A stretch of 37,577 nt of DNA from a virus (lineage: Duplodnaviria; Heunggongvirae; Uroviricota; Caudoviricetes), in IMG/VR virus record IMGVR_UViG_2935054407_000002, positions 1 through 37,577 of that record. One strand, given 5' to 3'. Below the pieces are notes generated by a model, which saw only the letters and a list, made by a program, of their open reading frames with translations, did no database searches and was not told where the DNA came from. Position 1 is the first letter of the stretch; the number at the start of each line of letters is the position of its first letter. Made by a program: the position numbers and the translations under genes. Positions 1 through 37,577 of this stretch are shown here, in pieces.

Positions 1-624
1 CTAGCGTCCCTGCGGCGGGGTGATGTTGAGGTTGCTGCCCTGCGGCACCGGGACCACGCTGACCTGGCCCTTCTGGATGGCCTGCCAGAGCACGGCCCCC
101 TGCGGGCCCAGGACCTTGACCAGGTCCTTGATCGACTCGATCTCGGTGCGGACCTTGGCGTTGCGCTGGGTCTGCGCGACGTTCTCGGCCTTGGCCGCCT
201 GCTCGGAGGCCAGGGCGTCGACCAGCACGTCCGGCGGCTCGGGCTTCTGGATGGTCAGGGAGATGTCCCCGCACTGCCCGCTGCCCGCGTAGTTCTGGTT
301 GCAGAAGTAGTCGCCACCGGAGGTCTCCTTGATGAACTCCCGGGCGAGTTCGCCCACCCGCGCCTCCCACGACTGCTTCACCTTGGGGTCGTTGAACAGT
401 CCCCGCCACTCGAACTCCTGCGAGGCGGCGTCCATGGCGCGGTCCAGCGGCACCCGCAGGTAGATGTTGAGCATCCGCCGCCAGCCGGCGGACTCCCCGT
501 CCTCGTGGTGGGCGCCGAACTTCAGGCCGATCTTCTCGTGGAAGGTCTGGAGCGTCCTGCAGTCGGTGTTCAGCGTGAACGTCGCCACCCCGGAGACCGT
601 CATCTCGACGTTGTCCTTCGACAT
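1..624 (-). CDS. SPFH/band-7 domain protein, apparently lacking its N-terminus
   Basis: SKDNVEMTVSGVATFTLNTDC...FHEKIGLKF...L+RAMDAASQEFEWR and a C-terminal coiled coil resemble actinobacterial/actinophage SPFH proteins; in-frame TAA at 631-633 just upstream of the ATG; no signal/TM segment. Confidence 0.65.
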   Translation of the reverse strand: MSKDNVEMTVSGVATFTLNTDCRTLQTFHEKIGLKFGAHHEDGESAGWRRMLNIYLRVPLDRAMDAASQEFEWRGLFNDPKVKQSWEARVGELAREFIKETSGGDYFCNQNYAGSGQCGDISLTIQKPEPPDVLVDALASEQAAKAENVAQTQRNAKVRTEIESIKDLVKVLGPQGAVLWQAIQKGQVSVVPVPQGSNLNITPPQGR

Positions 625-793
625 TGCTCGTTAGGCATGGTCTCGGATTGACCCGATCACTGCGACATGTTCGCAGGTGGGAGCACTGCCAAGGAACCTG
701 GAGTCCCAATTGCCCCACAGGGTGGTGACAATGCGCATGATGGAAACTACGATCCGATACCAGTGCCACCTGCGGGCCCGGCGAGGGAAAGCA

Positions 794-918
794 ACCGCAC
801 CATCACTGCTCCACTCCCACGGAGCGCGATGAAACGGTGGTGCGGTGGGGGGTGGGACCCCGGCCGGCTCACTGCCGGGGCCCCACCTCTGCAGGGGAGT
901 GGCCGAACCTCCACTCCC
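794..918. other. Cluster of three back-to-back hairpins
   Basis: Stems 794-802/838-846 (inner 808-812/821-825), 851-864/874-887 and 895-902/911-918. Confidence 0.55.
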
Positions 919-951
919 TCACACCTGGATGATGCACCACTTAGGTGTGCC

Positions 952-1359
952 TTAGCCAACAACCAAGCGATTTGTATCCCCGCGCAACAATTCCGGCCCC
1001 TCCCCCGGCCGCTGAATAACGAAAACGGGCACTCCCTCGTCGAGCCCCAGCGTGCGGCGCTCTTCCTCCGTCGGCACCCGAGTGCTGATGACGGTGCCGT
1101 GTCCTACTTCGAGCATCGTGACCTCCTGGTTGCCGCGGACATACGTCCCCGACCCCGTCACGGTCCGCACGAGCCCTTCGCTGCGCAGCACGCCAAGAGC
1201 TCTTCTCACGGTGGTGCGGCCGAGGCCGGACATCTGCTGCAGCCGCTCCTCGCTGGGGAGACGCTGGCCGGCCCGGTACTCGCCGCCCTCGATCTGGGCG
1301 CGGAGCATGCGCGCTAGCTGCCGGTGGCGCGGCTCGAAGCTCCCTAGATCGATCTTCAC
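952..1359 (-). CDS. GntR-family winged-helix transcriptional regulator
   Basis: QLARMLRAQIEGGEYRAGQRLPSEERLQQMSGLGRTTVRRALGVLRSEGLV...GSGTYV is a canonical GntR HTH; short C-terminal extension. Confidence 0.93.
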   Translation of the reverse strand: MKIDLGSFEPRHRQLARMLRAQIEGGEYRAGQRLPSEERLQQMSGLGRTTVRRALGVLRSEGLVRTVTGSGTYVRGNQEVTMLEVGHGTVISTRVPTEEERRTLGLDEGVPVFVIQRPGEGPELLRGDTNRLVVG

Positions 1360-1391
1360 GACCGCGAATTTAGGGCGACCACAAGACGCCT

Positions 1392-1419
1392 AAATCTGTA
1401 GACCTAGGTCCACAGATTT
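1392..1419. promoter_or_regulatory. 28-bp near-perfect palindrome, candidate GntR operator
   Basis: aaatctgtagacctaggtccacagattt (one mismatched pair), 32 bp upstream of the gntR start. Confidence 0.6.
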
Positions 1420-1493
1420 CTATGCCGATCCGTCCTGATAATGCGCTTAACGCGCCCTATCGATCTAAACTCATGTTCGGGTATGGAACACGA

Positions 1494-1524
1494 ACGGGCC
1501 CCGGCGAGCACGGCCGGGGCCCGT
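1494..1524 (-). terminator. Terminator-like hairpin after DUF397 gene
   Basis: Perfect 12-bp stem acgggccccggc/gccggggcccgt. Confidence 0.7.
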
Positions 1525-1540
1525 CCTACTTCTACGCGAG

Positions 1541-1771
1541 CTAGTCGAACATGTCGCCCTTCACGCCTCCGACGAAGGCAGCCCATGCAGCCGGCGCGAA
1601 GAAGAGCGCGGGCCCGTCAGGGTCCTTGCTGTCACGGACAGCGACCCTTTTGGGCAGGTTGGTGGCGACTTCAACGCAGTCGCCACCGCTGTCACCGCCG
1701 GACAGGCTGGACTTGCGCCATACGGCGTCTACAGGCTGGGCGGTGAGTTCTTGGGACTGGGTATGGTCCAC
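1541..1771 (-). CDS. DUF397 domain protein
   Basis: WRKSSLS...GDCVEVA...VAVRDSKDPDGPALFF...W..FV signature. Confidence 0.95.
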   Translation of the reverse strand: MDHTQSQELTAQPVDAVWRKSSLSGGDSGGDCVEVATNLPKRVAVRDSKDPDGPALFFAPAAWAAFVGGVKGDMFD

Positions 1772-1782
1772 GGATCCTCGCC

Positions 1783-2646
1783 TTATGTGAGTTGTTTGTC
1801 GAGTTCTCTGATCATGTCTTGCAGGTAGACGACTGAGGCGTCTGCTGAGATCGCGCTCGCGCGCACGTGATCGTACTTGTGCGTATAGCGGTTCACCTCC
1901 TCGGGGGACTCGATGTATAGGTCCCCTCGGGAGCCAACCTCTATGTACACCAGGTCGGGGTCATCAGGTGTCGCATAGGAGAGGATTGTGAATGACCCCG
2001 TCATCGACGCGTGAGCTCCCACCGCGTTCGGCAGGACCTGGATGTCGATGTTCGGCCGAGTCGCCATCTCAACCAGGCGCTTCAGCTGATCCCGCATGAC
2101 AGCAGGTCCGCCGACATGCTTGACGAGCGCGGCTTCGTCGATCACAGCCCACAGGCTCGGCGGCTGGTCGCGCTCCAGTACCCGCTGACGGGCAAGTCGC
2201 GCCTGCACGTGCCGGTCGATCGCCGCCTCGTCAAGAACCCTGCCGCCCTTGAACACCGCTCGCGCGTACTCGGCTGTTTGTAGCAGGCCAGGGATGAGCA
2301 GTGCTTGGAAGACGAGGATCTTCCAGGCTTCGGTTTCGAACTCGACGAGGCTTCCGCCGAGCTCGACTTTGTGCTCCCCCTCCCACCATCCGCGTTCGCG
2401 GGCTTGGCGGGCGAGGGTGGTCAAGACCTTGCGGATGTCCTCGTCGGTGACGCCGTACACGTCGAGCATGTCGGTGACGTCACTGACGGTTGGGCGGCGC
2501 CATTCGTTGCGCTCGATCCTCGTGACCTTGGATGCAGGCCAGCCGAGTTGCTTGGCTGCAGCATCTGCGGTCAGGCCGGTTGCTTCACGGGCGCGGAGCA
2601 GTGCGGCGGATAGTCGCCGGCGTCTCACGGTTGGGCTGTAGGTCAT
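1783..2646 (-). CDS. XRE-family HTH regulator with DUF5753 domain
   Basis: PTVRRRRLSAALLRAREATG N-terminus; IPGLLQTAEYARAV, RLARQRVL, LWAVIDEAAL motifs; paired with DUF397; start moved to ATG at 2646. Confidence 0.93.
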   Translation of the reverse strand: MTYSPTVRRRRLSAALLRAREATGLTADAAAKQLGWPASKVTRIERNEWRRPTVSDVTDMLDVYGVTDEDIRKVLTTLARQARERGWWEGEHKVELGGSLVEFETEAWKILVFQALLIPGLLQTAEYARAVFKGGRVLDEAAIDRHVQARLARQRVLERDQPPSLWAVIDEAALVKHVGGPAVMRDQLKRLVEMATRPNIDIQVLPNAVGAHASMTGSFTILSYATPDDPDLVYIEVGSRGDLYIESPEEVNRYTHKYDHVRASAISADASVVYLQDMIRELDKQLT

Positions 2647-2778
2647 GAGCGCCTCCTGGAGGAGAGAAGGCCGAGCGTATCGGAAAAACAGACATTTGAG
2701 TCTTCTTACTTTGGGTCTTGCAACTTTGCGTCTGGCGCGTAAACATAGAGGCACCCAACTACACGGAGTGTAGGTGCG

Positions 2779-2979
2779 ATGACCGTAACAGCAGAACTGA
2801 CACCGAACAGCGTGCGTACGCGCCACCCCGACTGGTGGATCTGGCAACTTGGCCAGGGTTGGTGGGCGATGCACAAGTACCGGCTCGTTCTTGCCCCCGG
2901 AAGCAAGCCCACCCTGCAGACCCTGAGCAGGGATACCCCCGAAGCATTGGACGAGGCGCTCACTGAAGCTGACGCATGA
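2779..2979 (+). CDS. Small hypothetical protein divergent from the XRE regulator
   Basis: 66 aa, Trp-rich; typical position; ATGA overlap with the next ORF. Confidence 0.65.
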   Translation: MTVTAELTPNSVRTRHPDWWIWQLGQGWWAMHKYRLVLAPGSKPTLQTLSRDTPEALDEALTEADA

Positions 2980-3152
2980 CCGACACCTCGCCCCCTCTGG
3001 CGCCGGTTCCCTCCCGAGCGGGCGACCTGCCTCGTTGCTCGAAGTGCAGTTCTGTGATCGGTAAGTGCGCCACCGCCTACGGAATTCTGTGGCTGGATCG
3101 CCGCAACTTCAGCCAGTGCGTAGAAGGCGGGATGCACACCCCTTCCCCATGA
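2976..3152 (+). CDS. 58-aa Cys-containing hypothetical protein (not in ORF track)
   Basis: MTDTSPP...RCSKCSSVIGKC...SQCVEGGMH; ATGA-coupled to 2779-2979. Confidence 0.5.
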   Translation: MTDTSPPLAPVPSRAGDLPRCSKCSSVIGKCATAYGILWLDRRNFSQCVEGGMHTPSP

Positions 3153-3307
3153 TCTCCCGGCTGCCGCTGCCCGTAGGTGTGCGGCGGTCGGGGCACAGCT
3201 CGGCCAGCCTAGGGCCGAGAACCTCACGTGTCGCATAGGGGCACGTGAGAGGTGGTTCCCGTTCTCGCGTCGGAGGGGTGCGAGGGCGGGGCCACCACCC
3301 AAGACGT

Positions 3308-3521
3308 CGGACCAGCGGGAGAGTCCTCCTCTCTGCTGGTTCGGCCCGACCTCCGCCCACCGAACTTGGGCGAAGGTCGGTAAGCCCGGCGGCTGGTCGG
3401 GCGGTGGCCTCCGCCGTTTCTCGTCCTGGCGGAGGCCACCCACATTCAGCCCGGAGGGACGGCGCGGCGCTTCCCCCCTGGGCTCGTCTGGCCCCTGCGA
3501 CCGGATGCGCAGGGGCCAGAC
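3308..3521 (+). other. Cluster of four strong hairpins (possible structured RNA)
   Basis: Stems 3311-3340, 3346-3380, 3403-3440 (perfect 13 bp) and 3486-3521 (perfect 14 bp). Confidence 0.55.
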
Positions 3522-3557
3522 ACCCACCACAACGATTCAGACGATCCAGGAGGCACG

Positions 3558-3737
3558 GTGAGTGAGAACACCGCGGAGTCGGCGACCTCGCTCGCTGAAG
3601 CACTCGCCGCCCAGCAGGACCTGGAGGCGTTCCTCGCCTCACGGCGCCGGGCCGCGGACGACCTCGTCGACTTCCTCCTTGAGCGCCCATCCCTCCTGAC
3701 CGTTCAGCTCCCGCCCGTCCCCGAGGAGACCCCGTGA
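3558..3737 (+). CDS. 59-aa hypothetical protein (not in ORF track)
   Basis: AGGAGG at 3548-3553, GTG start, MSENTAESATSLAEALAAQQDLEAFLASRRR...; GTGA overlap with the next ORF. Confidence 0.6.
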   Translation: MSENTAESATSLAEALAAQQDLEAFLASRRRAADDLVDFLLERPSLLTVQLPPVPEETP

Positions 3738-3946
3738 CCACACCCCAGCCTGGCGACGTCGTCCTCTCAGAGAGGACCGGACACATGTGGTGGGTACACG
3801 GCGACCCGGACATGGGCCTATCGGCCACCAACGTCAGGGGGCGCTGCCTCCCTGTGCCGGAGGTGCTGGCCCTGTACGGGGATCTGAGGGTCGTATGCCA
3901 TCCGGCCGACCACAGGCCCGTCAGTCCTCTTGCGTCGCCTTACTAG
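3734..3946 (+). CDS. 70-aa hypothetical protein
   Basis: Translationally coupled to 3558-3737; followed by a terminator hairpin. Confidence 0.6.
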   Translation: MTTPQPGDVVLSERTGHMWWVHGDPDMGLSATNVRGRCLPVPEVLALYGDLRVVCHPADHRPVSPLASPY

Positions 3947-4005
3947 GCGTCTCCGACTCCCGGCCGGGAGGGGCTACCCCACTGCGGCCCTGCCGGGTAC
4001 ACCGG

Positions 4006-4039
4006 GGCCCCGTCGTCCACCTCACCGGGCGACGGGGCC
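4006..4039 (+). terminator. Terminator-like hairpin
   Basis: 10-bp stem ggccccgtcg/cgacggggcc followed by ttct. Confidence 0.6.
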
Positions 4040-4288
4040 TTCTCGCGTCCAAAACTTCAGCCTCATCGCAGGACGCGACAACCACAGCTGGCCTGCACGC
4101 GTCCAACAGCTGGTCCGAGGATGCACATTCACCCAACCGGCAACAATGAAGTATGAAAAAGTAGGCAAACAGCAGTGCCTCTGACCAGGCAAAACTCAAT
4201 AGTTAAGCTGGCCTATCGGGGGCGATAGTGGCCATACCGACCCCCTGAAGGTAGCGTGATGAGACGAGCTGAAAAGCAAGGAGGGATC

Positions 4289-4930
4289 ATGGACATGCCG
4301 TCCGAGCCCTCCGACCCCTTGGTTGCATCCGTGCTGGCAGTCCTCAAGGCTGCCCGCGAACAGAGATGCGAGATCAACAAAACCAAGCTGGCGAAACTGC
4401 TCTACCTGATCGACCTGCAGGCCGTGGAAGACGGCGGCGTACAGTTCAGCGGCGCGACCTGGCGATGGGACAACTACGGTCCCTACGACCGGGCAATCAT
4501 CAATGCTGAGATGGACCTCGCTACCAGCGACATCATCGATCGCGTCGACAACCGGGCCAACGACGGCCAATGCGCGCTGACCCTCACGATCGAGATCGAC
4601 GACCCGTTGCCTTCTCCGCTGATGGACATCGTTCGTGAAGTCGTTCGCGAGCATGGCTGCAAGTCCGCAACAGCCCTCAAGCAGCTGTCCTACGACACGC
4701 CTCCCATGATTGAGGCGCAGGCCGGCGGCGAGCGTGGCGTGCTGTTGGACCTTAGCCGGGCACGGCGCCGCAAGCAGTTCCAGGCGATGCTGGTGCGAGC
4801 CAAGGCCAGGAGAGCTTCCCGCCCGATCCAGCAGCGCGACCCCGACGTGGGTGAGCACTTGCTGGCCGAGCTCGCTCTCAGCGCCGAGTCGATCCGTCGA
4901 GCCAACGAGAAGGTGCTAGGCGACCGGTGA
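4289..4930 (+). CDS. Panacea (SocA/DUF4065) domain antitoxin
   Basis: INKTKLAKLLYLIDL...TWRWDNYGPYD...SATALKQLSYDTPPM motifs; AGGAGG at 4279; overlaps the toxin gene. Confidence 0.88.
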   Translation: MDMPSEPSDPLVASVLAVLKAAREQRCEINKTKLAKLLYLIDLQAVEDGGVQFSGATWRWDNYGPYDRAIINAEMDLATSDIIDRVDNRANDGQCALTLTIEIDDPLPSPLMDIVREVVREHGCKSATALKQLSYDTPPMIEAQAGGERGVLLDLSRARRRKQFQAMLVRAKARRASRPIQQRDPDVGEHLLAELALSAESIRRANEKVLGDR

Positions 4931-5295
4931 CGCCCCCCATCCGCAAGGGTGGCGTCTACTGGGTCTCCGATGGTTCCTTGAGACTGCCCCCTGAAGACAA
5001 GCGTGAGATCAAGCCCAAGCGCCCCATCATCGTTGTCAGCGGCGATGGCACCAACGGTGACGACAACTGGCCAACTGCGCTGGTCATCCCTATCTCAACC
5101 TCAACAACGTCGAAGACGGAGTTCTGTCTGCTGCTCGGCGCCTCGGTAGCCAACCTGCCCAGGAAGGGGTGGGCGCGCGTGGTAGCTGTTCAGCCGCTCG
5201 CTAAGACCGACATCCAAGACTTCATGGGAATGCTCCCTGCACAGATGGTGACGCTCCTAGAGGAAAATCTCTTCACCTACATGGGCTCTAGCTAG
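4927..5295 (+). CDS. PemK/MazF-family endoribonuclease toxin
   Basis: IRKGGVYWV...KRPIIVVS...ALVIPIST pattern; GTGA overlap with the antitoxin. Confidence 0.85.
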   Translation: MTPPIRKGGVYWVSDGSLRLPPEDKREIKPKRPIIVVSGDGTNGDDNWPTALVIPISTSTTSKTEFCLLLGASVANLPRKGWARVVAVQPLAKTDIQDFMGMLPAQMVTLLEENLFTYMGSS

Positions 5296-5310
5296 GAGCC
5301 GAAAGCGACA

Positions 5311-5343
5311 AGGCGCCCCACTCCATCACGGAGCGGGGCGCTT
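5311..5343 (+). terminator. Terminator after TA operon
   Basis: Stem gcgcccc-ctcc/ggag-ggggcgc followed by ttctct. Confidence 0.65.
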
Positions 5344-5381
5344 CTCTGTGTCCGGTGGGCCACATGCCGCTACCAGATTTC

Positions 5382-5394
5382 ACAACCAGGTTGT
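5382..5394. promoter_or_regulatory. Palindrome upstream of small HTH gene (candidate operator)
   Basis: acaacc-a-ggttgt in an AT-richer intergenic stretch. Confidence 0.4.
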
Positions 5395-5425
5395 ATTGAT
5401 CTTCAAGAGCTGATAGACAAAGGCA

Positions 5426-5662
5426 GTGACGGACGATCTGGAGGGAGTCAGCGACCAGATGCTCGCCGATCAACTCCGGGAAGCCGCTGAACGCGTCGAA
5501 GCCGGCGAAGCCGCCCGCGTACTGCGAGGCAAGCTGATCGACGAGGCAGGCCGACGAGAGTGGAAACAAGAGGACATCGCGAAGCTCGCCCGAGTGAAAC
5601 AGCAAGCGGTATCGAAGCGACTCAAGAAGACACAGAGCCGCGAGCAAGACCCAACTGAATAA
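5426..5662 (+). CDS. Small HTH DNA-binding protein
   Basis: WKQEDIAKLARVKQQAVSKRL helix-turn-helix. Confidence 0.75.
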   Translation: MTDDLEGVSDQMLADQLREAAERVEAGEAARVLRGKLIDEAGRREWKQEDIAKLARVKQQAVSKRLKKTQSREQDPTE

Positions 5663-5755
5663 CCCCAACGCGCCCCAGGCCGGTGCTACCAACACCGACC
5701 CGGGACGACTTGATCCACCAGACCCCACTGCTAAGGGCAAGTCTGAGAGGACCCA

Positions 5756-7207
5756 ATGCCGCACAATAGTGCTGCTGTGCTGGTCAGCGGTAGCCCCGTT
5801 GATCTTTTGTCTGAGGTTCCGCCGTTTGTCTGGCAGATCCTCGGTGGTGCTTTCGCGCTCGGCGCGGGCATCACTGCCGCCATCTACGGTGTCCGCGGGC
5901 TGCGTGCTCTTGGCCGGCTGGCCACCGCGAGCGCCACCGACGAACGCAAAGCCGCAGCGAAGAAGACCTTCACCAGCGTGACCCTGTACGGCCTCCTGTA
6001 CTTCTTCTGGGCCGTTGCCGCTGGCATCTCCATGCAGGGGCTCATTGGCTTCGCTGAGGACAACATGGGGCTTAAGGGCCCGTGGCCGTACCTCATCTTC
6101 TTCGCTCTCGACGGCGCCGCCGCGTTCTGTATGGTCCTCGTCACCAAGCGGGCAGGACGGGCCGCGTCAACCCTCACGCCGCGGCTCGCCGTATGGGCCC
6201 TGGTCGCGCTGTCGTCGTGGTTCAACATCACCCACGCCCCCGACAACCCCGGGGCGAAAGCCGCATGGGCATGCATCCCGATCATCGCCGGCGTCCTGTT
6301 CGAACTCGCCCAGGCTGAGTCCCGCAACCAGGCATCCAACCCTGAGCGTCGACTGACGGCGATCCAGTGGCTTCACCCGATCGAGCGCATCCGTGTCCTG
6401 CTGGAGCTCGCCGCCGACACGTTCATCACTGCGGACGAGGCAACGATCCGGGTACGAGATGCGGTCGCCGCGGCATGGCTGTACCGGCTCCGCACCGGCA
6501 CCCGCGTAACCCGAGGCTTGTCCCGCTGGCGCACCCGGGTTGCTCTTTCCCGCGCGAACTTCACCGATCGCACGCGCGCCGAGGAGATCCTGCGCCGAGT
6601 GCAGATCTTCGCTCAGGCTGACCAGCTCGCGGACCTGGACTACACAACAGCGATCCAGGCGCGGGCCGCACTTGCCTCACTGATCGGCTCTGAGGTTGAT
6701 CCTGCGCTTGCCGCGGTCTCTGCTCCCAGCCTGCCCGTGAAGAGCATCGTCAAAGGCAGCGTAGAGATCACACGGCCCACCCTGGGCGAGATCTCAGGGC
6801 CAGCCCCTACCTCTGCCTCTCGACTTGCCCCCCTGGCTTACAGCTCCACCGGGCGCAAGAGCAGCCGACTCGCTGTGACCGAAGGCATCAACGGCCACAG
6901 CTTCGCCTTCGCCTCCCCTGCTTCGCCCCCTGCCTCTCAGAACGAAGGCGAAAGGCAACGCGAAGAGCAAAACGAAGAGCAGCCCAAGACCCGCAAAAGG
7001 CCTAGTCGCGCCACATATCGCGCCGCAGAGAAGCGTGCGATTGATCTCGTCGTCGAGCACAACATCACGCGTTGGCAGGACCTGCAGCAGCACTGCCGCG
7101 GACGTAGCCGTACGTGGTGCGAGGACAAGGTCACCAAGGGGCAGGCCAAACTCGCCGAGATCGCTGCCTCCCAGGGCGACGACTCCGCGCCCAGCCCCGC
7201 CTCCTAG
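5756..7207 (+). CDS. DUF2637-like membrane protein (transfer/spread-associated)
   Basis: ISMQGLIGFA...WPYLIFFALDGAA...RLAVWALVALSSWFNITHA multi-TM region; C-terminal low-complexity linker plus a helical domain. Confidence 0.75.
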   Translation: MPHNSAAVLVSGSPVDLLSEVPPFVWQILGGAFALGAGITAAIYGVRGLRALGRLATASATDERKAAAKKTFTSVTLYGLLYFFWAVAAGISMQGLIGFAEDNMGLKGPWPYLIFFALDGAAAFCMVLVTKRAGRAASTLTPRLAVWALVALSSWFNITHAPDNPGAKAAWACIPIIAGVLFELAQAESRNQASNPERRLTAIQWLHPIERIRVLLELAADTFITADEATIRVRDAVAAAWLYRLRTGTRVTRGLSRWRTRVALSRANFTDRTRAEEILRRVQIFAQADQLADLDYTTAIQARAALASLIGSEVDPALAAVSAPSLPVKSIVKGSVEITRPTLGEISGPAPTSASRLAPLAYSSTGRKSSRLAVTEGINGHSFAFASPASPPASQNEGERQREEQNEEQPKTRKRPSRATYRAAEKRAIDLVVEHNITRWQDLQQHCRGRSRTWCEDKVTKGQAKLAEIAASQGDDSAPSPAS

Positions 7208-7237
7208 CTCTCCCCTACCTCATCTCTGGAGACCGTC

Positions 7238-7501
7238 ATGTCTCGATCCCGCTATGCCGCCATGCTCCTGCTCGCTGCTCTGGCCCTGCCCGGATGCGGG
7301 ACGCCCGCAGACCGGCCGGCGACACCGAACTCGGCTGTCGTCGAGGAGCAGGCGCCGCCGAAGCCGCAGACCTCTCAGGCCCCGCCGGAGCCGACGTGCG
7401 CGCCGGCCGACACCACCTCGACCACCCCGCCCGAGCCAGACCTGAGTCGCGACCGCAACGGAGACGACATCAACGACGGCCGCCCCAACACCGACTGCTG
7501 A
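7238..7501 (+). CDS. Small predicted lipoprotein
   Basis: Signal peptide with lipobox LPGC, Pro/Thr-rich linker, acidic DRNGDDINDG tail. Confidence 0.7.
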   Translation: MSRSRYAAMLLLAALALPGCGTPADRPATPNSAVVEEQAPPKPQTSQAPPEPTCAPADTTSTTPPEPDLSRDRNGDDINDGRPNTDC

Positions 7502-7513
7502 CTGGAGACCGTC

Positions 7514-7675
7514 ATGTTCACCGACAAGGGCGACACCTACCACGACAACGGACAAGTGACCTGCGCTGCCTGCAGCAGGACCTCCACGATCGCCAACCCG
7601 CTGATGGATTACATCTGCCCGTGCGGCCGATCCCTCAACGGCGGCAACCGCCGCAACGAACCCGACCTGACCTGA
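7514..7675 (+). CDS. 53-aa zinc-ribbon-like protein (not in ORF track)
   Basis: GGAGA RBS; MFTDKGDTYHDNGQVTCAAC...YICPCGRSLNGG; CxxC and CPCG motifs. Confidence 0.65.
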   Translation: MFTDKGDTYHDNGQVTCAACSRTSTIANPLMDYICPCGRSLNGGNRRNEPDLT

Positions 7676-7706
7676 CCCGCCCCTCTCTACTGATCGGAGA
7701 TCCGTA

Positions 7707-7889
7707 ATGCTGCTGCTGTTCACCGCCCTCGCTGGAGCCGTGGTCGTCCTCCTGTGGACCAAGGTCACCCGCTGGTACGAGCTCGTCATTCTCGGTGGGT
7801 TCGGTTTCCTTCTCGGCGGGGTATGCGCCGGCGCCCGCACGTTCGACAACATGAGCCTCGCCTCGGTGTGGTCGGCGGTGTTCGGCTGA
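7707..7889 (+). CDS. Small two-TM membrane protein (Spd-like)
   Basis: Hydrophobic 60 aa with GGFGFLLG motif, in the transfer operon. Confidence 0.65.
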   Translation: MLLLFTALAGAVVVLLWTKVTRWYELVILGGFGFLLGGVCAGARTFDNMSLASVWSAVFG

Positions 7890-8200
7890 TGCTCCGCGAT
7901 CACCTCGCCCGCTGGTGGGACTGGCGCCCCACTTGGAAGACCACGCTTCTTCTCACTGCTGCAACGCTCGTCATCACGGCAGTGAGTGGCCGGCCCGCTT
8001 GGCTCGTCAGCCTGGCCGTAGTCGTCACCGCTGCAGCCGTGTCAGCGGCGTTCGCCTACCTGGAACTCCACAACTCCAGGACTGCCCCTGAGGGCGACGA
8101 CTCCGAGGAGCCCCAGGACGCGCCCGCGGGAGGAGCGTTCGCCGTCGATGCCGCCCCTGATCCGGCTCGGCACGTTAACCTCCGCGGGGAGCAGTCGTGA
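7889..8200 (+). CDS. Membrane protein
   Basis: TGATG-coupled start at 7889; two hydrophobic segments and an acidic tail. Confidence 0.6.
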   Translation: MLRDHLARWWDWRPTWKTTLLLTAATLVITAVSGRPAWLVSLAVVVTAAAVSAAFAYLELHNSRTAPEGDDSEEPQDAPAGGAFAVDAAPDPARHVNLRGEQS

Positions 8201-9150
8201 CGCCTGTCGAGGTGCTTGCGATCGTCGCAGTGGGTGGCGTGGCCACGGCCGCGGTGAAGCGATCCCGCCCCGATAGAGCGGGGCGTAAGAAGTCCGGCGC
8301 ACCGCGGTCGTGGCTGGTCACCATGTACAACAACACTGGCGCTCCCCCAGTGAAGAGCGGCGACGTGAAGGGCGCCACCGCTGAACTTGCCGGCCGGGCT
8401 GCCGCTTCGGTGATTCGAGGCAAGCCCGAGCGCGGAAGGGCCAGCGCGGAACTCGGCATCGCGGTAAGCCGCAGCCTGGACCGGCTCGCTGACCGTGCTG
8501 CTCCTCGCTGGGAGCAGCGGGTGGCGGCCCGCCCGCCCGAGACGATCGTCGATCGGTGGAAGCAGCGCCGAGCCTCCGCAGAACCGCGGAAGGGCTGGGC
8601 AATGCGGTTCCGTCGGCCGAATCTGTCGTCGTTCACTGACCGGCTCAAGCCCAAACCAGAACCTCCCCCGGCACCCCCGGCAGAGGATACGAGCCCTCGC
8701 CTCGAACCCGCCCCCGTCAACGTTCCACCCCAAGCCTCACCAGGAGTTCCGATGACCGCCACCGACCATGAGACCGCTGCACCGGCGGTTACCTCGTCGA
8801 TCGCCATTCCCGGGGACTGGGCTGCGCTGATCGGCCGCGTCGCGGAGTTTCAACCTGCTGACGATGTCGAGCTCATCGACTGGATGAAAGGCGAAACGGC
8901 CGGTGTCCTCGGCTATGCCGACGCAGCTGACACCGTCCGGGAGACCTGCGTCACCGTCGTCGGCCTTGACCCGACGTCCGTCACAGGGATTACCGCCTAC
9001 AGCGAGCACGCTGCGGAGGGTGCCGCCCGCATGAGCGAGGCGCTGAGGACCTTCCTGACGGTGTACGCCGAGGTTCAGGAGCTTGTCGCCTCCGGAGTGG
9101 TGCTCCCTTACAACGGCCGCTTCATGACCGGCGGCGGAGCCGACTCCTAA
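8197..9150 (+). CDS. Hypothetical transfer-region protein
   Basis: GTGA-coupled; N-terminal hydrophobic anchor; helical C-terminal domain ending LPYNGRFMTG. Confidence 0.75.
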   Translation: MTPVEVLAIVAVGGVATAAVKRSRPDRAGRKKSGAPRSWLVTMYNNTGAPPVKSGDVKGATAELAGRAAASVIRGKPERGRASAELGIAVSRSLDRLADRAAPRWEQRVAARPPETIVDRWKQRRASAEPRKGWAMRFRRPNLSSFTDRLKPKPEPPPAPPAEDTSPRLEPAPVNVPPQASPGVPMTATDHETAAPAVTSSIAIPGDWAALIGRVAEFQPADDVELIDWMKGETAGVLGYADAADTVRETCVTVVGLDPTSVTGITAYSEHAAEGAARMSEALRTFLTVYAEVQELVASGVVLPYNGRFMTGGGADS

Positions 9151-9187
9151 CCCCCGCTCAACCTCCCCGCGAAAGGACTGCTGCCCC

Positions 9188-11362
9188 ATGGTCACCGACA
9201 CCGACTACGAGACCGCTGACGCCCCGGCCGCACCGCGCGGGCGGCTGCTGGGCCGCGCGATCGGCTGGGTGCAGGCTGACCATCTCCGCCGCGGCCCTCA
9301 CCTACTCGCCCCCACCACCGCAGGTCTCGCCGCAGCCGCTCACGCCCTAGATCTACCCGCCGCCTACGGCATCCCCATCACCGTGCTGGCCAGCATCGGC
9401 ATGTACACCAGGGCAATGAACCGGCCTGGCGACCCGGGCGAACCCATCCGCAGCGCCGCCGCGACGGCCGCCGCCGGCAGCTGGGTGACCGCCGCCGTCG
9501 AGTGGGGCATCACCGCAGGCCCGCACGGACTCATGGGGTGGCTCGGCGCAGCCGCCTACGGTCTCGCCTACTGGGCCTACCGCAAAGACCCCGAGGTCCT
9601 TGACGCTCTCGCGTGGGAGAACGCCCGCGATGAGTGGTACCGCAAAGCACCCGGCTACGGCCTGTCCGGATCCCACCTGCTGAGCTGGGAAGAGACCCGC
9701 CTCGGCGAGCAGTACTTCCTCGACACCCGCGGCACTGGCAAACGCGCCTCCGCCCTGGCCACCCGAGACCTCGAAGAGCGCATCGCTGAGCAGGAGAACC
9801 TTCGCCCGAGCAGAGTGAAGGTTCGTGTAGGTGAGATCGCTGGCCGGTTGAGCGTCAGCATCCGCTACAAGAACCCCTGGGCCGACCCTCTGCCTCACCC
9901 ATTGCTCGACCCCGCTCCGGAAATCCCGCTCCCCAACATCGCGGACGCCCGCGAGCCCAGCATCATCGGCATGGACCCTGAGACCGCTCGCCCTTTGCGG
10001 GTCCCCTTGTGGGACGAGGACGGCGCCAAGCGAGTCCTGGTGGTGGCCATCACCCGCGGCGGCAAAACCGTCGTGGTCTCCAACCTGATGGAGCGCGCCA
10101 CCGCCGCCGACAACGTGTTCAGCATCGGCATCAACGTGTCCAAGGCTAAGGAGATGCGCCGCTGGGCCCCGGCTTTGGGGCTGTCTGCCTGTGGCCCCAA
10201 CGAGCGGGTCAAGGCGTTGCGGATCCTGGAGCTCGTTCACCTGATCATCGACTGGCGGGCGGCACAAGACGGCGATGATGCCACATTGACTCCTCGCCAA
10301 GGCCAACCGCTCATCCCGGTATTCGTCGACGAGGTTGATGAACTCCTGGCCCAGTCTGACAATCTCGGCATGGCCATCCGCCGCGAGTTTGGCTACCTCA
10401 TGTCCAAGGGTGGAAGCGAAGGCATCGCGGCCGTCGTCGCTGGTCAACGGGGAACGGTCGGGCACCTCGGCAACGGCAACATCAAGCGCATGTTCGACCA
10501 GGCGGTGCTTCTCAAAGCTTCCGGCGAGGGAGAGATCCGTCATGTGCTTGGCGACATCGGCTTGACGATGCCGAACATGATGACGTACGGCGAAGGCAAT
10601 CCTGGCGTGGCTCTGGCCACCGACCTCGCCGGTCACTGGTCCGCGGGACGGTCTTGGTTCCTGAAGGAGCTGCCTGACATTGACCGCCTCGTGAAGGACC
10701 GGGAGCCCTCTCCGTTGGAGCCTGGCCTGGTGGAGTTCCTCGGCGACAAGCTCACCGCGCTCACCGGCGCCTCCTTCTCGTACACCCTGCAGCGCCCCGT
10801 CTCTCCTCCCCCCTCCGCGGAGACCTCCATGCCTGTGCCTGTTGAGCACGCCCCATCCGATCGCGCTGCTGAGCAACGCGCCGCAGCCAGAGCCACCCTC
10901 AACGCCCTACCGACCATCACGGCCAACCCCTCCCTGTCCGCCGGCGAGATGCGGGCCGCGGCGATCGAGCGCCGCCGCCAAGCCGCCGAGCAAACGCAGA
11001 TGAGCCCAGAGGTCCGCAGGACGCTGCTGCGGCTTCTCGCACAGCCAGACGGGACAACGGTCCGCCAGGCCGAAGCCGCGTTGGAGACCGAACTCGGCCA
11101 AGAACGCGGGGTGTCGAAGAGCGGTGCCTGGCGGTGCTTGGACGCGCTCCGCTTCGAAGGCATCGCGGAGCTACGCGGGAAGGGCCGCGGCGCCCGCTGG
11201 CACCTCGCCCCTGCCCCCCAGGAGCCCCCGCATGAGGAGACCAGCGAGGGCGTCCCCGCGGTGCTCGTCGATGTCGAAGACGACCATGAGCGGGCGATCG
11301 AGCTCATCGAAGAGGAAGCCGTCGACGCCCTGGAGGAAGACCCCGATGACCACAAAGAGTGA
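9188..11362 (+). CDS. FtsK/SpoIIIE-family TraB-like DNA translocase
   Basis: N-terminal TM helices, Walker A AITRGGKT, Walker B VFVDEVDEL, VVAGQRG motif, C-terminal winged helix (VSKSGAWRCLDALRFEG...GKGRGARW). Confidence 0.82.
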   Translation: MVTDTDYETADAPAAPRGRLLGRAIGWVQADHLRRGPHLLAPTTAGLAAAAHALDLPAAYGIPITVLASIGMYTRAMNRPGDPGEPIRSAAATAAAGSWVTAAVEWGITAGPHGLMGWLGAAAYGLAYWAYRKDPEVLDALAWENARDEWYRKAPGYGLSGSHLLSWEETRLGEQYFLDTRGTGKRASALATRDLEERIAEQENLRPSRVKVRVGEIAGRLSVSIRYKNPWADPLPHPLLDPAPEIPLPNIADAREPSIIGMDPETARPLRVPLWDEDGAKRVLVVAITRGGKTVVVSNLMERATAADNVFSIGINVSKAKEMRRWAPALGLSACGPNERVKALRILELVHLIIDWRAAQDGDDATLTPRQGQPLIPVFVDEVDELLAQSDNLGMAIRREFGYLMSKGGSEGIAAVVAGQRGTVGHLGNGNIKRMFDQAVLLKASGEGEIRHVLGDIGLTMPNMMTYGEGNPGVALATDLAGHWSAGRSWFLKELPDIDRLVKDREPSPLEPGLVEFLGDKLTALTGASFSYTLQRPVSPPPSAETSMPVPVEHAPSDRAAEQRAAARATLNALPTITANPSLSAGEMRAAAIERRRQAAEQTQMSPEVRRTLLRLLAQPDGTTVRQAEAALETELGQERGVSKSGAWRCLDALRFEGIAELRGKGRGARWHLAPAPQEPPHEETSEGVPAVLVDVEDDHERAIELIEEEAVDALEEDPDDHKE

Positions 11363-11366
11363 CATT

Positions 11367-11454
11367 AATTGTCCCAGGCAACCCCTTCCGGGAATTGTCC
11401 CCAGCCCCTCCCCCGCCCCTCGTATAGGGGACTCTCCTGGGACAATAAACAATT
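11367..11454. repeat. Direct and inverted ATTGTCCC repeats downstream of the TraB-like gene (candidate clt/operator)
   Basis: aattgtcccagg 11367-11378, aattgtccccag 11393-11404, inverted cctgggacaat 11436-11446, partial acaatt 11449-11454. Confidence 0.5.
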
Positions 11455-11484
11455 CGATGCCCGACGTCGGTTCAGTCACCGATC

Positions 11485-12048
11485 GTGACAGCGACGGGGC
11501 CAGCCGTGGGTGACTGGACTGCCCGAGCCGAGGTCCTTGCCGACACCTCAGGGCTCGGCGTTGAAGCAGCTGCGATCGTCGGCCGCTGCCGAGCGACGGG
11601 CCTTGACTCGCAATCCTTCCGCCGGGTGATCTCCGCGACCTTGATCCTCGGAGCGCACCCCATGGCGGCCGGCGGGGATCCTTGGGGCAACGATCGTGAA
11701 CTCGTCTGCGCGATCCTCGATCTCCTCGATGACGTAGCTGCCCGTTGGGATGCCTACATCAAGCTCCGCACCGTCGCGGCGAATAGGCGAGCCGTAGCCC
11801 GAACCCGGGCTGTCAACGCTGACGCCGACGACGTCAAAGCGCGCTGGCGGCGAATCGCCGTGGACTGCACCACAGCCCTCGACATCCTCGGAGAACTCCG
11901 CCCGCGCCTCAGCGCCGCCGCGCTCCGCCTGAGCGCAGCACCCCATCAGCTCGGCGACACCTACGCCGCGGTGTACGCCCTCATCGCCCAGGGACGCACG
12001 ATGCCGCACAACGGCCGGTGGATCACCGGAGAGGAGATCACCTCATGA
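11485..12048 (+). CDS. Hypothetical helical protein
   Basis: 187-aa ORF ending MPHNGRWITG; ATGA-coupled to whiB. Confidence 0.72.
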   Translation: MTATGPAVGDWTARAEVLADTSGLGVEAAAIVGRCRATGLDSQSFRRVISATLILGAHPMAAGGDPWGNDRELVCAILDLLDDVAARWDAYIKLRTVAANRRAVARTRAVNADADDVKARWRRIAVDCTTALDILGELRPRLSAAALRLSAAPHQLGDTYAAVYALIAQGRTMPHNGRWITGEEITS

Positions 12049-12326
12049 CCCCGCGAATCTGGCCGCCCCGCCAGTACGACGACGAGCCCAACCTGAACTG
12101 GCAGGACTTCGCCCTATGCGCGGAGACCGACCCTGAGGCGTTCTTCCCCGAGACGGGAGGCTCGACCGAGGAGCCCAAGCGAGTGTGCCGCGCGTGCGAG
12201 GTCCGGACGCAGTGCTTGGAGTACGCGTTGGAGCATGGGGAGCGGTTCGGCATCTGGGGCGGGCTGTCGGAGCGGGAACGCCGGCGGCTCGCGGGGCAGG
12301 ACGAGAACTACGAGGTCGCGGCGTGA
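12045..12326 (+). CDS. whiB: WhiB-family Fe-S transcription factor (WhiB2/WhmD-like)
   Basis: WQDFALCAETDPEAFFPE, CRACEVRTQCLEYAL, GIWGGLSERERR; four conserved Cys. Confidence 0.95.
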   Translation: MTPRIWPPRQYDDEPNLNWQDFALCAETDPEAFFPETGGSTEEPKRVCRACEVRTQCLEYALEHGERFGIWGGLSERERRRLAGQDENYEVAA

Positions 12327-13324
12327 CGGTCCTTGTTGGTCACATCGTCGACTCCGCTCTCGCCTCGTCGGGTCAAGCCAAGGAGCCGCTGTGGAAGGAG
12401 CATCTCCGCGCCGAGATGGCGCTCCTTCAGCCGTCGATCCAAGAACTGGTGTGGGCGTGGCTGAGTAGGCAGCGGTCACCGCACACGGGCGCCGCGTATG
12501 GCCGAGACCTGAGAGAGTGGCTCGCCTTCTGTAACCAGTTCGACCTGGACCCGCTGACGGTCGACGTCGGCCATGGGGACGTGTACGCCCGTTCGCTCCA
12601 GGTGCGCGGGCTGTCTGCTCGGTCGGCGGCTCGAAAACTCGCCGCGGTGTCGTCCTGGTACACCTACCTCGTTCGCCGGCGGGCCATCAAGGCGAACGAG
12701 TTCGGCGGGGCGAATCGGCCGGAGACGAACCGTAAGGAGTCGAAGACGGTTGGGTTGACGGGGTCGGAGGCGGCGGCGATGGTGCGGGCCGCGATCCGGG
12801 ATCCGCATCGGCAGCGTTTGAGGACGGCGGCGATCATCGGGCTGATGATCTCGGTTGGTCCTCGGGTGGCTGAGGTCGTCGCGCTGGAGTTGGGCTCGCT
12901 TGGTTATGAGCGGGGCATGCGGACGGTTCGGATCGTCGGTAAGGGCGAGAAGATCCGGACGCGGCGTCTGCCGGCGGAAGCGGGTCAGCTTCTGGACGCG
13001 TATCTCGCCGAGCGGGGTGATGCTCCGGGTCCGCTGTTTTTGACGGCTGGCGGTAGGCCGATGCGTACCGGTGGCATTGTGGATCTTGTTTCCCGGATCG
13101 CGCGGCAAGCTGGGCTGTTCATGCCGGAAAGAGTCACTCCACACACTCTTCGCCATACTTTCGCCACGGTGGCCGAAGAGAGCGGTGCGTCCGTTCGTGA
13201 GATCCAAGATGCTCTTGGTCACGCTTCTGCCGCAACGACCGAGATTTATCTTCACGCGCCGAAGCGAATCGAAAATGACCCTTCAGTACGAGTTGCGAAG
13301 GTCCTGACGTGGACCGGGTCATAA
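12323..13324 (+). CDS. XerC/D-like tyrosine recombinase
   Basis: SPHTGAAYGRDL N-terminal domain; RVAEV, GKGEK, HTLRHTFAT, LGHAS, TTEIY catalytic motifs; GTGA-coupled start. Confidence 0.93.
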   Translation: MTVLVGHIVDSALASSGQAKEPLWKEHLRAEMALLQPSIQELVWAWLSRQRSPHTGAAYGRDLREWLAFCNQFDLDPLTVDVGHGDVYARSLQVRGLSARSAARKLAAVSSWYTYLVRRRAIKANEFGGANRPETNRKESKTVGLTGSEAAAMVRAAIRDPHRQRLRTAAIIGLMISVGPRVAEVVALELGSLGYERGMRTVRIVGKGEKIRTRRLPAEAGQLLDAYLAERGDAPGPLFLTAGGRPMRTGGIVDLVSRIARQAGLFMPERVTPHTLRHTFATVAEESGASVREIQDALGHASAATTEIYLHAPKRIENDPSVRVAKVLTWTGS

Positions 13325-13341
13325 CGAGGATTATGTAGGGG
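13314..13341. other. dif-like 28-bp tyrosine recombinase site
   Basis: ccgggtCATAA-cgagga-TTATGtagggg (11-6-11), matching the CATAA-N6-TTATG core of Xer/dif sites; overlaps the recombinase stop codon. Confidence 0.6.
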
Positions 13342-13545
13342 TCGTAACGATCTTGAAGCTGAACGCCTACCGAACCCCATTCAGCTCGCCTTGTCCTGCA
13401 AATTGCACGGCAATCCCCGTTAATTCAACTCACAGAGGCACCGCTACACCTAGAGCCCCAACAGAACAACGTTCGAAGCCGCAATCCAAGATTCACCTTT
13501 AGCCGTCCCATAGGACACCCCGCTCTCACACCGAAGGATCACTCA

Positions 13546-14010
13546 GTGCGCCTCCCCCTTGCCGCCACTGCCGCGCTACTCCTCACCCTCGCCGCGTGCA
13601 GCAGCCCCACCACTGACCTCGACGCCGCCGGCGTCATCAAGGCACTCACACAGCAAGGGCTCCCCGTCACCCTCAGCGTGACGTACACCGACAGCACCGA
13701 CCCCAACAAGCAGCTCGGCCGGCCGAACGGCTACACCTCCAAGGCGTCGTTCGTCGACCAGCGCATCGACGCCGCCAAGGTGCCGGGAGGCAAGAAAGGC
13801 GACGTGGGGCTCGGCGGCAGCGTCGAGGTCTTCGAAGAAGCCGACCAGGCGGAGCAGCGGGCCGCCTACATTCAGGGCATCGGCGAGAAGATGCCCATGC
13901 TTGGCGAGTACGACTACGTAGCAGGGTCGGTGCTGTTGCGGGTGTCGAAGGAGTTGACGCCATCGCAGGCCGGGGCGTTCGAAGCGGCTCTCGGCGAGGT
14001 CATGAAGTAG
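13546..14010 (+). CDS. Predicted lipoprotein
   Basis: Lipobox LAAC; DPNKQLGRPNGYTSK motif that I recall from prophage-associated lipoproteins. Confidence 0.8.
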   Translation: MRLPLAATAALLLTLAACSSPTTDLDAAGVIKALTQQGLPVTLSVTYTDSTDPNKQLGRPNGYTSKASFVDQRIDAAKVPGGKKGDVGLGGSVEVFEEADQAEQRAAYIQGIGEKMPMLGEYDYVAGSVLLRVSKELTPSQAGAFEAALGEVMK

Positions 14011-14022
14011 CGGAGTTGGTGG

Positions 14023-14051
14023 ACGCCCCTGCCCCTTCGGGGTGGGGGCGT
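14023..14051 (+). terminator. Terminator hairpin with cUUCGg loop
   Basis: acgcccctgcccc-ttcg-gggtgggggcgt followed by tgt. Confidence 0.65.
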
Positions 14052-14234
14052 TGTCATGTCCGAGACCGATTCGCGTTCAGGCAACCAGCCAACCCCCGCG
14101 AGCGTCTTACTGGGCGAGGTCCTGCCGGCGTGCGGCTGGCCGGACCGGCGTCTCCTCCCCAGGGTGGCCGCCTCAGCGGGGGCGGCCACCCCGAACCGGC
14201 TGCGGACGATCAGCCAGCCGGGTGAGCATGAGCC

Positions 14235-14369
14235 ATGGATCCTGAGCTGAGCGCCCTCACCGCCGCCTTGACTCGCCTCGACCGGGACGCGGCCCTCGCC
14301 CGGCTGGAAGTTGCGGCGGGTGGGAGCGAGGAGGATGCGGCGGCGATCGCGCGGGGCGGCCCGGAGTAG
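14235..14369 (+). CDS. Possible 44-aa hypothetical protein
   Basis: MDPELSALTAALTRLDRDAALARLEVAAGG...; short, weak RBS. Confidence 0.3.
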   Translation: MDPELSALTAALTRLDRDAALARLEVAAGGSEEDAAAIARGGPE

Positions 14370-14411
14370 CTCTGACGGCGAGATCAGGCTGGGACCCCAA
14401 CCAATCAAATA

Positions 14412-14455
14412 AACGGTATTGCTTATCCCCTCGATGCCCCCTAGATTAACGGTAT
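14412..14455 (+). promoter_or_regulatory. Housekeeping-sigma-like promoter flanked by direct repeats
   Basis: TTGCTT (14419-24)-N17-TAGATT (14442-47); AACGGTAT at 14412-19 and 14448-55. Confidence 0.6.
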
Positions 14456-14482
14456 CGGAAATTGCGGCATGAGGGAGTGGGC

Positions 14483-15208
14483 ATGAGCGACATCACCGTC
14501 ACCACGGAGGACGGCAAGACCAGCGTCTGCTCCCCCTACGACACCACCTTCGTCTCCAAGGCCAAGACCATCGGCGGCCGGTGGAACGGCCCGGCCAAGG
14601 CGTGGCAGTTCGACGCACGCGACGAGAACCGCGTCCGTGACCTGCTCCGCGAGGTCTACGGCACCGACGGCTCCCCGACCGACGACAGCGACCTCGTCAC
14701 CGTCCGAGTCCGCCTCGCCGACCACGAGGTCAGCTACCGCGACGGGGCCGACGCCAAGTTCGCGGGCCGCCGCATCGCAACCCGGCCCGGCCGTGACAGC
14801 GACGTCCGCCTCGCCGCGAACGTCGTCCTCATCGCGGGCAAGCTCCCCAGCACCGGCGGGTCGATGCGCTACCCGCAGATCAACGCCGGTGACGACGTCA
14901 TCGTGGAAGTCCGCGACATCCCCCGCGCCACGCTCAGCCTGGAGCGGGAGGGCAGCTACGAGATCGTCGGCGAGACGCGCGGCGAGGTCGACGTGGACGC
15001 GCTGCTGACCGAGCGGGAGCAGCTGCTGGCCCGCCTCGCGGAGATCGACGCGCTGCTGCCGGAGCCGGAAGGCACCGAAACCACCACCCAGGAAGCGGCC
15101 AAGGCGCTGGGAGTGTCCGTGCGAACCGTGCAGCGATGGGCCGCCACCGGCAAGGTCGAGGCCCGCAAGAACGACCAGGGCCGCTGGATCATCACCATCA
15201 CCATCTGA
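14483..15208 (+). CDS. Hypothetical protein with C-terminal HTH (excisionase/MerR-like)
   Basis: TTQEAAKALGVSVRTVQRWAATGKVEARK HTH; N-terminal SPY..FV..AK..GGRW...KAWQF domain; RBS gagggag. Confidence 0.85.
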   Translation: MSDITVTTEDGKTSVCSPYDTTFVSKAKTIGGRWNGPAKAWQFDARDENRVRDLLREVYGTDGSPTDDSDLVTVRVRLADHEVSYRDGADAKFAGRRIATRPGRDSDVRLAANVVLIAGKLPSTGGSMRYPQINAGDDVIVEVRDIPRATLSLEREGSYEIVGETRGEVDVDALLTEREQLLARLAEIDALLPEPEGTETTTQEAAKALGVSVRTVQRWAATGKVEARKNDQGRWIITITI

Positions 15209-15222
15209 AAGGACAGATCACC

Positions 15223-15702
15223 ATGGCGAGAGTCAACGTCTACAGCCGCGACCCCTACGAGGACAAGACGCTTCTGGGCTGGTTCGACCCCGCGACCTGC
15301 GTCGAGAACATCGACGAAGACACCCGCTGGAATGGCAACAATCACATCGGCATCATGAGCGGCGGACAGGTCGGCTACGAGCGCCTCTACCGCACCAAGG
15401 GCGGCCGATGGGTCCGCTACTACAACTTCACCAACGAGTTCAACGGACCCGAATACTACGAATTCCTCACCGACGAGGCGGCCCGCGACTGGCTGATCAA
15501 GAACGGCAACGACGAGATCGTTGAGAAGTACTGGGGTGAGCTGGAAGAGGAGCGCGGCCCTGGGCGCCCCGAGGTTGGGTCAGCCACCAACCTTCGTCTC
15601 GGTGATGAGCTGACCAAGCGGGTCGACGCGGAGCGGCAGGCTGGCGAGTCTCGTGCGGCGGCGGTCCGGCGTCTGCTGGAAAAGGCGCTCGACTCTGCCT
15701 GA
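15223..15702 (+). CDS. Hypothetical protein with C-terminal ribbon-helix-helix domain
   Basis: RBS aaagga; GRPEVG..TNLRLGDELTKRVDAE...SRAAAVRRLLEKAL RHH pattern; aromatic-rich N-terminal domain (ERLYRTKGGRWV). Confidence 0.85.
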   Translation: MARVNVYSRDPYEDKTLLGWFDPATCVENIDEDTRWNGNNHIGIMSGGQVGYERLYRTKGGRWVRYYNFTNEFNGPEYYEFLTDEAARDWLIKNGNDEIVEKYWGELEEERGPGRPEVGSATNLRLGDELTKRVDAERQAGESRAAAVRRLLEKALDSA

Positions 15703-15739
15703 ACCGCTTGCGGCGCCCCGCTGGGGCGGGCATGCTGAA

Positions 15740-15916
15740 CGCCTCCCCACTCCGGTGGGGTTGACCCTCCAAGGTCAGCTTTGGGTATTTGCTCCCCGCA
15801 CCTGCGGGGATGGCCCCGGTGAGGTCGGGTACTGCTGAGTTGGCCCCGCCTACGCGGGGATGCTCCATGGCCTTGTCTTGAACGTAAATCGGCCCCGCGC
15901 TCGCGGGGATACGGAA
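15740..15916 (+). CRISPR. Cas-less mini-array: four degenerate type I-E-like 29-bp repeats, three 20-21 nt spacers
   Basis: Repeats start at 15740, 15789, 15839 and 15888 (period 49/50/49); each is N5-CCCC(G/A)C-N4-G(C/T)GGGG-(A/T)T-N6; the best copies ttgctccccgcacctgcggggatggcccc and gttggccccgcctacgcggggatgctcca match the actinobacterial I-E repeat pattern. Confidence 0.8.
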
Positions 15917-15947
15917 GAAGCCCTCGCCCATCCCGGGTGGGGGCTTC
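15917..15947 (+). terminator. Hairpin immediately after the last repeat
   Basis: gaagccc...gggcttc with inner cgccc/gggtg. Confidence 0.55.
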
Positions 15948-16007
15948 GTCATACCGGACGGGTATAGCCGGTAACTCCTGATGCGGCTGGGGCGATGGGT
16001 GATCGTT

Positions 16008-16038
16008 GGTCCCGGCTCCGGCGAGGGGAGCCGGGACC
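16008..16038 (-). terminator. Terminator-like hairpin after XRE/TPR regulator
   Basis: Perfect 12-bp stem ggtcccggctcc/ggagccgggacc. Confidence 0.65.
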
Positions 16039-16050
16039 CCGCCGTTAGGT

Positions 16051-17457
16051 TCAAGCAAGCGCGGTCGCGAGCTCCCGGACGCCCGTCACACGCGGGTGCT
16101 TCGCCGTGAGAGCATCAGCGATCTCCCGGATCTTGGGCCGGTCACGCACCTCGCTCGGCGCCACCGCGAGCGCCGCCCGAAGCGCGGACACCGTCTCCTC
16201 CGCCCGGCCATCCAGCCACCAAGCCCGCGCCAGGTCAGTGTGCAAGCGCCCTTGCCGCTCCGGCGTCGGGTACATATCCGGCCGTAGCTCCTGGCCCACG
16301 CCCAGCGCCGCCTTGGGGTCCCCGAGGGAGTAATGGATGTTCATCCTGTACATCCTTGTGAACGGCCCAGCCTCGGGCTTACCCGTCAGAGCAGCCAGGC
16401 GAGCGGCGACACGTTCGGCCTCGGCGAGTCGCGCAAACGCTTCCTCCTCGTCGCCGGCCTGGCTCTTGGTGTAGGCGGAGGTGCACATCAGCCGCAGGTA
16501 CATGCCCATCTGGGAGGCGGTGCGCAGCCCCATGACGTCCAGGGTGTCGGCGGCCCGCTCGACCACCTTCGTCGCCGCGGCGTGGCGCCCGCTGGTGCGC
16601 AGCATCATCCCCATCGCTCGGGCCGACGCCGCCATCGCCACAGGGTCCATGGACCGTTGCGCGTACAGCACTCCCCGGTCGGCGGTGATTCGCGCGGTCT
16701 CTTTCCTGCCGACCTTGTTCAGGGTGTCGGTCGCCAGGTTGTAGCAGCCAGCCAGCATCGCCCACCCGGCTGGGGTGTCGGCTCGTTCGGCGGTGTCGAG
16801 GGCGGCGGCGAGCATGGCCGGGAAGCCGCCCAGCAGGGGTGTGAGTGCGGAGACGTCGAATTGGCTGCGCGCGGTCCGTAGTCGTTGTTGGATCTCGGCG
16901 AGGCTCGCAGTGCGTCCTACTTCGGCGGGGGCCGCGAGGGCGTCTTCGAGGTTCAACAGCAGGTGCAGCGGGACGGACAGTCCCACGGCCTTGATCAGTG
17001 TGCGTCGCTGCATGGGGTCTTCCCTTTCGTCGCTACTCTCGTCTTCACCCACGGTAACGACGACAGTCAATGGTGTCGGAGAAGCCGCGCAGCACCGTTG
17101 CACATGAGCGTGCAGCCCGAGCTGATCCGGGTGGGCCCCGTAGGCGCGGGCGAACATCACCGTGTACTCCGGGCCCGGCCGGTCCTGCCCGTGCTCATAC
17201 CGGCACAACATCGCCTCCGACAAGGCGGTCGGTTGCAGCCCGTCAGCGAGGTAGAGCTCGCCAACCTTGGCGACGGTCCGAGCGCGGGACCACCCCAGCG
17301 CCAGCCGCCACGCCTCCAGCGGCAGCACCTCTGGGCAGGTGGTGCGAATGGCGGTGACGATCCGCTCCGCCGGCCATCCGTTCCGCTGCCCGCGCATGCG
17401 CAGGGCGGTCGCCTCGCGTCGGATCTGTGCACGCCTTGATCTGGTGATCTGCCCCAT
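16051..17457 (-). CDS. XRE-type HTH regulator with C-terminal helical (TPR-like) domain
   Basis: PLEAWRLALGWS, LCRYEHGQDRPGPEY HTH motifs; MQRRTLIKA internal motif; helical C-terminus; GGAGG before ATG 17457. Confidence 0.85.
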   Translation of the reverse strand: MGQITRSRRAQIRREATALRMRGQRNGWPAERIVTAIRTTCPEVLPLEAWRLALGWSRARTVAKVGELYLADGLQPTALSEAMLCRYEHGQDRPGPEYTVMFARAYGAHPDQLGLHAHVQRCCAASPTPLTVVVTVGEDESSDEREDPMQRRTLIKAVGLSVPLHLLLNLEDALAAPAEVGRTASLAEIQQRLRTARSQFDVSALTPLLGGFPAMLAAALDTAERADTPAGWAMLAGCYNLATDTLNKVGRKETARITADRGVLYAQRSMDPVAMAASARAMGMMLRTSGRHAAATKVVERAADTLDVMGLRTASQMGMYLRLMCTSAYTKSQAGDEEEAFARLAEAERVAARLAALTGKPEAGPFTRMYRMNIHYSLGDPKAALGVGQELRPDMYPTPERQGRLHTDLARAWWLDGRAEETVSALRAALAVAPSEVRDRPKIREIADALTAKHPRVTGVRELATALA

Positions 17458-17627
17458 GAGGCCGCCTCCGCGGTTCACGAACGCCGACAAGTGAACCGTA
17501 ACTGAATCGCCACTCACCGTGAAGTGATGTGCGGGTCATTGACCCCCACCCGCAATGACCACGCACCCCCCGGCAGCCACTGTGAAAGGAGCAAACCACC
17601 CGGCACCACCGACTAGGAGGACCCCCA

Positions 17628-18095
17628 ATGACCGTCATCCTCGACCGGCCCGCCACCACCCCCCGCACCCTCATCAGCCCCGCCCTGTTCGACCGGCTGA
17701 CCAAGCGGATCCGCGCCGACCACCCCGCCCACGCTCACCAGGCCGACGTCATCATGGAGCAGGCGCTCGCGTTCCTCGCCGCCTGCGCCGCCCGCCCGGG
17801 AGCCCGGCTCGCGCCGTCCGAGACCGTCGACATCGGCTGGCACACCTTCATCCTCTACACCCGGGAGTACGCCGAGTTCTGCCAGCAGAACGCCGGCCGG
17901 ATCATCCACCACGCCCCCACCGACGAGGAAGGCGCCGACAGCGGCGGGTGTACGGCGGCTGACACCGTCGCCGTCATGCGCGAGCTCGGCCTGCCGGTCG
18001 TCTCCAGCCTGTGGGGGCACGCCGCGGCGTGTGAGGGCAGCGGCACCGGCAAGTGCAGCCAGTGCCACCAGGGCTGCACCGACAGCAACAAATAG
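17628..18095 (+). CDS. Glycine-rich-domain (GRDP-like) protein with Cys-rich tail
   Basis: QALAFLAACA...PSETVDIGWHTFILYTREYAEFC...IIHHAP; C-terminal CEGSGTGKCSQCHQGC; RBS aggagga. Confidence 0.78.
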   Translation: MTVILDRPATTPRTLISPALFDRLTKRIRADHPAHAHQADVIMEQALAFLAACAARPGARLAPSETVDIGWHTFILYTREYAEFCQQNAGRIIHHAPTDEEGADSGGCTAADTVAVMRELGLPVVSSLWGHAAACEGSGTGKCSQCHQGCTDSNK

Positions 18096-18132
18096 GCCAC
18101 CTACCTGGTAGAGGCGGCGTAACGTGCAGAAC

Positions 18133-19023
18133 ATGACCGAGTACCGATGGGACGACCTCCCCGCCGAGGTGCGTGCAGCGATCACGGCCGAGTGCGGGCC
18201 CATCCTGGACGTGACCTCACTGCCGGGCGGCCTCACCGCGGGACTCGCCGCACGGCTGGACACGACGACCGGGCGGGTGTTCGTCAAAGCCCTGCCCGAC
18301 TCATCGCCGTCTGCGCCGCTCTACCAGCGTGAGCGCCTCGTCGGCGCCGCACTACCCGAGGCTGTGCCCGCTCCGCGACTCCTGTGGAGCGGGCACACCG
18401 CCGACTGGATCATCCTCCTGACCGAGCACGTCAACGACGCGCGAGAAGTCGACCTCAGCCCCGGCTCCCCGGACCTCCACAGCGTCCTGGAGCTCGTCCA
18501 GGTGCTCGGCGAAACGCTCACCCCGAACCCGGGCGCCCAAGTGCCGTCCGTCATCGACAACGTGCAGTTCCTGACCCGTCGCGCTGACGCACTACTCGCC
18601 GACCCGCCTTCCGACCTGCTAGCGGCAGACGCCTACCGCCACGCCCACGGACTCCTCGACCTGGACGCGCTCACCGGATCCACGCTGCTGCACGCCGACC
18701 TCCACGAGGGCAACATCCTCGCCTGCCCGGCCAGGGTGCGGGTCATCGACTGGGGGCTCGCCTGCCAAGGCGCCGCCTGGGTAGAGACCGCCCTGGCAGT
18801 GCCCCGATTCATCCTGGCCGGCCACACACCCGAGCAAGCGGAGCAGTTGGCCGAGCGGGTACCTGCCTGGAAGGGCGCACCCGCCGACGCGGTGACCGCT
18901 TTGGCTGCCGTGTGGTCTCTGTTCCGCGAGTTCGTCGCCCGCAATGGCCCTGCCGGGATCCGGGAGTCCCGGGCCCAGGCCGCGGCAGCCGGGCGGGCAT
19001 GGGTGGAGTACCGCACCAGCTGA
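18133..19023 (+). CDS. APH/choline-kinase-fold phosphotransferase
   Basis: RVFVK, LLHADLHEGNIL (Brenner motif), VIDWG; alternative GTG start at 18124. Confidence 0.88.
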   Translation: MTEYRWDDLPAEVRAAITAECGPILDVTSLPGGLTAGLAARLDTTTGRVFVKALPDSSPSAPLYQRERLVGAALPEAVPAPRLLWSGHTADWIILLTEHVNDAREVDLSPGSPDLHSVLELVQVLGETLTPNPGAQVPSVIDNVQFLTRRADALLADPPSDLLAADAYRHAHGLLDLDALTGSTLLHADLHEGNILACPARVRVIDWGLACQGAAWVETALAVPRFILAGHTPEQAEQLAERVPAWKGAPADAVTALAAVWSLFREFVARNGPAGIRESRAQAAAAGRAWVEYRTS

Positions 19024-19037
19024 CCCCGCAGCACGAA

Positions 19038-19081
19038 GAGCGCCCCGCCGCCCTCCGCGAGGAGGACGAGCGGGGCCGCTC
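19038..19081. terminator. Bidirectional terminator-like hairpin
   Basis: gagcgccccgc...gcggggccgctc between convergent genes. Confidence 0.6.
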
Positions 19082-19084
19082 GCG

Positions 19085-19417
19085 TCAGACCTTGGCGTCT
19101 TCCTGACGTGCCTTCTGGAGCTCCCTAGCTGCCGCCTGCAGCGCCCTCCAGGCCGCGTACTGGTCACGCCGCTGGTCTTCCTGCTCCCACCAACCGTGAG
19201 CCTTCAGAGCCACGAACGCCTTGTCGCGCTCCGCTCGCGCATCGGTGAGCGCCTTCCGCTGCTTGGGCAGCTTCCTCTGCTCTTCGTCCGTCAGCGTGCC
19301 AGCGACCATAGCCACCGACGACGGCAGAGCAGCGGCAGCCTTCTCCGCCGCAGCCTCCGACGCCCAGTAGGCCAACTGCAGTTCGAGCAGGTCATGCGGG
19401 AATTCGTAGTCAGGCAC
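19085..19417 (-). CDS. Hypothetical helical protein
   Basis: 110 aa, MPDYEFPHDLLELQ...; GTG start with GGGGAG RBS. Confidence 0.7.
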   Translation of the reverse strand: MPDYEFPHDLLELQLAYWASEAAAEKAAAALPSSVAMVAGTLTDEEQRKLPKQRKALTDARAERDKAFVALKAHGWWEQEDQRRDQYAAWRALQAAARELQKARQEDAKV

Positions 19418-19510
19418 AGTGGTCTCCCCCAGGCGACGCGGTACCGGGCGATCCTACGAGAGGCACCACGAAGGGGGCGAAGCACCCCGCCGAGGCCATC
19501 CAACGCGAAA

Positions 19511-19544
19511 GAGCGCCGCCCTCCCGTCGGGGAGGGCGGCGCTC
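19511..19544 (-). terminator. Terminator-like hairpin
   Basis: Perfect 15-bp stem gagcgccgccctccc/gggagggcggcgctc. Confidence 0.7.
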
Positions 19545-19557
19545 TCGTATGTGCGGA

Positions 19558-20157
19558 CTACTTCGTCAGGGTGGGGTTGGGGGTGGCGGTTACGGTGATG
19601 GTCGGCGAGGGAGTGGGGTTTGCCGTCGGGGAAGCGGTCGCCGTCGGAGTCGGGGTGGGGTTCGTCACGGGCGGGGCGCCGTTGAAGCAGCTCCCCCACT
19701 CCAGCACGGACGGGTCCTTGGAGACGTTCTTGCAGGTGACCTGACCCTTGATGCCGGGGATGCCGAAGATCTTCTTGTCGAACGTCTGCCACTTGATGCC
19801 GGTGGCGTCCTTACCGGGGGCTCCGGTCGGGCCGGTCGCCCCAGGGACGCCGCGCGGCCCCTGCGGGCCGGTGTCGCCCTTGGGCCCCTGCGGGCCCTGA
19901 GGACCTCTCGGACCCTGCGCACCGGGCGAACTGACGTTCTCCTGCGTCTGGGTCGTCTGACCCCACCTGACCCGGATCTCGGTCGGCCGGCACTTGGCCG
20001 TGGCGTTCACGATCCGGGTGTACCTCGTCTGCTTGTGGACGCAGGCGTTGACCTCGCCGCTGGCCGAGGCCGAGTCTGCGGCGGAGGCGGACGTGATGCC
20101 GCCGAGGCCGACGACCAGGACAACGGCGGAGAGTAAGGCAGGGGTTGTGCGACGCAT
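19558..20157 (-). CDS. Secreted collagen-like protein
   Basis: Signal peptide ending SASA; 13 consecutive G-X-Y triplets; Pro/Thr-rich C-terminal tail; two Cys pairs. Confidence 0.85.
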   Translation of the reverse strand: MRRTTPALLSAVVLVVGLGGITSASAADSASASGEVNACVHKQTRYTRIVNATAKCRPTEIRVRWGQTTQTQENVSSPGAQGPRGPQGPQGPKGDTGPQGPRGVPGATGPTGAPGKDATGIKWQTFDKKIFGIPGIKGQVTCKNVSKDPSVLEWGSCFNGAPPVTNPTPTPTATASPTANPTPSPTITVTATPNPTLTK

Positions 20158-20414
20158 GAGGTCTCCAGGGGAGGTGATGTTGCCGTGGCGCGGCTGCATC
20201 AGGGTGGCAGAACGGGCGGCTTTGGACCGGGCCAATGAGCATTTGTCGCCGCTAGTCGTATATGCGGCTTACACGTGCCGTGCCCTGATCGTGGAGTCGT
20301 GGAAGCTGAACAGATCGTAGCGTTTCATCCCTCGCTAAGGGCATGTTGTACAGCGGATGCGATGAATCATGGGCAGGTCGTACAGTCTCAGGAGACCCCA
20401 CCGGAGGAGCCGCC

Positions 20415-20804
20415 ATGGCCAACGAGGATCGCCCGGATATCAGGGCTCAGCAGCTCGCCCAAGCGCGCGGAGCGCACCCGTACGGCAGTGACTACCCGGA
20501 TGCGGTCCAGGACGCGTGGAACGACCTCCTCGACTGGGAAGAGCTCCCCGCACCCGCACAGGCGGAGATCCGTGGGCTGCTCCCGTGGATCGCTTCGCAG
20601 GATTGGCCGGCCGACGTCACGGCCCCGGTGAAGCACCAGTTCAAGCGGCTACCGGATGGGCGGATCGACCACTCCGCCCATGAGGCAGAGGCCGACTTTG
20701 GCGGGCACAACGGGCCACGCTGCGAGGTCTGCGGCACCGTGTTCTGTGAACACTGCACGCCGGACCGGTACGAAGAGGAATGCCCAGGGGTGTGGGTCGA
20801 ATGA
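20415..20804 (+). CDS. Hypothetical protein with C-terminal Cys cluster
   Basis: GGAGGA RBS; CEVC...CEHC...C. Confidence 0.72.
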   Translation: MANEDRPDIRAQQLAQARGAHPYGSDYPDAVQDAWNDLLDWEELPAPAQAEIRGLLPWIASQDWPADVTAPVKHQFKRLPDGRIDHSAHEAEADFGGHNGPRCEVCGTVFCEHCTPDRYEEECPGVWVE

Positions 20805-21004
20805 GCGAGAACATCAAGGGATACGACACCGAAACACTCGGACTTCGACTCAGCCTCCTGGTCGGCTCCCTCCGAGCCAGCGGCATCCTCGACGAGGGAG
20901 GATGTATCCACCTCAACGCTGTTCCCGTCACGTCGGTTGTGGATGGGGAACTCCTCGCGAAGCTCTGCCCCAACTGCGACAAGCAGCTACCCGTACACAG
21001 CTAA
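20801..21004 (+). CDS. Small hypothetical protein with C..H / CPNC motif
   Basis: ATGA-coupled to the previous gene; followed by a hairpin. Confidence 0.65.
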   Translation: MSENIKGYDTETLGLRLSLLVGSLRASGILDEGGCIHLNAVPVTSVVDGELLAKLCPNCDKQLPVHS

Positions 21005-21005
21005 A

Positions 21006-21040
21006 GAGCGCCCGCCGTCTCCGAGGGACAGCGGGCGCTC
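21006..21040. terminator. Terminator-like hairpin
   Basis: 10-bp stem gagcgcccgc/gcgggcgctc. Confidence 0.6.
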
Positions 21041-21209
21041 GCGCACGTCGGAGACGTTTGTCCCTTACGGGAGTCAGGCCAGCGCAACGGCCCTTGGCGG
21101 AATCCCGACCGTACGGCCGCACGCCCGGTACTCCAAGACCCCAGTATGCCTCGACATGAAGTTTGATTCGTTCAATTCGCTGGCGCGAGGGGTTATCAAA
21201 CTCGCGTCG

Positions 21210-21398
21210 TCAGCGGGTTGTCTTGTACGCCAGGTCGAGGCGGACACACACCCACTCCAGCCATGCCCCCGGGATGAGATGCACGTCATGGGCCCGGGTG
21301 TAGCGGGCGACCCTTCGACCGAGCATGGCCGGGCAGTACAAAAAGTGCGCGACGGCATCGACCGCACGCCAGAAACGGACCATCACGCCTCCCAGCAT
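21210..21398 (-). CDS. Possible small hypothetical protein downstream of the tRNA-like element
   Basis: 62-aa ORF MVRFWRAVDAVAHFLYC...; no clear family. Confidence 0.4.
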   Translation of the reverse strand: MLGGVMVRFWRAVDAVAHFLYCPAMLGRRVARYTRAHDVHLIPGAWLEWVCVRLDLAYKTTR

Positions 21399-21449
21399 GC
21401 CAAGTTAAGAGGGGCCGAGCGGCCATGCCTGGCGACTCGACCCCGTAAG

Positions 21450-21528
21450 CGCTCTCGACCGGATTCGAACCGGCGTCTGCGGCTCCCCGAAGGGATGCCG
21501 CGATCCTTGGCCGCTGGACGACGAAAGC
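21450..21528 (-). ncRNA. tRNA-Glu-like cloverleaf with the anticodon loop replaced by a UUCG-capped stem
   Basis: GCTTTCG TC GTCC AGCGGCCAA GGAT C GCGGC [A TCCC TTCG GGGA] GCCGC AGAC GCCGG TTCGAAT CCGGT CGAGAGC G; all four stems pair; no 7-nt anticodon loop; no encoded CCA. Confidence 0.85.
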
Positions 21529-21529
21529 G

Positions 21530-21570
21530 CTGAGGTGAGGCTACCGGGCTCCCCGACAACCTCACCTCAG
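21530..21570 (-). terminator. Inverted repeat between the late operon and the tRNA-like element
   Basis: 11-bp arms ctgaggtgagg/cctcacctcag. Confidence 0.5.
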
Positions 21571-21583
21571 TTTCGCGTGATGC

Positions 21584-21913
21584 TTACCGCTGGGGCTCGA
21601 CCGGGTTCTCGGGGTTCTCCGGGTTCGTCGGCTCCTGCGGTGCGCCCGGGTACTCGGAGTCCAGACCCTCCAGAGTGCCCACCTTCGCCTCCAGGGCGGA
21701 GAAGTCCACCTCGGGGTTGGCCGCCTTGATGTCAGCGATGTCCTGTCGGATGCCAGCCACAGCGTTGTCGATACGGACAACGATGGCGTCGAGATCAGCC
21801 TGCTTACCCATGATGATTTCTGCCTTTCGGTTGAGTTGAGACTGCGCCCGCTCGATACGGGACAGCCGGTCGAGAATGGTTTTGAGGTTGCGAAAGAGGT
21901 CCCAGAAACGCAC
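21584..21913 (-). CDS. Coiled-coil hypothetical protein
   Basis: 109 aa with heptad pattern; GAAGGGG RBS. Confidence 0.72.
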   Translation of the reverse strand: MRFWDLFRNLKTILDRLSRIERAQSQLNRKAEIIMGKQADLDAIVVRIDNAVAGIRQDIADIKAANPEVDFSALEAKVGTLEGLDSEYPGAPQEPTNPENPENPVEPQR

Positions 21914-21948
21914 TGGTCATCACCCCTTCGAGGCGAAGACGGAGAGAC

Positions 21949-22320
21949 TCAAGCGGCGACGTCGTTCTGCGCCCGCACGAAGCCCGGCGCCGGGTCCGCA
22001 GCCGGGGTGACGGAGTTCGCGAGGACCAGCATCAGGACCATGTTCAGCGCGGCCACGATCGCGCCAGACGTCTCCTCGGTCAGGGGGAGGCCGAAGAACA
22101 CGAAGCCGGTGATGACGGTTCGCACAGCGCCAGTGAGCGCGGTGACGACGAACGGGCGGGTCATGATCGCCTCAGCCGCGGCGAACACGCCGGAGACGAT
22201 CGTCATGATCCAGCCGGCCGCCTCAGCGGTGAGACCGACGTCGGGGATCGTGACGATGACAGCCAGGACGGCGGCGATCGCTCCCAGCCAGACGACCGGT
22301 TCTCTGCCAAATATCTTCAT
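21949..22320 (-). CDS. Holin (actinophage 'IFGREP' type)
   Basis: MKIFGREPVVWLG start, four hydrophobic segments, ends VTP; downstream of the endolysin. Confidence 0.8.
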   Translation of the reverse strand: MKIFGREPVVWLGAIAAVLAVIVTIPDVGLTAEAAGWIMTIVSGVFAAAEAIMTRPFVVTALTGAVRTVITGFVFFGLPLTEETSGAIVAALNMVLMLVLANSVTPAADPAPGFVRAQNDVAA

Positions 22321-22383
22321 GTGCCCCTCCTGGGGGTCGCCCGCCGGCGCGGCGGGAAGTCGGGTGCCCAAGGTGCGGGCAGC

Positions 22384-22415
22384 AAAAAAGCCCTGGCCGG
22401 ATCGACTCAGGGCTT
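22384..22415 (-). terminator. Intrinsic terminator between endolysin and holin
   Basis: Stem aagccctg/cagggctt with T6 tract on the minus strand. Confidence 0.75.
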
Positions 22416-22526
22416 GGTCTGTGGAGGCTCAGGGGCCTCAGGGGGTGGGGCGGGCTCCGGCGCGGGCCACGAGGCGGCGGCACGGGTCAGGTACGGCAGC
22501 AGCAGGGAATGCAGGACGTCCACGGC

Positions 22527-23249
22527 TCACAGGCCGAGCAGCGCCGGCCAGGTCTTCGGCCCGACCTCGCCGTCCGGCTTCAGGTCCTCGGCCTTCTGTA
22601 GGCGCTTGACCTCAGCGACGACCTTCGGCGAGTACACGGTCGGGTCGATGGTCTTCTCGTCTAGCGTCTTCGCGTACCCGCGAGCCTTCAGCAGGAAGAA
22701 CGCCGTCTTGGCGTGCTTGCCCTTCGCGCCGGGCTTGAGCAGCGGAAGCTTCTCCACCATGACCTCCGTGTCGCGCTTCTCGGTGTAGGGCGGGTTCCAG
22801 AACCCTGCGATGACGTTCGACGCTCGGACCCGGCGCTTGCACGTGTCGCCGGTGTTGCCCTCGATCGTCTGCACGCGGCCGTCTCCGAGGTTGACCTCGA
22901 CGATGCCGACATGGTCGACGTAGGGGATCCCGTCGGAGCCCGCCCAGTCGAAGAACACGATCGCGCCCGGCTTCGCATACCGGCGGATGTTGGCCTCGGT
23001 GCCGGCGTACCAGAGCCCCAGCCGCTTCCCGTCTTCGGCGTGCCACACGGTGTAGGCCCTGTCGCCAGCGGGCAGCACGGCGCTGGCGTTGCCGGAGCTG
23101 TTCGCCCACTCGGTGATCGCCTGGTTGCACCAGGGCGCCATGAGGAACATCACGCCGTGGCGGGACGCGTAGGCCCGCGTGATCGCGTTCGGACGCCCGC
23201 TCATACCGAGAGCGCGGCGGGCAGCAACGAGCATCTCAGCGGCGCTCAC
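22527..23249 (-). CDS. Endolysin: CHAP amidase plus peptidoglycan-binding domain
   Basis: PWCNQAITEW, DHVGIVE, TIEGNT CHAP motifs; C-terminal LQKAEDLKPDGEVGPKTW PG-binding_1 motif. Confidence 0.93.
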   Translation of the reverse strand: MSAAEMLVAARRALGMSGRPNAITRAYASRHGVMFLMAPWCNQAITEWANSSGNASAVLPAGDRAYTVWHAEDGKRLGLWYAGTEANIRRYAKPGAIVFFDWAGSDGIPYVDHVGIVEVNLGDGRVQTIEGNTGDTCKRRVRASNVIAGFWNPPYTEKRDTEVMVEKLPLLKPGAKGKHAKTAFFLLKARGYAKTLDEKTIDPTVYSPKVVAEVKRLQKAEDLKPDGEVGPKTWPALLGL

Positions 23250-23431
23250 AGGGCCTCGTTCCCGTCGCCCTCGTAGATGCCCGTCGCCGGGTTGAGCACG
23301 TAGCCCAGGCCACGTAGGACGGCCTCCTCGTCAGGCTCGGTTGCCCCCCACTCGCGGGTGTCCACGCGCTCGACGACGAGCTCAGCTTCGGACCGCTCTC
23401 CCGGGGGGAACGGGTAGGGATTTTCAGCCAT
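23246..23431 (-). CDS. Small acidic hypothetical protein
   Basis: 61 aa, coupled to the endolysin start. Confidence 0.65.
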   Translation of the reverse strand: MAENPYPFPPGERSEAELVVERVDTREWGATEPDEEAVLRGLGYVLNPATGIYEGDGNEAL

Positions 23432-23771
23432 GGGGATCCTCCTTGGAGAAGGCCGCCGTCGCAGATCGCCATGCCGTCCGGTAACGCAGGAAGCTCACGA
23501 GCAGACCGATGACCATGGCGTCGACCACCATCAGCGGCACGATGCTCGCGGTCGCGTCGACCCAGGAATCCATTCGCGGTATCCATCCGCGTATGGCCAG
23601 CACAACACCGACGCGGACGTAAGCGATCCAGATGGCCAGCATCAGCCCAGAGATCAGATAAGCCGGGGAACGGATAGGCCACGACGGGCGGAACTGCGCC
23701 AAAAACCACGTCATGGGGATAAGCCCCGCAACGAGGGAAGTCCACAGCAACACTGTGGTGATCACATTCAA
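23424..23771 (-). CDS. Membrane protein of the lysis cassette (holin-like)
   Basis: Three hydrophobic segments; overlaps its neighbours. Confidence 0.7.
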   Translation of the reverse strand: MNVITTVLLWTSLVAGLIPMTWFLAQFRPSWPIRSPAYLISGLMLAIWIAYVRVGVVLAIRGWIPRMDSWVDATASIVPLMVVDAMVIGLLVSFLRYRTAWRSATAAFSKEDPHG

Positions 23772-23974
23772 GTTGCACCCCCAGACCCATCACGAAATAA
23801 CCAGCGCGCGAAATGATTGGCCTCATTCAGCGCACGAATCCGGTCGGCCAACCCGGCGCCACGCTCACGAAACGTCTGCGCGGACTCAGCGTCCCGAGCA
23901 GCACGAGCCGCCGACTCCTCCGCAGCAGCTTCCGCTGCTGCCATCTCCTCCTGTGTGCGTGGCCTATCAGTCAT
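23768..23974 (-). CDS. Small lysis-region protein with NHF motif
   Basis: ADRIRALNEANHFARWL resembles conserved actinophage pre-lysin proteins; start moved to ATG 23974. Confidence 0.7.
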   Translation of the reverse strand: MTDRPRTQEEMAAAEAAAEESAARAARDAESAQTFRERGAGLADRIRALNEANHFARWLFRDGSGGAT

Positions 23975-24323
23975 CGCCGCTCCCAGGTGCCTGCAACTCT
24001 GTGAGGATCTTCTCCGCGGTCTCAGCGACGGCAATGCTGGGCAATGCGACACCGAGTGCTTGATCCACCAGAGCCCGGCGGGTCATCGAATGGCTGGCTT
24101 GCTCTTTCTCGTACAGTTTCCAGCCGCGCTCAGCGTCTTTCTCGGCCTCGGCGATCCGCTCATCCCGATCCTTCTCGGCCTGAGCGATGCGCTCGTCGCG
24201 GTCTTTACGGGCATCTTCTAGGACTGAGCGAGGGACAAGGCGTCCTGTGCCGATCAGCCACACGAAAGCGGCGAGCAGGACAGCGGCGCCGCCCTGGACA
24301 ATCGGAAGCTGCGCCCACTCCAA
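23967..24323 (-). CDS. Single-TM membrane protein with coiled coil
   Basis: LLAAFVWLIGTGRLVPR motif typical of actinophage lysis-region membrane proteins. Confidence 0.75.
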   Translation of the reverse strand: MEWAQLPIVQGGAAVLLAAFVWLIGTGRLVPRSVLEDARKDRDERIAQAEKDRDERIAEAEKDAERGWKLYEKEQASHSMTRRALVDQALGVALPSIAVAETAEKILTELQAPGSGDD

Positions 24324-24370
24324 GGTGGTCCGCCTTTCATATGTGCAGGTCGGCGGAGGGGGCCGAGGAA

Positions 24371-24496
24371 TTAGATGGGAGTGACGCCCTCAGTGCGAAG
24401 CGCGCTGAGGAGCGCGTTTAGTTGCGCATGAACCTCCGCAACGTCCCGGCGAAGCTCCTCGTAAGGGTCGTCGGGGAACGTCAGAGCGGTACGCAC
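24371..24496 (-). CDS. 41-aa mini-protein duplicating the C-terminal helix of the upstream gene (not in ORF track)
   Basis: AGGAGGT RBS, GTG start; YEELRRDVAEVHAQLNALLSALRTEGV vs YNALRADVLEVRAQLNALINSLRAAGI. Confidence 0.65.
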   Translation of the reverse strand: MRTALTFPDDPYEELRRDVAEVHAQLNALLSALRTEGVTPI

Positions 24497-24510
24497 AGGC
24501 ACCTCCTGGG

Positions 24511-24918
24511 TTAGGTGAGGAGAATGCCCGCTGCGCGCAGGCTGTTGATCAGCGCGTTCAGCTGAGCCCGCACTTCGAGCACGTCAGCGCGCAGGGCGTT
24601 GTACTGCGCCATCGTCGGCGCTCCCGCGATGTTGCCCGACGTCATGTTCGCCGCAATATCTACGGGTTGCGCTTGTAGCGGCGGGATGGGCACCAAGTCG
24701 TACTCGTCGCCATCCGCAGTGAGTGCGGTGGGGCGGTTGTTCTTACTGAAGTAGTGGACACCGCTGGCCGGCGGGGTGGGCGAAGTGCGGTCAGACATGA
24801 TCAGCCCATCTGAGGCTCTCCTGATCGGTGCACGCTGCTGCCCGGAGGAGAACAACTGCCCCTGCTGGCGCCGCATGGCAGCGATGTCAGCAAGAATGTC
24901 GTCGGGGTAGTCGGGCAT
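24511..24918 (-). CDS. Minor tail/fibre-associated protein
   Basis: Coupled to the upstream tail gene; C-terminal LNALINSLRAAG helix resembling fibre trimerisation motifs. Confidence 0.7.
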   Translation of the reverse strand: MPDYPDDILADIAAMRRQQGQLFSSGQQRAPIRRASDGLIMSDRTSPTPPASGVHYFSKNNRPTALTADGDEYDLVPIPPLQAQPVDIAANMTSGNIAGAPTMAQYNALRADVLEVRAQLNALINSLRAAGILLT

Positions 24919-26787
24919 CTACGCCTCCTCCACCGTCTCTTCGAACACGAGAGTGCATTCCTCCTGGCCCGCCCCCTTCGAGGGTGGCTTGAACGCCATA
25001 CCGACGACCCGCCACGACTTTGCGAAGCTCGCGACGCCATTGACGATGGGCCACCAGGGGTTGACCAGCATGACCGTCACCCAGTCGCCGAGATTGCCCG
25101 GCCCGAACGTCGTGTTCGCGGGCAGACGCACCGTTGCCTGATGGACCCGCACCGTGCCAGCCCGGTTCGCGGCCCACCAGGTTGCGTAGCCGTTGAGAAC
25201 GTCGAGGTCGGAGACACCGGAGCGATCCGCGGTGACATCGATACCGGGCCAGCCAGCATCGATGTATGCCTGAGCTAAGACGACGTTGGAGACCAGCGGC
25301 TCACTGATCGTGCTCGCGTCATCGTTGATGGATTCGCCGCGGACCTGGAACGTTGTGCCGCCCCGGAGCGCATCGATGTCCTCGCTCCACGACAGGACGT
25401 TGCCAGGTTCCATGAACTTGTGGCCCGCAGCTGGGGAGCCGATCTTTGGGTAGCCCCACACCCAGTATTTCGTTCGGGTGCCGTCGCCGTTGTCGACGAC
25501 CTGGATGACCCATTCGAAGCCGGGGTCGTTGGTGGACAGCTCCGCGAGGCGCTCGCCGTAGGTGCTCGCCTCTGATGCCAGGTATTCGGCGCTGTGGGTG
25601 ACGCCGGAGGTGCCGCCCTGTAGAACGAGGCCGATGTCGTACCGCGGTGTCGCCTGCATGCTGTTGAGGAGGGTGCGGGCGATGTCGATCTGATCGATGC
25701 CCTCATAGGGTCCGAGATCAGAGCGGATCTTCACCTGCGAGAGGTATGACTCCAAGGACGCGCCTTCGATACGAACTTCGATCGGCGAGTTTCGTCCCGA
25801 CCGCGACACAGAGGCCCGCCAGATGACGTAGGAGCCCCAGATGACGCCATTGCGGTAGACGTGCACAACCGTGCGTCCTGGCCCCGTAGAGAGGTCATCA
25901 GGGTGGCGGGGGACGATCCGGGCAACCTTCGCCGCAGTCGCCTCGTCGGTGACGACCAGCGACGCGGAGAACGTGCCGGCCTCGATGATCCGCCGCTCGT
26001 AGCTGACGTCGTACAGGTCAAGGTCCTTGCAGATCTGATGATCAGTCAGCAGGTCAGCGAACACGTACGTGTAGTGAACGACCTGCTCACCCGAAGGGAT
26101 CGCAGGAATCGTCGGAGGCGGAGACGTCGGAGGCGGCGGCTCACCACCAGGGCCACCGCTCCCAGAGGGGGGCGGCACCAGAATCGTGATGCCGTTCCAG
26201 ACGTTCAACCCGAGCGACGACAGAAACTCGGCCACACCAACGGGCGCGTTGCCCGTCAGGGCACGTTCAGTGAGCACGCCCGTGGCATGCGTTCGTGACT
26301 GCAGCTCAACGAGCGAGTCATACCCAGCGGGAGTGAACCACTCGATGGACGTTGACGCGAACCGCACTCCAGCGGCCCACCGAAGTTCCAAACAGCCGAT
26401 CGTCGAGGGGGTCGCGGCCGGCGTCTGAATGAAAATCGTCTGCGAAGAGCGACTGATCGTCTCAACGACCAAGCCGGTTCCAGCGCCGCTGATGGCCAGC
26501 ATGACGGCGACACCGTCAGCCGTCCCACCCTGGCTGATCGTGTACGTGGACGGCTCGTTGGAGGCGATCCGCTTCCAGATCTTCGTGCCGGCCCAGTTGC
26601 CTGCCGATCCGCCCGCGGTTTCGGCGACCTGCCAGCCGCCGGAGATCTGCATGTCGTCGAGGGATCCGTTGTCCGCTGAGTGGATCAGCAGCAGCAGGTC
26701 CCCGTTGGTCGTGAGCAGAGGCCGACTGATGACCGACGATGACCCGTTGAACACGCGCTCGGATACAGATCGGATCTCGGGAGCCAC
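24919..26787 (-). CDS. Minor tail (baseplate hub-like, ReqiPepy6 Gp37-like) protein with extra N-terminal domain
   Basis: YTYVFADLLTD...VSYERRIIEAGTFSASL...VYRNGVIWGSYVIW core after a Pro/Gly linker; AAGGAGG RBS. Confidence 0.78.
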   Translation of the reverse strand: MAPEIRSVSERVFNGSSSVISRPLLTTNGDLLLLIHSADNGSLDDMQISGGWQVAETAGGSAGNWAGTKIWKRIASNEPSTYTISQGGTADGVAVMLAISGAGTGLVVETISRSSQTIFIQTPAATPSTIGCLELRWAAGVRFASTSIEWFTPAGYDSLVELQSRTHATGVLTERALTGNAPVGVAEFLSSLGLNVWNGITILVPPPSGSGGPGGEPPPPTSPPPTIPAIPSGEQVVHYTYVFADLLTDHQICKDLDLYDVSYERRIIEAGTFSASLVVTDEATAAKVARIVPRHPDDLSTGPGRTVVHVYRNGVIWGSYVIWRASVSRSGRNSPIEVRIEGASLESYLSQVKIRSDLGPYEGIDQIDIARTLLNSMQATPRYDIGLVLQGGTSGVTHSAEYLASEASTYGERLAELSTNDPGFEWVIQVVDNGDGTRTKYWVWGYPKIGSPAAGHKFMEPGNVLSWSEDIDALRGGTTFQVRGESINDDASTISEPLVSNVVLAQAYIDAGWPGIDVTADRSGVSDLDVLNGYATWWAANRAGTVRVHQATVRLPANTTFGPGNLGDWVTVMLVNPWWPIVNGVASFAKSWRVVGMAFKPPSKGAGQEECTLVFEETVEEA

Positions 26788-26818
26788 GTCGGCCTCCTTT
26801 CAGAGGTCGATGCGGCGA

Positions 26819-27898
26819 TCAGAGGTAGGAACTTCGGAACTGCAGCTCAATGCCGCCAAGGCCGCCGGAGGAGACGCTGTAGCTGATGGTGTTCGTGCCT
26901 GCGGCGAGCACCCATTCCTCAATGGGCACTGACAGGGAGGAGAGCGTGTCCATGGCGTCTTCGCCGTCGATCAGGACCGTGCCGGCGTTGGTGTCGATGT
27001 CCAGGAGCTGGCCGTCGTTGAGGCTGACGAGGAACCGCAGGATGCGCCCCATGCTGACGTTGGTGATGACGGGGTTTGCGACGGGCCCGAACACCTTGAT
27101 GCGAGGCGAGGTGGCCACGTCACCGTCGTTGATGCAGGTGTCGGTGCTGCCGGCATCAACGGTGACGGACTCCTGCTGCAGGTCATACCTTCGAGGGTCT
27201 GAACACGTCCACCGCACTGATACCGCGGTCCAGCGCTGCCCGTACAGGCCGGCAGGCATGACGCGGGCTTGGGCCTTTGCGCGGGCGAGGAGAGTCTCTC
27301 CGAGGGTGCGGATCGTCAGCGTCTGCTCACTGCCGTCCTCGCTGACTCCGAAGGCGCGGCGAAAGTTCCGCATGGCCAGCACCCACGCGGTGGAATCCTG
27401 CGGCCCGTCGATCCCGATCGTCGCGGACACTTCACGCTGCTGCGCGTAATCCCGGCCCGTCCACGAGCCGTGCCGAGCCGACCGGGGCGCGTTGCCCGAG
27501 TCAAGTTCCGGCAGGTCGTCCCAGCCCTCAACGCCGGGCTCCAGGATCTGGTAGACGTTGCCGGGCCCTCCGAGTAGGAGCCGCCCCCACTCGATCTGGA
27601 AGTTTCCAGTGATGAGTTCGCCGGCGAGGATCGGCGTGGTGATGGTGAGCTCAGGAAACTCGGCGGCGGTCTCAAAGACCGGCAGGATGAATCCTGCGTC
27701 CTTGTGGACGACCAGGGGCGGGAACTCCGCTGCCGTCTCGAATGCGCTGAGCGGGACGGTGATACCCGGAGTGAAGATGTCCAGCGGCGGGAACTCCGCT
27801 GCCGTCTCGAACACTGGCAGCGGAGGGTGTGCGTCGTAGTTGCGGGGCTGCCGGACGATGATCGGCCGGTTCGGTTGACCTCGTCCGATGCGAGCCAC
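26819..27898 (-). CDS. Distal tail (Dit-like) protein with three N-terminal FETAAEFP repeats
   Basis: VRWTCSDPRRY, NDGDVATSPRIKVFGP...NPVITN, LAAGTNTISY motifs. Confidence 0.8.
   Translation of the reverse strand: MARIGRGQPNRPIIVRQPRNYDAHPPLPVFETAAEFPPLDIFTPGITVPLSAFETAAEFPPLVVHKDAGFILPVFETAAEFPELTITTPILAGELITGNFQIEWGRLLLGGPGNVYQILEPGVEGWDDLPELDSGNAPRSARHGSWTGRDYAQQREVSATIGIDGPQDSTAWVLAMRNFRRAFGVSEDGSEQTLTIRTLGETLLARAKAQARVMPAGLYGQRWTAVSVRWTCSDPRRYDLQQESVTVDAGSTDTCINDGDVATSPRIKVFGPVANPVITNVSMGRILRFLVSLNDGQLLDIDTNAGTVLIDGEDAMDTLSSLSVPIEEWVLAAGTNTISYSVSSGGLGGIELQFRSSYL
27653..27811 (-). repeat. Intragenic triple repeat encoding FETAAEFP
   Basis: 26-bp identical copies at 27717-27742 and 27786-27811; third synonymous copy at 27653-27676. 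Confidence 0.85.
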
Positions 27899-27907
27899 AA
27901 GTCCCCC

Positions 27908-28612
27908 TTACCAGCGTGAGGAACGGTTGACCGCTTGAGAGACGATCACAGGGGGTCGCGGCGGCTGGTCAGGCAGGGACGCGACATCAACTGTGAAGCC
28001 GTGACGGTTGCCTACACCGACGCTGGCAGTGAAGTTCTGGACACCTGTGGCGGCTGAGGAGGTGAGCTGTTTGGTCGCCAAGCAGGCGGTGGTGTTGTTG
28101 CCCTGCAGATCCGCCTGCTTGGTGTAGGTGGCCGGCGCCGTCCAGGTGACCGCTTCGAAGTCTGGGTTGCCGGCGGCCCACCGTAGCTCCAGGTCATCGG
28201 ATCCTGTAGGAGTGGACGATGGAGTGGCCACCGTGACTTCGAAACCTGCATCGCTACCGGCTTGGGCGACTACGGGGGTGACGGTGGTGTCAGCCCCCAT
28301 GATCGCGACGATCGCCACACATCCTGTACCTGTGGAATTTTCCGTGAACCCGTAGTTCGCCGGCTCGCTCGCCCCAGCGATTTTCCACCAGAGTTTGGTC
28401 TTCATGTCGTAGCCGGTACCGGAGTTACGGGTGCCCAACGACAGCCAGGTGGCACCCCCCGTCGGGGTCCCCATCTGAGCGAGCGTCCCCTGGTCCATGG
28501 AGTGGAAGGCCAGGAGTAGATCACCTTGTGCCGTTCCGGTGGGTTTGGTGACGTTGAACGACCCGACGCTGTTGGGCTTTGCCGTGGTGATTGCCCGCAC
28601 GGTGGCTGTCAC
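27908..28612 (-). CDS. Minor tail protein (beta-rich), paralogous to the N-terminal domain of 24919-26787
   Basis: KPTGTAQGDLLLAFH, LWWKIAGASEP, LELRWAAG. Confidence 0.75.
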   Translation of the reverse strand: MTATVRAITTAKPNSVGSFNVTKPTGTAQGDLLLAFHSMDQGTLAQMGTPTGGATWLSLGTRNSGTGYDMKTKLWWKIAGASEPANYGFTENSTGTGCVAIVAIMGADTTVTPVVAQAGSDAGFEVTVATPSSTPTGSDDLELRWAAGNPDFEAVTWTAPATYTKQADLQGNNTTACLATKQLTSSAATGVQNFTASVGVGNRHGFTVDVASLPDQPPRPPVIVSQAVNRSSRW

Positions 28613-28614
28613 CG

Positions 28615-29100
28615 CTAGGTCCTCTCAAACCACAGGCCGCCCCGCACATCCACACCCGCCGGAGCGGTACAACGAAGCGCGAACCCCTCCCCCAGGGCGG
28701 AGTCCGGCCCTTCAGCCAGAGCCCAGTCATATAGAACGAGGCCGCCGTTGGGGGTGAGGAAGAACTCCTCCAGGACAGTGAGGACCGTCGGCTCGTTGCT
28801 GGCGTTCCACGCCTTCGCCCCGGTGAAGCCCGTACCCGCCAGGCGCCCGTACGCCTGGCGCACGGTCACAGAGGTGGATTGGGTGCCGGGTGCATTGGTG
28901 GCGAACGTCGCCGCGCAGAGCTCAATCAGCACCGGTACCGCGCTCGCTGAGGTCCCGTTGAATCCGACGCGGATCTTGCGCAGGTCCACGCCGTGGTTGG
29001 CTGTGGTGGCGCCGCTTTTGACACCGAGAATCGTGCGGGGCGTGCCTGCGGTCAGGGTGACGGCGCCCTCAGTAGTGATCGAGTAGCCAGACTTGGCCAT
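28615..29100 (-). CDS. Virion-associated hypothetical protein
   Basis: Thr/Ala/Gly-rich 161 aa; GAGGAGAG RBS before ATG 29100. Confidence 0.72.
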   Translation of the reverse strand: MAKSGYSITTEGAVTLTAGTPRTILGVKSGATTANHGVDLRKIRVGFNGTSASAVPVLIELCAATFATNAPGTQSTSVTVRQAYGRLAGTGFTGAKAWNASNEPTVLTVLEEFFLTPNGGLVLYDWALAEGPDSALGEGFALRCTAPAGVDVRGGLWFERT

Positions 29101-29121
29101 GGATGCTCTCCTCGGGGCATG

Positions 29122-29146
29122 AAAAAAGCCCCACCGGTGGTGAGGC
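29122..29146 (-). terminator. Intrinsic terminator
   Basis: gcctcacc-acc-ggtggggc followed by T6 on the minus strand. Confidence 0.7.
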
Positions 29147-29162
29147 ATCAGGGGTGGTCGGG

Positions 29163-29627
29163 TTAGGAGGTCGCGCCGAGGAGGTTCTGTCGCCAAGCAC
29201 CATCAGCATGGAACGTAATTTCGAATAGTCCATCCTGAGTTGAGTAGCTTTGCCCGAATCGCCGGAAAAGCACGCATCTGTCCGATAGTCCCGGCGCGTA
29301 GATCAAGCCCCCCTCAGCGTCGGTGATGGTCGAGTCGGCCCAGCTCGCCGGGTCGAACTTCCACCCCGTCTTGCCAGTCGACGCAAGCTCAGCGAACGAC
29401 ACGACCGCGAGGGTTGTGCCTCCGGCCGTGTAGCCGGTGCCGTCGACCTCTGCGGTGTCCCAAGGAGCCACCCCGTAGGCGGGGTTCGTCTGGCTGAAGT
29501 CCGGCACGACACTGTTGGTGTACATGGCGATCTTGAAGGCGCTGGCAGCTGATAGATCCAGCGCAATCGTGTTCGTCAACGCCTTGACGAACGTGTCGAC
29601 GAACAGAGCGTCGCGGTCAATGGCCAT
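29163..29627 (-). CDS. Minor tail protein
   Basis: FKIAMYT...EVDGTGYTAGG...W..STIT motif typical of small actinophage tail proteins. Confidence 0.78.
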   Translation of the reverse strand: MAIDRDALFVDTFVKALTNTIALDLSAASAFKIAMYTNSVVPDFSQTNPAYGVAPWDTAEVDGTGYTAGGTTLAVVSFAELASTGKTGWKFDPASWADSTITDAEGGLIYAPGLSDRCVLFRRFGQSYSTQDGLFEITFHADGAWRQNLLGATS

Positions 29628-29859
29628 CAGCGCCTCGCAATCCCAGGTTGATGCGCACGTCGCGGCGCCCGTCGCTGTGCTCGGTGGTGTCGTGGCCTAA
29701 CTGGTCGCGGGTGCGCTGCCACTTCACGCCGTCGCCCCGTGCGCCTTGCATGCGCTGGTCGCGGGTGGCGTGAGACCACCCCTCAGGGCGGGCCTGGATG
29801 TTCTTGTCCCGCAGATACGCCCCATAGGACGGCCATCGGGACGGGTCGTATTCGGGCAC
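29617..29859 (-). CDS. Small hypothetical protein
   Basis: 80 aa, GGAGG upstream, overlaps the next gene. Confidence 0.55.
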   Translation of the reverse strand: MPEYDPSRWPSYGAYLRDKNIQARPEGWSHATRDQRMQGARGDGVKWQRTRDQLGHDTTEHSDGRRDVRINLGLRGADGH

Positions 29860-29935
29860 GCCGAAGCCGCCTCCTATCGGGTGGGAAAAGCGAGTGGCTC
29901 AACCGCGGACGACCACATGACCGTCCGCGGTTGCT

Positions 29936-32900
29936 CTACCGGCCGCCGCGAGCACGAACTCCTGTGCCGAGGATGAACCGCAGGTCCTTCGCGATCCCAT
30001 ACGGCGACTGCTCCGGGGTGGCGTGGAAGTTCTCCACGTTCAGCAGTGCCCCGTCGCCACCGCGCGCTCCGCCCTGCTGGACCGCCTTCCACTGCTGATC
30101 AGTGAGAACAGGTTCGGGCCGGCCGGTGCCGTTGTAGACGAGGCTCTCCCCTGGCGGCAGGTAGCCGCCGGAGTCGTAGACCGGTCGGCCGATCAGCTGA
30201 GCTCCTCGCGCCGCGACTTCGCGGACGTTCGCTCCGGTGAACGGCGCCTCAATGATCTTGTTTGCGCTGCTGTACATCCATACATGACCCGGATGCGGGA
30301 ACCCCAAATCGCCAGGTGATGGCTTCGCAACAGGCTTGACCCACTGCATCTGGTCCTGACTGACCCGCGGCACGCCCTTCGCCCCAGCAGCTTGCAAGGC
30401 GCGCATGACCAGGCCAGAGCAGTCGAAGGAATCCGGCCCCGTCGCACCCCACTGGTAGGGCTTGCCGAGCTGCGCCCGAGCGAACGCGATTGCCTTGCCT
30501 GCCCCCGGCCCGCCGGCCGCATCTTCCTTCGCACCAAGGAAGTTGACGACGCCACCGATGAGCGCCTTGGGAATCCCGACGAGCATCTGAGCCCATGGGC
30601 TGTCCCCCATCGCCGACGAAGCCTTGGCAAGCAGCGGGTTAAGGAGAGTCTCCGCCCCGACCCTGATACCGCCGGCCAAAATGTCAGCGATGTCACCGAC
30701 GATGCCTCCACCGGCGAACGCGCCGGCGAATCCTGCTCCGGGGTCTCCAGCGACGCCGAGGAACCTCGCAACTCCACCAACACCACCCTTACGAGCGGCC
30801 TTGTTGGCGCTGTGCACGTAGTCCTCGCCGACGGCTTTCGTCCACTCGGGCCGCATGATGGCCTCGCCACCGGACACGGCCGCCATGCCGACGTCACGAC
30901 CTGGCGTATACCCGGGGTAGATGCCACCCTTCGCAAACGCGATCGGCGCCAGCTCAGGCAGTTTGAGGGCCTTCGCGACGGCGTTCCAAACCTTGACGAT
31001 GCCGCCGTTGTAGACCGTATCGACGATGAACTGGACCGGCTTGCGAGCGATCTCCTTCAATCCGTTCCAGAAGCCTTCAATGAGGCCGACACCCTTTTTG
31101 AAGCCATTCGGAATGTCTTCAGTGACGAATTTCCACAGCGCGGTAAGCGCGGGCTTGATGACGTTTTCCCACGCGGCCTTGATGACCTCGCCGAACTTCG
31201 CAAAGACCGGCTTGACGATGTTTTCATACAGCCAGCTAATTTTAGGTGCGAGAGTCTCGGTGATGAAAGACCACAGCGCTTTAAGAGCAGGCTGAATGAC
31301 GACTGTCCATGCCGTCTTGATCGCAGTGCCGACCTTCTCAAAGACTGGCTTGATGACGTTCTCGAACAACCACAGCACCTTCGGTGCGAGCACGGTGGTG
31401 ATGAAGTTCCACAGTGCTTGCAGAGCTGGCTTGATGACCGTGTTCCAGGCTGTCGTGACGACCGTTGCGATGCCCGTCCACGCGGGGACGATCACGTTGC
31501 GCCACAGCCAGGTGATCGCTGGAGCCAGCACGTTGACGGCGAAAGCTCGTAGTGCCTCCAGCGCCGGCTTGATGACGGTTTCCCAAGCCCACGTCACTGC
31601 AGCGCTGATGCCTTGGAAGGCAGCATCAACGACAGCTTTGAACTCAGGGAACGCGTGATAGGCCGCGATAACGGCGCCGACGACGAGTCCGATCGCGGCG
31701 ACGATCAACCCGATCGGGTTGGCCGCCAGCACGATATTCAGGACTCGCTGAGCAATGGCCCACAACTTCAGGGCGACGACGACCGCGCCGATAGCGACGG
31801 CGATACCTCGGATCGTTGCCGGGTCCAGGGTGGAGATAATCTGGAAAATCCCGGAGATCGTAGCCAGGACAGCAGAGCCCAGCGGAGCCAGCGAAGAAAC
31901 AACGTTCTTCACTGCGGCAACCAGATTCGCGAAGATCGTCTGAATGGTGGGCCAGTTCGCTCGGACATAGCCGATGAACGCCTTGAACCCCTCCGACTTG
32001 CCGAGGTTGGCCCCCCAGCGTGCGAACGCCGCTGTGACCTTCTCAAGCCCGCCAACGATCGTCCCCGTGAAGGGGAGGAACGCCTGAACGATGCCAGCGA
32101 TGCCCTTGATGATGTTGCCGAACGACTTACCCAACCCGCCGATCGCAGTAGGCGCTTGCTTCGTCAGATCCTTGAAGAAGGTCGTCCAGAACTTCCCGCC
32201 AAGAGCCTTCGACGCGGCCTTCTCCAGCTCGACCAGAGCACCTGCACTGCCCTTGATCAGCGGAGTCAGTGGCGTGAACAGCTTTTGGATCACGTCAAGA
32301 CCACCGGTGATCACCGGTAGAACTGCGGGGCCCAGTTCCTTTTGGAAAGCCTCGTAGGCGGCTTTGAACGCCTTGATCTGCTTGGCTGCGATCGCTTCGG
32401 CTGGCGACAGCTTCGCAGTCTTCGCGCCGGCCTTCGCTGCCGCCGCAGAGGCAGCTGCCGCGGCTCGCTTAGCAGCCTCCGCCTGCCGTTTCGCCTGGTC
32501 TTTAGCCTGCTCGCGACGAATCTTGTCTTGTAGCTCGGCGATCTTCTGCTGGCGCTTCTGCTGCTCCAGGGCCCGCTTGGCGTCGTCGACGCGCTCTTCG
32601 GCGTCCTTGACCCCTTTCCGCGCCTCAGCAACCCGCTTGGCTGCTTCTTCGCCAGCCTTGCCTGCTTCGGCATACGCCTGGGCAAGCTGCCGCTCCTGTT
32701 CAATGACCCGCTCGTTCGCCGCGGCAATGGCTTCTTTGGCGGCGACGACCTGGTCATTGCCTTCGATGCCCTTGGCCTGCTCCTCGGCGAGGTTCGCCTG
32801 CTCGGCCGCGAGCTCTTCGATGCGGAGCTTGACGCGCTCGTAGGCGATCTCAGCGCGCTCGATGTCTTCCGGGTCGCCCTTCTTTCGGGCAGCGACGAGC

Positions 32901-33961
32901 TCAGCCTCGGCGTCCTTGACATCAAGTGCGGCTTCCCGCTGGTCAAGAGCATTGCCCTTGGCGCGCTGCGCCATGGACTGCAGGTCCTTGATCGCCTGCT
33001 TCCGCGCCTTGTTCAGGTTCTCTTGCGCCTTGAGGGCTCCGCGCTGAGCATCAGCGAGAGACCTCTCCGCCTGAGCCGAACGCTGAGCAGCGGACACCTG
33101 CGCCTGAGCCGCCGCAGCGACCGCCGAGCTCAGCCGCTTCTTCGCGTCCGCTACACCTTCGACGGCGTCCTTGACCCTGTCCTGCGCGGACCGCATCTGA
33201 TCAGCGGCATTCGCTGCCTGTAGCTGCTTGATCTGCGCCTGAGCAGCCTCGACGGCGAGGTTCCGGGTCGCGCCCGCAGCGGCGGTGAGGCCGGACGCGG
33301 CCCCTGTCGCTGCTTTTTCCTGCTCCTTCAGTGCATCGTTGATCCTGCTCAAGCTCGGCCCGGCCACCGCCGCAACCCCAACCAGCCCAGCACCAGCTGC
33401 AGCGAACACTCCGCCGAGCGCACCAGCCCCCAGAGCAGCTGTAGCTGCCAGGGGGACAGCGGCCAGCGCCGCAGTCACCAGACCAATCGCCGCCAGGGCA
33501 CCAGCGACGTCCACGTCCACGCGTGCGTTCGCGGTACGCCCGTCCAAACGAGCGATCTCCGCATCAACTGTTACGAGCTGCCCGAGCGCACCGCCGGTGT
33601 CGGCGTCGACCTGCACGTTGGCCGTACGTCCATCGACTCGCTGAGCCTCAGCCGCAACAGCCGCCAAGCCGGCGGACGCCGCAGACGTGTCGGCGTCCAC
33701 CCGCACCCGCGCGGACTGCCCGCCGAGCGCTGCCAATTGGCTACGTAGACGGGCGACCTCACCGGTTGCCGCCGACGTGTCCAACCCGGCCTGAAGGCGA
33801 ATGTCCTTCAGCTGCGACTGGATGCCCTGCTGAAGCTGCTGGCCGATCTCATGGCCGAGCTTGGGAATCCCCGGCATGATCTGCCGCTTCAGGTCCGCAC
33901 TGAAGGTCTTCGCGCTCGGAACGACCGGGACGACGACTTCGCCAGCCTGGAACTCCGCCAC
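29936..33961 (-). CDS. Tape measure protein with C-terminal NlpC/P60 peptidase
   Basis: 1341 aa; long coiled coil, periodic W/F amphipathic repeats, GKPYQWGATGPDSFDCSGL...HVWMY. Confidence 0.95.
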   Translation of the reverse strand: MAEFQAGEVVVPVVPSAKTFSADLKRQIMPGIPKLGHEIGQQLQQGIQSQLKDIRLQAGLDTSAATGEVARLRSQLAALGGQSARVRVDADTSAASAGLAAVAAEAQRVDGRTANVQVDADTGGALGQLVTVDAEIARLDGRTANARVDVDVAGALAAIGLVTAALAAVPLAATAALGAGALGGVFAAAGAGLVGVAAVAGPSLSRINDALKEQEKAATGAASGLTAAAGATRNLAVEAAQAQIKQLQAANAADQMRSAQDRVKDAVEGVADAKKRLSSAVAAAAQAQVSAAQRSAQAERSLADAQRGALKAQENLNKARKQAIKDLQSMAQRAKGNALDQREAALDVKDAEAELVAARKKGDPEDIERAEIAYERVKLRIEELAAEQANLAEEQAKGIEGNDQVVAAKEAIAAANERVIEQERQLAQAYAEAGKAGEEAAKRVAEARKGVKDAEERVDDAKRALEQQKRQQKIAELQDKIRREQAKDQAKRQAEAAKRAAAAASAAAAKAGAKTAKLSPAEAIAAKQIKAFKAAYEAFQKELGPAVLPVITGGLDVIQKLFTPLTPLIKGSAGALVELEKAASKALGGKFWTTFFKDLTKQAPTAIGGLGKSFGNIIKGIAGIVQAFLPFTGTIVGGLEKVTAAFARWGANLGKSEGFKAFIGYVRANWPTIQTIFANLVAAVKNVVSSLAPLGSAVLATISGIFQIISTLDPATIRGIAVAIGAVVVALKLWAIAQRVLNIVLAANPIGLIVAAIGLVVGAVIAAYHAFPEFKAVVDAAFQGISAAVTWAWETVIKPALEALRAFAVNVLAPAITWLWRNVIVPAWTGIATVVTTAWNTVIKPALQALWNFITTVLAPKVLWLFENVIKPVFEKVGTAIKTAWTVVIQPALKALWSFITETLAPKISWLYENIVKPVFAKFGEVIKAAWENVIKPALTALWKFVTEDIPNGFKKGVGLIEGFWNGLKEIARKPVQFIVDTVYNGGIVKVWNAVAKALKLPELAPIAFAKGGIYPGYTPGRDVGMAAVSGGEAIMRPEWTKAVGEDYVHSANKAARKGGVGGVARFLGVAGDPGAGFAGAFAGGGIVGDIADILAGGIRVGAETLLNPLLAKASSAMGDSPWAQMLVGIPKALIGGVVNFLGAKEDAAGGPGAGKAIAFARAQLGKPYQWGATGPDSFDCSGLVMRALQAAGAKGVPRVSQDQMQWVKPVAKPSPGDLGFPHPGHVWMYSSANKIIEAPFTGANVREVAARGAQLIGRPVYDSGGYLPPGESLVYNGTGRPEPVLTDQQWKAVQQGGARGGDGALLNVENFHATPEQSPYGIAKDLRFILGTGVRARGGR

Positions 33962-33988
33962 ACCCCACCACCAATCGCACGTTGTGGG

Positions 33989-34495
33989 TTAGGCAGGAGG
34001 TAGGCGCGCGGCCTTCACGGGTTCACTGGCACGCCAGGAGCCGGAGAGAGATCCACCGTTGATGCGCCGCCATACGGCTTCCTGTTGCTCCGGGGTGAGC
34101 TGGCGCCGGGCTGTTTTGCCCTTGGGTTTCACGCCTGGGCGAGGAACGGGGTCAGGCGCCTTCGACTTCTTGCTGCCATTAGCGGCGGCGGTGATATGAA
34201 CCAGCCAGCGGACAGAGTCGATGAGTGAGGCGGTCAGCATCTCCAGTTGTGACCACTGCCCTTGCGACGGGTCGCCGCCTTTAGTCGCCTGCTTGATCTC
34301 CGCGTCGCTCATCTTGTTCCGCATGGCTGTCTTGGTCGCGGACTCGGGCGGCAGGTGGCGAATCAGGTTCGCCACCAGCCGCCACGTCAGCTTTGCCTCG
34401 CCGCCGCCCGGCCTCCACAGGTCGCGCAAGTCGGTGCGGTGGCAGTGCATCCACAGGTCGGCCTCGATCGCGTCGTAATGCTCTGCGACGAGCAC
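33989..34495 (-). CDS. Tail assembly chaperone, downstream frame (probably made as a -1 frameshift fusion)
   Basis: Lies between the TAC and tape measure genes; open frame extends back through the slippery site; PDPVPRPG motif. Confidence 0.82.
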   Translation of the reverse strand: MLVAEHYDAIEADLWMHCHRTDLRDLWRPGGGEAKLTWRLVANLIRHLPPESATKTAMRNKMSDAEIKQATKGGDPSQGQWSQLEMLTASLIDSVRWLVHITAAANGSKKSKAPDPVPRPGVKPKGKTARRQLTPEQQEAVWRRINGGSLSGSWRASEPVKAARLPPA

Positions 34496-34506
34496 GACGA
34501 GGCCGG

Positions 34507-34851
34507 CTATTCCCCCCGGGTGAGACCCTGGTAATGCTTCGTGGATGCCTCGATGAGGGCGCTCAGGTCCTCCGTGGAGACGTTCGGAATCTTGCAGAAG
34601 CGCTCGTAGTCGTCGCCAAGGAGTTCGGCGACGAACTTGCGGAAATCACCGCTGTCGCTACCCAGGTCCGTCGCGACCTGCCAGTCAGCGTCTCCGGGGG
34701 GCTTCATGGTGAAGAACTCGCCGTCGATATCGAACACGAACGGCTGAGCAGCTGCTTCGCGTTTCCGGTCTCGTAGGGAAAACAGAGAGACCGGGGCGCC
34801 GTCCTGCGTGATGACCTTCGACGCCGAAGGGGTTCGCTTCGCGGGAGGCAT
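34507..34851 (-). CDS. Tail assembly chaperone
   Basis: 114 aa after the major tail gene; PFVFDIDGEFFTMKPP...ELLGDDYERF. Confidence 0.85.
   Translation of the reverse strand: MPPAKRTPSASKVITQDGAPVSLFSLRDRKREAAAQPFVFDIDGEFFTMKPPGDADWQVATDLGSDSGDFRKFVAELLGDDYERFCKIPNVSTEDLSALIEASTKHYQGLTRGE
34510..34516 (-). other. GGGGGAA programmed -1 frameshift site
   Basis: CGG GGG GAA TAG at the end of the TAC gene; the -1 frame GGA ATA GCC... is continuous with 33989-34495. Confidence 0.85.
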
Positions 34852-35435
34852 CAGGACAGGTGCTCCTCAACCTCAGGCGCCATGTACGAGTGGTAGACGA
34901 GGACTCCGTTGGAGTCCGGGTAGGTCGAGATGGTCCACTCGTAGCCGGCGATCTCACCCTGGGCGTAGGTCACGTCGCTGCGTTCGGTGATCTCGGCCTC
35001 GGGGACGTAAAACCTCTCCCAGACGGTGCCGTCGTAGACGTCGAACAGCCACGCGCGCCGGTCGGGGGTGGGGGTGGCCGTCTCGGAGAACGTGACGATG
35101 CCGTCCACGTCCGGGACCAGGTCAGCCACAGGGATCCGGTTGTGCAAGCTACGGACGATGGGACGGTTGGTCTCCCACGCCGTCAGGCTGAAGGTCCGCA
35201 CGCTGGACGTCGTCACCGTCCGGAACGGCGACACCTGACCCCACGGAGTGAACGACTCGCTGTCCTCCTCGACACCGTTGGTGAGACCGTCGTCAGAGAT
35301 GGCGCCGATCGCGAGCCACGCACCAGTCGGCGCGGCCTCCTTGTTGACAGGCTGAGCAGTACCGAGCGGCGCGCACCACGCGCCGCCGTTGCTGCCGACG
35401 ACCGAAAGATCGGCGGCCCTGATGATGTTGACCAT
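34851..35435 (-). CDS. Major tail (tube) protein
   Basis: GAISDDGLT...FTPWG...RT; AAGGAG RBS before ATG 35435. Confidence 0.88.
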   Translation of the reverse strand: MVNIIRAADLSVVGSNGGAWCAPLGTAQPVNKEAAPTGAWLAIGAISDDGLTNGVEEDSESFTPWGQVSPFRTVTTSSVRTFSLTAWETNRPIVRSLHNRIPVADLVPDVDGIVTFSETATPTPDRRAWLFDVYDGTVWERFYVPEAEITERSDVTYAQGEIAGYEWTISTYPDSNGVLVYHSYMAPEVEEHLS

Positions 35436-35470
35436 GGTGAGCTCCTTCAAGCCGCTGGTCGTGGGCATGC

Positions 35471-35498
35471 AAAACCCCCGGCCATGGCGGCTCGGGGG
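35471..35498 (-). terminator. Terminator-like hairpin before the major tail gene
   Basis: cccccg...cggggg followed by T4 on the minus strand. Confidence 0.5.
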
Positions 35499-35514
35499 CT
35501 GGATAGAGGAAAGG

Positions 35515-35889
35515 TCAGGCGGGATGGACGACGAACCTGTAGCTGGCCTCGTAGCGGCGCATGCCGGGGTTGTCGTACGGCACCCGATGAGGGCCGGTGG
35601 AGGTCTCTACGCGGGAGATCACGGCGCCGACCGGTGCGTGGCTCGCGAACTCCTCATGCAGCCGGTACTGGATCTGTGAGGCAAGGGCGAATGCTGCCGG
35701 GCCGGACGCGGCGAACACCGCGACGTCCACGGTTGGCTGATCCCGGCGGAATCCGTCGTAGCCCCCGCCAGTGCGGACAACCTGCACCCAAGGCAACTGG
35801 CTATCCAGGTCAGATGGCGTTTCGGTGGATGCAGAGACGTCCACGCTGGCCTCTAACCAGGCGATGAGGACCGCTTCAATGTCGATCAC
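35515..35889 (-). CDS. Tail terminator/completion protein
   Basis: DIEAVLIAWL...LPWVQVVRTGG...PTVDVAVFA...RRYEASY. Confidence 0.82.
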   Translation of the reverse strand: MIDIEAVLIAWLEASVDVSASTETPSDLDSQLPWVQVVRTGGGYDGFRRDQPTVDVAVFAASGPAAFALASQIQYRLHEEFASHAPVGAVISRVETSTGPHRVPYDNPGMRRYEASYRFVVHPA

Positions 35890-36191
35890 TCGTCACCCGC
35901 AGCCTTACCCATCACCCGGTAACGCGGAGTACGGGAGGTCCCCCACTCCACGTACGGGGCGTTTGGCGCGTAGTTGATGACCTTGGATACGGCTCGCGAT
36001 TTCGCCCCTTCGCGGGCACCAGTTTCGACGCGGAAGGAATCCGCATAGCGGCCACTGTCTTGCGGAGCGAGGGACTTAGCTTTGTCCTTGACCTGCTCAG
36101 CCCGCGTCTCCATTTCCCGCTGCATCTGAGCGGAGCGAAGCATCTCGCCGATCCCCTTGTAGTTGCTGCGGAAGCGTGCACGAGGAGGCAC
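35886..36191 (-). CDS. HK97 gp10-like tail component
   Basis: AKSLAPQDSGRYADS, APYVEWGT; AGGAGGT RBS before GTG 36191. Confidence 0.82.
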   Translation of the reverse strand: MPPRARFRSNYKGIGEMLRSAQMQREMETRAEQVKDKAKSLAPQDSGRYADSFRVETGAREGAKSRAVSKVINYAPNAPYVEWGTSRTPRYRVMGKAAGDE

Positions 36192-36202
36192 CAGACACCT
36201 CC

Positions 36203-36526
36203 TCAGCCAGTCACACGAGTCAGTCGGGCCTCGACGCCAGCGCGGGTAGGGGTGAAGGGCGAGTTCCACACGGAGGGGATGCCGTTGATCTCGTAGACCA
36301 GGCCACGCACCTTGACGCGCTCGTACGCGGTGAGGTTGGTGTCAGGCGGGAAGAGGATCGTGAGTTGCTCGCTCGTCTGGTCTTGGCCCTGGATGTTCTC
36401 GGTGCTGCCGGTCGGCCAGACCACACACCCCGAGATGCTGGCCTCGCCCCAGGTCCATGTCTTGTTGCCGTGAGAGTCCCGCGGCCCAGCGGTGCGGCGC
36501 AGGACAGTGACGACCTCGCCCCTCAC
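36203..36526 (-). CDS. Head closure/head-tail adaptor protein
   Basis: VTVLRR...DSHGN...RVKVRGLVYEING.P..W..PF; GTGA-coupled to the glycosyltransferase. Confidence 0.82.
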   Translation of the reverse strand: MRGEVVTVLRRTAGPRDSHGNKTWTWGEASISGCVVWPTGSTENIQGQDQTSEQLTILFPPDTNLTAYERVKVRGLVYEINGIPSVWNSPFTPTRAGVEARLTRVTG

Positions 36527-37512
36527 CCGAGGGCCTCGATCGCCTTGCACCACCGCGCCAGATCCGCCGCCGGGTCGAGCTGTGCGGACCGCTGTAGCGC
36601 CGCTGCGGACGCCGTCTCGTACGCGGCTGGATCGTCGAGGCGCTCAACTGCCGCCTGCCAGCCGTCCAAGTCGTCCTTGCGGACGAACGTGCCGGCCTTG
36701 CCAAGCGACTCCCGGAGCCCTGGTGTTGGGGTAGCGATCACCGGGATGCCGGAGGCCATAGCCTCCGCTCCGACCCGGCCCCACGACTCGTACTCGGACG
36801 GCATAAGCAGGATCCGCGTCCGGCCGTAGACGAGCTTGGCCATCTCAGGACCGGGGACGTTATCGACGACCTCGACGTTGGGGAGGTCTCTGACGTCCTG
36901 CTCGCCGTAAGATCCGCGGACCGCGAGGAACTTCCGGCCAGGCATGCGCTCGGCGAGCTGCCAGAACACGTCGCTGCCCTTGTTGACGAACAAGTTGATC
37001 AACGTGATGCAGTTGCCGGGGCTCGCGGCGTAGTCAGCAGCAACAACCGGCGGCCGGACGATGACCTCCCGCTCAGGACGGGCCAGCTTCGGATGCTCCG
37101 CGAAGTACTCCCCCGCGGCTGCCGCCATCCATTGCGAGTTGTAGACCGCGAGCGCCGTCGTCCCGGATCCGATCTGCTTGAACGTCGCCGGGAACGTGTT
37201 GTGGCACAGCACGACAAGCGGCCGACCCCAGCCGCGAGCCGCAGCCGCAGCCGACGGCACGTTCTCCAAGTGGGAGATGACCACGCCAGCTGTGCGCGTC
37301 TCCTTGCCGAAGTCCCGGCGGAGGGCCGGCGGGATGACCTGCACCCCGTCCAGGTCGAAAGCTTCCCGCGGCCCGGGAGCCTCGGAAAGGTGGACCTCGA
37401 CCTGATGCCCGCGAGCAGCGAGGGCTCGTAGGAGGTTGTGTGCGGCCCACTCGGCGCCGGCGTTGTGATGCGGCGGATAAGCGTGCAGTTTCGCCAAGAT
37501 CCTCATCATCAC
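36523..37512 (-). CDS. GT-B glycosyltransferase (family 4-like)
   Basis: GAEWAAHNLLRALAARGHQVEV; LLMPSEYESWGRVGAEAMASGIPVIAT (EX7E motif). Confidence 0.92.
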   Translation of the reverse strand: MMMRILAKLHAYPPHHNAGAEWAAHNLLRALAARGHQVEVHLSEAPGPREAFDLDGVQVIPPALRRDFGKETRTAGVVISHLENVPSAAAAARGWGRPLVVLCHNTFPATFKQIGSGTTALAVYNSQWMAAAAGEYFAEHPKLARPEREVIVRPPVVAADYAASPGNCITLINLFVNKGSDVFWQLAERMPGRKFLAVRGSYGEQDVRDLPNVEVVDNVPGPEMAKLVYGRTRILLMPSEYESWGRVGAEAMASGIPVIATPTPGLRESLGKAGTFVRKDDLDGWQAAVERLDDPAAYETASAAALQRSAQLDPAADLARWCKAIEALG

Positions 37513-37577
37513 CCCACCCGCACAGAGATCATGCCTACGGTCCGCCGATAACGGCTGAGCGCCTTGCGCTCCGCCTC
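37509..37577 (-). CDS. C-terminal fragment of probable head-tail adaptor (partial)
   Basis: EAERKALSRYRRTVGMISVRVG*, stop overlapping the GT start; only 22 codons visible. Confidence 0.5.
   Translation of the reverse strand, partial: EAERKALSRYRRTVGMISVRVG

Follow-up and report, generated by a model that had tools for sequence, protein, structure and literature searches.

Genomic setting of the array

The window, a stretch of 37,577 nt, belongs to an IMG/VR provirus record of 101,577 bp with an estimated completeness of 94%. Phage genes of the record include a tyrosine integrase, tail genes (Table 1) and a tape-measure-sized ORF. The array described here lies between two convergent genes that are separated by 348 bp. 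They are gene B and a minus-strand gene for a 488-aa regulator-like protein. It is virus-borne and lies outside any CRISPR-cas locus, the provirus carrying an integrase and tail proteins and no cas genes. The first-pass annotation of this DNA had seen no cas gene, and searches for Cas6e, Cas7e and Cas8e likewise gave no match anywhere in the 101.6-kb record.

Gene A, the first of two genes preceding the array, encodes a protein with a C-terminal HTH_17/MerR-like helix-turn-helix and an unassigned N-terminal domain, and has a GC3 of 0.93. The AF2 model of the gene B product (pLDDT 89) consists of a beta-rich N-terminal domain and a C-terminal ribbon-helix-helix (RHH) domain. The latter resembles RHH folds with Z values of 4–5 (VIA-align, which recognised the RHH part alone), fold searches with the N-terminal domain found no match, and Foldseek of gene B against the PDB returned nothing at E ≤ 0.001. 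Sequence searches recovered 206 homologs of gene B in actinomycetes. A gene B-based search for related loci on viral contigs found none, and a blastn comparison with GenBank phages brought up a single match to the locus, a trivial one. Putative read-through transcripts into the array probably start at the promoter-like site ahead of genes A and B; no promoter-like site was found between gene B and the array, which counts against the interpretation favoured below.

Table 1. Features of the array locus and phage genes of the provirus
Feature	Coordinates	Strand	Sequence or annotation
Tyrosine integrase	12185–13324		phage gene in the record
Promoter-like site	14419–14447	+	TTGCTT-N17-TAGATT, a motif in the sequence upstream of genes A and B
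Gene A (241 aa)	14483–15208	+	Pfam HTH_17 (E 4e-9); phrog_18108 (E 8e-40)
Gene B (159 aa)	15223–15702	+	phrog_4738, 'transcriptional repressor' (E 4e-12)
U0, degenerate repeat-like stretch abutting U1	15715–15739	+	GCCCCGCTGGGGCGGGCATGCTGAA; 72% identity to U3 and U4
U1, I-E-like repeat unit	15740–15768	+	cgcct CCCCAC tccg GTGGGG ttgaccct; handle TTGACCCT; kept in L010
S1, pseudo-spacer (20 nt)	15769–15788	+	CCAAGGTCAGCTTTGGGTAT
U2, I-E-like repeat unit	15789–15817	+	ttgct CCCCGC acct GCGGGG atggcccc; handle ATGGCCCC
S2, pseudo-spacer (21 nt)	15818–15838	+	GGTGAGGTCGGGTACTGCTGA
U3, I-E-like repeat unit	15839–15867	+	gttgg CCCCGC ctac GCGGGG atgctcca; handle ATGCTCCA
S3, pseudo-spacer (20 nt)	15868–15887	+	TGGCCTTGTCTTGAACGTAA; homolog of a host CreR-like mini-array pseudo-spacer
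U4, terminal repeat unit	15888–15916	+	atcgg CCCCGC gctc GCGGGG atacggaa; degenerate handle ATACGGAA
GC-rich hairpin directly 3' of the array	15917–15947	+	13 bp; terminator-like, no U-tract; kept in L010
Tail genes	24.9–34 kb		phage genes in the record

Anatomy of the array

Four 29-nt hairpin units (U1–U4) enclose three spacers (S1–S3). All four units share one layout, a 5-nt flank, a 6-bp stem with a 4-nt loop and an 8-nt tail (5-6-4-6-8). The stem is the same in U2–U4 and carries a compensatory A–T pair in U1, and no two loops are alike. These details, together with the spacer lengths of 20, 21 and 20 nt, agree with what the first-pass annotation had recorded. The terminator-like hairpin that it placed immediately 3' of the array is present as a 13-bp stem, but lacks a U-tract. 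At positions 2–7 the handles of U1–U3 fit the motif [A/G]TGnnCCG; none of the units has G at position 8.

Among the 133 perfect 6-bp hairpins detected across the full 101,577-bp record, U1–U4 alone had the CCCC[GA]C stem, at intervals of 49, 50 and 49 nt. Because the four hairpins are unique in the record and regularly spaced, they are neither a chance occurrence nor a dispersed REP element of the record, which speaks, within the record, against the REP-like origin raised earlier. Searches of Rfam at gathering and E-value thresholds gave neither a CRISPR-DR match nor any other family that would account for the region. The array departs from a canonical adaptive array in that its repeats differ in loops and flanks, its spacers are 20–21 nt long and the record has no Cas6e, Cas7e or Cas8e. 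The U0 stretch, overlooked in the first reading of the sequence, may be a decayed leader-proximal repeat or an end-of-gene hairpin; L010, the closest relative, does not retain this hairpin.

Relation to type I-E repeats of the host family

The stem and flanks of the window units match genuine CRISPR repeats of three family genomes, G100, G001 (Streptosporangium; GTCGGCCCCGCACGCGCGGGGGTGATCCG) and G002 (Planomonospora; GTCCTCCCCACGCCCGTGGGGGTGAGCCG). Against the G100 repeat, GTCGGCCCCGCGCCCGCGGGGATGGTCC(G/C), unit U3 (GTTGGCCCCGCCTACGCGGGGATGCTCCA) is identical at 22 of 25 non-loop positions. Cas6e is encoded by all three hosts of homologous arrays, G001, G002 and G003 (Streptomyces; repeat GTTCTCCCCGCGCAGGCGGGGGTGTTCCG), each of which also has its own 61-nt-periodic CRISPR arrays, and in the host family, Streptosporangiaceae, Cas8e was detected in 65 of the 201 genomes sampled. 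Judged by stem and flanks, the units are type I-E repeats, as had been proposed at first pass, and the host lineage possesses I-E systems. Spacing of the 49-nt type was seen in six of the 201 family genomes, four of them with Cas8e, too small a sample to bear a conclusion. The interval in one of the six reflects a short spacer within a genuine array.

Homologous arrays in related prophages

Gene B adjoins homologous arrays in six loci, among them L006, L007, L008, L010 and L019. The first-pass suggestion to look for such arrays behind homologs of 14483–15702 thus yielded five related loci, with arrays beside homologs of gene B. The closest, L010, is a prophage of Streptosporangium sp. NPDC023963 (genome G001), whose gene B is 90% identical to that of the window and whose array has six units and five 20-nt spacers. 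The others are a Planomonospora prophage (L006; two units, orientation inverted relative to gene B), two metagenome contigs (L007, three units; L008, two units) and a prophage of Streptomyces sp. NBC_01511 (L019). Arrays occur beside gene B homologs in either orientation and have 49–50-nt spacing, but units in L019 are spaced at 61 nt.

Comparison of the window array with L010 shows a clean indel of 2 x 49 nt, L010 having two units more. Window S1 is the same as L010 S1 except for one mismatch at position 18, and window S3 corresponds to L010 S5. Among the homologous arrays unit number varies by whole 49-nt units. Loops and most spacers differ from array to array, whereas stems, handles and the 49-nt phasing persist, with degeneration confined to the handle of the terminal unit; the gene B proteins of prophages that keep the array are only 62–90% identical. 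Conservation of stems, phasing and handles alongside drifting loops indicates selection on structure and not decay; to judge from these relatives, the array is maintained by such selection, in line with the original suggestion.

A class of short-spacer viral arrays

In IMG/VR, 63 loci have two perfect CCCCGC-N4-GCGGGG hairpins 48–50 nt apart. A wider scan covering hairpin spacings of 36–66 nt gave, among the matches listed, 46 loci at 61 nt and seven each at 49 and 50 nt; again among the matches listed, 11 loci formed a minor peak at 52–55 nt and the range of 37–48 nt was nearly empty. Many viral arrays mix spacings of 49, 55 and 61 nt, corresponding to spacer lengths of 20, 26 and 32 nt, which rise in steps of 6 nt. 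Within a set of 112 unique spacers, taken from arrays chosen for at least one spacing of 47–51 nt, 48 were of 20 nt, 28 of 21 nt and 18 of 32 nt. In viral I-E-like arrays, spacers form discrete 20/26/32-nt classes, with up to five guides per array. The earlier proposal that 20 nt equals 32 nt less two Cas7 steps fits these classes as well as published data on -12 (20-nt) spacers. Kuznedelov et al. 2016 (PMC5159557) found that E. coli Cas6e processes -12 spacer arrays, processing being independent of spacer length, and that these spacers are loaded into Cas7-poor Cascade, with no phage protection and only trace plasmid loss.

The hairpin units of the class were gathered by demanding a perfect stem. 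Of the internal units, 97 of 114 carry the tail motif [A/G/T]TGnnCCn, but of the terminal units only seven of 53 do so; array orientation was chosen by this motif, a step that does not build in the contrast between internal and terminal units. Absence of the motif from terminal units is expected if the tail forms the 5' handle of the next RNA. Position 8 of the handle is G in half of the internal units (57/114). Most of the searched viral loci with such arrays have the hairpin module without gene B.

Guide-like constraint on the pseudo-spacers

Pseudo-spacers from different loci were paired when they shared at least 9 of the first 12 positions, every position carrying equal weight. Mismatches at positions 1–18 of the resulting 36 pairs numbered 1, 2, 15, 3, 5, 20, 3, 5, 4, 3, 2, 19, 13, 15, 23, 23, 20 and 32, with peaks at positions 6, 12 and 18; the pairs belong to a few families and so are not independent, though several families each show the pattern. 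One such family reads CGTTA[A/C]GGGCA[G/C]AG. The bases at positions 6, 12 and 18 are those that Cascade flips out of the guide–target duplex. In their sequences, then, the pseudo-spacers show a Cascade-type pattern of constraint.

Similarity of S3 to a CreR-like element and sites near cas8e

In family genome G100, the 266-bp cas3–cas8e intergenic region carries a two-repeat mini-array on the strand opposite cas8e. It consists, in order, of a first repeat with a 27-nt loop, the handle ATGGCTCG, a 21-nt pseudo-spacer TGGCCGTGTCTCGAACACCTT and a second repeat CTCGGCCCCGCATCCGCGGGGATACCAAA. Window S3 matches this CreR-like pseudo-spacer at positions 1–5, 7–11 and 13–16 and differs at 6 and 12; the chance expectation for a match of this grade is about 0.002 (the window's three spacers, 104 kb searched). 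The handle and repeat flanking S3 also align with the G100 element. When S3, the G100 pseudo-spacer, L010 S5 and L006 S1 are aligned, positions 1, 2, 4, 5, 7–11 and 15 are invariant, and all four bases occur at position 6. S3 has at least nine PAM-proximal matches to a CreR/CreA pseudo-spacer of a host, as Liu et al. require. Mini-arrays with 20–21-nt pseudo-spacers lie upstream of cas8e in two further family genomes, which shows the short length to be a native trait of these regulators.

In two genomes, G100 (TAGCCATGTCTAGGAATTTCT, flank AAT) and G197 (TGGCCGTGTGTCGGAAGGGAC, flank TAT), sites resembling S3 at 9 of 10 seed positions lie on the antisense strand at precisely -36 to -16 relative to the cas8e ATG. 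Over the start-proximal parts of the 93 cas8e regions, the chance expectation is about 0.3 such sites, and the identical offset and strand in the two genomes lend them added weight. Both flanks are non-canonical as E. coli I-E PAMs. These sites are the likely candidate DNA target of S3, which is predicted to act as a guide against the cas8e 5' region. An independent parallel is provided by L019, in which array spacer 2 differs from the cas3–cas8e region of its own host only at positions 12 and 20 (18 of 20 matching); the same region holds another, weaker site for this spacer, with an AAG flank.

Searches for further targets

Self-targets of S1–S3 in the 101.6-kb provirus were absent at up to five mismatches, and seed matches there amounted to noise. 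Neither counterparts nor targets of S1 and S2 were found in the 93 cas8e upstream regions. Across 401 family genomes the S1 seed gave coding-sequence noise and the G001 prophage array itself, and nothing else; S1 with its handle gave 36 matches in the metagenome collection, none flanked by repeat hairpins apart from one ordinary array. For S2 with its handle, GC-rich coding matches swamped the result in 401 genomes of the order and no target was identified. S1 and S2 together had six matches in IMG/VR, in unrelated contigs of 43–59% GC and no more than expected by chance. Seed matches of 84 short viral spacers to the 93 cas8e regions were not enriched over reversed or shuffled controls, and the five L010 spacers gave no convincing site in the cas locus of their own host, G001. 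Of the three window guides only S3 has an identified counterpart. The first-pass idea of CreR-like repressive guides is supported for S3, with its CreR homology and cas8e-proximal site, but S1 and S2 have no counterpart or target to match it.

Interpretation

With a probability of roughly two-thirds, the array is taken to be a source of prophage-borne, type I-E crRNA-like regulatory RNAs of the kind called a 'Cracr array', and its RNAs most likely hijack host Cascade to shut down the host cas genes. The lack of a counterpart for S1 and S2, the absence of enrichment over the whole set of short viral spacers, the non-canonical flanks of the S3-like sites, the base at handle position 8, the failure of the L010 spacers to match the cas locus of G001 convincingly and the lack of a promoter-like site immediately ahead of the array count against this reading.

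Several other explanations were weighed. The RNAs could be pure decoys in the manner of Racrs, soaking up Cas6e, Cas5 or Cas7, with the 20-nt stretches having no guide role. No target was detected for two of the three spacers, and repeat mimicry without cas genes is the defining trait of Racrs (PMC10651486), but Racrs are solitary units and the present ones form phased arrays. Moreover, the PAM-proximal 11–16 nt of spacers recur between viruses, variation is concentrated at positions 6, 12 and 18, spacer lengths fall into 6-nt classes and S3 is homologous to a CreR pseudo-spacer, all of which is unexpected for inert linkers and makes decoys distinctly unlikely. Guides directed at non-cas targets, whether promoters of the host, defence loci of other kinds or competing prophages and plasmids, with Cascade serving as a programmable repressor, would agree with the missing targets of S1 and S2 and with the existence of virus-borne mini-arrays against other viruses (PMC6858448). 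Spacer 1 of the L007 array also matches, at 17 of 20 positions, an ORF that is present in the window (17755; also in L010), about 2 kb from the window array. This proposal is nevertheless judged unlikely, as IMG/VR yielded no protospacers of S1 or S2 beyond chance matches in unrelated low-GC contigs, none were found in the prophage, and the sole guide with an identified counterpart, S3, points to cas8e.

That the array is an ordinary CRISPR array in decay, a functionless passenger of the prophage, might be supposed from its diverged repeats, the degenerate terminal repeat and U0, and the lack of cas genes and of a leader. Such decay is very improbable, since stems, 49-nt phasing and handles are kept although gene B proteins are only 62–90% identical and loops drift, the short-spacer class recurs in 63 viral loci, and 20-nt spacers are not a product of canonical adaptation. 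Hairpins unrelated to CRISPR, for example terminators in tandem, REP-like elements or binding sites of the neighbouring RHH protein, would suit a convergent intergenic gap beside an RHH DNA-binding protein and the absence of a CRISPR-DR match in Rfam. They are hardly credible here: no other hairpin in the record is of this type, the units agree with I-E repeats of the host family in hairpin and flanking bases alike, and the module occurs without gene B in most of the searched viral array loci and, in CreR-like form, in a cas locus.

Legible in the sequences are the mimicry of repeats, the regular phasing, the logic of the handles, the guide-like constraint and the CreR homology of S3. From these, the mechanism that we infer for a Cracr-type array leads through transcription, Cas6e processing and Cascade loading to repression. 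The array would be transcribed from left to right, probably by read-through from the gene A–gene B operon, and cut by host Cas6e at the 3' base of every hairpin. This would release three RNAs of about 49–50 nt, each made up of an 8-nt 5' handle, a 20–21-nt guide and a 21-nt hairpin tail. The RNAs would load into a shortened Cascade with two Cas7 subunits fewer, which would bind DNA and recruit Cas3 poorly. The third guide at least would act as a copy of host CreR and send Cascade to a position just upstream of cas8e, repressing the Cascade operon. All three RNAs would in addition compete with genuine crRNAs for Cas proteins, and the net effect would be to shield the prophage and its progeny from I-E immunity.

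A broader, multi-target form of silencing is somewhat improbable. Under it, S3 would act as the CreR mimic, and S1, which is conserved, and S2 would steer a Cas7-poor, interference-dead Cascade elsewhere than to cas8e, for instance to host promoters, to further defence genes or to genes carried by rival prophages. The gene B product, in which an RHH domain is joined to an unassigned fold, would be a new Acr/Aca-type partner. Were this true, the prophage would be using the host CRISPR effector as a general programmable repressor.

If the Cracr reading holds, the window offers a clean natural case, in an actinomycete prophage, of a virus turning the host's I-E Cascade on its own cas operon. The spacer classes, the 6-nt periodicity of the guides and the arrays of up to five guides would aid the prediction of anti-CRISPR RNAs and their targets. 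This is of relevance to Streptomyces-type hosts, where I-E systems hinder phage work and genome engineering, and the short spacers are a pointer to naturally compact guides for Cascade-based repression.

Comparison with known systems

The -12 spacer arrays of E. coli (PMC5159557) share with the window array 20-nt spacers between I-E repeats; they are laboratory constructs, whereas the window array is natural and conserved. Racrs (Camara-Wilpert et al. 2023, PMC10651486) are viral, cas-less repeat mimics that exploit host Cas proteins, in which respect the window array is similar, but Racrs are solitary and have no functional spacer, while the window has four phased units with guide-like spacers. 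Virus-borne mini-CRISPR arrays that serve in conflicts between viruses (Medvedeva et al. 2019, PMC6858448) are likewise small, viral, cas-less and dependent on host Cas proteins. They differ in having full-length spacers that match rival viruses; those of the window are 20–21 nt, S1 and S2 have no viral protospacers and S3 resembles a cas regulator.

Regulatory mini-arrays beside cas3 in I-E loci, and prophage copies of them in Acinetobacter and Moraxella, were reported by Shmakov et al. (10.1101/2023.03.03.530964). The host CreR mini-arrays of that study have partial complementarity to cas promoters with mismatches tolerated at every sixth position, much as predicted for the window array. They consist of two repeats beside cas3, in contrast to three guides strung together on a prophage. 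The G100 CreR-like element further differs from the window array by the 27-nt loop of its first repeat.

The closest match is with the viral versions named Cracrs by Liu et al. (10.1101/2024.10.29.618823, version of July 2026), whose preprint describes I-E arrays of two or three spacers. Among these is a Salmonella prophage I-E array with 24- and 21-nt pseudo-spacers and Cas-dependent maturation. The same source (10.1101/2024.10.29.618823) reports a seed-dependent loss of I-E immunity and repression of PcasA by viral Cracr arrays, as well as seed mutations in CracrIE1 that abolish the anti-CRISPR effect with RNA abundance unchanged. For I-F Cracrs it gives a median length of 19 nt and complexes with four, not six, Cas7-type subunits (10.1101/2024.10.29.618823). 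The window array agrees with Cracrs in being prophage-borne outside a cas locus, arrayed, and built of degenerate repeats flanking short pseudo-spacers. It also agrees in its homology to host CreR with PAM-proximal matches, in a predicted target in the cas8e/casA promoter region, and in short guides that would entail fewer Cas7-type subunits (published for I-F, predicted here).

Set against the same account, the host here is the actinomycete Streptosporangium (Actinomycetota are named in the summary of Liu et al.), and there are three guides, with five in a close relative, compared with the published two or three for I-E. One guide has an identified CreR counterpart, and the neighbouring gene encodes an RHH protein and not a known Acr. 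The published Salmonella array was studied experimentally, the window array by sequence analysis. Tandem short-spacer units, which had appeared novel in the first-pass annotation, are already described as 'Cracr arrays' in that preprint (bioRxiv 10.1101/2024.10.29.618823). It is well supported that the array adds to this recently described class and does not represent a new kind of system.

Features of the window and of the L019 locus
Feature	Position	Strand	Description
Gene B	window 15223-15702		159 aa; beta-rich N-terminal domain and C-terminal RHH domain
ORF matched by L007 spacer 1	window 17628-18095		matched site at 17755-17774
tRNA	window 21450-21528	minus	Rfam, 39.9 bits
L019 array	L019:3050-3400		Streptomyces sp. 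NBC_01511 prophage; three units, 61-nt spacing

Putative guides directed at cas loci and possibly at other prophages

The three 32-nt spacers of the Streptomyces prophage array L019 are variants of one another, and the second has two matching sites in the cas3-cas8e intergenic region of its own host (L192:11121 and 11296). In three family genomes (L221, L222 and L225), the coding region of cas8e has at its extreme 5' end, at about the position of the codons for the conserved PW motif, an antisense-strand match to a spacer of another viral array, L056 S3 (GATTCCAGGGGCGTGCAGTA). This match suggests that some guides block elongation and not the promoter.

Spacer 1 of the related three-unit array on the metagenome contig L007 (TGGAGCAGCCGCTATCGTTC) resembles a site within an ORF of the window: 17 of the 20 positions agree, and the mismatches fall at 9, 14 and 15. 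The identical match occurs, besides the window's prophage, in a Streptosporangium sp. relative (L010:5019). This spacer may be a guide aimed at a gene of a rival prophage, or the match may be coincidental.

Unusual arrays in viruses and hosts

In one viral array (IMGVR_UViG_2862725297_000001, L080:520-700) all four units are identical, and a single 20-nt spacer (GAGCGCAAGGGCGAGACGTC) is repeated three times. Among the hosts, Streptosporangium sp. NPDC023963 carries a two-repeat mini-array with a single 32-nt spacer (L032; G001:C2:227181-227257), which stands alone some 790 kb away from the I-E cas locus of that genome. In the Streptosporangiaceae genome G100, one 20-nt spacer (49-nt spacing) is found within a genuine I-E array that is elsewhere 61-nt-periodic (L343; C43:37354-37418).

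Gene B and other window features

The window tRNA called by Rfam has the integrase/regulatory region on one side and the tail genes on the other. Gene B, the ORF directly preceding the window array, has 206 actinomycete homologs, and I-E-like arrays adjoin gene B or its homologs in six loci. Its N-terminal domain is modelled confidently by structure prediction (pLDDT about 90), and a fold search with the predicted model found no PDB match for this domain. In domain architecture, and in that respect only, gene B recalls the Acr-Aca fusions.
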